From the NCBI RefSeq assembly GCF_036588685.1, contig NC_086376.1, positions 86,159,630 through 86,223,629 of the forward strand: a DNA stretch of 64,000 nucleotides. Direction: 5' to 3'. Made by a program: the position numbers and the translations under genes. Positions 1-64,000 of this stretch are shown here, one piece after another. Source of the stretch: Mytilus trossulus. Lineage: Eukaryota. The notes beneath the pieces are model-generated. The model did no database searches, was not told the origin of the DNA, and worked only from the letters and a program-made list of their open reading frames with translations. Every line of letters begins with the position of its first letter. The first letter of the stretch is position 1.

Positions 1-1659
1 GAACATTTTTTTTTGTATTTCTAGACAATATACTAGTAGTTAAATCCGTATGTCGTTATAGTTGTCTTACGTAATATAACTATTATCATTGTATTATCCC
101 TATTGTAACACATGTCTCTCTGATGACATGAATAATTCAACCGATTCAACCTTTGTGGTCTGAATCCTTGACACATCATTTTTTCACAAACTCAGATTCA
201 ATAATTGATTTAAGTCTCACCACATACATTTACATACAACATGATTAAAACAAGACACAATTACAAAATTAATTATACATTAAAATCAAGTCAAAGCCTG
301 TAATTCAGTGGTTGTCGTTTTTTGATGCATATCATATAATAGAAAAACATAGGATGCATGTATGTATTAATTGTTAATGTAACCACCAAAAAAGTTGGTG
401 TCGTGCATATCGTAAATCGCTGTAGTATACCAAATCAAAACAAATCAAATCCTTTTCTTGGTGTAAAATCGAAATATTGGGTTATTACCAAGACACGCAT
501 GACAATTATAACAAACACACAATTATAGTTAAATCTATGCCAGAAACACACCTTATTCATACCGAAACAAAAGCAAAACATTTATTTTCAAGAAACGAAA
601 CATGGGTTGTAAGATATGTTAAATATTGTCAACCTTATTAAAAGAGTTAAAAGGTTGACTTCATTGGTAAGTAAACATATGATGTCTTCGTAATCATAAG
701 TAAAAAAAAGAAAGCAAAATACAGATAGAAAATTTGAGTTCATTCACACGATAAATGCCTCCTTTCACGAAATGTAAAAATAGTATAATAATTCAGCTCC
801 AGCTTAATGGTTGACCAAAAGATGTTATAACTTTTATATAATAATAAAAGTCCTTGGCAGGACATTACTTAGCAATGTACTTAGTATATGCGACACATTA
901 AGATGGTTTGTAATCGCCTTTTCTGAATGAAATGTTATGCCTTCGTAATGAACTCTTCAAGGCAATACAAGTTCTGTGTAGGATAAATGTCAAATACCAT
1001 TAACTGTCTTCCTGCATGCGCATTGACTGCTTTTACAACTTACAATCTGCTTAGGATTGGTATATTTAGAAGACACAATCAGAATTTGTATAAAAGGTCA
1101 TCAACCCTATAAGGCTATTGTTTTTTATGTTTTTAGAAAAGTCGTGCGTAATTGGTAGTTTATTTTTGGATTTTGTCTATAAAATTTTCATTGTTTGATA
1201 TTCGTTGGGTGCTGAGTAACAAAAAACCTGTCTTTTTATTTTGTAAATAACCATTTATTTATTATCTATTTCCGTAACACTTTTTTTAGTTGTGTCAAGG
1301 TTTTCGTCAAGGTTTTAAAATGAAAACAATATATACATGAAATACTACAAAACATTGAGTTAACATATCAATAATTGAACTTTGAAATCATTGATCAACA
1401 TTAATGTTGTACTGTTTGATCAGTACATTAATCCAATGAATCTTCAAAAAATGAATAAAAGGAGACAACAATAAAAAAGAATCAAATTAATTCAGCTAAA
1501 GATGGCTTTAAATTGTTGCTTGATTTTACGTCAAGGACGTACTTGCCCTGAAAGTGAACCAGGAAGTTTCAATGGTAATACAATCATCAAAAAGGATAAC
1601 ATGTTAGTTTTGGGTACAAATATTCACAATCAACAAAAATAATAGGATGATATATATAT

Positions 1660-2143
1660 ATAAGGAATGACTGTATTTTTTTTTTTTTTATGTCTATGAA
1701 GAAATAACATAAAATGAAACCTATCTTCTTCTCGCAATCTATTTCAAATGAACAAACTAACCAAATCTAGGCAATTTTCAACGACTCATAGCTTAAAAAA
1801 TAGCACGGTGACCAATACTTTTTATTATATCTTATATATCTATATAAAAAAAAAACATAGTAAAATCTTCATTTTGGCAAATTATAAGAAAATTCTGTCT
1901 CAAAAAACATTTACTTATTATCTACCTTAACAGTGTGCACCACATTTTTTTTCTCGAATAGACAGAAAAAATATTACAGTCATTTCTTATTATTTAATTA
2001 TAAATTCCAATTTTAAATCGTAGAAAACCATTAAAAAACGTTGATGACGTCACGGTCACATGACTTAATTAATGTAGTATATGGGCTGATAACAAAATAA
2101 CGTCAGCCAATCAGAAGACGCGTCGCATCCAAAATTAAATTAT
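1660..2143. mobile_element. Palindrome-ended element (Crypton-like architecture) with a nested TTAA-type MITE end (1716-1930)
   Basis: Arms ataaggaatgactgta...tgtctat / atagaca...tacagtcatttcttat, then a unique part with tgacgtca and gccaatcag. The insert ends in tctaccttaa. Confidence 0.55.
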
Positions 2144-2660
2144 ATAAACATAATAATAAGCATATGAGGTACGATTGTCGATCAGACTACAGGTTACCAA
2201 TACCCTATAGTGATCTACTATCTTTCGTCCCTATTTTGAAACAGTGACTCTACCGAGTCAGGAAAAAGATAGTTGTTCCCATTCGTTTGATGTGTTTGAG
2301 CTTTTTTATTTGTTCATTTGATAAGGGACTTTGCTGGCAGTTCAGTATTTTTGTTCTTTTACTATTTAAAAAACGGAAAACTAAACGGCTTAATTAATGC
2401 TAAAAACAGTTATTGCAGACGACAATTACAGGAATACACGATTCAGGATTGGGACTGGCACATCGATAATTTGGTGGTGGTCTGTGCGCTCAACACAGAA
2501 GGAAAATGCAAAATAAGATTGATATGAATGGAAGTCCCCTTGATCAAACATGTTCTACATAGGAAAAAATCGGATCTAAACACTTCTAAAAAACAAAATA
2601 AAATATGAAAAGGTATGAACGTTAAACTAATTTATAGATTTTAGCTCCGCCACGTCATAA

Positions 2661-2909
2661 ATTATGGTCATTTTTATAAATTTCCTGTTTACAAAATTTT
2701 GAATTTTACGAAAAGATTTTGTTATCCCAAGAAAAGATTACCTTAGCCATAGTTTGCACCACTTTTTTAGAATTTTGGATCGTCATTGCTCTTTAACTTT
2801 GTACTTGTTAAGCTTTATAAATATTTTGATTTGAGCTCACTGATGAGTCTTGTGTAGACGTTTTTCGCGTCTGGCATATTGAATTATAATCCTGGTATCT
2901 TTGATAACT
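2661..2909 (+). mobile_element. Hammerhead repeat copy, core inactivated
   Basis: CTGATGA at 2840-2846 and stem II are intact, but GAAA is replaced by GTTT. Confidence 0.78.
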
Positions 2910-3180
2910 GTTATATGAAAATCATTTACGAAAATTAAATAAGACAAATAGGCGAAATAAGAAATGTTCGAGAGCGGTCAATCCTCTTCTTTGCTGAAAA
3001 AAACAAAGCATAAGAACAAAATAAACTTGACTTTACTCAATAGAATGGCTAGAAGCACAAACAAACCCTAACATTAAAAACAGAACTCGCAGGTACTGAA
3101 AGCTGGTACACAATCGGAACAACTCGGCCTTTCTGGTTGCACGAAGAAATAACCTCGTATGCATTAGGCGGAGGAATCAT

Positions 3181-3360
3181 TGTCCGGAAAATTTTCCGAT
3201 TCGATTCAAAATTATATTTTTTCGACTGGACTGGTACATTTTTTTTACCACTACTGATTTAACTTGCTCCTGTCCGGAAAATTTTCCGATCCGATTGAAT
3301 TTTATATTTTTTCGACTGGAATGGTACAATTTTTTTACGATTACTTATTTACTTTGCTCC
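3181..3360. repeat. 90-bp tandem duplication
   Basis: Units 3181-3270 and 3271-3360; 11 mismatches, no indels. Confidence 0.9.
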
Positions 3361-4944
3361 TTCTTTCGCGCCAAAATATTTGGCAGAGTTAAAGTTCTTG
3401 ATTACTGTGATATGTAACCAAATTATAGCGCCACCTGGAGGATAGAACTTCTTTGTGTCGCGGATCACTACAATTCCGGCCAACAATTCAAGAAGAATTT
3501 CTCCGTAGTGCAGTACAAAGACGATTACAACGAATAAATTAATAAATCATGTTCTTTAAGACTTTAAAAGTATCGATCACTACACGTTCTTCTGATTTAG
3601 TGAAATTACGTCATAAACAGGATGAGAAATGCATGACCGTGTTTAATACTAAAATAGTACACACAGAAATCAAGAAACTCTCCAATTGAAAGTTGTTAAT
3701 GAAAATAACACTTTATTAATGTTATATGATCGAGACTCTTTTCTGGATAGGTCTTCTGGATCCTCAGACATAATCATTTTATAATTATAAGGATATATAA
3801 AATACGCAAAAACGCTAGGAGCTTTATGACAAAAAAGACCAAAAAAGAATAACCAAAACTCGTCTTCGATCAATTTTGCCTAAGGGAGATGGAAGTTTAG
3901 GTTTTTCATAATTTTTAAATTAGTTGTTGCTTTCAGCAATAAATCATATGAGAACATCGGAAAAAAAAATTCTTCGACAAATTGTTAATTAAATGTTTCT
4001 TGTTAAGAACGTCTAAGGAAACGGAAAAGCCAGTGCCACAACGAATGCGTCAAATATATCGTCTTGCTGTTTTCTATAAAAGAGAGCTAACTAAATATTG
4101 ATCTGAAATACTTTTAACTTGATACGACTCTGACTTAATGATTGAAATTGAAAAGTAAAAAAAAAATAACACATGTCATCTATAATACTTCTAAAGGAAG
4201 AGACCGATTTAATTGAACCGTTTCTCTTCTGAAACTACACAAAGTCGGAAATATGTGTGATGTTACGTATAAATGTTGTGTTAATTTGTCCTTTAATCAA
4301 CCTTTTGTCTACAGAAAAGACCAATTTTGGAGAGAAAAAAACAACCCAATTCGGAGACCGTTATCGCGCATGCTCATTCGATGTAATGATGCGAAATGTA
4401 AAAACTCTTTGTTTCAACTGTTCAACACTTGCCCAATTGTACTGCGATTTGTCGGGCATCTTTTATGACTTAAAAAACCAACACCATTCAAATAAAATGT
4501 AACACGTATTATTTTCTTTCTATCGAAGAAAATGTTAAATTGTATGTCTTTTCTGAAAGTTTGCATTTAACATTAAATTAGCAAAACTGTCATAAACCCA
4601 AAGGGAAACCAAAACGGAAAGTCTTTTATCAAATGTCAAATTCAAAGGCTCAAACACATCAAACGAATGGAAAACAACTGTCATATTCCTAACTTGAAAC
4701 AGGCATATTTTTTTTTAAAGAAAATGGTGGATGAAACATTTGTATGTTTTGCTAGAATTGACTTCACAATCCGAAACGAATCACATTTTCCTGTCTTAAA
4801 AAAAACCTGGATCCATATTCAATTTAGATAAAAATTTGATGAAAATAGGTGCATATAAGTGTTTTTCCTGCTCAGTTTTCTGACAAGTACTTTTAAACTT
4901 AAATGTAATCAACAGATTCATCATATTTTCTTTTAAAACAAACA

Positions 4945-5206
4945 CTTGCACCTGTCCAAAGTCATGAATCTGATGTACAGTAGTTGTTGTCTGTTTATGT
5001 AGTTCAAACGTGTTTCTCGTTTCTCGTTTTTATATAGATTTGGCCGTTGGTTTTCCCGTTTATAGTAAATCCCTTTATAGCTTGGTGTTCGGTGTGAGCC
5101 AAGGATCCGTGTTGAAGGTCGAACCTTGACCTATAATGGTTTACTTTTATAAATTGTTACTTGGATGGAGAGTTGTCTCATTGGCACTTATACCACTTCT
5201 TCCTAT
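4945..5206 (+). repeat. Repeat family C copy
   Basis: Begins at gcacctgtccaaagtcatga (P4/L4 remnant). Shares the 3' end with 12455-12602 and 18128-18415. Confidence 0.7.
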
Positions 5207-5659
5207 AGCTATTCAGTGTTATTTCACGGTCATATATTAAATGGTACCCAAGGGGAAAATATCTTGATGGAACTAGTTTTAAAATAGAAACATTATAATT
5301 CAAGTTATATACTAGAACAAATGTACTATGAACTTGACAATTGAAATTGAATTTCCATAAAAAAAATATCAGGCATGCTGTCAAAGCTGGTCTGACAGGT
5401 TAAACAGTGTTTTAGATTTGGTATGGTTCCTTGACCTATAATGAAATTGAGAATGGAAATGGGGAATGTGTCGAAGAGACAAGCACCCGACCATAGGTTC
5501 ACTTTTATAACTGGTTACTTGAAAGCAGACTTGTCTCATTAGCACTCATACCACATCTTTCTATATCTAAAGAGAACATTAGTCACAACATTTTATTGTA
5601 CTTTTTTTTAAACAAAGTGTTCAAGTCGTACATGCATCTGTCATCAAAAACACTCTTTT

Positions 5660-5782
5660 TACAACTTTGTATTTGTTTGGCTTTTATACTTTTTTGATCT
5701 GAGCGTCACTGATAAGTCTTATGTAGACGAAACGCGCGTCTGGCGTATTAAATTATTATAATCCTGGTACCTTTGATAACTA
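5660..5782 (+). mobile_element. Hammerhead repeat copy with a single core mutation
   Basis: gcgtca CTGATAA gtct tatgt agac GAAA cgcgcg TC tggcgt. G8 is changed to A; stem I is fully paired. Confidence 0.8.
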
Positions 5783-7755
5783 TTTTTACAGATTGTTCGA
5801 AAACTATAAAATGTTTTAAATCCTAACTTTTGATAGGAGACGATACAGACTTATTATATATATAACGTAATTAATATTTTTTTGCTTTTTATTCTGTTTA
5901 TTAGTTCAAATCTTCAGGCACTACAAAAAAATTGTAGGACAAGTATAACTTATTTTAAATTTTCGAAGTATAGAGACTGTTTACACGGCCAAAAATGAAG
6001 GCAGATATTTTACCAAAAAATTGAATAATTACAATTTTCTAAGTCCAAGAACCATACTTCCGCTAAAAGTCCGTTAATGCTGCACGGAACACCAACATCA
6101 TTATACACCAATGTACCAAAACATCAGAACAATAAATGAAGGTGAAAAAAGTTCAAGACAACTGTTTGATTTCAAAATAACAGACATGTGTAACATTTAA
6201 TTTATATGTAAAGGATTGACATGCATAAAATCACTTATTTTAAAGTAAGTTACGATATCCAGTCGAAGTATTTATTTATCGTAGGACATGTAGAAAAATC
6301 AGTCCGTTCAAAACAAATCTTAATTTAAGTAATTTTATGCATATCAGCCCTTATCTTAGTGGCTAGTTATGAAAAAGGGAAAGTTAAATAAAATAGAGTA
6401 TTCCCTCAATTGGACGTCTTAGCAGTAGAAAGTCGCTAAGAAATGTAAAGGAAGTTTTGGAACATCGGATCCCTCGTTAGATTTGAAATGGTTCTGTTAC
6501 GTATTCAGCATTTTAATTTCATAACATACAGGAATACATGTACGTGACTGATTGCACATATGAACAGGATACACCTACAGCAAACTGTAAAAAACTTAAT
6601 TTGTGATGCTTCAAAGCTAAATAAATGCATTCTTTCAAATGATAATTTACTACAACATGAATATTTTGTTTTTGGTATTAAAAGATCAACAGATGAAACT
6701 ATTGCACATTGTTTCCAATTTGACGTTATGTTTGACGACATGCAAATTTACGGCAGCTTGTTTAACTATCTGATACAAGTATTGTAAAAAAAGTAATAAG
6801 AGAATGTATAATTGCATTATATAGGCGAAAACGCTATCAATGTATCAGGTGTACTTTTAGAAACCTTGTAATGTAATTAAAACTGTTCCAATTATAACAA
6901 ACTGATTTATGTAGCACGATATGTTTCCTAATTCACCTTCAGATCAACTTAGATCAGCCATAAAGGTAAAGCATGAAATGATAGATATGTGTTAGTTAAA
7001 ATTTTCCTGTATATCCATCACAGTGCGCGTCACTTCCGTTAATTACAGAATTACTTAATACATTTTTACTCCTACACGTATAATTGAAGAACCTCCTTCT
7101 GAAAATTACATTTCAATAAATTTATATTATACAGACTTATATTTGCGGACGGACAAATTAGTTCTAAACGAGTTCAGAAGGTACAATTTTAACCCCATGC
7201 ATGTCTTGGTTAAAGATGCTGGGGACGTCTTTTGGAAATAACAACATACTTTAACTGAGATGTAGACACAGTAGATATTTGGCGGCCCAAATACTATGTT
7301 TAAAAATTTAAACCGTATGCACGTTTTAAATCGGTACCGATTTAATCTTAAATTATTATATTTCATTAGAGTTATTTGAAAATCGGACGGGTAAAAAGAA
7401 TGCATTAGTCTAATATTTCCATATTGTAAAATGTAGACTGCAATTTACTGTAATTTTATAAAATAACTCCAATCATTTCAAAATATTCACGGAGGGATCT
7501 GCAGACAGAGGAGTAAACACAATGAGAAATGTAAACGGTTGGTAACTAAAAGCTTGATAAAATTTCCATAGAGCATAATCCACCGTATGAAATCGAATCC
7601 AAACTTTAGTTACGAATTGCACTGAAAAAAACCCAGTTGCATCGAGTTGGATGTTGAAAGTTAGAATAATTTGTGGGAAATGCTTATCATATAGCATTTT
7701 TAATTTTGCTTTGAATATTGTTCTTACCAATAACATATAGATATACAATAGAAAT

Positions 7756-8077
7756 GTATAGGGGGAGGGTTGAGATCTCACAAACATGTTTAACCCCGCC
7801 GCATTTTTGCGCCTGTCCCAAGTCAGGAGCCTCTGGCCTTTGTTAGTCTTGTATTATTTAAATTTTAGTTTCTTGTGTACAATTTGGAAATTAGTATGGC
7901 GTTCATTATCACTGAACTAGTATATATTTGTTTAGGGGCCAGCTGAAGGACGCCTCCGGGTGCGGGAATTTCTCGCTACATTGAAGACCTGTTGGTGACC
8001 TTCTGCTGTTGTGTTTTTTTATTTTGGTCGGGTTGTTGTCTCTTTGACACATTCCCCATTTCCATTCTCAATTTTAT
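7756..8077 (+). mobile_element. Young 3' fragment of the Penelope-like element with twister core (P5 5' strand truncated)
   Basis: Homologous to 20567-20885. Contains GGGGGAGGG...TAACCCCGCC...GCCTGTCCCAAGTCAGG and ends in ccccatttccattctcaatttta. Confidence 0.85.
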
Positions 8078-9143
8078 TTTTTGTGTTTAGTTTTGAGACA
8101 ATGTCATTAATTTGATTTAAACGACGTCATGATCTTTTTAAAGAATAATTCTATTTCAATTTTAGAATCAGTCATGTTTATAGATCATAATGCTACACAT
8201 TATTATAAAAAATATCATTAAAAAAAATATATTTGGGAATGTTATTCGTCCCAAAGGAAACAAAAGGCTTATACAATGTTCGATATTATGCCCTGGAAAG
8301 TACACCCTTTAGATTAAAGGTATATTTATTACAGAAGTATGTTGAGAAACCCAAAGTACACGTAAATTCTTAAAATGAATATTATCCATTTCTATTATTT
8401 AAGCACCTAATAATATTGATGCACCCTCATAAGAGATAGCTAATCTTACTTGATATAGCCAGTTATTTTCTCATGTAACAATAATCCCTTTGAAATCAGT
8501 ATAAAATAATTGCAGTAAAGGTATCACAACTCTCTTTGGCTAGACTGTATATGAGATGTGTAAATACTAATTACAGAATAATATATCAAATATCATCACA
8601 ATTTCTGTAAAGAAGACGGAAAACGGAACAATAACGTGACCAAAGCATTATATTTATGTTAGTCAAAGTGTTTGGTACCCCCTTAAGAAATAAGTCTCAT
8701 AAATGTTGTATTACAATTTCGATTATTTATTTATGTCTAAAGAGTCTTAATCATGTTAACATCGGATGATCGTAAATTCTGGTGGATGATCAAAGGCACT
8801 AGTCTCGGAAAAAATCATGTCTCTATACTTATAAGCTCGGTTAAGGTACATTTTATAAGATTATTATATTGTAGTGATGTAACCATGTGTTATCAGTACA
8901 ATATGGTTTGTTGTTATATATATAGTAGATTATTTTTTGTTTAACAGTTATTTATTTTTATATTTGGATTTGTAATTAATATCTATGTATATATTTCTCA
9001 CGATAAAACATTTTCATATCCTTTAACACATGGCATGAGTAAAATCTCTTTGTTCTTACTGTGGTATAATCTGAATAATGCACAGCTAAGGTGTGCATTA
9101 ACTACCTCAGATATACTGCACAGTTCAAATCTATTTTTACCTT

Positions 9144-9321
9144 TAGGGGCGGTTCCTAGATTTTGAAGGGGCGTTATTCTACAGAATTAAAAAAGACATC
9201 GCCGAGTGTAGCGAGACCAAGAACAATATTGACAATATTGAGCTAAAACACAATACTTTGTCCAATACTAGGGTGACGACATGTTAGCCCCCCCCCCCCC
9301 CCCCCCCGAATCAACCATCTG
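9144..9321. mobile_element. Degenerate short MITE (hAT-like) with a C20 run
   Basis: taggggcggttcc ... (C)20 gaatcaaccatctg imperfect termini. No clear TSD. Confidence 0.4.
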
Positions 9322-10191
9322 CCTTGAAATTACAACAAACATCGTAGTTTCAAAATAGGAAAAATGAAAGGTTTCTTATTCCTTTTTTTTTCATCTTAGC
9401 TTGAACATGAAATGTATTATCATACTTTGTGTACAAGATAAATCTTAATTCAGTGTTTTAAATTCAGAAAGATAGTTTATAACAGATTTTTTTGTAATTT
9501 CGGCCAAAAAAGAAATGTATCTAAGAATATCCGAATTAAAGAATTCTGATTTGGATTATCTTTAGACTAAATCGAAATTATAACGACTTTTTGAATATCT
9601 ATTCCCCATATTATTGGATCGAATTTAAAGGGGTCATGTTAACGGTTTCTTTTAAAACAGGGAGATTAGCTGGAGATTAAACAGACTTCATTTAGATGGA
9701 CGTGTTTTAAAAAAGTAATACAGTAAATACAAAATTTCGGGGAGGGGGAGTAAAAGATTGGAAAGAGAAACGTATTTTCTGCTTATTCAACATTTAAAGT
9801 TTAGGTAATCTTCCTCCGTTTTATATCTTTCTCTTTTTAAGCATATTATTGAGGGAAAGAAATTCAAAAGCTCAATAATCCTTTCAGTTATGTTTTTTTT
9901 TCATACAATAATTTGAAAGTACACAATTTGTCAAAGTCTTAATCGTCATTTATTACATAAAAAATGGGAATAGATTTAACAGAAACATTAAAAAAAAATC
10001 TACCATCAAATCGCAATTTTACAGTAGGTCTAAACCAAAAAAAAAGTTATCAATTAAAAACTTCCCCAAGTCGTATTTACCCCTTTCTTTACCCTACGAG
10101 TCTACAAGGAACTTTCATAGGATCCGTGGATTGCGGAACATCGTCCACATCTAAAACGTTCTCGTAAATTAATGACGTCATGTGTTAAAAC

Positions 10192-10340
10192 AGTTATTGG
10201 CCAATCAAATCGGTATGTAGAGGTTAATCTGCACGCTCAAGGTGACCCTCTAAACCGAACTCCTTCGTCGTTCGGGTTAATAAGGGTCACCTGAGCTGTG
10301 CAGATTAACTTCTATATACCGACTTGCTTGGTCAATAACT
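10192..10340. repeat. ~150-bp imperfect palindrome
   Basis: agttattggccaa...gttaatctgcac...ggtgaccct / agggtcacc...gtgcagattaac...ttggtcaataact; centre ccttcg. Confidence 0.8.
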
Positions 10341-10600
10341 ATAACTTATCTATGATCTTAAAAGATGTTTTCGCGAATTTTTATTAATGAAATTAATATG
10401 ATATTTTGCACTCGATAATATCCACGTAATTATACGATTAACACTATGCGATGGGTGCTGTAAAATGCAAAATCCGTGTGAAAATTACTGAGACACTATA
10501 ATGAAATTTCAGGAGCATCCGCTTTAAAAAGATAAGAATCAGGAACGTCCATCAAAAGAAGATCTAAACTCCGGTAGGTAAAAAGACTTTAAATGCAGTG

Positions 10601-10856
10601 CCTGGGGTTAAAGTCATAAATCTTTGCTCAGTGCTTGGATCACAAAAATCATGCTCAAAACATGAAATCCAGCATTTTGATTGGTTGATTTTCGAGTACG
10701 AGTTAAAAAAACTGACTCGGAAGTTTTATGACTGCATGGCCTGGCTTCACGGTCATAAAACTTTCGAGCATGATTTTTGTACTCAGATTCGAAAATCAAC
10801 CAATCAAATTGCTGGCTTTCATGTTTCGAGCATGATTTTTGTGCTCAGAGCACTAA
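10601..10856. mobile_element. Two adjacent inverted copies of a ~140-bp MITE forming a hairpin
   Basis: 10630-10741 is the imperfect reverse complement of 10742-10854. Unit ends resemble gtcataaa...ttttatgac and meet at ggcctggc. Confidence 0.7.
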
Positions 10857-13800
10857 CCAGATGTTGAGAGAGAGCAACATTTTCTGAATATGAAATGAAA
10901 CATCCGAGTATTTTTTCGGGTAACTTTTAGGAGTTAACACAGGAGACAGGCAACAAGGCCAAAACAACGGTTTAATCAAAGTCATAATCAGATGGGTTTT
11001 TAATAGTGACAAAAATAATTACAATTCCTTTCTTCTGGCCATATAATATAAAATTCCTTAACGTGGTAAGGTTAAACATGTATACAATGGTCAAACTTCA
11101 CTTACACTCCTACTCCTCCCCAAATGAGTGTCTACTATTTTGAAAACGTCACTAAAAATTTAAGATTACCGATTTTCACTTAAAAGGGTACACGTTTCTA
11201 CTTAAAGATGCCTGTACAAGTCAGAGATATAACAATTGCTGTTCATTCATTTGATGTATTTGCGCTTTTGATTTTGTCATTCGATTAGGGACTTTTCGTT
11301 TTGACTTTTCCTCCGAGTTCACAATTTTTGTGATTTTACTTTCAACAGCTTACTATTAACGTAGATATATCGTGCCTGTGTCTATTTAAGATATTATCGA
11401 ATTTTTAAATCAAATGTCATGACAAATATACAGATATAGTTGAAAGAGAGGCAAAAGATACCAAACAGGACAATAAAACTCATAATTCGAAAATAAACTG
11501 ACAACGCCATGATGGCTAAAACAGAAAAGCCAAACAACCAACAGGAAACAAAACTCCACAAAGAAAATAAAAACCTGATCAACACGAACCCTACCAAAAC
11601 ATTAGGGGTAATCTATGATGCTCCGGCAGGGTATGTATCGTAGAGAATATTCACAGTTTGAAAAAAATATAATAATGCGTGCCCCTGTTCCTGTTGAAAT
11701 AAGTCTCATAGAAAATCATCATCGTCACGTGTACCACCAACATGTTAAATAAAGTATTACGAAAAGGGGAAATTTTCCTGCCTTCGTTAATGTCTATATA
11801 ATATGACAATTCGTGAATTAATAATTGATTTCCTCAATTAGCATGTAAAGATTGTATTATTTGAATCTGAAATCAATGAATACTAGGCACTGTACAATGA
11901 CAACAATGTTTGTCTTTCAAAACAATACTATTATCACCATTCTATTAACAAATGTTATTATGTGAAAATGAGTTTGAATAGCATATGCTAATTCATCACT
12001 AATTACTTTATGGTATGTCCTTGAAAGAAGTATATACATAATTGGAAAATAGAATGTACATTGTTGCTATTATGTGAGATTTGTTGTCTGGATTTTCGCT
12101 GCTGATAAATATATGTAATTATAGTAGAAACTTAATGCCCTTGATACAAACATACATGTGATAAGACAGTTTTGTTATATATCGTGATTCATTTTGGTTA
12201 TACAATGTCGTTATCCTTGTTTTTTGGTATTTAAAATTGTTTTTAAACGAGTTATTGTCATTTTTATTAATATCAGTTTTATACATCAGGGTCCTTTATC
12301 TTTTTTTTAATGTGTTTCTTAGGTTCTAACCATATTATGATGTTATTCTATACACGCCGGCAATTATCAATGCATAAAGTGGCTCAAATCTACAGTTTTA
12401 ATATTCGTTGACAAATTTTAGATTCCTTTAGTATATATGTGCATAGTAATTTTTAGGGCACTTTCTAGCCTGCTGTTCGATGAGAGCCAAGAATCCGTGT
12501 TGAAGGCCGTATACTTTGATCTATAATGGTTAACTTTTATATATTTTTATTTGGACGGAGAGATGTCTCATTGGCACTCATATCACATCTTCCTATATCT
12601 ATATACATTGGTTAGATAATTTCGATAACATTATAACATTAAGGTACTTGTTTCATATGACTTTAAGTAGAATTCCCCCTATTGTTGTATATTATCACTG
12701 GTCTACATGTTACATTGGAGTCGTATTGTTTCAGTTTTTCATGTTCAAATTTTAGTTAGTATCAACTACTTTCTATTTCTTACACTGTGAATGGATCCAA
12801 TGCTAGAGAAATTGACCATAACAGTCTGAGCGTTCATAACAAGGGTTATTCCGGAAGAACGGATTCGATTTTTATGGACAATGTTTTAATTACACTAATC
12901 TAGATATTAGGTTAAGCCAATTGAAGCAATCGAAAACCAATACTGTAAACTGAATTACAGATTGTTTACTATAATTACCAACATGTAATATTGTTCGTTT
13001 TTTATAAATATATTATGTCTTGTGTCATAATTTAACCAAACTATAGGATTTAACATTACTTAATTTTCGACAATTATTTTTTACAGGATAAGGTAATTTA
13101 TCAACTTTGGATACGGTTATGAGTTGCGATCTTTAACACCTTCATAAAAGAAGGCAAACGAGATGGTGATATTGATTTAAACACATGGAGCAGCGAGACC
13201 ACAGATCATTCATTCACAACTCTCGATGATATGTGTCTCATGTTAGTTGTGATTGGAATATAGATAACAACATCACACTGATGTAACTATAGGTAAGACA
13301 TTTTCTAAGTCAAATAATTATGCTTTTTAAAAAAAAAAAGAAAAAATAATTCATGGATATCAGAACTGATATTTTAATAATTAGAGAATAATTCTGCTTA
13401 GTTTTGAAACTTTGTAGATTGTTTAATATTCAACTTATTTATTTTATTATTTTTTGCTACGACTGTCACATCTATTATTTATAATTCATTTACATTTGAT
13501 TATCACAGCGTTTGACATATAGGAAAATTCATTAATTTTAGGATACGCCAAAGCCCTAATGATTTTTTTATGTAAGCAAGGATAGGCTTATATTGATATA
13601 GTTACAGATAAAATTCAAATTCAAATTACAATCAAAGTTTTTCGCGTCAGGTGAAGATGAAAATACACTTTATTTACAAAAATAAAAAAACAGCGGTCCT
13701 TTTTATATCATGAAAATCAAGAGCCATAGCATGAAAATCTCATGTCTTTTATGATTCAAATAGGAAAGAACTATTTATACGCTCTTCATCCTGTAGGCTG

Positions 13801-15766
13801 GAAATGAAATTATCATATATGGTGTTGATTTGCATGAAAAATGATGTAAACTAAACAAAATACTATACTTCAATGTAAATTATATAGAAACAGTTTCAAT
13901 GTCTACATTCTGGAAATAAAAACGATTAACAAGACAAGTTATCACGCCCTCCCCTCACCCTCCTCATTTTTTTAATCTGTTATTTTTCATTTGTTTGAAG
14001 AATTTGAATTTGCCATATTATTAGGGACTTTCTGTTTAGAATTTTTTTCGGAGTTCTGTATTTTTTGTTATTTTACTTTTTGTTGTCAAATCTTTTACTA
14101 CGAACACTTGTCAGAACTACACGTCAAACATAACAAAACAACCGACATTAACAAATTCTAAAAAAAAAACAAGCACACAAAGTGAGGTTAAACTGGATTT
14201 GTATAATTTTCCCTGTTATATAAATTGGTTGAAGATAAAATGGGCTAGTGAAATTGTGTTAATTTGTAACTTGTTCCATTTAGATTAGATAAAATTGAAA
14301 GACAAGATGATTTACCTTTAATTTTAAGAATCAGAAATCAAGAACAATAGTCATGCATCCCATAACATACATAAATGAATATATGAAGAAGAAAAAAATT
14401 ACAAGGTTCGCTTGACCTTTATCAATCGAATTTGGCATGAATGTTAATCGAGAAACAAGCATAAAAATCCACATTTTATAACAAGAAAAATAAGCTAAAA
14501 GCAACCAGACGACTACCTTGAATAATACATTGATGCACCGGAATAAGATTTCTTTTGAACTGCAGTAGCAGTCTTAACTGTCATCAGTTTATACTTAATG
14601 TTGACTTGTTTCTTTCTAATGAACTAATTCACAACTCTGAACTCTAGGCGAATAAATTTGATAGACAACATGTGAAGTCTGAATGTTGTTTTTCTGGTCA
14701 TTTTATGCTGTTAGGTTGCCTTTTCATTGACATTCATTCCGGATCTGTTTTGAATTCCGTAGACATCCATACACGTTAATTTATAAGTTTTATAGCTTTA
14801 CAATAGTTGAATAGTTTGGAAGACTCTTGATATCGATGATGTCTCTTCAATCATGGCTGGATCAAACCAAATACTTTAAAAATGTCATGGTATGGGGTAC
14901 ATGCTGCATAATTCACGAATTATAAAGAGAAAATACAAACACTGGTCATTTCGAATGTAACAAAAGTATCCAAATAACTGAAAAATGTAACTATACATGT
15001 CGATTTAGAACAAGAAAAGTATACATGTACTTGCATATTATCGTTTCAAATATACAAACCCACACGTTCGACTCAAATAATAATTGACAAGGATTTTCAG
15101 TTTTAATCCCAGTCAGATTTGCTTTAAATGCTTTGGTTTCAGATATATAAGCTAAAATCTAAATTTTACCCCTATGTTCTATTTTTAGCAAGGACGGCCA
15201 ATTTGTTAGGTTGTCCGTGTCACTGCCGATGGTTCTCTCCTGTCACTCTGGCTTTCTTCATCAACACAAATTTGGTCGCCGTGAAGTAACCAAAAGTTCC
15301 CAATGTGTCGTTAAATACCAATCAATCAATTATAAATATGCATGTGCTAGACATTCACAAATCTATTTCAGATCATTAAATTCGGTGCAAGTGAATGCTG
15401 CACTGAAAATGCAGGTAAGGGTTCAATGAGCCTTTAGTTTAATTATATCATGATATCATTAAATACACATGAAAGAGTAAAATATTGGCATTCCTCTAAT
15501 ATCTAATATCCATCCAAACGTGCTGGTTAGTTTTTCTGTTATATTTATCTACAGCCGAAGCATAACAAGATTTGTCACGATTTATAAAACCTATTAAATT
15601 AAGTGTTTCGAACTGAGAAAAAACTATTATTTTCCATTTTAATGAGCATAATAAATTAGGCGATGATAATTAAGAAGTAATCTGTATTGATTCCTTTGGA
15701 ATATCATATTTGAAATATATTTCTAATAAAGACAAAACCATCTATAGCAAAAGGCAATGTTCTTAC

Positions 15767-16036
15767 TTTAAGGAGTTAATGGTTGGATTGCTGTTAAAGT
15801 TTCTGTGGCAGAGGTTCTGCACCAGTGCGAAGGAAGGCATGTTAGTATACCTAGACTTATTAGTTTCCGTCCCTGTCGATCACTCAGTCGTTGTTTCCGT
15901 TACTCTTAAATACTTCTAAGTTAGCAGAGACGCAGCAATTCCAATAATCAAGTCTGTTTCGTCCACTCGCGATGTGAATATGCTATCACGATACAGATTC
16001 GATCATAGAATTGACAAACGTGTATATGCTGCAACG
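15767..16036 (-). other. Candidate exon of a minus-strand gene, possibly containing the start codon (ATG at 15840)
   Basis: GC-richer 270-nt block bounded by tttttatttcag| and |gtaaga. ATG-led frame MPSFALVQNLCHRNFNSNPTINSL stays open to the donor. No homology recognised. Confidence 0.35.
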
Positions 16037-16190
16037 CTGAAATAAAAACAAAATATGAAAAAATTAGTCAGCTAAATTGAATACAAGAATAATACAACAA
16101 ATCAACACATAAACTAAACACTTAGCCAACCACAAAATACGTTCACATGAAAACAAGGACACTCTGAAAAAATATCATGCATATTGTACT

Positions 16191-16706
16191 TTATCTTACC
16201 TCCTATACATTTTTATGAATGTGATTGGTTAAAAGCGCCCTCGTGGAGACCGTGTATTTTCATATTAGGTTAGTAGGGAGGCGGGGCTTATCTCATACAC
16301 GGCTAGTAGTGGTGTTACGTCCCTTTATAAAAACAAAACGGTACCGAGAAAAAGGTTTCAACAGACGAAGAAAGGGATGATAAAGATTGAAATTAATTCA
16401 TAAAACACATTTCAACCTAGCAAATTGTTATTGTTGATATCTGTTTTTTTAGGATCAATGGAAGTATTTTCTTAATGCTAACAGTATTGAAAACTTGCTG
16501 ATTTTGATAGGTCATTAGTCTAAATTTCACAATTTAAGATAGTCGGTAAGATAAACTTGTTACATAGTGTGCTTGTGACCTAATACGGTAAATATGGGGT
16601 AAGTAAATTCCATATGAGGATTCGAGCTTCGCTCTCACCCCATATTAAATTTATTGATTTATTGACCCCATTTATACCATGTTAGGTCACTAGCACACTA
16701 TGTAAC
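16191..16706. mobile_element. Palindrome-ended element (Crypton-like architecture)
   Basis: Short IR ttatcttacc / ggtaagataa (16191, 16545) with tgattgg near the left end. A ~150-bp palindrome at 16559-16706 is centred on gagcttcgctc. Confidence 0.6.
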
Positions 16707-16774
16707 TAATAATACACAGTATGAATATAATTATTATGATTATATTTTCAAACATTGTCAATATTAGAGTTTAC

Positions 16775-17383
16775 GGTAGATAGGGTGTCTTCCTCCATCT
16801 TTGATTTGGAAATTCAAGAAAACGAAGTCTAGATCTTTAATAAAATGTGCAAATTTGTAGAGTAGTAGATAAATCAGGTGTAGGATCTTTCATATCAATA
16901 TATAAAATGACATGTTTTATCATACTTATGGTTGTATTTTACAAAAAAACAGAAAACATTTGTTTGATTAAATTTTTTCCAACTTTGCCACTTAAGAGGA
17001 GGTAACTCAAATTCAAGGGCAGATAATTCAGATTAAGGTAATTTTACAATAGAATGTGTTAGGAATTTACCTATTTTATAACGTAGCAAGAAAACGGGTC
17101 CGGTGAGCCCAATTTTTCTTTTTCTTAACTGAAAGCATTCTATTAAAACTATCTTTTCATATGTTATCTCAAATTCTATGGTGTAGTTTATGCTTTATTG
17201 CAGAAAATTGGGTTTTCCATGCATAATCTATACAAAATCTGTCAATTTTGAACAGCGTGTAGCATGGAAATAAGCCCGGTGACCCGTTCTTTTTATTATT
17301 ATTTTAAAAAAGCATGATATAAACTCCATTTTGGCAAACTATTATAAAATTCTATGGATTAAAATTTAGACACCCAATCTACC
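16775..17383. mobile_element. Older Kolobok-like MITE
   Basis: TIRs GGTAGATAGGGTGTCT / AGACACCCAATCTACC. Flanks TTAC and TTTG (degenerate TTAA). Internal ccggtga-ccc subrepeats. Confidence 0.6.
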
Positions 17384-18127
17384 TTTGAGAAAAGTAATGA
17401 CACTAGCACAAGATGTTGACTTTTAAAAATAATCTTAAAGCTATATTGAACAAAAATTTTGAGAACAACCAATGTACACCATATTTCTGACGAATATATT
17501 CTCAAAGAATTTGAAAGTTAAAAAATAAAGTTACAACTCTTTTTTTTTAAGACGTTAAACTATAAACAGAGAAAGCCTCGCTTTGAAATAATGTCGGTAA
17601 TGCAGATGTTGTCTCAGTCCCGTTTCAAATCTCGCTGAGGGAATGATAAAATATAAATTTGAAAGTACAAATACAAGGTTAAAGTTGTTGTGAGAAATTT
17701 AAGACGTAAAACGTATACATAAATGTGTTCACTGGGGGGTTTAAAGTGCTTATTCTTTTTATGACAAATATTACAGCTAACTTGATGATAAAAATTTAAT
17801 TGGCGATATGCATATTCAATATCAAATGTAAAGACCATGCGGAATTAGAGAGCCGTTTTTGGAAAATACAATCTCGTAATATTTCATTAATATTCATTAC
17901 AAGACTCAAATGGCAAAATATATGAACTTGTATAGGAGGAGAAACGATTAATGGAAAGAAAAGATAGAAAGGTTAGAACACTAACTGAATTAATAACATA
18001 ATAAGTGAAATGTTTCAGTAAACCTCAATTATGCAACACATGCACAAAATAGACACCACATACACTTTTCCTCACGACGAACAATCGTCACAGTAAAAAT
18101 GATGACGATATAGAATCAACAATTCTT

Positions 18128-18415
18128 AATATAGATATAAGCAGATGTGATATGAGTGCCAATGAGACAATTCTCTCATACAAGTAACAATTTGTAAACA
18201 GTAAACCATTATAGGTAAAATTACGGTCTTCAAAAACGGAGCATTTGCTCACACCAAACAGCAAGCGAAAATGACATGTATAAAACACTTATAAACTAAA
18301 TCAACAAACGACAACTACTGAACACCATATTTCTGACTTGAGACACGTGCAAAAAAAATTATGCAGCGGGTTTAAACCTTTTAATAGGTAACAACCTTTA
18401 CCCTTATCTTGAACT
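18128..18415 (-). repeat. Non-autonomous repeat family C with degenerate twister-like head
   Basis: GGGU AAAGG ... UAA ACCC GCU ... GCACGUGUCUCAAGUCAGAA. The 3' part (gacctataatggtttac...ttgtctcattggcactcataccacatc) is shared with 4945-5206, 5428-5568, 12455-12602 and a fragment at 25170-25215. Confidence 0.7.
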
Positions 18416-18888
18416 TTAGTGCAGCATTACAACGTAAAAAAGGGTAATTGATGTGTTATTAATTTTAAAAAAAAAGCTGTTTTGCATTGGAAATCTTACG
18501 TCCGACAGAAACAGGTTGGTCTTTTCGATGTTTGAATGGCGTCTGTTTGGCTGTACTGACGCTACTTCTGTTCGGCAAGATTGTATAACTACATTCATGA
18601 CAACATTTTATCACGCGTGAGAATTTTGATTAACATAACGAATGGTCCTTTTAAACCCACTTAATCTCTATCTTATATAAGTCACCCTATGACTGTATTA
18701 ATACAATCAAATTATCGATCTCTAACCTTTATAAATACAGTGTATTGGAATACAATCCTATGATATAAACATGTGTTGGTCATTGTGAACTACCATGATA
18801 ATAATATAATTCATAGATTGAAGGATGTAACAATTTTGTAGTTGGAAATTAAAAACATGGCTAATCTAACAGATAGGGTACGTAACGT

Positions 18889-19020
18889 ACTGTCAGTTTT
18901 TTTATATAAACTGTCAGTTCTTTTTTATAAACTGTCAGGTTTTACTTTAATCTGTCAGGTTTTACTGTAATCTGTCAGGTTCTTCTATAAACTGTCATGT
19001 TTTGTTACAAACTGTAAGAT
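18889..19020. repeat. ~20-bp minisatellite (actgtcagttt...ataa), 6-7 units
   Basis: ctgtca recurs about every 20 nt. Confidence 0.85.
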
Positions 19021-20799
19021 TTGTAAAATATACTATTTGAACTGTTTACACACAAATGTACTTATATTTTTTGTCAGTCCTTATCTCCCTGCTTTGTAAT
19101 TGTATATCATCGTTACTTTGTATACACTGTATTTGAACGTAACTTTAAAACCAAACATGAAGACGGGAAAATATCATGTTTGACACTAAAACATTGAAGA
19201 ACAAATTTCCTAATGGATCTTTTGCAAAAAAAAAATAAAAATAAATAAATAACTGTTTAATGTCAATTTAGTGGGACAAGTCTATGCTGTTTCTTCTTCA
19301 AAACTTCCAACTTCAATTTCTTTATATTGCTTGTGAGTATGTTAACCTACACCGAATCAAGACATGGATGTCCCTTTTCCAATATCTATAGTACCTTGTC
19401 GATTTATATCAAGAATCTCTTCTTTATATGTATCATTTCATTTTTTAATCATTATATACTGCAAGTTTCCTTTCAGCCTGAAACTTTCAGGTTTGTGGGT
19501 TCTAATCAATCTTATGTGTGATTCTAATGGTTTTATTAAAAAGCAGAAATTTTGAAAAATGAGTTTTAGTTTGCATCAACATATACCTACATACAAAGAA
19601 GAGTATATAATTTAAGAATGCAAAATTTAATGTCTGAATACAAAATACTAACTAAAACGTTTTTCCCTATTCATTTATCAGGCACTCAGCTCGGTTAAAA
19701 TTGCATTTTGAAAATTTGAAGTACGGTTCAAATGAAGTTGAACTTTATGTAATTTGAAATTATTGACGTAAATCTTGACTTTGGTTTATTACTTTAAGCG
19801 ATATAAAAAACAAGAACAGGTTTTGAAACTCGTTTTGATTTATATTAAATAACAGTTGGAATTATATATATAAATCAAACACATGTTTTAGACAGATAAA
19901 ATTGTTTTCATTGTTACAAATATCTTTAAATCAGTTCGTGGAAACTAAGTCTTGACAGACTTAACATGCTTTTTATTGATTTTCAGTAGCTGTTATGACC
20001 TATGGAATACCGTTTAGTATTCTCCGTAGCTTCAGAGCATAGGGATCAATTGATCTGAAGCAACGGTTCATTCGGAGGTTTTTATTGTTTGCGTTAATAA
20101 TATTTTTCTCTTGTCGATTGCCGGAAATTGTTTCCAATTTATCTTGTTAAATATGTTTTAGAGTGTTTGTAAAAACTAAATGTTTTCCCAGATGATTTCA
20201 TTGATAGATAAATCTAAAGAATACTTTCAAGAAGAAAATTTTGTTTTTCCGTCGATGTTGAAAAGTAAACAATTATTTTAAATTCTTAATGTAAAATACC
20301 GAAAACTTTACACGAACCACCATGAGACATTAACGAAACCAGTGACAGAAATTTAGATGCAAACATATGGCGGGAGTTACCAGAGGGATAACCAAGACTA
20401 ATGTGTCGAAGAGCAACCGACAACTTAATTACAAGAAACGTAAAGATAAAATAACGGACTACGAAACACAACACACACAAAACAAGACTGACCAACACGA
20501 CTATTTCTTCAACATATATGTATTTGAAATTTGTACAATATGGCAATGTTAAGTCTGCAACATTTGTAAAATTGAGAAAGGAAATGGTGAATATGTCAAA
20601 GCGACAACCACCCGACCATAGAGCAAACAACAGCCGAAGGCAACCAATGGGTCTTCAATGCAGCGAGAATTCCCGCACCCGTAGGTGTCCTTCAGCTGGC
20701 CCCTAAATTATGCATAATAGTACAGTGATAATGGACGTCATACTAAACTACGAATTATACACAAGAAACTAAAATTTAAAATCATACAAGACTAACAAA

Positions 20800-20890
20800 G
20801 GCCAGAGGCTCCTGACTTGGGACAGGCGCAAAATTGCGGCGGGGTTAAACATGTTTATGAGATCTCAACCCTCCCCCTATACCTCTAGCC
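20800..20890 (-). ncRNA. Type-P5 (circularly permuted) twister ribozyme, intact core
   Basis: Minus strand reads GGCUAGAGG(P5) UAUA GGGG(P2) GAGGG uugagaucucauaaacauguu U^AA CCCC(P2) GCC GCAAUUUUGC(P3) G CCUG(P4) UCCCAAGU CAGG(P4) AG CCUCUGGCC(P5). This matches the twister core UAA-P2-GCC...GCCGGUCCCAAGCCCGG...GAGGG. Predicted cleavage is between 20847 and 20846. Confidence 0.8.
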
Positions 20891-21207
20891 AATGTAGAAA
20901 AGTAAAAGAATAACAATACGCACATTAAAATTCAGTTCAAGAGAAGTCCGAGTCCGATGTCAAAAGATGTAACAAAAGAAAATAAATAAAATGACAATAA
21001 TACATAAATAACAACAGACTACTAGCAGTTAACTGAAATGCCAGCTCCAGACCTCAATTAAACTGATTGAAAGATTATGTCTTCATCATATGAAAATCAG
21101 GTACAATCCCTCCCGTTAGGGGTTTAGTATCATACTATCATAAAATATATGAGAAGAACATAACCCGTGTCATGCCAACTACTGGTTTTTTTTAGAAATA
21201 AATGTGT

Positions 21208-22080
21208 TTAGTTCCGATGCAAAGACCCTATCAGTGAATCAATGTTAAAGCCAAAATATGCAATCTTTAATGACCTGACAACAATATCGTAACTATATCC
21301 CCTTTTAATAAGTCTATTTAAAGGTTTTGTTAGTTTCTGAGGAGAATACTGACATTTTTGTGCTTTATAAAAAATATTTCCATAAAATTTTGGATGTGAA
21401 ATACCTGAACGTATAAGATGTCTGCATGTTGAGTTATATTTACGAATTATTTCCTTATACCGGTGATAAAATTTAGTAAATGTTTTGACCAGTTTGTGAT
21501 ATCGAAAACCCTGGTGTAATAAATTTTCAGTAATACATAAATTTCTCTCGCTAAAATCTAATACGTTGTTACATACACGAGCGAATCGTACAAGTTGAGA
21601 TATATAAACACCATAAGATGATGACAAGGGAAAGTCACCATCTAAAAATGGATAATTAACAATAGGAAATGAAAAATCATCTCTTTTTCATAAATTTTTG
21701 TATTAAGCTGCAGTGGTCATTGTTATCATTAGCTTTATTTAAAGTAAGTTCTACAGGATAAATTTCTGTAGTATACAAACTGGAGTCGTCATTATTGAGA
21801 GCCAATATATCATCCAAATATATAAAAGTATTGTTAAATTTTTGTATCAAATGTTGTTTTGAAGGGTCTTTGCTAATTTTAGTCATAAATTGTAACTCAT
21901 AACAATACAAAAACAGGTCCGCAATAAGTGGTGCACAGTTAGTCCCCAATGGAATTCCAATAACCTGACGATATACGGAATCTCCAAAGCGAACAAAAAT
22001 GTTATCAAGTAAAAATTCAAGCGCATAAATAGTATCAAAGCATGTCCAATTGACATAGTTCTTTTGTGTTTGAATCCTAA
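21208..22080 (-). pseudogene. Penelope-type reverse transcriptase pseudogene
   Basis: ORFs 21677-22096 and 21208-21627 are consecutive RT parts separated by a small deletion and frameshifts near 21680-21710. Confidence 0.88.
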
Positions 22081-23187
22081 AAAAATCAACATTCAATATT
22101 ATCTAAATAAAAAAAGGGACTTGTTTCAATGATGTAATCAAGTTTACACTCTTAGACGATAGGAAATGAGATCATGTAATATGGTATTGACATAACCTTG
22201 AATTGGATGCATGTTAATTATCAGTAATCTAACCATTGATTGCAGTTCTATAGTTTCAGCTTTCTAAGCTCTTAGTTTTATGTAATAAGTTAATTTTCGA
22301 TATTTAATATGTGCATGGTATTGTTCTGTGATTATATTATTCACATAGACATGTAGTCATAAAATTAATAATGTCTTGGGATTACACAAGAGTTTTTAGA
22401 CACAATTATTGATGTGCCATGGTATCGGGTTGTATTGGCGGCTTTTAACATTATCAACGCAAAAGTGACGTAGTTTGTTACACTTTTTATTTTGCTGTTC
22501 ATGTTGTTGAATACTTACTTTCTCATTTAGTGTAAGTTGTTTACATGAAATTTTAACAAAAGAACAAATTTGTTTAATCATTATCCATTTACAGCTCACA
22601 GTGAAATATGTTGACGCGTTTTAATATCTAATAACTAACCGTTTTTAGTGTTTTTTTTACATAAAAGATCAAACGAGCTAGTTTAATAAATAACATTGTT
22701 CTTTTGACATATATATGTGATATCCGTAAAGAAAATTATATTCAAAGCAATACGATTGATTTTCAAGATGATATTGCCATTATTTATGAATCATTAGAAT
22801 CATTTTATCATTAAACATCTCATATTATCATTCTCTACTAGAGAGTTCGATCGACAATAAACAGAGCATAAAGCTAATTTTACAATGATTTTTATAGAAA
22901 TCTTTTCATTTGTGACAGTTCAATATTTCATTTTAGTTTCTTCTATATCTAAATAATTTTCATGATTTGCTTTCCCCATCTCTTAATAGTTCTTTTATCC
23001 GACTTTGTTTTTACAAAGGGAAGATATTGTGATTTGTCTTAAATCACACATATATATCATAGATTATCATTCCCCACCCCACCAGAATATCATCTGGTCA
23101 TATAATGGTAAATGTCGAATTCTGGTGAATAACAGTTACTATTACCTTCACGCAAATTGCTTGAATTGATTGACAAAAGCCCCTTAA

Positions 23188-23906
23188 GGTTCCACTAAAG
23201 TCAAAATATAGGACACTTCATAAACATCTAAACTTTGCCTGTATTTTTCAACCTATAATGAATAAAGTCATAAACTATGAAAACATATGTTCATTTAAAC
23301 ATACTTTACATATACACACAGTGTAAATTGTAAATAAACTTGAAATTGTTATGTTGTGGCCAAACCGGTTCTTGGGGTGAACACTAAATTTTCAAAAAAA
23401 TCTGCAGGCCTGCAAGACGACTTAATTTGCTTAAAATTGGTATGGATGAATACTGTAACATGTAATGCAGGGCAAGCTAATGCTGATTTGTCACAAACAT
23501 ATGTTTTAATGGCATATTTGTCCAATTTCTGTATTGTACCTTCCATATTCGTTCACTTAGATACATAAAATTAACTAAAATCGAAAATCAATACATTTTA
23601 TAAAAAATCAACAATGGCTTGCCCTGCATTACATGTAATAGTATTCGTCCATACCAATTTTAAGCAAATTAAGTCGTCTTGCAGGCCTGCAGATTTTTTT
23701 GAAAATTTAGTGTTCACCCCAAGAACCAGTTTGGCCACAACATAACAATTTCAAGTTTATTTACAATTTACACTGTGTGTATATGTAAAGTATGTTTAAA
23801 TGAACATATGTTTTCATAGTTTATGACATTATTCATTATAGGTTGAAAAATACAGGCAAAGTTTAGATGTTTATGAAGTGTCCTATATTTTGACTTTAGT
23901 GGAACC
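23188..23906. mobile_element. Foldback MITE with 290-bp TIRs and TTAA TSD (Kolobok-like)
   Basis: Arms 23188-23477 and 23617-23906 differ at about 5 positions. GG...CC termini with TTAA on both sides. Confidence 0.88.
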
Positions 23907-24568
23907 TTAACATCCATCAGCTGTAGTTATCGACCAATGATCTTAATTCCTTCATCGGTTATGTAATATCATCAACTAATAATAGTTGCAGGCAGTTAAT
24001 TTTATCCCGTTAACATTACTGCACTTCGAATCATTTCAATTTATCTCAATGAATTATAGATAAAAGGAAAACAAATACCAGAAATTGTTTGAATTTATTT
24101 ACGACCTTAAATTTACTAATTGTCATTGTTTGTTGTGTACCTTTGATGTTTGATAAGGATCCATCTGATGCCTTCAGATATGCTACAATGAACTTCCTTG
24201 ATTAAATATAATGTAGGTTTGAAACACATAAAGCTACTGTTAAAATATCGTGACATATGTATATACTAATATCCGTGGGAGGGACCAATAAAGTTTTATC
24301 AAGTACACAAGGGACCAAAAAATTGGAAAGCTAAATCATTATAAAACGTTTGAGAGCACAGCAACCAATGGGATATAAACAGAACAGTTGAAAATGTCAA
24401 TATTACCTGAGGGAGATGTAACCCAGTTTGAGTAAAATTGATAAATTTATAATCAGCTTTGGCCAATGATATGACTTTGAGAACGGAATTATTTAAGATT
24501 GCCATCATGAATTACTTTGATTGTTTGGCATTGAGTTGCTTCATGAGATTCATTGATCGAAGGCATAA

Positions 24569-24696
24569 TGCTGCCGCCATAAATTTCTCTGATCATTTGG
24601 TCTATAGTGCTATCGCCGTAAATTTCTTTGATAGATTGTTCTATAGTGCTGCCGGCATAAATTTCTCTGATGATTGGGTCTAAAGCTGCCGCCATC
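24569..24696. repeat. 39-bp tandem repeat, ~3.3 units
   Basis: tgctgccgccataaatttctctgat...tctatag units. The period is a multiple of 3. Confidence 0.85.
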
Positions 24697-26807
24697 ATTG
24701 TAAACCGGGGCGTTTGAGCTCTAAACGTTCGACGTCCTTGTACTGCTTCGTCCTTGTCATTTTGTTACTGTAACACAATACAGATAACAAGTGATCAAAT
24801 GTAAAAATTATGACAAGTAATTACATAATAATTTGCTTTCCAAATATCTTAAACCTTTGAACGTCGATCTTACAATGATTATTGAAACACGTTTTGGCAA
24901 TTGTGTAAGTACTTTTTAATTAAACATGTTTAATATGACACAGTTTGTAATCAGGATGTGCTACTGAAATTGCAATGGAATAAAAAGCATTATTGATTAA
25001 TTATGTAACACAAATAGAAGCTTCCATCGTATCTTGTTAGGTTATTAATGTAAAATCCACAATCGTGTTTAGCCATTAACGTTTGATTGTAAAGTAAAGC
25101 GGTGCCAATTAGATGGATAGAAATAGGTATAGTAAAACAAACGAACAAACTGTCCACGTTAGTTGACTGTGGTGGATAGCTGTCTCATTGGCAATCATAC
25201 CACATCTCCTTATTATTAAATCATAATTAGGAGTTAAATTGACTGATCTTTTCTTGTGAAATGTTTTTTAAGCAAGATGCACTTAAAAGACGTAGGAAGT
25301 GCCGATATTAACTGAAGCAAGATGTACTTTAAAGAAATGAGACGTGCCAATCGTAAAAATCAAAATTACGTAATGAGAAAAAGAAACTTAATTAATTTCT
25401 TATGAAAGCAAGTGAAAGAATGTTGGTGTATCGCGCATTTTAAGAGTTACTGTACATTAAGATCATTTGTAGATAAGCTTATTTTACAATTGAAGAAGCT
25501 TGTCATTTTTGTTAGAAATTAGACGAAAGACCACCTGCAAGCTATTTCGGAAACAGTTTACGTTAACTGCAGTTACAAAATTTTGAATAACTTTTTTTTT
25601 GTTTCTTCAAAATATATAAACATTTCTTCCTTGTTACCATAACTTAGATATGCGAACAGATATTTAAAACAACTACACCACAGAATATTCTCAATCAATA
25701 TCAAGATATTTAATTGATTTTCTTTTTTAATTAATGTGTTTTTAGTTTTTTCCTTGTTTTTGGTATTCGTCATTGAAGATGCATTTAATTTTCAAATATG
25801 AAATGTTCTTCACAAATCAACACTGCAGCGGTTTTTTGTTTCTGTCTGTTTAAGATTTCCAAAATCTTGAAATTAAAGCAAAAATAATGTGATATAACCA
25901 GTAACAGTTTACCAGTAACAGTTTTACCATAACAATAGCAATCCAATTTGATTTTTTTCTGTAGATAGGTAGCAGAATAGCAAAACCAAAAATTATTGAC
26001 ATTAAAAAAAACTCTGACGAAAATAGTGAAAATGTAATAATTTTTCACGCCTTTTGTTGTTTATACAATGTATAGAATACCTTCAAAAACAAGTTGGTCT
26101 ATACGAAGTTGACTTTTACATTTTTGTTATTTCTGTTTTTTTTTTATCATATTCTATTATCTTGATAACGGTAAGCGATTTATATAATCGTTATGCATCA
26201 TTGCCAGCATTGATTTTGAATCATACCTTTTAATATATCATGTATCTGTATTTTTTTCAGAGTGTGGTAGAAAAAAATTACCAATTAGACGTTTCTAAAT
26301 AAAAATAATGCTACTTAAATACAATGTTCATCCCGACAGTTTACACTTTTCTGGAATAAATCTGGATAAGCTTCGTCTTTTGATAAGTATTGAGTTGATC
26401 TGCAATTCAGTGCCAACCATAGATAGTAAGTTAAATTCTCTATTCCATAAAGATTACCGGACTCATAGAAAGTACATGAATGTCCAAAACTTTTGTGACA
26501 AAAGAATACATTTGGATATCATTGATATTCTGTTCGTGCTGTATGGTTACATAGAATTCAGTTAATAATCTGGAAATTCCTTGCGATAGAGTTCACAACG
26601 ATGGCATTGGATAAATTCTAAGACAGCATTTATTTCTAAATTTGAATGAAAGGAAGTCGCTAATCTATTTCTATAACATAAAGTATAGCAGGAAAGGCTA
26701 CGTCACAAAATACGACGCGTACACACGAACTAAAACTAAAACAAATCAGTATTATATTCAATTGTTAATTTCTATCGTTCTTCAACAAATATTTTTATAG
26801 AGTGGGG

Positions 26808-27393
26808 TGCTCATTTTCGCCATATCTTTCCATGTTTTCTTCAGTTTATGTTCAGGCCTTTATGTTTTTGAAGTGTTCTGATATTTCTATATGAAGATAA
26901 CTTCAAATGCAAATTATTCTTAGCTTGAAAACGTGTTTGTTTTGAGAAAAATCATCTGACAAGTGTGATTAAAGGGTGTTTGAAATTTCCTGATTTTTTT
27001 GTCAACGGGGGACACATATTCGCCGTTTTTGCATATCTATTTTAAACCAAATAACTGCAGCTTTAAACAATATTTATCAAATAAATTTCATTATAGATGA
27101 ATAGCAGACATTTGAAAGGTGTAAAAAAGTAAAATTTTGGGCAATCATTCAAAAAAATAAATATGAAATACTTCTTTGAATTTTTTTTTCATTCAGAAAA
27201 TTGGCAGAAAATCGTTGTCCTTTTTTCGGTCCTTTGCGGTTAGTGCCGAAATTTTGTCTCATTTTCAAAAATAACCATATTTGTTATAAAAATATAATTT
27301 ACCGGCATATTTCTTCCATTTCAACCATCCTTTGGAGTTTTTACACCTCAAAATCATAAAACGGCGAAATTGTGTCCACGGCGAATATGAGCA
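26808..27393. mobile_element. MITE-like element with its right end overlapped by the Penelope fragment
   Basis: TGCTCATTTTCGCC ... GGCGAATATGAGCA inverted termini, plus an internal inverted pair ggacacatattcgccgtttt / aaaacggcgaaattgtgtcc. Confidence 0.55.
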
Positions 27394-27700
27394 TTTTTGC
27401 GCCTGTCCCAAGTCAGGAGCCTCTGGCCTTTGTTAGTCTTGTATTATTTTAATTTTAGTTTCTTGTGTACAATTTGGAAATTAGTATGGCGTTCATTATC
27501 ACTGAACTAGTATATATTTGTTTAGGGGCCAGCTGAAGGACGCCTCCGGGTGCGGGAATTTCTCGCTACATTGAAGACCTGTTGGTGACCTTCTGCTGTT
27601 GTGTTTTTTTGTTGTTTTTTTGTTGTTTTTTTTTGTTTTTTTTTTATTTTGGTCGGGTTGTTGTCTCTTTGACACATTCCCCATTTCCATTCTCAATTTT
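27391..27700 (+). mobile_element. Young 3' fragment of the Penelope-like element
   Basis: Matches 7801-8075 except for one substitution and a ~35 nt T-rich expansion. Confidence 0.88.
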
Positions 27701-29812
27701 CTGATGTAGTGGAAACATCTGGAGCAAAATTATGATTTAACATAAATTATCCTAATGAAGAAATGTGGATTTTTTTTTAAATTAAAAAAAATCCGATGCA
27801 GTCTTGGTTTTAAAAAACATCAATACATTAGTAATATATATTTTGTAAACGGTCATACTGAGTAAAATGTCAGGACACTTCTATAGTTAAGAAATATCAT
27901 CTCGAGTTAAATATGTATCTTATCTCCAATGAATGGACTTGGTGCGATTAGCACGCTATTGGAAAATATATTCTTTTATTATTCAGGTCTCTGTATTTTT
28001 TAAAAGCATGGATATAGTATTGATGCATAGAACATAACACTTATTTACTAACGAAAGCAAAGGCAAACAAAACATGGGATTCCGCGTAACCCTGCATGAT
28101 TGAATAGTCGGGTGACTTTGATGGAGACGCACCATTCTTAGATTCTTTTTCAGGAACGACTTACCGTATTTGAAGGGTCTAATACACTGACGTTCTTTTT
28201 TTAATATGGAATGGCAGATTTGAATTATTTTTTTATTTTTGTTTGAAATATAAAAAGTGTCATTAGTGTTGTTTTATTAAAGCAATTTGTACAATAACAC
28301 GAAAACAACACTTTATAAATTTAATATAATACGCTATAACAATAAAAGTGGTAACCTTGCTTTTTTTATCGAACATTTGTTAACTGTTTAAGGAAGACAA
28401 TATTTTCCGATTGTATTTCAAAAACAATTGCGATAGCCAATTTCAAGCTGAGGATTCTATTAAACTGTACTTCCCACGTATGTCTATAAGAGTTACGAGT
28501 TCATTTCACTATATATTCTATTATTACATCATCATATGTTTCGTCAAACATCTAGTTTCTAGTTCTGTTGTGAGGTGATAGTCAATCTAAATACAATACC
28601 AAAAACCATATATAATTGCCAAAAAGATGACATACATACGGAATTGTGGGTCGTACTCTCCATGTTGTGTATACGAACATTCACACGGAACGGAGGTGTC
28701 GCACTGTGAAAAATATTTCAAGAAAATGAGATCTAGGCTCCAATTTTTTCTCTAATTATTTGCAGATCACCATTAAACTTTCTTTCAAAGTTTGCGTTAA
28801 TGTGTTTTTAAATAACAAGGGGGAAAGGTTATGTATGGTTTTTCATTAAATTAACTTTGCGCTATTGTAAATTATGTTCGAGAGAAGTTCATTAAATGCT
28901 ATTAAATTATAGGAAATTACGAAAACACGATCACGTTCTCACACCATTAATCAAAATGAGCATTACAACATGTTAATGACTTAAGAGTTGAATGATCTTT
29001 CTTGAAAATTGGAAATTTTAACGGTCTGAAAAACAAATTAGCAATCAATGAATTACAGTTCAGATTCTATGATGTTCAACTTATTATTCAATTTGATCAA
29101 ATTTTAACAGCAAACTTCATATCTTATATATAATAAAGGCGTAAGATACCAAAGAAAAATTCAAACTCAAGTCGAAAATAAAACTGATCACGCCAAAGAT
29201 AAAAAAAAAATGGAAAATACAAACAAAAACAACTGAGGACAGTAAAGACCGTGAAACACAAAACCCAACAAAAACTGGTGTGTGATCTACGACGCTCCGG
29301 AAAAGTAAGCAGACCCTTATCCACATTTGACACCCGTCGTGTTTCTCATGTTAGTACAGACCCGTAGATAATTTCTGACATAATTCATTGAATCTGGTGT
29401 ATAATGAAGTGTGTCCTGTATAAATGACCATTGGTTTGAAGATGTATCGATACTAGTCGTTAGATAGATTATCTTATTCCATTTTATCTACAGACTTTGA
29501 GTGAACATTACGAAACACCCCAGTATATAAAATTAAGAGATATGGTATGGTTTCTTATGGGACAACTGTCTACTAGAGACCAAATGTGAAAATAAATTGA
29601 AAGTAAAATATATACTGCAAGTCTTATATAAACGTGTAGTTAATTTCACGGATAATCACATGTCATAGGTTCTACAAAAAAAAAAAGAGAACAATACAAA
29701 CTTTAGGAACTTAACGCTTAGTTTTCTTTCTGAGTTATTTTGATAAATGATATAGCCATCTTTAAACCTATTAATATTGAATAATACTTTTTATACATTA
29801 TTTTCTTTTCAG

Positions 29813-30910
29813 ATGGTAAATTACTCAGAAGCCATGAATTTATCTGACATTCAATTTTTTAACACAATAAACTTTTCACTGGAACAGTACCTGCAGGTAA
29901 CAGCAGATCTCCAGTCAGAGTCCTGGTTTGAAGACACAACACAAGGGATATTCATTATGATATTCAGTCTATTAGTGGTCGTTGGATTTACCGGAAATTT
30001 ATTAATGTGTTGCGTGATCATACGGAAACACGTCAAGTCTCGACAGAACTTGTTCATTTTAAATTTAGCCGTTTCCGATATTTTTACATGCGTTTTTAGT
30101 ATTCCATTTACAGCAGTTAGACTTTTAACGAAAAACTGGCCTTTAGGGGACATTATGTGTAAACTTGTTCCGACACTTCAGGCTGTGTATGTATTCGTAT
30201 CAACATTTACAGTTTTAGGAATTGCAATTGACAGATATTATGCCATCGTCCAGTGCACAAGTAGGTCGTCCAAAAAGTCTAACTTGATTTATGCTTTTCC
30301 TACTCTGTGGATGATATCCTTTGCCTTAGCTCTGCCAATGTTTATTTCCCATGGCGTGGAAACAGTAGAAGTCATTCCAGATCATCAAATTCATTTACAT
30401 TTTTGTATGGAGAATTGGAGGTCACAATCATTTAGACAGTTTTATGCTGTTTTGATATTAATAATACAGTTTGGGTTGCCTTTAATAGTTGTTGGAGGTC
30501 TTCATATTCTTATTTGTAAATTTATGTGTTTGAGACTTAGACTGCAACCAGCTTGTTTTAGCAACAGTCAACGAAAACAACCAAGAAGTGTGATGCGTCA
30601 CAGAAAAAATGTTATTCTTTTAACTGCAGCCTCTTTGTCATTTGTTGTCACGTGGTTGCCATGGGCTATTATAAACCTACTGGCAGACGTGAATTATAAG
30701 ATTTTTGAAGGAGTTGATTTTCTATTATTACATACAATTACGCATGCATTTGCAATGCTGTCAGTATGTATAAACCCTTTAGTTTATGGTTGGTTTAACA
30801 CGGCCATTAGGCGTGGCATCGAGATAATGATATTCCAGAAGAACTATGGCCTTGAACAATCGACAAGATTTACAACAGTCGGAACAGACAGAAAATCATC
30901 AAAAGTATGA
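29813..30910 (+). CDS. Class A (rhodopsin-like) neuropeptide GPCR, NPY/NPF-receptor-like, 365 aa, intronless CDS
   Basis: Seven hydrophobic segments. Motifs: GN (TM1), NLAVSD (TM2), WPLG..MC (ECL1/TM3), DRY, W4.50, C-x-E-x-W (ECL2), FGLP (TM5), TWLP (TM6), NPLVYGWFN (TM7). NPY/RFamide pocket residues Q3.32, N6.55, D6.59 and H7.39 are present. The ATG at 29813 directly follows a polypyrimidine/AG acceptor (ttttcttttcag), so the TTG start at 29777 is intronic. Confidence 0.93.
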   Translation: MVNYSEAMNLSDIQFFNTINFSLEQYLQVTADLQSESWFEDTTQGIFIMIFSLLVVVGFTGNLLMCCVIIRKHVKSRQNLFILNLAVSDIFTCVFSIPFTAVRLLTKNWPLGDIMCKLVPTLQAVYVFVSTFTVLGIAIDRYYAIVQCTSRSSKKSNLIYAFPTLWMISFALALPMFISHGVETVEVIPDHQIHLHFCMENWRSQSFRQFYAVLILIIQFGLPLIVVGGLHILICKFMCLRLRLQPACFSNSQRKQPRSVMRHRKNVILLTAASLSFVVTWLPWAIINLLADVNYKIFEGVDFLLLHTITHAFAMLSVCINPLVYGWFNTAIRRGIEIMIFQKNYGLEQSTRFTTVGTDRKSSKV

Positions 30911-30923
30911 TATGATGTGTTCA

Positions 30924-30929
30924 AATAAA
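30924..30929 (+). promoter_or_regulatory. Candidate polyadenylation signal of the GPCR
   Basis: AATAAA 13 nt after the stop codon, followed by a GT-rich tract (cttggttgtttt). The background is AT-rich, so specificity is low. Confidence 0.35.
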
Positions 30930-31907
30930 ATGTCTTAAAACTTCCTCTTGGTTGTTTTACAATGATACAGAACATTGCAATCATAGTAATATCATTTAAA
31001 TCAAAATGATTTTTATATTCGACAGTTTATTTTCAAGTAAAAAGATAAGATAATGTTTCCATTAGCAGGTCTCTATTACCATTCCAACCCTGCTTAAATG
31101 CTACAAATAAGTTGTATATAAAGCATTTAATAAGAATAATGAAAGAAATATAAAATCAATTAATTCAATTTAGAACATTTTGTTCCATTTAAATGAAGGG
31201 TTTTGCGGAGAATGAATTCCTTCTATATTTTTTTTTTAAAGATATGTTGAAATTAACAAACAAAAGTATTGCAACTTCAATATTATACACACAGCACTTC
31301 GATTTCTGTAGAGTGGTCCATCAATGTAACACAATAGCTATTATATGACATACCACATCTTAATGGTTTTCTATTGACGAAGACTGTATATTGCCCGCTA
31401 GATGACATTTGGTTATCTGTGTTCAACTTGTCTTCTTTCATTCATAAAGACGATTAATTGAGATATCAATTCAACAAAACAAAAAGCTCGGAAAGTCATT
31501 GATAGAAATGATAAATGATACAAATGATCAGTAAGTAACTAAACAAACGAGACTTAAAAATGATGGAAATACATCTACATCTGGTAGCGTATATGAACTT
31601 TACTGATAAAAGTTTAACATACGGATGAATGTGAGGGATATTAATGTTTGCTGCCGGAAATAAAACAAACATTTTGCATTTCCAGGTGACTGCTTACTAT
31701 TAACATTTCAAACAAAAAATATATAACTTTGTGTGTTGTTCAGTTTGTTACAGAATCAGAACATGTTTAGATCGGACATGCACAAGAACAGCTCTAATGA
31801 TTCCAATACTTAAAAGAGAGTTCCCGTTACTTCATCAACAACGGATTAATCAAACCAGATCATAAAATGAATATATCAATTTTGAACATATTGAATCTGC
31901 TGGTATA

Positions 31908-32036
31908 AAATAAACTCATGATAGATACCAGGACTAAATTTAGTATATACCCCAGACGCGCATTGCGTCTACAAAAGACTCATCAGAGACGCTCGAAACC
32001 AAAAAAAGTTAAAAAGGCCAAAAAAAGTATGAAGTT
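31908..32036 (-). mobile_element. Hammerhead repeat copy (subfamily with aaactcatc end), GAAA changed to GCAA
   Basis: Minus strand gcgtct CTGATGA gtct tttgt agac GCAA tgcgcg TC. Related degenerate copies at 34318-34445 and 58168-58396. Confidence 0.72.
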
Positions 32037-33654
32037 TCAGATGTATATAGCAATAACATATGAAAAATATTTGTTATGCAATTAATAGTATATACATTAA
32101 TTACAAATGCATGGGATATGAAAGTACATGTCTGTTACCTCATTTAATTTATAAAATAGACTCTACAATACCATTACTGTAATATAATAAATTCAAAACC
32201 AAGTTTGATGGCATACGATACAGTCAGAAACAAAAGGATACTCCAGATTGTCCATTTTACTGAGCTTGGGTTCCTGAAGACAGTTATTGTAGGGTTGCTG
32301 TTTACAGGAAATCAAGTGAATACATTATTCTTAATGGTCAAGTTGGAGTATCATTTCGTATGCCATTTAGATTTGGTTTGGAGTGTATTATGTTGCAGCT
32401 GAAGAAATGGTAATTGAAAGTGAAAAAGCTGAAATAGCAATTTTGTAACCCCGTGGATATCCTCATATCAGCCCAGTGGTCAACCACTTTGTTTTAGTAT
32501 GACAAATGGTTCATATTTAATTTTCTGTCATTAAAATTCAACTGTTTACCAATTTATGTTACCACTGTCCCCCGCCAAGCAGCTATAGAGGGTCGTATAC
32601 AGATTTCGTACATTTTTATTTGGAATTTAGTATTTTCTTCATTGATTTGGTTTTCAAACTGTCTTTATTTTGGTGTAGCTAGTAAGTTTGAGTTAAACGG
32701 AAGTCTGATTTTCGAAATTATGAGGCTGTTATTTTGGTGAGATGTTGTATGTATTTTTCAAAGATGCTCAGTCAAATATTTATAGATAGCTTATAAAATA
32801 CACTTCTTTTTTTCTCTTTCTCTTTTCAATAAAATTCGGTAAAACTTATATTTGGCAATGTATTATATCGTGTTCCTCATGGGAACTCTCGTGCTGTTGC
32901 TATATGATCAATACCCAGGAGATGCATAAGATGGTAGAAGGCATACCAAAAATATCAGGTCAATCACTTTGATCCTGCTTCTCATATTCTTTGAGATGAT
33001 GCATTAACGTTGTTATGCGTTTTCCAGTTGGTTCTTGTCGATAACACCAGAGTAAGGTGATCGTTCTTAACAAACTAAATATAGAAAACATTGGTATACC
33101 GGTGTTCAAAATTCGTAAATCGATTGAGAGAAAAAAAGTCTGGATAACAAAATAAAACCAAGAGAAGTACATTACCTATTAGAGGATAACAAAGGAGTAA
33201 CAAGAACACTGAACTGCTATAAAATCCAACGCAAACATACATAGAAACGAACCATTTGATAGCAACTGCCTTATTCCTGACTTGGTATAACACATTTTAA
33301 GAAATACATATTGGGTTAAATATTGTTCTAATATGACGTCCTTATTACGCTTTGTAAACAAAGCCGTGTTCTAATGAGCATAAACATATGTTTGACACAT
33401 GTGCACAAACTTACTGTGTATATTAACGTTATTTCCGTCGTTATCCTTTAATTGTATACATTTAAGCAGCTATAAACTTTTATTATATATTTTTGAAAAC
33501 AACATATTTTTACCCTGCTCGTAGTTTTTAAACTTATCAAATTTGAAATGTAATGCACAGACTCATCGGGGAGGGAATGGGAAAAGCCAAACATTTTTAC
33601 GGTATTTTCGTACGCTTCGGCCTGTAAAAATACTGTTTTTGTCCTATTAGAATC

Positions 33655-33816
33655 GAAATAATTCCTTCGTGTCATGCTCTATGCTCATTTTAACATGGGT
33701 ATGCATTATATTTTACCACATTTTACACCTCGCTAACGCTCAGTGTAAAATATCGACAAATATAATGCCTACCCATGTTAAAATGAGCATAGAGCATGGC
33801 ACGAAGGAAGTATTTC
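33655..33816. repeat. ~160-bp imperfect palindrome
   Basis: ttccttcgtgtcatgctctatgctcattttaacatgggta / tacccatgttaaaatgagcatagagcatggcacgaaggaa; centre cgctaacgc. Confidence 0.85.
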
Positions 33817-36135
33817 TTAAATAAACCATCTAAACCTCCCGCTTATATGACAATGTTTTAAAATATTGCTAAAAAGAAAACAAGACGTTAAAGAAATACA
33901 GCACAAACACACACTAGAACACTCATCACAGAGAAATGCACAAACATGTAAGATATTAGTTGACACAACATGCAAACACATTACAACAACAACATCTTCC
34001 ATCAACTACAGACATGTTCTCCCATGTACATTTGGTTTCTATACTTATCGAGATTAACAGTGGAATGAAAACGAGTTAAATAAAATATGCTTACTTAATG
34101 TACATGTGTCTTTCCCATTACAGGAAGCTCGATGTGGGTTGCCATTCTTTCTCCAATTAACCATACATAATCTGCAGTGTACATTGAAGTCTGTGTTTAA
34201 ACGTTTTACCAAATATAACTAAATGAAAGACTGCTTTTGAAGCTGTGATGAATATCATCTAGTCAGTTACCTCAAACGCATGGTAAATCTATTTTATCAA
34301 AATATATTAACAACTAAATAAACTCATCATAAACGCCTGGACTCAAATACGCGCATTTGTTGTACAGAAGACTTATCATGGACTCTCTAATAAAAACAGT
34401 TCAAACGCAAAATAAAGTACAAAAGTGAAGAGCTTCGAGGATCTGAATGATTTTACAAGATAATGCAAACTTTTTCTAGGGGTGAAAATCAAGTACAAGG
34501 TAGAAGAATGATATGGTATCCAGACAAATTGAAATTGTTCTATTGAGTACAATTTTTGCGACTGTCATTATGAATATAGCACACTTTCTATGTGTAAAAA
34601 TATTAGTATTCAAATACAATTTCGTTCAAATGCTAATAATGGGTTTTAGGCTTTGGTCAGATACAATCAATTTAAACTAGGACATTAGTAGAAATGACAA
34701 TTAAATCAAATACATAACACTTTATAAGATCGAAGCTTAAGTATGCGACGTTTCATCATTTATTCAATACTGGTATCTTATCACTCGTGCTGTTTTCATG
34801 TTCGCTTAATCATACTAACTCATATTACAAAATACAAGATCAAAACTTGTTTCATTAAACTGAGCATTTGATAGAGAGAAAGATAATTATATGATAGCAT
34901 GGACATTCGACAAAACAGCACCCCTCTGTGATTATGATTTTTATACATATTGTATGTCAAAACTAATTCAAAACGGAATATTTCAAATTTTCTTGTGATT
35001 AAATTATTCTGATAGACATTAACAGTATTCGAATTTCACTCAGTGTCATCATTGATTAAGAACAAATTCTACATAACACATATAGGAGTTCTACCTATAA
35101 TTTATACACCCACTATGGAATTGTCTAGTGATGGATTGGCACTTTCATTTATTTGATAAATTAAACTGCAGACCGATGAGATTTCTGGAATAACACAACT
35201 AGAATGAATTGATTAAAATTGAAATTCGTCCTAACCAGATGTATGTAGGCATGTTACATCAAACAGATACAATACGTTCACAGTACAAAACGCCAATCAT
35301 ACTTATTTAAATTTTATGCTGGAAAATATAGGAAAAATTATATTATCTGTCATAAAAGTGGGAGGTTTTAATTAGCTATAAAAGCAGGTTTAACACACCA
35401 TGTTTTGTTAAACGCAAGCAACACGCCTGTACCATAACAGGGATATAGTAGTTGTTTTCTTTTCAGTTTGATGCTTGATTTAGTATAAAGTTTGATTTTA
35501 TAAGTTTTTATGGGTTTTGCTCTTTTTGAAACTACTTTGGAGCTCAGTATTTGTTTTTTATTTAGATATATACTTACCCTTTCCCGACTAAAAGAAGAAT
35601 CACAAGACGACCAGTTACTGGTTTTATAACTTAAGTCTCTGATATCAGTATATGAAAATTGTATAATTGGTCAGAAGCTTACACTCTGTTTGTTTTTAAA
35701 TAAAAAGGAAATGTGTGGAGACTTTGTAAACAGTTATGGTAAGATGCGAATGACAAACTTCATTTTCTGATATTATTTGCTTTTTAATTATCATGAGTAT
35801 GCCAGGTTATTCCTATACTTTCAGGAAACTAATACCGCTATTTTAAAACTATATTCTTGAAAAGTGAGAGCAAAACAGGTAGCATATTATTACTTTTCTC
35901 AAAAACTTTCCATTGCCCTTAATGCAATTTATAAGGTCAATATATTAACAATCATTTCAATCAAAAATACTCTAGTCCTTTAATAAAAAAATTTCAATAG
36001 TCTCTCATTCCTGCATAAAATCTATTTCGACTTAAATTTGAACGATGAACTTGTGATGTTGACGACAAATTTCACTTGTGTTTTTTTCATTTTGATTTTT
36101 TAATCCGACTGGTCAAGTTATTACTTGTTATTATA

Positions 36136-36352
36136 CCGTATAGAGGGTTATTTTCGCGGGTGTAAAATTTCGCGATTTTCATTGAACAAGGTATACGAAA
36201 TATTTAGGCGGTTATTATTTTGGCGGATTACAAACTTTTATTAATACCTTTGTATGTACACCTTTAATTTGGCGGAATTTATTTTGGCGATTTAGTTCTG
36301 TCCGCGAAAATAAGCGAAAATTTGCACCCCGCGAAAATAACCCGCTATACGG
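36136..36352. mobile_element. 217-bp MITE with TA TSD (Tc1/mariner-type)
   Basis: TA|CCGTATAGAGGGTTATTTTCGCGGG ... CCCGCGAAAATAACCCGCTATACGG|TA. Confidence 0.85.
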
Positions 36353-36608
36353 TAGTTATCAAAGGTACCAGGATTATAATTTAGTATGCCAGACGCGCGT
36401 TTCGTCTACATAAGACTCATCAGTGTCACTTAAATCAAAATATTTTTAAAGCCAAACAAATACAAAGTTGAAGAGCATTGATAAGTTGTGTCTAATATGG
36501 CTAACGTAATATATGCCTGGGATAAGAAAATCCTTAGTTTTTCGAAAAATCCCAGTTTTTATAAACAGGAAATGTTTTAAAATGACCACAGTATAGATAT
36601 TCATGTCA
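36353..36608 (-). mobile_element. Hammerhead-bearing dispersed repeat (retrozyme or pLTR-like monomer)
   Basis: About 250 nt shared with 2661-2909 (+), 5660-5782 (+), 31908-32036 (-), 34318-34445 (-), 40398-40556 (-) and 58168-58396 (-). Confidence 0.8.
36386..36429 (-). ncRNA. Minimal type-I hammerhead ribozyme, intact catalytic core
   Basis: Minus strand reads GUGACA CUGAUGA GUCU uaugu AGAC GAAA CGCGCG UC^ UGGCAU. Both conserved boxes, a 4-bp stem II, a palindromic minimal stem III and a GUC cleavage triplet are present. Stem I has one mismatch. Confidence 0.85.
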
Positions 36609-37094
36609 TTGAATTATTATCGAAGTCATTTTTCTGCGAAATATTTCAATTAAATGGTTTTACACAATGATCATAAATCTAGGCATTGCTATCATAACTT
36701 ATATAATATTCATAAACAAATGATGGATTCAGTTTGATTCAAGGCCGTGCGGTCGCCGTTGATACATATTTAGATGGTAAAAATGTCTATAACCACTCAT
36801 GCTATATCTAACTTCAAAGACCGAAATTTTTCTTAACACCTGTTCTACCGCCAACAACAAAAAGATTATTGTCCTCGCAGGGAAAATCCTGAACAACATC
36901 GTGTTTGTTATTAAATCATATTGCATCAACGGTTTGCTAAATGAATAAGTTATTGGCGATAAACTTGAAACTCAACATATACCACTACATTTACAAAAGA
37001 GATATTACGAACAATCAAAGATTCATTTTGAAATTTTCATCAAAGGTGGAGAACGAAAAAAAGAAGAATTTAATACGGTTTAAGTCTTGCAAAA

Positions 37095-37360
37095 AGATTA
37101 AAATAACAGAAATACTGATCTCCGAGGAAAATTCAAGACGGAAAGTCTCTAACTAAATGGCAAAATCAAAAGCTGTAACTCATCAAACGAATGGATAACA
37201 CATGTCATATTCCTGACTTGATACAGGGATTTTCTAATGTAGAAAATGGTGGATTAAACCTGGATTTATAGCAGCTAAACCTCTCACTTGTATGACAGTT
37301 GCATCAAATTCCATAATATTGACAACGCTGCTTGAACATAACAAACAGACATAATAGGTA
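37095..37360 (-). repeat. Non-autonomous repeat family B carrying a twister-P5 variant (core 37203-37297)
   Basis: UGUCAUA(P5) CAA GUGA GAGGU ... UAA UCC ACC hairpin(P3) CCUG UAUCAAGU CAGG AA UAUGACA(P5). Other copies or fragments at about 2250-2365, 4600-4740, 11205-11345, 13990-14080, 33060-33300, 35347-35560, 38860-39070, 51395-51665 and 57395-57455. Confidence 0.75.
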
Positions 37361-39349
37361 AAGCAACATATATGATTGTTTAGTCCTTGTGCGATATGAT
37401 TGTTCATTCCTGATCCTGATTTTGTTTAAACCGGATCATACCGCTAGTGACGTCACATACACAAGTATAGGGTATAGATTTCCAAAGTGTAATTTGATTG
37501 CCACGTTGTAAGAGTACATTTTAGTAACGAAGTAATATAAAACTAAGGAGATGTAGGATAATAATCAATCAGACGGCTGTCTAATTTAATGAAAATCCCA
37601 AAAATGAAAGGTGAATGAAAAATAAAACATATATTGAATGTAAAATCTATGCAATATATATTTAAGATTCTAATGAATTCATTTACTTTATTCATGTACT
37701 ATATTCCAAAGTTATATAAAATTACACATTGAATTTGTTTTCATTTGACTGTTATATATGAAATTGTTGATCAATCATAATTTTACGAAGACGCTAGAAA
37801 TTATTCCATGCAAACGAGATTTCTACATCTTTAGACCATGTAAATGAAAAAGAAATTAGAGAAATTGATAATATCACCTTTTATCTTGTATTGTTCTGTT
37901 CTTTTGAGCCTTGCTTTAAAAGAATGTATTTAATCAATTTTTGCTTTCGTTTGTTTATTTTTCTTTTGTATTCCTTATGAAATAGTATCTAGACATATGA
38001 TTCAAAGGAAGCAAATGCAAATTTGATTATCGCTCAATATGATTGATCATTACTTAGTCCAGGATATTTCCTTTGAAATATGCTAAAGTGTAGGAAGTTA
38101 TAATGTATGAAACACGAGATTCTCAACAAGAAACACAGATTGAATATTTCCCTTTAGTTTAATATTTTCAATATTTCGGTAAGAAATTCTTGAATATCTT
38201 AATATGAGTAGCTTCGTAGATATATCCAACCGAACATATATATAATGGGTTAATTATTCATCCGTAAAGTAAAGCGCAATAGACAGACCAAAGGACAAAC
38301 TAAAACCTCATACATGTTCCTCTAACCTAAACACCATGTTATAAATATGAAAATGAAAATAAACTTATGTTGGGGTATTTATAAATAGTGTATAATTTAT
38401 GTTTTCTTTTTATTCATAAATGTGCTATTTATTTTAAGTATCTGTTGAAAAACATTTTATTCTTCAAATGTGAGCTGATAAATTCTGTCTATAATTTTTG
38501 CATTTCTTCAGTTTAGTCACGTTAAGTATGTACTCTCTATCTCAAATCGTCAATTTATGATGACAAAAAGACAAAGGGTTCTTAAAATAGAACATCAATT
38601 CCAAATGATATATTTATCGAAATAAAGATTCATTAACGAAGTGTGTTGAATGATGCAGTTAAAAAAAAAAGGATGCTATACTAGGCATCATATTTAATTT
38701 CGAAATTTAGGAAGAATGCGAATTTATATAAACGCACAGTCAATGTGATTTCCCGTGTTGTCATATCTTTTTATATGCAATTTAGTCTTTGTTTGTTGAC
38801 ATTGATGTCTATGTGATTTCCTCACACACTATTGTCAATACAAAAAAATTATTTGCTTCTGTAATACCTATGAGAGGTTCAGCGCGCTATAGCACCAGGA
38901 ACTACATGTATCCATAATTTTCTATGGAGAATATCCCTTTATCAAGTTAAAACTTTGACAGTAGTTTTTCATTCGTTTTAGGTGTTTTGGTTTTTGATTT
39001 GTCCATTTGATGAACAACTTTTCGTTTTGAACTTTCCATGGCGTTAGGATTTTTTTGTCATTTTACTTTTTATTGCCGTGTTTGGTTGTAATACAATGAT
39101 ATGAGTATATCATTCCTCATTGCCACAAGCTTATAATTGAATTTTTATAATCTGATGAATAAAGGCGAAAGTAGTTAACCGAATAATGTTTAATCTCATA
39201 TATCAAATAAGAAGACATAAATAAAGGTACGAAACAAAAACGGAGGGTATCGAATGAACTTCAGAAGAAGAGAGACCACTATTGATAATCTTTAGCCTGT
39301 TTAATGCTCTGATAATCCAAAAATAATAATAACGCTTATCATGATTATA

Positions 39350-39720
39350 CAATTGAGAATGGAAATGAAAACCCGACCATAGAAAAGACCACAGCAGAAT
39401 ATCAGCAACAGAGTTTAAATGCAGCGAGAAACTCCCAACCCTGAATGCGTCCATCAGCTGACCCTTAAACAAATATCTATACCTGTTCACCAGTAACAAA
39501 AATACACAAGAAACTAAAATTAAAAATTAAAAATTATACAAGACTTACAAAGGCTAGAGGCTGCTGACTTGGGGCAAGTGCAAAAATGCGGCGGGGTTAA
39601 ATATGTTTTTTGAAATATCAACCCTCCCCTTATACATCTAGCCAATGTAGAAAGTAAACGCATAACAATACGCGTAGTAAAATTCAGTTCCTGATAAGTC
39701 CGAGTCCGATGTCAGAAGAG
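39350..39720 (-). mobile_element. Older 3' fragment of the Penelope-like element with degenerate twister (39552-39643)
   Basis: Colinear with 20570-20965. P2, P3 and P5 are largely retained; P4 is mutated. Confidence 0.8.
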
Positions 39721-40397
39721 AAATCATCTATTTTATCATATTTTTTTGTATTAATCTTTCCGTTTATGATATAGATATCAAGATCGAGGAAAGGGCAGTG
39801 GTCATTGTTTGTATAACGTTATTTTTAAAGTATGTTCAACAGGATAACTTTCTTTAGTATAGATACTGAAGTCGTCATCCAAATATCTAAAAAAAAAAAC
39901 GTTTACTTTAAATCTTTTAAGGACGCGTGGAAAAGCAGATAGTCGTGTGCGTAATGTTTGAAAAAAATAGTTGTTTGCAAATCTGAATGTTTAATCAGAA
40001 AAACTGAATATATATAATGTAATGGTCCAGATTTTACAAAATGTGTTTGTAGTGCTTAAACCAGATTTAACGACAAATGAAATGTTAGCAAAACAACCAG
40101 ACAGATGTGAAACAGATCCTGTCTTCAAAACATTATATGAACTACAAACATTATAATTGTCGATTTATTTCGAGCTTGGAATTTAAAATGATTTTAAAGA
40201 ATTTATTCTAACTATTTAGACTTGCATATATAAAAGCTGTAATTACTATAGACATACTGCTTTGTTGTAAAATAACTTCAGTGGCTCAGTTTTAAAGTAT
40301 ACATTTCGTGATATAGAATGCTTTCTGGCATTTTTTACAAGATTTCTAATTAGTGATTACATATTTTAGTGCCTGACAAAAATAGTCAATATATATT

Positions 40398-40556
40398 TAG
40401 TTATCAAAGTTACCAGGATCATAATTCAGTATGCTTTCCGCGCGTTTCATCTACATAAAAGGCATTAGTGACGCTCAGATCATAATATTTATAAAGTCAA
40501 ACAAGAACAAAGTGAAAGAGCATTGGGGACCAAAAACTCCAAAAAGTTTTGACAAA
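40398..40556 (-). mobile_element. Degenerate hammerhead repeat copy
   Basis: agttatcaaagttaccagga...cgcgcgtttcatctacataaaaggcattagtgacgctcagatc, colinear with 36353-36480. Confidence 0.7.
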
Positions 40557-40655
40557 TATAAAATTTCTGAATCTGACAGCCATTTCAGAAAAAATGACAT
40601 ACAAACTTTGCGTTATCTAACATTGTTTGGCAAATTGTTAGACGAAGTAACTATA

Positions 40656-41911
40656 CACATGGAAAAAAGTATTGAAATTAAAATCAAATAAACACTTTTC
40701 ATTTTTTGGGGATATAATTTGGTAAAATAGAACTAGTTAAACATTATTTAAGTATCACCTGAGTTTAATCAATTAATATCGACTCGATAATTTTTCATCT
40801 GCACATGCAGCTATTGTACCCGTAAAGAGCAAAACAGTTGTTTTTGTCCTCATTGTTTTCAACCCTTTAAATAACCAAATTTTTAAAGTTATGTGATTGA
40901 CACCTTATAATGAGTCCTTGACAACTCTTAACTGCAGCAAGATGGCAGATTATCAGCCTAAGGGAAGCAGGGATGTCGCTGTATTGTTGGTCATTACCAT
41001 TTCACTATAAGTCGTTTTGAGAATAAATCAGGTAATAAACGCTGTTAAAGACATTCCGAGATAATGAAGACCCCTATACCATTTGCTAAGGAAAATCAAG
41101 TATAATGACGGTTGGTCAGAAGGAAACCCATTGCATACAAGACAATCCTAAAAAGAGAGTGGTGGCCATACAGGAGCCTTTTAACAAGAACTGTTCGAGA
41201 TCGACTCATCGCTACTGGTTATCGTGCGATCAAACCATTTCGGAGACCTTTGCTAACGAACAGACACACAGTTCTCCGTGTCCAATGTAGTGTAGAGCTC
41301 GCCAAAGTTGGAAATAAGCATCGTGGAGGAAGATCCAATGTTCAAATGGAATTCGATTCATTCTCCATGGCACGATCGTAGCCCGGATTTTAACCATATC
41401 GAGCATATTTGGGACACTATTGGGCGGAAAGTGCGCGAAAAGACACCCCAGTTCAAACGCATCATGAAATAAACAATGCCCTTAATCAGAAATGGTTGCT
41501 GCTACCTTAGCAACAAATTAATCGATTTATGGCAGGAATCAGAAGACGTTTAGATGCGGTTATCTGTTTGAATGGAGGCTGCGCACAAAGTACTAATTCT
41601 TTGGCATATAACGATCAACCATGATATAAACAGTCATCTAAGAATTAATTATGAAATGTCTGACAAGTTCGACTACAGGAAAAGTTGTAAAATGCATTTT
41701 TTTGTACAAAAAACACTCCATTTTTGTATTAAAATTGTGGTAATATAACTCATTTTTTTGTTAAACATTTTTTGTTCGTTTCAATGCCAATGTTATCATA
41801 AACTATGTTTCAAAAATATTTTACACATATTTTATTATATTTCATCCAAAAAAAGAGGCTGATTTTTCAAGTTTTAAAAAATCAATGTGTTGCAATACTT
41901 TTTTCCATGTA
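40656..41911 (+). mobile_element. Internally deleted Tc1-family DNA transposon
   Basis: TA-flanked TIRs (C/T)ACATGGAAAAAAGTATTG. Transposase remnants: RTVRDRL..GYRAIKPFRRPLLT, WRKIQCSNGIRF (SDESRF box), PWHDRSPDFNHIEHIW (SPDLNPIE box), RRRLDAVICLNGG. Confidence 0.88.
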
Positions 41912-44900
41912 TATATATATATATTCAACAGTTAATTACTAGTATATTCTTGCAAATAACCAATTGGCAGAACCCGTTAGAGCTGGTTCCTGTTTTTGTT
42001 TTTGAATGGTCATCTGTTTAATGTAGATAAGATATACATTTGGCACTCAAAAGCCTTGAGCAATCACATGCAAGAGCTTTATTTAGAAACTTGTTTTCTT
42101 TTGTCAATGCAAATATCAATATCACTTGTTAGTAAAGAGTTTTATCGCTGCAGGTTCTATTGTTAAGGATATTTCAATACGTATTAACTGTCAATTAAAT
42201 ATGGCATCAGAACGAAGGTGAACCTAACGGTATTGTTATTGGACGAGACAGAATGATATCATTAACCAAATTCATGTTAATTTCTACGGTAAACATCTAA
42301 TATCTCAAAACACTGTACGGGTTATTTAGTTCTGACAAAATGAATTGAAAACAAACAAAAAAACAAAGCGCACGTGTCTTTTTCGCCATGTCAGATTCCT
42401 ATTTTATATAGAATATAGTAATCATACAATGATTTAAAGAATGTGTTTGGTCAAACTATTGTCCAGTGCTAATTAATTAACATATCTACGAGAATATATA
42501 TGCAAAACTGAGGCACAATTGACCTCTTACTTTTCCCAACTATTCTGTTTAGGATATTCATGCTGTTTGAAACAATCAACGTCAGATTAGAGATTATGGA
42601 CAAACAGAGGTCAAAAGTTTTAAGGTCGAAAAGCAACAGTGTCATTGCCTTTTAGAAACGTTCATTGGTTAACTTTGTTGTGTAATAACTGTTTCAATGA
42701 CGAATATGCCATATAGTTTCTTTTCTTTACGAATGAAAAACTCAATGAATTTCAAAACTGCAGACCTTCCAGTGTGTTCATGTGAACTAAATGCTTAATA
42801 ATATATATAGGTCAAAGATCAAATTGTTCACTTACGTAAAATTACCGATTTCATTATTTTTCCTTTTTGTTCTTTCCTTTGAGTTATTTTTGATTTTGCT
42901 TTTCACCAAGTACTTCTTATATCACTACCTCCAATCTCAACCCTACAAATTAAAAAACACTGCAATGCTAAAGATATTTAGTTTATTCCAAGTCTTTTGT
43001 AAATTATATATCAGTAGTACTCAATGTTCTGCATTTTTTACTCTGAAAGAATTTTTTTTTATATTTATATCTGGTAAAATACCAAGCCCGGTGGTACTGT
43101 ATATGCAAAGGAACCCGTGTTTTGGCTTCGTCATTAATAATAGAGCAACATTTTGTCTATACATCTATACAGTTATAACATTAACGTGATATATTTAATG
43201 CACCAGATGCAGATTTGAAGAAAAATGTTAATTATAGGCCCAAAAGAACACAAAGAATTATCAAAAACTGGATAAAGAATCAGATATTTGGATTGGGAAA
43301 AATATATTTAATTCAAAATAATTTCCAAAATTATATAACAGCAAAGTGCTTAACACAATATCAGTACTTTCCTGCTGGTTATACTCTCATAAACAAAGAG
43401 TCTACTGGCAAAGTATGTTATGATTGCAAATGCGACAAATATAATCAAATATACCTAACTACAAGAATATAAACAGCTACAATAGATCAGCGTACGGTTT
43501 ACAAAAATGATTGAAACCAACTAATACAAAAAGTGCTTTTTACAAAAATGTTAAAATTTGACATGATGATTTGCAACATCAGTTTTAGCACCATTATATT
43601 GATTTATGTTCTTAAAATTTACAGTCGAAATGTTTCTTTATATTATTGTCCATGCCAAAACACTTGTTCCGTGACATATATAATAGCCTCGGGACTGGGT
43701 ATTCACCAACGGCTGATGTATCAAAAATATCCATGCTCGCGGATGTTTATAATATATATGTAAGGACAAATTTAGTAGAATGCGTATGCTGGTAATATAT
43801 ATTCGAAATTCGAAATTTTTGGCTAATAATTAAAATGTTGTCCAATAGCCATCTGGTGCAGTACAATTTATATATATCTTAACTTTTGTACATTGCCTTT
43901 TTGGTATTCAGTATCAGAAACTCAGTATGGCTGTTTTCGTATACAATCCTTTATGAAATAAACTCTACCATCATTAAGGAGATCGATTACTTCTTGTTTG
44001 TAAATAGGTTTATATCTGTAATTAATGGTTAGGCACAAGCTTGAAAATGTCTATTAAACATAAAATAACTTGATTCATTTTAGCGTCAATAAATATTCAA
44101 ATATATTCCCTAATGGGATAATTTTAAGACTATTTAATGACCATACAACTTAGCTGAACAAGATAGCATAACTGACCAAATTGGAAATAGTTTTACTTGT
44201 ACGAGTGAAAAAAGACCATTAGCTGTTATATTGATATCAATGGCTATTCGGCTGATGGGGTTTTGAGGTAATCACTATTTTTTATTATTGACCGAATAAA
44301 ATGATCTAAAAATAAAGTAACAAAAAGTGATGAGGAAGATAACAAATAGAAATTCAAACTCCTAAGTCAAAATCAAACTCGCAGTACAATGCCCCCAAAC
44401 AAAACGAAAATCTAAAAGAGAGACGAAAGATACTAGAGAGAAATTCAAACTAAAGACGACACTCAGCAGTACAAATAACACAAAATAAAAAATTAAAGAC
44501 TGAAAAACACGATCCTATCCTTAAATTGAGGGATGAACCAGGACCTTTTCCTGCTCCGCATGAAGCACCCGTCATATATAACAGTGTTCTGTTCTTTTCT
44601 CCTGTTTTTTTTTAAATACAGTATTTTCATTATGTAAGTAGAATTAGTTGATTAATTCTTTAAACAGTTGAAACTAAAGTAGACTTAATATTTCGTCCTG
44701 TGGTTCGTAACTAAAGGGAAATGATCGGACAAGATTGTTTTATGAAATAAGCAAAATTTGATTCAGTCATGCCTTTTTTATAGAAGTTTTTCATTCAAAT
44801 GAGGAATTGGTGTGACTTTTCCCTTTGGATACCTTTTTAAAAAGCCCAGAAAAATTATATCGATAATAAACTAGCAATACAACAAAATGATATAACTCAG

Positions 44901-45762
44901 AGTGTTAGGCATAGACAGGAAAGGTGTAAATTTTGTTTTGTTGCATGAAATGAAGTCCGTTTATTTAATGAAGAGGCATTGACTCGTGAAATGCACTAAA
45001 ATATACTTGTTAAACATTGTCATGTTGATCAGGCATATCCTCTTTTAACATAGCTACTTAGGATGTGATTGCATCTTTTCTTTTCGCTTGTTAGAGAGGA
45101 GTTTTAAACAATTGCTCCGGATAGCCCAGTGAGATGCATCAAGTGCATGAATTTAGTTCAATTCTCTTGTGCTAATGTTTTTTTACGGTATAATTGTTGA
45201 ATATTCATATTTTCCCCAAACTTTTCCCTATGCTATAAGTAGTACATTATTTCATTCAACTACTGCTGAATCAAAGCTTATACGTGCATGCTTCATTTCT
45301 GTCATGGTATTTCGCGTGACAAATGTGAATATCAATATACCAAACCATTGCTCAGTCTGATGAAACCACCTTAAAACAAATGGATAGGAGTGGACTTTGA
45401 TTACCACGCGAAACGTATTTCTAACATTTCTTGTATTATCAATGTACTAATCTTTTGATTAGAGCAGATTATTGAAAAAGACTTCCTTGTTACCAAATAT
45501 ATATACATATGACTGTTCAAATGATAATCTGTCATTCATTAAATGTCAACAAACAAATACAATTCTATTAATTGCATTTCTTCTTCCGTTAACACCCATA
45601 TACCACAACCACTGATAATAATCATACTAATAAATAACAACAAATAGTAAAGTGCAATACCACACGACAGAGCCGAGGGCTGGTTTAATAACAACCATTA
45701 AATGATATTTATTGTATACAAATTTCGAATCAGTACGAAAAGTCATCATTTATATAGATATA

Positions 45763-45901
45763 TATACAACTCGTCTAAACATCAACCAAATTAGATCTGT
45801 AAATTTGCTTCTGCAAATTCTTGTTCTTCCCTCGCCGGGATACGAACCTATGCTACTGAGATATCGTGACACCAAATCGCCTGCACTCTAGCCTTCCCGC
45901 T

Positions 45902-45935
<34 letters not shown>
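45763..45935 (-). repeat. tRNA-derived SINE-like fragment embedded in (TA)n
   Basis: B-box-like GGTTCGTATCCC on the minus strand (45836-45848), flanked by TA microsatellites. No complete cloverleaf. Confidence 0.55.
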
Positions 45936-45939
<4 letters not shown>

Positions 45940-46339
45940 TAGTATTTCTATACACACAAACATTTGTAAACAATCGATCTCTTAATGTATGATACAAACT
46001 AATATCAAATAGCATGGATGTAAAAATTAACGTGACCTATCGAGTAGACCCTGTCGTACCGAATGATTTAACCGCCAAATCACACAAACCACTTAACCTA
46101 AACGCCACCTATATGGGCAGACAATTCAGAAGAAAATAATTTCATTCTAATTCATAAAATCAACCGACTGAAATTATATTTCTTCTTCCGTTAACACCCA
46201 TATACCACAACCACTGATAATAATCATACTAATAAATAACAACAAATAGTAAAGTGCAATACCACACGACAGAGCCGAGGGCCGAAAACACAAAGAACGG
46301 GAAAATTTAAAAAAGGTGATCTATATCATGTAATAAAGA

Positions 46340-47323
46340 TCTGAAAATAATGCTAGAAATTATCCAAAGAATCCTTCACGATAATATCGTTTACCGTTTC
46401 GGAACACCATCTACCGTGTCTCTATAAACTTAAACCTAAATTAGCACAAGCACTAGCACCTTCAGACCTAAAACTGTGAAACCCATAACACTTACTATCA
46501 AGAACATACGACAGAACACTTCAATAAAGGGCTCGCGCATCCTATAGTATGACACTGGCGTATTCTTTTACGTAAAACATCAACATCTAAACATTTGGAA
46601 AAAATCCAAACAAAAAGTAGAATAAAATAAATTAATAAGTAACCCCATCAAAATAGCTAGAAAAATCAGCCCAATGCAGAAATAAATCAAATGTTTCACT
46701 GACACTTATACGAATGACACTGAATCGCCTTCTCTCAATCTGTATACGCTTGTTTTGAAACGTTAAATGACAATAGACATATAATGATCTAAAATAACTT
46801 AAAATAATCACTTCGTCGAATAGATAGCAAATCAACTCGCAAAAGCACTGAAACACGTACAAATATCAAATACGCTGATTATACAAGTCACCAAAAGAAA
46901 ACATAACAACCCAGATTACATGCAGTAATTCTAGCGAAACAGACTCCTTTATATTCGTAGGAGTAGGCAAGCTACGCCTCACATCTTCTAGTAGGTTAAT
47001 AACTAAAGACGAATTCGTCGGTAAACATGATGATCCAATAAGAGAACGTATCCACTGTAAAGAGTAAAACGGTTGTTCAACTGGACTAACAGTATTTCTC
47101 GAATGTGTCAATACAGCTAAATATAAAACAACGTAAAAAGCTTTTGCTGGTACAGTATAACCATTTTCAATTCTGTTTGATGCAGCCCAATTATTCCAGC
47201 GTAAAATACTCAGATAATATCCTTTATAGTCGAAACTGCTAAGATTCCTACATAAGTTCTGAGAGAAAATTCACTTTGCTAACTAGTGAAGCAGGTTAAT
47301 TCTGCAATTCTTCCGGTGAGTGC
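46340..47323 (-). pseudogene. Tyrosine recombinase pseudogene
   Basis: N-domain remnants LAVSTIK, LRWNNWAASN, PAKAFYVVLYL and SPVEQPFYSLQWI. Then LLSIRRSD, the HxxR box YGFHSFRSEGASACAN, and RHGRWCSE...VKDSL, with multiple stops and frameshifts. Confidence 0.82.
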
Positions 47324-47486
47324 CTGCAAAAATATATTTGTAATTAAAAAATAAAACATAACTAATAAAAGCAATCTAAAATTATAACTATCAGCTAAGT
47401 ACTATGCATCTAATTATCCACAAAATTCATATGAAATCTCAAATCAAAAACTGAGATTCAAATCTAGTAAAGCTAGTAATCTATAC

Positions 47487-47650
47487 CAAGAGATCAAGAG
47501 AGATCTATCATATACATGCAAGAGATCAAGAGAGATCTATCATATTCATGCTCACATCAAAGTGATCTATAATACATGCTCACATCAAAGTGATAGTATA
47601 CATGCTCACATCAAAGTGATCTATAATACATGCTCACATCAAAGTGATAT
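47487..47650. repeat. Tandem minisatellites inside the YR retrotransposon
   Basis: caagagatcaagagagatctatcata x2, then catgctcacatcaaagtgat(ctataata) x4. Further duplications at 47799-47835 and 48085-48165. Confidence 0.8.
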
Positions 47651-47799
47651 ATGACTGGATGAAAAATCCATCATTAATGCTATTAAATATGCAAATGTTA
47701 AATCAACATTGCCAAATATGGTCTTTTTACTCTACCAGCTATATAAGCATGTCTGTAAGTAGAAAGATCCATAAAATTTGTCACTTCAGAAAAGAAACC

Positions 47800-49500
47800 A
47801 TCACCATATAGAAAAAACATCACCATATAGAAAAAGCTTTAGCCAAAAAACCAGCAGAGAGCCAGTATAGAGTAAAAGTTTAATTTTCACTGTCGAAAAT
47901 ACATTAATTCTTGTGGGAACAAAGAAACAGGTGAAACGAACAACCCGTTAATCCCTCGTCAATCAACCGTGAAAGCGTCAATACCTGACGAATTCACATT
48001 CCAAAATCTGGAATAAAAAACTATCAATTTAAAAATTGTCACCAGAGGTAAACTAGTCAACCTTATGAGGTCCCCTAAGGGATTCAACTATCTGAAATAC
48101 AAATTCAGAATTAGCCTGTAGCCAATCATCAACTATCTGAAATACAAATTCAGAATTAGCCTGTATTCAATCATGTTAATCAACAATCCGACTAAGATAA
48201 TCTGCTCTCTTATCCTCAGTACGTAGACTCACTACCATGTCAATATAAACATTGTGCAATATATATGTGCTAAAATGTCTAAAATCAACTTTTGCAATAC
48301 TGATGTCGTGCTCCTTTTACTAACAACATTTTTAAATGTGGTTACTAGTAATCTTATATTGTTGCAAGCTAAAAAGTTTATCAACGACAAAAATACATTT
48401 TTCACTGCTGTGAACTCCTTCCATTTGGAACTTGTAGAAACCTCACATTCTATAAACCACATATCGTGAACAATATTACATGGGTTTTCACTGTACGCTA
48501 TAGTCTGCCAAGAACTTCAGATTTATAAGGTTTAATATTGGCTTCATGTGCATTTAAAACCTTAAATCTTTTTATTAATAAGACCAATACTGTCTACAGA
48601 TAAATGTATATTACTGCTCCAGTATGAATGAACACTATTTATATCATTAGACAAATGTTTTGTCAATAAATATACAATATTGCCTATAACTTGAGAAATA
48701 GATATATTAAGCTGTCCTGGTTACCAAAGAAGCTATATCTCCCTAACAAATACTTTCCGTTTTAGCTAAACACAAATCAATGTATGAAATGATATTCATT
48801 AGCTTGTGTATACAATTGTCAGGAATAGTAAAAACTCCTTTATCTTAGGCCCTGAAATTATAAGGTTTTAATAGTAGTCCACAGACGTCTCAGCCTTGGG
48901 TATAAAACCGCTACTTGTTGTATTACATAATTCCTCATCGTCATGTGTACCGAATGCATCGTCTGAGTACATAATAATCTGCTTATTTTCTTCTCTCCAT
49001 TTTAATGAGATATTCTAGTAAAACTATAACAAGCAGAAACACCGTTAAAGTCCCATACAAATCATAGATATTTAGCATGAGGTAGAAACATATATAGACT
49101 AATGTATAACATACTTAAACGTATATGAATTGGTATAAATGTAATGTTTTGCAATACGCATATCTTCAAAGTTTACACTTGTCTTCCGCAAATACCTGTC
49201 ATATTCTGTCTCAAATCTGATTTTTAACGTGTTGTTTAACTGAACAGAAACAGTTAACGGATTCACAACAAAGTGAATATTTGACATCTCTACAATTAAA
49301 TCATAGCTAATAAATTAGTAATCGCTGATTTAACAAAAGAGGTATCTTAAAAATAATAAATTATTTGACAAACAATAATCGATATTGTATGAATAGAAAG
49401 GTAATATACAACCATCTCTTATAGTATCTATAATAAATATAGGCGTATCAATATCCATTTAAAATTGAATGTTTCTGCTAAGTCTATCCTTAATAATAAT
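47800..49500 (-). pseudogene. DIRS-type RT / RNase H / methyltransferase pseudogene
   Basis: Frameshifted remnants: FIIDTIRDGCILPF, FVVNPLTVSVQ, VNFEDMRIA, KWREENKQIIMYSDDAFG (YxDD at ~48958-48969), SGFIPKAE. RNase H: SSKWKEFTAVKNV and RADYLSRIVD. MT: FYSRFWNVNSSGIDAFTVD*RGINGLFVSPV. Confidence 0.82.
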
Positions 49501-52500
49501 ATCAGGCTGACCTACTTGATCTTCAATAAAATCATTGGTCAAATTATAACCAATACAATTATCTATTATAGCTAAAATTTATAGATAATTTAAATACTCA
49601 TCTTTCAAAATTTCACTGAGGCCAGGTTTGGTGGGTGATTTACTACTGTTCACATACGGACTGCTGGACATGTAGTGTGTTTAGGACACACAAGAGTAGT
49701 ATATTCCCATTTTCTGTTCTCTTCACCTGGTACTCCATCAACTGATTAGCACACTGTAACTTATCCAAGTCCTCCAAATTTCTCTCTACCACCAATAATT
49801 GCCGACTCAGTACCTCTACTTTGTTGATTTAAAGCAGTTAAAACAGTTCTCAATGAAATATCGGGTTCACCTTCATAATCCAAGACTAAATTCGAACGTA
49901 CTAATCGACTAACACAGCTAGAAAAATTAACGTGACCTATCGAGTAGACCCTGTCGTGCCGAATGATTTAACCGCCAAATCACACAAACCACTTAACCTA
50001 AACGCCACCTATATGGGCAGACAATTCAGAAGAAAATAATTTCATTCTAATTCATAAAATCAACCGACTGAAATTATATAAATATTTCATTGATTAGACA
50101 CCAACATCAAATGCCATTCAGAAAGCAGTGATAAATTTCGCTTTCAATTTGACAGACAGAATCAAGATCGAACTAGTTTACCATGACATATTGCGCTATA
50201 ACACTTTTGACAGAAAGGGATTGTTGTCCGTTAAAATGGTTGATGGTGTATAATAAATAGTTCTGATAAACTGTCGGTACTTTATTACGTTCATTGATGG
50301 TTGAGGAAGTATCTTCATTAAAATGATATATGAATGGTACGTAATATAGTAACAGCATGAGGAATTGTCGATATAATGATTTATAAACAGTTTGTTATTT
50401 GTTTTGTTTTTTATTACAACTAGGTTGAGTTTCTAATCATAATGGCATTTATTGAAGGCAAAATAAGTTAAACTATGTGATAACCTAAAAGAACTGAAAA
50501 ACCAATAACCATGTAGCATAATAAATGATGCTATACTTATTAGAGTATACTTTTTTATAAAGATGTCTTTGATAGTTATTACTTTTACTGAATATGATAT
50601 AGTCTTCTTTAATATTTTGTCTGTAAATGAAATGTTTACTTTATATAAACAAAGGATATATACGACTTCAAACTAGGATCTGTAGTACGATATTTCTCTT
50701 TAGTAACATATTTCTAGTCTCTGCTATAATCGAGGGCATATATCAATTGATTCGGTAAGAACGCGCAACACTCTATGTTTTGTGATAGTTGGTCAAAATA
50801 GCCAACTGGTATGAAAAGCGACCGAATGTGTTCTTTATCCTACTGTGGAATTTGGAGTTCTTACGACTTTGAGTTTTATACACGGCACATTCTGAAGCGG
50901 TTGTCATACTGAATATATGGATGGAGAAGTCTATCCTTTAGTTAATCTGTGTGTTCGTTCGATCGCCCTTTCGTCCGTTCGTAACAGCTTGACTTGATTT
51001 GTTGGGGAACTTATAGAATCTTATAAGCATCAGTTTATTTATTTATTATTTGTCATTGCATTATCTGGGGTAATTTTTCAATATCGGTGAACCTTTCACA
51101 GAATTTATATTCATTTCACCATTCTGATGATTTTTCGGGCTCATTTTGGCATGATATAGACTTAGTCATTGCAACACACATGTATACCCGCTTCTAATCA
51201 TGTTCATCCCCGACTCCTGGAGTGTTTGTAGGAAATTTGTGTCGTGAATCATTGTTATAATAAATCATACCCTTTTCGTTACATTCATAGTTAAGGATGT
51301 TTGCATACTACATCACTTTTTCTCGTTTCTTTTATATGACAAAAGATGATTCCTTTTATCCGAACTGTGATGTGTTTTTATTATTTGAGATAATAATACA
51401 ATGTTGACTGCAGTCCCCTGTTATTTTACATTTTTATCTATTGTGTCTGTTCTATTTTTTCACACATCGTTGTCATTAAAATGGAATTTGCTGTGACTGT
51501 CATACAAGTAAGATGTTTAGGTAGCTCCGAGGTTCAATCCATCAGCAATGCCTGTACCAAGTCATGAATATGACAATTGTTATCCATTGATTTGATGTGT
51601 TTGAGCTTTTGATTTTTTGTCATTCGATTGGGGACTTTCCTGTTTTCATTTTCCTGGGAGTACAGACTATGCTCTGATAACTGAATAATTTCTATATATT
51701 TGAAATCGATAAAAAAAAAATTAAAAAAAAACAAACAAAAAAACAGTAAGACAAGCGATGCTTCTTGTTATTATCTACGGTCACTCATACCCCTCATAAA
51801 GTTAGGAGTTTGTTTACATTTGGTTGGGTTTTTTTTCAAGAATAATTGTTTTCGAAATATTTACCTGTTTTTACAAGTGATGCCATATTTACATTTTGAA
51901 TAACCACAATGCACTTAGAATTCTAAAAATTTCCTTTATGTTCTATTAGAGCATTCTGCAACTTAATAAAAACACGATAAATTTATTGAATGCGTCATTT
52001 CAATGTTGACATATCATTTAATGTTTTAACTTTTATGAAAAGTAATTCAATAAAGCATTTTTGAGGACAAACAATTTGTCATTACAATTGAATCATGAAA
52101 TATTAATGTGTTTAAAAAAATATTTAAGGTGAAAGTTTTCCAAGCTAGTGCAAAAGAGCCTCATTTGCCGAGTATACGTATTGACAAAGAAATCTGTGCA
52201 TGCATAAAAAAGGGTTTCTGATAATGAGTTATAAACAAGTTGAGAAAAACAGCTTGGACTTTTTGGGGGGCTTCTTACTTGAAATAAGTAATTGAATCGT
52301 ATTCAATTAAAATTCAATGCTCGAATTATTTTTGTGAGATAATAGAATTTTAATTTTAAAGATATATAAGTGAACTTGAACGCCGTAATATAGCTGGAAA
52401 ACTGTTTTGATTGCTAAGAAAACGGATGTGTATAAGCCTTGTCGCACATTTCTTTTGAAACATGTATTCAGAATTGCCTAGACAACAGATGCATTTGATG

Positions 52501-53605
52501 TAGACGGGAATTTTGTTGAACAAGTCGGTCGGAATAGTTTTGTTCGTTTTAAACGTATGCACTGTTAACAAGGTACTTGACTAAATGTAAATTTTTGAAT
52601 TGTGATCAGACCATTTATATACACTGAAGAACACATTCATACAATCTAAGCGTATCTCACTAGTCTGACGGATATTTCCATAGAAACTTGGTAAATGAAC
52701 TGATAATTATTGTATGATTGTGCATTTGAATTAAATACTCAATTCCATTTTAAATTGGATGAACCAACAAATAAAAGAGAGGTAAATACCATAACACTAG
52801 TGCTATCTGTTTTGCGCTCGCAGAATTTACGAAACACCTCATGGTCAATTTATTAATCTTTTCTGGACAGTTGATTTATTTGTACGTATTTTATCTGTTG
52901 TGAAAAGTGTAAGTTTTATCTTTCTTAACGAAATACCCCTTCATGTTTAGATGGCAATTTCATCATGTCCCAAAAATAGAAAACTGTAATAAAAGCAGAG
53001 GTATAATTACTTCGTCTTAAAGTTGTTTTCTGATTCTAGAGGTTTATAAGCTAGACTTTGACCTTTTATTTCAACGTATCGTGCATTAAAAGATACATAG
53101 GGAGTAATATAAAGAATACCTTCATAGGGAGTAATCTAAAGAATTCCTACTTCGGCAGTACATATTTGATATTATAGTGTTATTCAATTTTACAATGATA
53201 CAAGCATGGTAGAGATATCAAGTTTGAAATGTCAGGATCAACATGGAAGAAATTAAATGTCATCATTAATCCATCAAACCATCGTAGAGACAGTAAACTT
53301 GGTTTAGACTATATTAACGTTTTTCAAACTTGTCAATCCTGATTTATATCTATTTATGTTTATCTTCGTTTAGTTTAAAAAGACTGTGAACGTTCAAGCG
53401 ATGTTGACAGATTTGCACCTAGTAGGATTTAAAGCTGAGAGATAGACATATACATGTTAAAGAAAATAAAAATAGACATTGAGATTTTGTTATTATTATA
53501 TACAAGAGACCTGCAAACCTTTGCTTGTAGGTAAAGAGAGGAGCTAACCAAATCATTAAAAAAGAGATTCAGATATAGTCAGGTCATATATGGCATAATT
53601 ATAAT

Positions 53606-53995
53606 AATATTGATTCACTCATCGGGTCTTTGCATCTGAAATAAACATATTCTTTTTCTTTCTAGAACCAGTTTTTGGCATTATAGGGTTATGTTCTTCT
53701 CATTTATTTTTATGATGACATGATACTAGAACATTAACAGGAGGTATGTGCTTCATTTTTATACGATGAATACAAAATCTTTCAATCAGTTTAATCGAGG
53801 TCTAGAGCTAGTATATCAGTCACTGCTAGAGATGCATCATGGTCATATTGCGAAGTTTCTGTTGTTACTTTTTCTGAAATCGGACTCAATTGTCTCGTTA
53901 TGTTGACCACTCATTGGTGGCCCTCGGCTGTTTTCTATTCTCTTGTCAGGTTGTTGTCTCTTTGACACATTCTCAATTTCCATTCTCAATTTTAT
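53606..53995 (+). mobile_element. Diverged Penelope-like 3' fragment with an internal deletion removing the twister
   Basis: Starts at the RT C-terminal codons (NIDSLIGSLH), follows the 3' region, then jumps to the terminal ~100 nt. Confidence 0.75.
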
Positions 53996-55554
53996 TTACA
54001 GTTATGTAAATAATAAATTTAAATGAAATAAATCGGACTGAAAAAGTCAATTTTTCCTAATTTGTTTTTTTAAAAGAGAAGACCTCTGTTTTGATAGTTT
54101 TCGAAAACTCTTCGGGATAACGTGATCATTTATTTATCCATTCGTTTGTATGTATTAACGTAACAAATGTAGCCTATGCTGGATTGGAATAAAACTAAAT
54201 TAGACGAAAAAGAGACACATCCTTTTGTTTTAGGTCAATTAGTCACTGATACTAAATTGAAGAACCTTATTTGAAAAACGGTTTTGTCAGTAATTTAAGT
54301 TAGTTTTGTTTTATTGGAATGAAACGTTTACCAAATTAAAGAGGAAAGCATGATGCAGGTATCTATTGATACTGGTGTCAATAGGTCAAAGTTGGAAATA
54401 AATATATAAAATAAAGCAAATTTAGAAAGACTTTTTTTAAATATAACTTGGTCTCTTTTAATTATTTTTAGAAATTTTATTGTTTAACCTAAAATACCAA
54501 ATAAAAGGGTAAATTGTTGCTCTGGAGTACGTATAGTAGGTACTTGTAGTTTCTAAATACGTAACTGACGTATATGCAGTACGGATATCATTTGTTGACA
54601 GTGCGAACTTTCAATTTGTATGATTAGTACTAGTATTATCGTTATGAAGCCTTTCAAGTAAAGATATTATAAAGACGAGGAACAGCCCTTTACTTCCTTC
54701 AAAAATTGTAACAGTATATTCTTTTAAACCTTAAACCCGATGAAACTGTCCCTTTTTTGTACACAGAAAAAAACTGTATGTTTGGTTCGTTGATGTACTT
54801 ATTGATGTCAATGTTCCAGTTGTTTACCTACTACTTTCTTCTTGAAATACATGTACTACATTTCATTCGTTCCTTTGGTTAAGGTTAATATAGTCTAACG
54901 TTTAGTAGTCATATTGTATGGACTTCCCTTTTTTTTTTTTAACTTATCTTTGAATTCTGTATTTTTGTTAGTACTTCGTCTCAGTTTCCATATGTGTTGA
55001 CTGTTGAAATATCAATACTATGAGAAAAGAAGATATGGTATGATTGCCAATGAACATTATACACATACGCCGTAATACATATTTTGGTTTTTTTTCTGAA
55101 TACAACTCGTATAATGCTGCTCTTGCTCAAGTTTTCAATGTTATTGGTTGCGATTTCAATCTTTCTGTGTTTGCCTTTTCTATTTTATCTAATCTAGCAT
55201 AGTCTTATCCACCCTCTGTCTTGATCCGCAATCTACAAAATAATTTATTTGTGAAAATAGAATGATTCGAAAGGAACAATCCTATCAAGCTTATCTCTAA
55301 ATATGTTAAAAATTCGAGAATTGCATTATTTCTATAAGCAAATACGTCAAGTAACATGATGAACAGACAGGTTTAATTTCTATGAAAGAAAGCCTTATGC
55401 AGCAAACATCATGTATAGTGGAACCGTATCATGTCATCCAGTTATAAGAAAATGTACAACTTTAATATAGGATCACTTAACTCGAAATAATACCAGTTGT
55501 TCAAACGATTAAAATGAACAATACTTACCGATGGCATTGTTCTGTAAAATAAGA

Positions 55555-55686
55555 TAAAATAGAGAACGGAGATGGGGAATGTGTCACACAACAACCCGAC
55601 TAAAGAGTTAAAGACAGCCGAAGGACAACAAAGGGTCTTCAACACAACGAGAACATCTTGCAGCCAGAGGCAAACTTCAACTGGCT
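55555..55686 (-). mobile_element. Short diverged Penelope-like 3' tip; shorter tips at 5443-5497 (-) and 62320-62345 (+)
   Basis: Shares the terminal aaattgagaatggaaatggggaatgtgtc...acccgac sequence. Confidence 0.7.
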
Positions 55687-58600
55687 AAACTTCTAAACAA
55701 ATTTTTTTTTTTTTTAAATTCACAAGATGAAAACTTGTAAAATGTCAATATATACGACTATTATTTTTAGATTCAAAATAATTGATTTCCGAAAATATGA
55801 ATATAATCTTGGAATAGGTGAAACAATTTGACTGACACCTTTTTTGGTACAGATAAATAAATACCCTTGTAGCCATTCCTTTAAAATTATAAATGTCATT
55901 CCCCTAATTCTATGGAAATTTATCCCTTTCCGAACCCATTGTCTAAAAATATTTAATCTACGTGTGGTTGTCGGTGATCTCAGAAGATGATTGGCTGAGT
56001 TAAAGGATCAGAACCTTTTTTAGCTCCCTGAAATTATCAAAATGTTCTAAAAGGTGGTTATAAAATTGACAACTTTTGTGCAAAATGGAAGGCACTCGAA
56101 GGGGATTTTGGTTAAGAAAAAAAGGAAAAGCATGTACACTGCTAAGATATCGTGCTGTAAACTTGATAGCTTTGATTTTTACGTCCTTTCCGGTTTTCAC
56201 TATCAAACAAAACAAGAAATCATTATTGTTTATCTCTATGGTCATGTATGATAAATACAATTGTTGTTAATTTAGAATATTACTTTATTTTATGATTAGA
56301 AAAACATCCATGTCAGATCTCATTCTCTTAATACCTTTTGTTTATATTGATAGCTACTTAATGGAATTATCTTGTTTATAAATATAATAGAATTGCATTC
56401 TACAGCATATCTGATTTTCAAGTACCAAATGAAATAAAAATGTCGATCTTGTGATTGATGAGCTCTCAAAATTAAATAAACTTAGACGAGAGCCGGTGTT
56501 ACTTCATTTTCCTCTCTCTGATAAGTAATAAATCGGTGTCAATTATCCTATATGACTTTGGCTTTTAACTCAATTGTCTTTGGTTCTAGATCTGAAAGCT
56601 TATAAAATAGTAATGCATTATATGTGTCCGTTGAGGAAAGTGAAACGGCATTATATGCAAATAGCAGCTAGAAAATTATGTCCTTGAAGTCATCGCCGTT
56701 TTTGAATCGGTAACTCGTGAGATCAATATTATGAAAACGTAATGTCCTTCTAATTCTAGTGAAAACTTTGAAAATCTCTTTTCATCAATGTCTTCAACAG
56801 CAATATGCAATATTAAAAAACAATTTTTATTTGATTGGAATATGGTGATAATGTGTATGAGAATATTCTAAACTCTTCAGAGTAGGAGGATCAAACAACT
56901 TCCAAAATTGATAACGTAAGTGAAAAAGAATGTCCTTCCTCTTTGTCGCTTTTATTGAACAATTAAAGTGAGTAATGAAACGATGAAACGAATATGTTCA
57001 AAATGGTGTAATTATACTCCTGTGCCATTTTCCCTACCGAATTATACCTATTACTTGCTTTGTACTTATATAGAATACAATTTGGGTGCAGCATGTAGAG
57101 CAGGATCTCCATTACCTCCGGAACCCCTGAGATCACTCCTAGTTTTATGGTTGAGTTCGTGTTGCAGAGTCTTCAGTTTTTCTATGGTGCATTTTGTTTA
57201 CTATTGTTTTTCTGATTGTATTCTTCTTTATTTTAATTTTTGAGTAACCAGTTATATTTCTATTTTTGAGTTTGAATTTCCCTTTGCTATTTTTTGCCTC
57301 TTTTTTGCAATTGTCTCTGTACAATATTTACTAATATTTCAATACTACTTGCCTTTTGGTATACTTTGTGATTAAGATTACACAAATCGTATAAAAAGTA
57401 AAATAAAAATAAAAAACTGAACTCAGAGGAAAATCTAATCGGAAAGTCCATAATCATTATAAAAGTGCATCTTACTTTATTATTGAAAAAATGTAAAGAT
57501 TTATATATAATATGTTCACCACAACTAGCCACATATTTTCTGTTGGACCTAACCCTAAGCCAATGGCGTTGCCAGTTTATTTGCGAAAATTCAAAAAACA
57601 CCAAAAGATATTAAAACCCATAAACAAAAAACAATTTGAAAATGCAAAAAAACCCACACACAACAATATTAAAAGAAAATATGAAAACTAACGACTGATC
57701 CCCCCCCCCCCCCCAAAGGCCAGGGGAGATCTCACGTATTCTGTCAAATTCTATAAGTAAGAAAAAAGATAACTCTTAAGTTTCAGTTTTATATACATTG
57801 TATTTGAAATATTTAATTCAGAATCAATAAACACTATCTTCAATCCACGTAGTAAAAACCAACTATTTTTCACACTCTTACTTGGAAGAAAGATTTTAAC
57901 TGCAATCCACAAAGTCAATATTTTTCAGAAGCAATGGGTACAGCCTTTTTAACATCCAGCTTCAGAAGAGGCTTAATCTGCAGAGGTCATGAAAACCCAG
58001 CAACTCGAAAAAGGTATACCTATATGATAAAAGTTTGAATAAATAATATCTATGATAGTTAAATTTGCACTTACCAGTTTTCATTACATTTAAAAGACAC
58101 AATTCGCTTCCTCAGAAAAGTGAGTAAATTATTGAAATTATATCTCAAAAACTTTATAATTCTTGAAAATAAACTCATCATAGACGCTCGAATAAAAAAA
58201 TTCAAACGCCATTAAAGTACGAAATTGAAGAGAATTGAGAACCAAACATTCCAAATACAGCCAAGGTAATCTATTCCTGAGGAAGAAAAGCCTTAGTATT
58301 TGAAAAATCTATATTTTGTAAACAGTTAAACAAAAATTAACTATATCAATGGAAATTCATGTCAACACAAAAGTGCTGACTACTGGACTGTTGATAAGTC
58401 ACTTTTCAAACAATGTAAAAGTATAATATGGAAAAAAACACGTTTAAAAATCGGTGTAAATATATTTCAAGTTAAGTTATTGAGCACTGACAAAATATTC
58501 AAAAAACTAACAATTGCAAAAAAAAAAGAAAAAATTAAAAAGTTTTCAGATACAAGCCGTTGATTCAATCTTAGTTCCGAATTGAAAATGTTCAAAGTAA

Positions 58601-60786
58601 TCTGGTAGGTCGATAAAAGAATGGCATTTATTTATTTACAATGAAATGGGAGTAAAAGTAATCATCTGAATTTAACATTTCTATTAGAAATTGCATTAAA
58701 CTTAAAACTATGTTTGCGTCTAGAATGTTTGATTTAATTCCATTGAGTAAATTAACGCAAGATGTTCTTAACCAAAAAACTGGTTGTGTTTATTATGTCA
58801 TTTCATATAATATGTAAGTTCAACGACTTTAAACTATCATAGAGAATTGTTTTTTCTCTACAAGTCATTAACTTTTCAACAACAACATAATTGTTCTCAA
58901 TAGTTTATCAACTTATGTATTATTTAAAATATATATATTAATTTATTTTTCTAGGAATTTTGGACCAAAACACTTCGTGAAATCAACGCTGACATAATCT
59001 AGAGACATTCTATTTCAGTTGTCTGTTAAAAAACTTTGAATGAAATACAAGTTAACATGTTAGTTCCGGTACATTTAATGACCAATCCTATATCATAGTA
59101 TCCTGGCTAAATCTCTTATTCGCGTTGCTCTGGAACAATGAGCATAATCTCAGGTTATTAATTCTTTTTAAAAGATGTTGTCTAGCATGAATAAACGCTT
59201 CAATTCCTATACTATGTTTTACGCTCTATGTCAAAAATTGTTTATTATATTGCCAAATCTATTCATATAAAAATGTCACAAAAATGCATTCTATGTTTTA
59301 GGGTCTGTCTCATGTTACAAGTTCTTTAATGGTTCTTGTTATGTTAAATGCCTTTAATAGATGATTTAGTATCGCGTGGACATTTCTGAATTTCAATTTA
59401 CCTTATTTCCAATTTTTAATAAAGTTGAGACCATTTCAATCTTGCATTTTCGAATTGTTAGGGGCCTGTCTCAATATACATCGACTTTACTTTTATTCAT
59501 ATCATTCTTGTAAAATCACTTTTTTTCGCTTATATATATTTTATGGACAGGAACTACTTTTACACAAATTGCAGTCTATAAGTCTAAATGAACATACCAT
59601 AAGCAGATGAAAAGTTACACAAGAAGCTGATATATGTCATATTGAAAACAAAACCATAAAAAGTTATAAAAAACAATATTTATCAAAGAGAAGTTTGTGT
59701 CATTTCCAATTAGAACATTAGCAGGATTTAATTCTTTTTCTTTAGAATTAGTGTATGCACAAACAGCTTTTTTATACAAAATTCATGTGCTGTATATGTG
59801 TCTCCTCTAAAAAAAAAAAAAAAAAAGATAGATTATTCAAACGATTATTGTATTCATTAATAATTGAAATTCTTTAAAAAAATTCAACAATTGGACATAA
59901 TTTTGTCGGTTGACATATATATTCGATCATTTAAAAACTAATTGTGTTGATTTTTAAAGAAAAACATAATAAATATTGGGAAAAACCTATAAAAATAGAT
60001 GCAAACTCATTAGTTTTAATTTAGGCAAAACATGAGCTCTTTCTGAATTAGATTTATATCAGTTAACATGAGTTCTTTAAATATGTAAGGACGAAAAGAT
60101 GTAAAGATAAATAGAAATATCACTATTGTTTTGTTTCCAGCTCTTCATCCTTTTTAAAAAAAAGAAGCTTTTATTGCAACCTTTTATGTTAAACCTAACT
60201 TTTACTAATATGATATACTTTGGCACTCTTATTCTATAACTTGATTAAAATGATTGTTAATTTAACTTTATAATGAAACGTACTCTGTAATTCTGTACAC
60301 AATAGGTCCTACTTATATCCTAATCACTTTCTAAACCACCTACTAGAATATGATAAAACCTTTTCATAATCTTAACCATCGAACATCCCTTATTTTACCT
60401 TATATCCAAATTCTTTTTGGGAATTCCGTTAGTAAATCATAAACATTGACATAGCTCCCATCGGCGGTACCCATGTTGTTTCCGCAACTCATCCTGAATA
60501 CCTTAGCAGACTTTTTTTTTTTTCGAAACTCAATTTTTGTATAACAATCTTATGAACTATCAATAATAGGAGTTGTGGGTATACGTTTAAATATATTCAG
60601 AAAGCACGCAAACAACACTATCATAAGACACCATAGACGTATTTTGATCAACATTGTAAGTTTTACATCCAAATCCTGCCTGCAAGGAATGAATATCAAT
60701 AAACAGCGTCCTACCGATACTTAAAAATCCCTAAAACTACCAAATATTTTAATGTGACAAAAGACAAACACTGACGAGATCCTTAC

Positions 60787-60900
60787 CTCTTTTCTTTTAC
60801 CGTTGATTAGGCATATCATGGTGAGATGGTGCTCAACAAATCGCAAAACCATCTTTTTACACAAGATAAGTGATAAAGTAAATGTTTTCAAGGTATTTTT
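60787..60900 (-). other. Candidate exon of a minus-strand gene
   Basis: ccttcttctctctcag| 114 nt ending GAG |gtaagg. Open in one frame. No homology recognised. Confidence 0.3.
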
Positions 60901-62224
60901 CTGAGAGAGAAGAAGGAATCAGTACCAGCTTATTTCGTGTTTCTTTTTTCTTGTTGTGTACGTATTGTGGATCTCTTTGCAACATCTCACCTTCTTTCTA
61001 ACAAGAAAACATTGAAGGGTCACCAGTGTGAAAAAGAAATAAAACAATTGAAATTCGTCCATCACATTATCATCATAGAACTCGAAGGTTTGAAGTTCCA
61101 TACGATGATTTCAATCACATTATTTATGACAATGAAATAATAAAAAAAAAGGATTATATGACTATGAATTATAGTCATTGCATGCACAAATAATATGTCA
61201 ATAGGGAGGCCAAACATTTAACTATGCATAAATGTCACTCAAATGTTCATTTAACTTTTATAAATATTATCAGAATACGTTTGCGTTTTGTTAAATAGAC
61301 AATTTACGTGTTAATAGATGTGATATTTATCTATCTTAATGGTATTGTCCAATTATTGCGTACTCATTTTTTGGGGGATTGACATCAATTCTATAATTAA
61401 AAGTTAGAAGCAATACTAAATGTCTCTGTTGGTTTTTTTTCTTTTCTTTTGTTCTTTTGCATAACAATTCTCGAACGACCTGTAATGAACATCTTTTTTA
61501 TTTTTCCAGATATTTCGACATGGTAGAAATCAGTCCATGTTTCCCTATGCTCTTTTATATTGCAAAGAAATGTTATGGACATATACAATTCCCTTTGAAT
61601 GACGTCGCTGAATAGAAATCTATAAAACAAGTAACTACATCGAAGGGTGTCCATGCAGCTACGTGTATTTATATGTAGAGAGGAAATAAGGAAGTATGCC
61701 AATAGCATAGTATCTTAATTAACCAGCGGTCGTGCAAAGTTCTTTTATGGTTGTTTTATGTAATTTCTCTCGGAAATTTTGAATTTGCGGGGGCAACTAG
61801 ATTTTATGTTTGATTTATACTCAATTATTATAGAATTGAGACAATTAGGAGCTTGACACATTATATAGACGCTATTTATTGTCTTTAAGATTTGTTTCTG
61901 TCTCATGAAATTTATTTTATTCATTCATTCTTGCAAAAAAGCCTTTATTATTTATGTGGACAGGAACTACTTTACATAGTTTGCAGACTATACGTACAGA
62001 TGTATTTAATATAAACATATCATAAGCTACAAAAGCGGTGGATAACCATTATATTGAAAAAGAACCATACATAAAAAGTGATGATCAACAATAATATCAA
62101 AAGAGAAATAATTATAATTTCCAACAACTGTTTATTATAATTGATTATGAATAAAAAGATTATTATTATAGAGATCATATGCTGTATATTCTGGTTCTGC
62201 TCTATAAAAATATAAAGATTTATA

Positions 62225-63210
62225 AAAGAGAATCGAAAGATACCAGACAGTCAAAGTCATAAATCGGAAATTAACTGACAACGCCATGACTAAAAATGAA
62301 AAAGACAAACAGACAAACACTCCCCATTTCCATTCTCAATTTTATAAATAATAGTTCACATAACACAACATAGAAAACTTAAGAATAAGCAATAGGAACC
62401 CCTCATTAAAAACTGGGGTTATATCAGGTGCTCCGGAAGGGTAAACAGATCCTGCTCCACATTTAGCACAAGTCGTGTTGCTCGTGTCATAACACACCTG
62501 GGATGGTGTTCTCGAAAGTATCCCAAGATTCGTCCTAAGACACATCTTAGACCAATTTTAGGATGGACTTAAGATCATCTTAGGACCCTCTTAAGTTGTT
62601 TCTCGAAGCTTTCTTAGACGAATCTTATGTTAGGATGTCCTAAAAATATACTAAGTCGAAATTTTAAATCGTTAAAGTATTTTTTTTATAAAACGTTTAT
62701 TTATGACGAAACTATTTAATAAAATTGTTTACGAATTTTATAACAACAAGTATAGAATGAAAGGCATAATTACCAATGTAATTATATCAAAAAGGATTGC
62801 AATTTAAACTAGAAAACAATTTGTTTTGAAATGAGAATAACACTTTTAGTGTAATCTTATCGTGAAACACGAAGTCCAAAGTTTAAAATCGTGCACAATT
62901 TATTTATATACGAGTTAATAACCGATGGTGCGTTTAATTTCATGTCTAATTCATGTAAAATATTGAGCAAAAAGCGAAATCCAAACTTTATTACACTAGG
63001 ATGAAGATAGGATGATCTTAAGACACCTAATTGGGTGTCCTAAAGTTAGGACGAAAAATGAGATATATCATAAGTTAAGAAAGCTTCGAGAACACGACTT
63101 ATTGCAAAGACTTGTCATAAAATAGACTTAGGACATGTCATAATCCTAAGATAGCTTCGAGAACACCACCCCAGCTGGTAAAAAGTCTTATTCAGTAGGT
63201 CACATTATGA
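62225..63210 (-). repeat. Repeat family D (GGAGCAGG...CCCTTCCGGAGCACC motif), interrupted by a Penelope 3' tip and a MITE
   Basis: Homologous to 11441-11635, 29135-29375, 44410-44575 (all -) and 57075-57305 (+). Common 3' end resembles ggtatctttcgtccctctttt. Confidence 0.75.
62498..63174. mobile_element. MITE with CTGGGRTGGTGTTCTCGAA TIRs (PIF/Harbinger-like)
   Basis: Terminal inverted repeats, an internal second inverted pair (ttctcgaagctttctt) and many ctaag/ttagg subrepeats. It splits a family D copy. Confidence 0.75.
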
Positions 63211-64000
63211 AAGTAAATTCGTTTTTCTTCTGCTTAAGGTAAAATTTTATACTTATATATCTATAGAATTTTTTATTTAAAAAAAATACATGTTCTATGA
63301 AAATTAAAGAAGGGGGAAAACTGTCTTTCCATTGGACGAAAAGGGGTGAGTATATTATAACGACTCATTAATTTGATTAAATCAAAGAAATAAGTTATTT
63401 GTGAACTATATTCTAACAAGAATAAATTTGATCAATATGGGTTCGTTAACCATGAAAAGTTAAAACAGATATGGCTATTTTCATCTGAACCTGTCACTCA
63501 CAGGGTGAACAGACTATATGTAATGAATCAGGAAGAAAGTATATCAACATATCTGAAATAGTCAGTGTACTCTTTGTATGAATTATTGCCATAAAACGTC
63601 GATTTTCATCATGTCAATCAATGAATATCTGAACTATAAGACCTTATCTTATAAAATAAAAAGAAAGCTTGGCCTGGCAAAAGAAAGAAAAAATTGTGCC
63701 AGAATCTTCACTTCACCTTTTACATGATATCGTTTGTGTTTGCCGCCAAATGTTAAGGAACAAGCCTGTTCAAGTTTATTATTTATCTTTGAATAGAAAA
63801 GGAGGGGTGCAAGTAAAAATATAAATAGAGACATTCAATGTACGTCGTCCGTATCATTCTGAAATAATCCCTTGAGAGGACACTGTTAGGTTACTGCTTA
63901 CATTTTGTAAATACAACTGTTTCTCAAATCACGCCTGTTCTAGAGAGATATATAATATTTATAGATATTTTGTTTTGTTTTTGTACTTTTTCCCATAAAT

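Follow-up and report, generated by a model that had tools for sequence, protein, structure and literature searches.

Two palindromes stand in place of helix P1 in a predicted type-P5 twister of a mussel Naiad retrotransposon and may pair two RNA copies

Positions 20,800 to 20,890 of a 64,000-nucleotide stretch of the Mytilus trossulus genome (hereafter the window) carry a fold that resembles a twister ribozyme, with two short self-complementary words where helix P1 is expected. This raises the question of what the words do: whether they pair two copies of the RNA, and whether such pairing would bear on self-cleavage. The initial annotation had placed two palindromes in place of P1 at 20846..20868 and proposed a dimer-activated ribozyme. 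We confirmed both words on the minus strand, where no canonical P1 is possible. The features of the locus are:

20567..22084, minus strand: 5'-truncated family-A copy of a Naiad Penelope-like element, with a C-terminal RT fragment, 3' UTR/pLTR and fixed 3' end
21087..21151, minus strand: SECIS-like hairpin in the 3' UTR (RF00031, 31.1 bits, E 0.038; cut-off 35)
20881..20890, minus strand: 5' strand of P5, pairing with 20800-20809 as a 10-bp stem in the predicted fold
20874..20877, minus strand: P2 strand GGGG, pairing with CCCC at 20841-20844 in the Rfam Twister-P5 alignment
20869..20873, minus strand: GAGGG, a strand of pseudoknot T2, with the putative general-base G assigned by analogy
20858..20867, minus strand: palindrome 1, UGAGAUCUCA (predicted self-duplex -15.6 kcal/mol, hairpin 0.0)
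20847..20856, minus strand: palindrome 2, AAACAUGUUU (predicted self-duplex -8.6 kcal/mol, hairpin 0.0)
20845..20847, minus strand: predicted cleavage site U/AA, between 20847 and 20846, aligned to the UAA of RF02684
20827..20840, minus strand: T1 strand GC and P3 hairpin (Rfam alignment, predicted fold)
20810..20826, minus strand: P4 (CCUG/CAGG), loop L4 UCCCAAGU and a conserved A (Rfam and subfamily alignments)
20800..20809, minus strand: 3' strand of P5 (predicted fold)

Read along the minus strand, the order is P5, GGGG, GAGGG, U, UGAGAUCUCA, U, AAACAUGUUU, AA, CCCC, GC and the P3 hairpin, followed by CCUG, UCCCAAGU, CAGG, A and the second P5 strand (20800-20809). The insert between GAGGG and AA thus consists of two palindromes, each preceded by U, and the final U of palindrome 2 is the predicted N-1 base. 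The fold is present in five families (A-E) of the genome, and families B-E have a P5 stem at the equivalent place, built from other sequences.

The sole Rfam match reported for a 161-nt stretch was Twister-P5 (RF02684, full model), with 23.4 bits and E 0.0033, below the Rfam gathering cut-off of 37.6; it appeared with this stretch alone, and a search of the whole 64-kb window returned no twister match. An RF02684 scan of the genome gave no matches, and its positive controls were likewise unmatched. In the Rfam alignment, a 21-nt insert occupies the position of P1. Within one molecule P1 is impossible, since both facing pairs are U/U, and on its own the 22-nt insert has a predicted fold of 0.0 kcal/mol. 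The conserved L1 and L4 nucleotides (GAG.G, NAA, U.C.AAG) are present, and 11 natural subfamily copies share identical core letters, with stems that covary. For T2, P2 and P4, 93.9% of 99 cells are paired and 10 cells are changed on both sides; this level of pairing was reached by none of 500 shuffles, in a test that the relatedness of the sequences inflates. T2 covaries as GGG/CCC, GGU/ACC and AGG/CCU, one P2 pair is changed between G-C and A-U on both sides, and P4 is altered to ACCG/CGGU in clam Naiads. Covariation of T1 was judged by eye, as MAFFT shifted this element, whereas T2, P2 and P4 were counted; T1 reads GC/GU in families A, D and E, AC/GU in B and C, and CC/GG in clam Naiads. We infer that the fold is a type-P5 twister without P1, predicted to self-cleave. 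As an intramolecular P1 is absent, we file it as a P1-less twister-like variant and not as a member of RF02684.

Across families, the first word is UGAGAUCUCA in A, UAGCUAGCUA or UAGCGCUA in B, UGGCAUGCCA in C, GGGAUCCC in D, and UGGGCCCA, UGGAUCCA or UGGUACCA in E. In the published Naiad consensuses Bpla (GGCGCC), Mphi (UUGAUGCAUCAA), Scon (UGGAGCGCUCCA) and Mmer (GGUGCGCACC), as available from PMC8557442, the first words are likewise perfect palindromes, with a second word at the equivalent place. The second word is AACAUGUU in families A and D and AACGUU in E. In B and C it is AACC-A-GGUU, with one unpaired centre base; the initial annotation had described a quasi-palindrome for family B. 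The same source gives AACC-A-GGUU for Scon, AACC-U-GGUU for Mphi and AACCGGUU for Mmer, and AAUC-N-GAUU is shared by Bpla and one copy of the present genome (locus L056). The arm of the second word stops one base short of N-1, in register with the 5' strand of P1, and the N-1 base itself varies (U, C, A). As a measure of chance, 136 of the 63,978 22-mers in the window contain two such palindromes (arms of at least 4), the copies themselves being counted among them, and shuffling the insert of each family 20,000 times yields 4-63 such cases. Of the 2885 family-E places, the first 100 were scored by eye: the centre of the first word is GC in 55, AT in 36, TA in 7 and GT in 2, giving a symmetric centre (GC, AT or TA) in 98 of 100; these are counts of copies and not of independent events. 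Three symmetric centres have spread in this family, and no asymmetric one. The P3 hairpin loops are ordinary and mostly asymmetric. The sequence of the palindromes turns over, and their symmetry is kept to the centre; conservation of palindromy across family consensuses was the check set beforehand, and it came out positive, with differing sequences. The covariation at the centre points to RNA-RNA pairing as the conserved feature.

Judged from its sequence, the host is a Naiad Penelope-like retrotransposon, and the predicted twister lies in its 3' pseudo-LTR (pLTR). The initial annotation had proposed a Penelope-like pLTR without naming Naiads, and this host was borne out by one tandem (locus L031) in which an 888-nt pLTR precedes a 4035-nt unit, so that 4035 nt separate its two predicted ribozymes. 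The family-A copy at 20567..22084 is 93% identical to this unit over 1557 nt, and its RT match stops 337 nt upstream of GAGGG. The L031 ORF contains an N-terminal GIY-YIG domain, a KR-rich block (RKNRSHGRRK), CxC (SCNCS), DKA (PADKAAN) and RT, with in-frame UGA codons. The position of GIY-YIG N-terminal to RT was read from translations of L031 and of a second locus, L127; Pfam returned no families at E 0.01 for both ORF pieces examined. The features of this ORF are marks by which Craig et al. 2021 (PMC8557442, section 6) define Naiads, and three further Naiad marks are found here: a partial pLTR tandem, 5' truncation and a size of 3.4-4.4 kb. Thirty family-A loci have scattered 5' ends and a common 3' end ~310 nt past the motif start, and ~280-290 nt separate the twister from the end of the element. 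Family E is likewise represented by a full Naiad (L127), family D is tied weakly to a Naiad ORF by one locus (L130), and none of the family-C loci examined showed such a link. Families A and E have in-frame UGA at cysteine-like positions, A with a SECIS-like hairpin (L031, L032, L127), and from these sequences look like selenoprotein Naiads, here in a mussel; the available text of PMC8557442 lists this type for clams and spiders. The same text describes the Naiad clade as being without canonical hammerheads, and the word twister is absent from its main text.

Several neighbouring arrangements were also seen. At L127:514-4700, a full family-E Naiad directly follows a family-A 3' end on the same strand, forming a mixed tandem with two different twisters ~4.1 kb apart. 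Two family-E twisters at L132:2191 and 2664 (minus strand) are in direct tandem, 473 nt apart, and offer a natural test substrate. Gag- and protease-like ORFs of an LTR retrotransposon lie beside a Naiad copy at L033:450-3500 (minus strand), and a minus-strand ORF at L035:9363-9998 (plus coordinates) encodes 212 residues that by eye resemble a tyrosine recombinase. The window also holds short tandem repeats at 18923-19022, 24493-24685, 47515-47649 and 3181-3360, with units of 20, 39, 54 and 90 nt.

Exact-pattern searches of the genome found 5561 places for family A, 4002 for B plus C, and 3498 for E; family D was found by a pattern with overlapping matches, and its count is not a copy number. 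A pattern derived from decayed copies gave 4 matches, and a DNA search of the genome gave none, in a search that probably skips very common words. Other copies in the window are:

7756..8079, plus strand: second family-A copy, 5'-truncated before the 5' strand of P5, with palindromes at 7771-7780 and 7782-7791
27391..27700, plus strand: family-A copy that begins inside P3, without palindromes
39498..39719, minus strand: decayed family-A copy
37211..37290, minus strand: decayed family-B twister (Naiad_Mgal type)
38874..38900, plus strand: family-B-like 5' half with AGCGCGCU at 38881-38888, 3' core absent

Both words of the copy at 7771-7791, cited in the initial annotation, are identical to those at 20847-20867. 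Its two family-B examples fared less well: AGCGCGCU is present at 38881-38888, but the fragment that holds it lacks the 3' half of the twister core, and UAGC(U)GCUA (~37269-37277, minus strand), also present, has decayed from UAGCUAGCUA, the word of the family.

Among the published Naiad consensuses in the supplement of PMC8557442, Mgal, Bpla, Mphi, Scon and Mmer terminate, by eye, in the twister fold (the names Mgal and Bpla being assigned from file order), and family B matches the 3' end of Naiad_Mgal. These are 5 of 54 consensuses, all bivalve, found with six eight-letter words that diverged or line-broken matches would escape. In these consensuses, the position of the motif is fixed from mussels to clams.

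Across families, predicted hairpins of either word have energies of 0 to -1.1 kcal/mol, and self-duplexes are predicted at -10.3 to -19.2 kcal/mol (first word) and -5.9 to -8.8 kcal/mol (second word). With no predicted hairpin for either word and stable self-duplexes, the palindromes probably pair one RNA copy with another. For each of the 6 copies folded, the minimum-energy structure of the monomer zips away the GAGGN strand of T2 and occludes the core. With pseudoknots left out, freeing the monomer core is predicted to cost 1.1-5.2 kcal/mol, and a strand-swapped, core-free dimer is predicted to lie 2.8-10.2 kcal/mol below two monomers. These energies describe secondary structure without T1 and T2, which could outweigh a misfold of 1-5 kcal/mol. 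The dimer gain was reached by 0, 0, 4, 3, 0 and 1 of 40 shuffled inserts for the six copies. In the unconstrained predicted dimer, the core is still zipped. When palindrome 1 was blocked, palindrome 2 yielded a dimer gain in only 3 of 6 copies; the family-E gain stemmed from P3, and family C showed none.

We propose that the palindromes that replace P1 in the Naiad P5 twister pair two RNA copies and thereby favour the active fold, a reading that we place just short of probable. Palindrome 1 would nucleate the pairing, either between the two pLTRs of a tandem transcript or between two RNAs within one particle. The self-duplex of palindrome 2 could then supply P1 in trans, since its arm stops at the usual end of the 5' strand of P1. 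The monomer would have its T2 strand zipped away, and the dimer would favour a free core. Were both duplexes to form at once, with both helices fully wound and the cores closed, the resulting ring would contain a topological link. The twister might thus do the work of the palindromic, dimer-acting hammerhead of other Penelope-like elements: it would cleave tandem precursors into units of single length, perhaps as a step towards circular forms. That cleavage is favoured by or dependent on dimer pairing is a slightly more doubtful part of the proposal, because twisters can do without P1, few copies stand in direct tandem and the cut is not where insertions begin.

Dispensability of P1 had been offered in the initial annotation as support for dimer activation, but it points the other way. 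Twisters without P1 cleave at near wild-type rate in the available text of PMC5408937, and in that of a large twister screen P1 defects do not matter (PMC11662667); a P1-less monomer may therefore cleave by itself. The strongest rival builds on this: the twister would cleave as a monomer, like the mini-twister, and the palindromes would be a separate RNA dimerisation signal that gathers a pair of Naiad RNAs, or 3' ends just left by cleavage, in a single particle and so allows template jumping, a possible source of the tandem and inverted insertions of Penelope-like elements. Covariation of the palindromes shows pairing and not gating, and the palindromes end exactly at the predicted cut. A 10-nt palindrome together with a second, short one is also found in another Naiad 3' motif that is not a twister, in line with a pairing function independent of twister catalysis, and a Penelope-like element protein is a predicted dimer in the available text of PMC11167929. 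Among the first 100 family-A places, by eye, opposite-strand neighbours within 3.5 kb form 3 pairs versus 1 direct tandem. A same-strand pair lying within 5 kb was seen once in the first 100 family-A places listed and once in the first 100 of family E, again by eye; such rare tandems may be source elements. Against this rival, the palindromes lie inside the active-site junction, palindrome 2 is in the register of P1, and the monomer has a predicted misfold that covers the T2 strand. We regard it as possible but rather doubtful.

We also considered that cleavage sets the 5' end of insertions, as in the Schistosoma T-variants. This is unsupported, as the 5' ends do not cluster at the cut site: they fall within 3 nt of the predicted cut at 2 of 30 family-E loci, and at none of the family-A places listed, by eye. 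One raw RNA-seq run of fragmented RNA (5235 reads, both strands) showed no pile-up of read ends, which at a dispersed repeat is compatible with cleavage as well as with its absence. For Poseidon_Ac, the available text of PMC11167929 reports that hammerhead cleavage is not needed for insertion in vitro, that uncut RNA is the main substrate and that the hammerhead is protein-assisted.

The palindromes could instead be kept at the level of DNA or cDNA, either because strand switching corrects quasi-palindromes or because a symmetric protein binds them, with no RNA role. Inter-strand template switching can perfect palindromes, centre included, and 5'-truncated family-E ends lie within or next to palindrome 2 at 5 of 30 loci. 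However, the palindrome sequence is not conserved, which speaks against a binding site. Across the element, 22 8-bp palindromes, other-or-same, are dispersed and for the most part AT-rich. The P3 loops are mostly asymmetric, and the two palindromes keep their position from mussels to clams in the consensuses of PMC8557442. Retention at the DNA level is improbable. Less probable still is that the two words form small hairpins of a protein-stabilised, intramolecular three-way junction that replaces P1: a triloop could be closed by second words of odd length (AACC-A-GGUU), and a marginal hairpin is predicted for palindrome 1 in families C and D (-0.8 to -1.1 kcal/mol), but AAACGUUU and UGGAUCCA form no useful hairpin (0.0 kcal/mol), and a hairpin needs no self-complementary loop, yet the centres covary. 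That the fold is a catalytically dead, protein-binding structure is very unlikely, for although its RF02684 score is under the Rfam cut-off and neither genome nor reads carry a cleavage footprint, the catalytic-core positions are invariant in the 11 subfamily copies while the stems covary.

The second palindromic Naiad motif is a structured 3' element with crossing stems, found in the window at ~62370-62510 (minus strand), at L097:1780-1930 (plus strand), and at loci L007, L010 and L078. Its 10-nt palindrome is CCACAUGUGG in the window, and the short second one is UCCGGA. In the available sequences of PMC8557442 the motif recurs in the Naiads CGi, Sglo, Olur, Tgra and Pmar, with other palindromes (UGACCGGUCA, UAGCUAGCUA, UUGCAUGCAA; CCUAGG, CCAUGG). 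It has no Rfam match at E 10 and is a candidate for another ribozyme or dimer signal.

Type-I hammerheads with CGCGCG, which the initial annotation had invoked as an analogy, do occur in the window, at 5703-5746 (plus strand), 36386-36429 (minus strand) and 40398-40525, under Rfam's cut-off. We take them to be fragments of mussel retrozymes, probably, rather than parts of a pLTR. A cloned mussel retrozyme repeat self-cleaved during transcription in the available account of PMC7229834, which makes the hammerheads of the window a weak analogy for dimer gating.

Naiads had served as evidence that Penelope-like elements can manage without ribozymes, and Craig et al. suggest, in the available text of PMC8557442, that hammerheads may simply parasitise these elements. 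A twister fold at the place of the hammerhead, in thousands of copies per family and in both mussels and clams, weakens the argument for dispensability in bivalve Naiads. The GC, AT and TA variants of family E provide natural matched and mismatched partners for the dimer question.

The Naiads of Craig et al. 2021 share with the present elements GIY-YIG, CxC, DKA, the pLTR tandem, a length of ~4 kb, and UGA with a SECIS-like hairpin (PMC8557442, as available). Twister-P5 (RF02684) and the Naiad fold are alike in element order, GAG-G, UAA, GC, P4 with its UCCCAAG-type loop and the P5 end, but the Naiad fold has two palindromes instead of the P1 hairpin and an added P3 hairpin. The mini-twister (PMC5408937) and the Schistosoma T-variants in Perere-3 (PMC8501958), as far as the available texts describe them, likewise have a weak P1 or none and are tied to retrotransposons, and truncated twisters in RTE elements are noted as in preparation in the available text of PMC7761336. 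The T-variants are open at P1 and lie at the 5' end of an APE-RT non-LTR element whose target-site duplication abuts the cut; the Naiad twister, by contrast, is of type P5, lies in the 3' pLTR and has no 5' ends at the cut. The available text on the T-variants (PMC8501958) mentions neither palindrome nor dimer, the main text of the twister screen PMC11662667 does not mention Mytilus, and a literature search with subscription journals mostly outside its reach found no publication joining Naiads and twisters.

The closest functional parallel is the minimal type-I hammerhead of the pLTRs of Penelope-like elements, which sits at an equal place in the element and has a palindrome for the helix beside the cut; dimer action through this palindromic helix III has been proposed and shown, in the available texts of PMC4209133 and PMC6765202. 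A conserved palindrome replacing the helix beside the cut, the mark of a dimer-acting ribozyme, is found in the Naiad twister too. The hammerhead is, however, an unrelated ribozyme class with one palindrome where the Naiad twister has two (PMC4209133, PMC6765202), and in the texts available hammerheads need helix III whereas twisters can dispense with P1. We suggest, tentatively, that bivalve Naiads have replaced the hammerhead by a first natural dimer-gated twister, by convergent palindrome-for-helix logic; that a Naiad sister group has a further double-palindrome RNA, maybe a ribozyme; and that RNA dimerisation is a class-independent step of Penelope-type retrotransposition.

Follow-up and report, generated by a model that had tools for sequence, protein, structure and literature searches.

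Metazoan Penelope-like elements (PLEs) carry hammerhead ribozymes in their pseudo-LTRs, in which helix III, next to the cleavage site, is palindromic and which apparently function as dimers (Cervera and de la Pena 2014, PMC4209133). These hammerheads were proposed to release unit-length RNAs, which perhaps circularise (PMC4209133). A hammerhead in the terminal repeats is regarded as characteristic of PLEs, and the Naiad/Chlamys clade has been singled out as lacking it; from this absence it has reportedly been argued that ribozymes of this kind are possibly dispensable parasites. Naiads are distinguished by an N-terminal GIY-YIG domain, a CxC linker and a DKG motif modified to DKA (Craig et al. 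2021, PMC8557442); they are subject to 5' truncation, form pseudo-LTRs through partial tandems and have a main body of 3.4-4.4 kb (PMC8557442). In selenoprotein-encoding Naiads of clams, in-frame UGA occupies two Cys positions, one preceding GIY-YIG and the other eight residues past DKA, and the 3' UTR contains a SECIS (PMC8557442). In that study Naiads were searched for hammerheads only, canonical ones were absent, and the word twister never occurs (PMC8557442). Twisters are a different class of ribozyme, for which stem P1 is dispensable for cleavage (PMC5408937; PMC11662667). They cut 5' of a conserved A.

The window analysed here, i.e., the whole stretch of 64,000 nucleotides of Mytilus trossulus DNA, contains on its minus strand a short domain with the parts of a type-P5 twister (Table 1). 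The original prediction had described a permuted twister core with the U^AA cleavage site, P2, GAGGG, P4, an L4 loop able to form both pseudoknots, P3 and P5, and all of these elements were confirmed, each in its predicted place. We counted 10 pairs in P5, including two G-U pairs, instead of the predicted nine. The description of the core as complete held only in part: P1 is absent, which had gone unmentioned, and two palindromes occupy its place, so that by the canonical definition the core is incomplete. Overall, we consider it likely that the locus represents a twister-class self-cleaving domain that is conserved in the 3' UTR of selenoprotein-encoding Naiad PLEs and has a processing role, with cleavage, dimer dependence and processing all being inferred.

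Table 1 Positions of the twister parts, the host element and further twister folds in the window
Feature	Position	Strand	Basis or remark
Twister-like domain, type P5 (open at P5), with P3 hairpin	20800-20890	minus	
P5, 10 pairs including 2 G-U	20890-20881 with 20809-20800	minus	minimum-energy fold
P2, GGGG (3' strand) with CCCC (5' strand)	20877-20874 with 20844-20841	minus	
GAGGG	20873-20869	minus	Rfam alignment
Segment of 21 bases between GAGGG and U^AA	20868-20848	minus	
Palindrome A, UGAGAUCUCA, zero loop	20858-20867	minus	directly 3' of GAGGG-U, where the 3' strand of P1 is expected
Palindrome B, AACAUGUU	20848-20855	minus	abuts the U of the cleavage site on its 5' side, at the place expected for the P1 5' strand
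U^AA	20845-20847	minus	aligned to UAA of the Rfam model
GC of loop L2, forming pseudoknot T2 with GU of L4	20840-20839 with 20815-20816	minus	
P3 hairpin	20837-20828	minus	minimum-energy fold; flanked by paired C20838 / G20827
P4, CCUG with CAGG, closing L4	20826-20823 with 20814-20811 (domain part 20811-20826)	minus	minimum-energy fold and Rfam alignment
L4 loop, UCCCAAGU	20822-20815	minus	
Element tail, 3' of the twister	20567-20799	minus	common 3' boundary of copies
Family A copy (high-copy Naiad family), 5'-truncated: C-terminal half of RT, 3' UTR, tail	20567-22085	minus	
RT coding remnants in two frames (21680-22102; 21211-21687)	21211-22102	minus	translation; tblastn
RT stop codon TAA	21208-21210	minus	
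SECIS-like hairpin in the 3' UTR, ~55 nt past the RT stop	21087-21151	minus	Rfam SECIS_1
Second twister copy, sub-family ~89% identical, 5'-truncated inside P5	7749-7839	plus	
Third twister copy, decayed, internally deleted family A derivative	39551-39644	minus	
Twister fold, other repeat family, no RT nearby	37203-37297	minus	R2, 81.7 bits
Twister fold, other repeat family, no RT nearby	35348-35450	plus	R2, 32.6 bits
Twister fold, other repeat family, no RT nearby	51498-51575	plus	R2, 32.2 bits
Twister fold, other repeat family, no RT nearby	18320-18416	minus	R2, 22.2 bits

P5, P3 and P4 are recovered by the minimum-energy fold (z = -2.9 vs. shuffles), with a three-base joiner between the 5' strand of P5 and the GGGG of P2 and a single A between the CAGG of P4 and the 3' strand of P5. 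The conserved nucleotides of loops L1 and L4 (N^AA, the GAGGG strand and U-CCC-AAG-N) and the GC of L2 are all present, and the first G of GAGGG, G20873, corresponds to the conserved guanine of twister loop L1. In pseudoknot T1 the last three bases of GAGGG pair with the CCC of L4, a register that agrees with the three Watson-Crick pairs of T1 in crystal structures (PMC5408937), whereas T2 contains a G-U pair where the canonical motif has G-C. The model predicts the scissile bond to lie between U20847 and A20846, cleavage itself being inferred; the predicted 3' product, comprising the 3' half of the ribozyme and the tail, would measure 280 nt from A20846.

The core sequence, a full-length sub-threshold Rfam alignment and covariation that includes both pseudoknots support the twister identity of this stretch; self-cleavage remains an inference without RNA evidence. 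Detection depended strongly on the search used. No twister was reported by an Rfam scan of the whole window at gathering thresholds, and a scan of 701 nt (20500-21200) with E values up to 10 likewise missed it and returned only the SECIS-like hairpin. In a search of 131 nt, the Twister-P5 model (RF02684) aligned over its full length (model positions 1-58) with each conserved letter matched, at 23.4 bits (E = 0.0027) and hence below the gathering threshold of 37.6. A genome-wide RF02684 search yielded three sub-threshold matches, but as only 79 of 26711 candidates were scored these are not informative. By comparison, a separate covariance model (R2), built from nine relatives with RTs 40-58% identical to that of the family in the window (family A) and leaving out family A itself, scored the domain at 46.7 bits (E = 3e-9). 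A strict descriptor of the motif gave 58 matches (29 distinct sequences) in the ~490 kb of DNA searched and none in shuffles; a very relaxed version gave ~25 matches per shuffled set and gained nothing beyond the strict set.

In the region where P1 is expected, bases following GAGGG are not complementary to those preceding U^AA. Every family has instead a pair of covarying palindromes, perfect or nearly so, whose arms meet without a loop or around a single central base. The first, UGAGAUCUCA in the window, reads GGAUCC, GAGUACUC, GGCGCC, GGGGCCCC, GUGCGCAC or GGUGCACC elsewhere, and the second, which ends at the base before the cut and is AACAUGUU in the window, reads AACGUU, AACUAGUU, AACCGGUU or AACC-N-GGUU. 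Summed palindrome arm length amounts to 122, compared with a mean of 63 and a maximum of 82 in shuffles. The P1 region alone has no predicted structure (0 kcal/mol), whereas its homodimer has a predicted gain of 13-18 kcal/mol vs. 6-8 for shuffles; RNAcofold cannot score both palindromes paired at once, which would be a pseudoknot there, and the predicted dimers show only the first palindrome. In all intact families the central four palindrome bases are self-complementary, which a hairpin does not require but a duplex with a second copy does, suggesting pairing between two copies. Since the palindromes replace P1 and are unable to fold on themselves, we infer that the active form may need two paired ribozyme copies. 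A P1 formed in cis between the two palindromic segments was also considered and rejected, as they are not mutually complementary in any family.

The twister lies on the sense strand of its host element, 318 nt after the RT stop codon (~320 nt had been predicted) and 233 nt before the 3' end of the element. The copy in the window is 5'-truncated and carries a deletion of 37 bp at 21709/21710 that shifts the frame, the 37 bases being present in other copies; by these two lesions it is dead. Its ribozyme sequence is nevertheless the most common one of family A. For the 551 nt surrounding the motif, more than 3600 first-look candidates were obtained in the 1.3-Gb genome, and the best 40 are 97-100% identical. 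All 30 genomic copies examined end at 20567 and vary in their 5' ends, as expected for 5'-truncated retrocopies. The RT remnants are 93-97% identical to the family A RT (tblastn), and their translation contains the motifs GIPLGTNCAPL and YLDDIL and a C-terminal region of the PLE type. Pfam found no significant family for the ORF pieces, so that membership in the Naiads rests on the motifs named by Craig et al. (PMC8557442).

These motifs were found in longer copies. A GIQYVGE-type GIY-YIG motif, absent from the truncated copy in the window, lies upstream of the RT in two family A loci, L034 and L050, the latter being a metagenome contig of 4176 nt with an RT identical to that of family A. CNC (CxC) and ADKAAN, a DKA form of DKG, occur in L050 and L031. 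In L050 the reading frame contains four TGA codons (positions 194, 284, 320 and 1595) and no other in-frame stops; TGA 320 lies just before the GIY-YIG motif, and TGA 1595 is the eighth residue after DKA. The SECIS-like hairpin of the window copy is sub-threshold (SECIS_1, 31.1 bits vs. a gathering threshold of 35, E = 4e-4). Sub-threshold matches likewise separate stop codon and twister in family B, a second Naiad family of this genome, and in 7 of a further 10 loci with twisters, which gives the Naiads found here the appearance of the selenoprotein-encoding kind. The predicted assignment to a Naiad-type PLE was thus supported by GIY-YIG, CxC, DKA, the UGA positions and the partial-tandem pseudo-LTRs of longer copies of the same family.

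The tandem architecture is directly visible in several loci. A 5'-truncated copy including the twister abuts a full-length copy in L034, the ends of L050 overlap by 145 nt to give a unit of ~4031 bp, and in L057 two twisters (3-81 and 4184-4262), 4181 nt apart, flank the ORF. That L050 and L057 assemble as more than one unit would fit tandem arrays or circular templates in their source organisms, which is a possibility only. A repetition of a different kind was observed in one genomic copy, L032 (5516-8222), where an internal segment of 741 bp from the RT region is repeated head to tail, with three extra copies that each end in the same out-of-frame junction.

To follow the motif beyond family A, metagenome contigs were scanned with an RT alignment, giving 80 loci with RT identities of 34-100%, on which R2, the descriptor and a further model built from families A and B (R1) were used together. 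The fold was found in 16 of the 80 loci (L050-L054, L057, L058, L061, L067-L070, L072-L074 and L084), always on the RT strand and, in 15 of the 16, 136-680 nt past the end of the RT match; in L072 the contig ends at the RT and the twister lies upstream of the ORF. These loci represent at least a dozen families, and in all no fewer than 15 diverged Naiad lineages, with RT identities of 40-100%, have the fold at this place. R2 adds L086 and also L085, which is cut by the contig end, and gives a weak match in L125. No match was obtained in other loci with enough 3' sequence, e.g., L062 and L077 (RT 49-51% identical) and L079, L080 and L088 (43-44%), so that the motif is either not universal or beyond the reach of the models. 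Rfam gave no twister match for the distant relative L070, and more distant families are not seen by it; it is blind in particular to a large sister group of families with a 3-bp P2 containing one bulged base and a CC/GG form of T2. Family B, whose RT is 68% identical, has the homologous motif ~675 nt past the stop codon. Its 3' UTR can be aligned with that of family A only inside the twister (E = 7e-9), apart from a weak SECIS match.

The fold, its covariation and its fixed position are established by these comparisons. Pairs were counted in 16 representatives parsed by structure. The first (outer) pair of P2 is formed in 16/16, as C-G (6), A-U (6), U-A (2), G-C (1) or G-U (1), and P4 occurs as CCUG/CAGG, ACCG/CGGU and ACUG/CAGU; both stems are 100% paired in nine families, with two-sided changes. 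The length and sequence of P3 vary from family to family while its pairing is kept, its flanking pair being C-G in 12/16 and U-A in 3/16, and P5 is unrelated in sequence between families but paired in all. P5 is also variable in length, with 17 base pairs in L069 (4073-4181) and L070 (2659-2752) and 5-12 bp in other families. Since the pseudoknots are absent from both search models, their covariation provides an independent test. T1 occurs as GGG/CCC, AGG/CCU, AGA/UCU and GGU/ACC, its three positions being paired in 15/16, 16/16 and 10/16 with exchanges of G-C to A-U and G-C to U-A; T2 occurs as GC/GU, AC/GU and CC/GG, its two pairs each forming in 15/16 as G-U, A-U or C-G, with compensatory exchanges. 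The AA 3' of the cut is invariant, the base 5' of it is U or C, and the conserved loop nucleotides are kept in the 16 representatives apart from paired changes. In a sequence-only MAFFT alignment of nine families, 93.9% of paired cells were occupied by pairs, compared with 77% in shuffles and 27-50% with slid partners, and 14 pairs changed on both sides. The covariation score of 0.515, vs. 0.175, was reached by none of 500 shuffles.

Further ribozyme-like copies occur in the window (Table 1). The sub-family that is 89% identical is represented by two short 5'-truncated copies, 27391-27700 (+) and 7749-8082 (+), which run opposite to the main copy and begin within the twister, in P3 and P5, respectively, away from the predicted cleavage site. 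About 64 nt upstream of the decayed third twister, RT residues ~246-330 are found at 39708-39948 (-), the C-terminus of the RT and the SECIS having been lost. The four twister folds without a nearby RT, of which that at 37203-37297 has GGU/AUC as T1 and AC/GU as T2, could represent other Naiad families truncated at the 5' end, or else non-autonomous elements. A type I hammerhead-like motif with a palindromic helix III was observed at 36386-36429 (-), sub-threshold for Hammerhead_1 (30.2 bits vs. a gathering threshold of 34, E = 7.5e-5). It is the only one in the window and belongs to another repeat, ~800 nt from a twister repeat. From sequence alone, both ribozyme classes appear to be present in repeats of this genome.

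How such a domain might serve the element can be proposed by analogy and from its position. The twister is circularly permuted, with flanking RNA entering and leaving via P5 and with an extra P3 hairpin, in a 3' UTR ordered as stop codon, SECIS, twister and a tail of ~230 nt. Cleavage of the element RNA between U20847 and A20846 would leave a 2',3'-cyclic phosphate and a 5'-OH. Because Naiads insert as partial tandems, a truncated copy with the same ribozyme in its pseudo-LTR tail precedes the full-length copy, and a transcript from the upstream pseudo-LTR would be cut at both ribozymes to give a unit-length RNA of ~4.0 kb. The Naiad twister may in this way trim tandem or read-through transcripts at both pseudo-LTR copies, with the second ribozyme copy for pairing provided either by another RNA or by the other copy within one tandem transcript. 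That this lineage processes its RNA with a twister instead of a hammerhead, as originally suggested, remains an inference; no hammerhead match was obtained in 20500-21200 even at E values up to 10.

A bolder reading, which we offer only as a possibility, is that Naiad twisters are obligate dimers, in which each palindrome would pair with its counterpart and two side-by-side intermolecular helices would replace P1. Only RNAs carrying or meeting a second copy would then be cut, and the unit-length product, with ribozyme halves at its ends, might refold into a twister and be ligated into a circle; copying of this circle would yield the more-than-unit-length cDNAs behind the tandem insertions of PLEs. 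Genomic copies speak against efficient cutting of every RNA. Most of them exceed the 280-nt 3' product in length, which means that the downstream ribozyme had left their templates uncut at the time of copying. The 5' ends of truncated copies, at -297, -221, -36, +9 and +151 to +228 relative to the cut, show no pile-up, although only a few incidental copies are available.

Among alternatives to a self-cleaving ribozyme, the one that survives best is a twister-derived fold that no longer cleaves and has been kept as a 3' handle, e.g., for template recognition by the RT or for RNA stability. Absence of P1 and the sub-threshold Rfam score speak in its favor, the long 5'-truncated copies indicate that uncut RNA is the usual template, and the non-autonomous-looking repeats of the window share the fold, as would be expected of an RT-recognition element. 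However, nucleotides needed for catalysis only (the A 3' of the cut, the first G of GAGGG and the AA of L4) are invariant down to an RT identity of 40% while structural positions covary freely, and twister activity survives loss of P1 (PMC5408937). We therefore consider the non-cleaving fold unlikely. Less probable still, and in our view very unlikely, is that the ribozyme is a separate small parasitic module of the retrozyme or SINE type riding on Naiad 3' ends. Such an idea was raised for PLE hammerheads by Craig et al. (PMC8557442), and the four RT-less twister folds of the window could be cited in its support, but 5' truncation also produces such copies, and the position and strand of the twister are constant over RT identities of 40-100%, with its divergence tracking that of the RT, which fits vertical co-inheritance. 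Chance likeness to the twister consensus in AT-rich repeat DNA has only the lack of a gathering-level Rfam match to recommend it and is all but excluded by the absence of strict-descriptor matches in shuffles, the E value from R2 and a covariation exceeding that of 500 of 500 shuffles.

If Naiads do carry a self-cleaving twister at the place equivalent to that of the hammerheads, two unrelated ribozyme classes have been recruited to one job, which would argue that self-cleavage of RNA in terminal repeats is important for retrotransposition of this kind. The few known biological contexts of twisters would then be joined by a second retrotransposon class, many twister-like repeats in invertebrate genomes that are missed by current Rfam models would be accounted for, and a natural twister without P1 would become available, with palindromes through which control of catalysis by dimers can be tested cleanly. 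The original prediction had presented the pairing of a twister with a PLE as not known to have been described, subject to a check of the literature, and we found no report of it in the open-access literature searched, which leaves out most subscription journals. Within the limits of that negative result, what is probably new here is the occurrence of an established class of ribozyme in a host class not reported for it before, together with an unprecedented substitute for P1.

Of the systems described so far, the type-P5 twister (RF02684, clan CL00120; Roth et al. 2014; PMC5408937) is the closest in structure. It shares with the Naiad motif the U^AA loop, GAGGG, P2 and P4 of 4 bp, the UCCCAAG-N form of L4, the GC for T2, a T1 of three pairs, the permutation open at P5 and the optional P3; the Naiad twister differs in having two zero-loop palindromes instead of a P1 hairpin and a G-U pair in T2, and in scoring below the gathering threshold or being missed. 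The minimal hammerheads of PLEs are the closest in setting, as they too are small self-cleaving motifs located in the terminal repeats, flanking the ORF where partial tandems are formed, with the cleavage-adjacent helix reduced to a palindrome that suggests activity as a dimer. They belong, however, to another ribozyme class and another PLE clade, Naiads having an N-terminal endonuclease and being reported without hammerheads. Twister variants of the RTE-type element Perere-3 from Schistosoma mansoni (Liu et al. 2021, PMC8501958) also reside in a retrotransposon and have a weak or unusual P1, but they are of type P1, lie at the 5' end of a LINE and derive half of P1 from the target-site duplication. 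The Naiad twister belongs to type P5, follows a SECIS in the 3' UTR and pseudo-LTR of a PLE, and does not fulfil these Perere-3 criteria. No circular RNA has been shown for Naiads, and retrozymes and other ribozyme-bearing circular RNAs (PMC4918200, PMC7761336) differ further in being non-coding and in using hammerheads; in both systems, however, ribozymes in direct terminal repeats would free a unit-length RNA that can be ligated.
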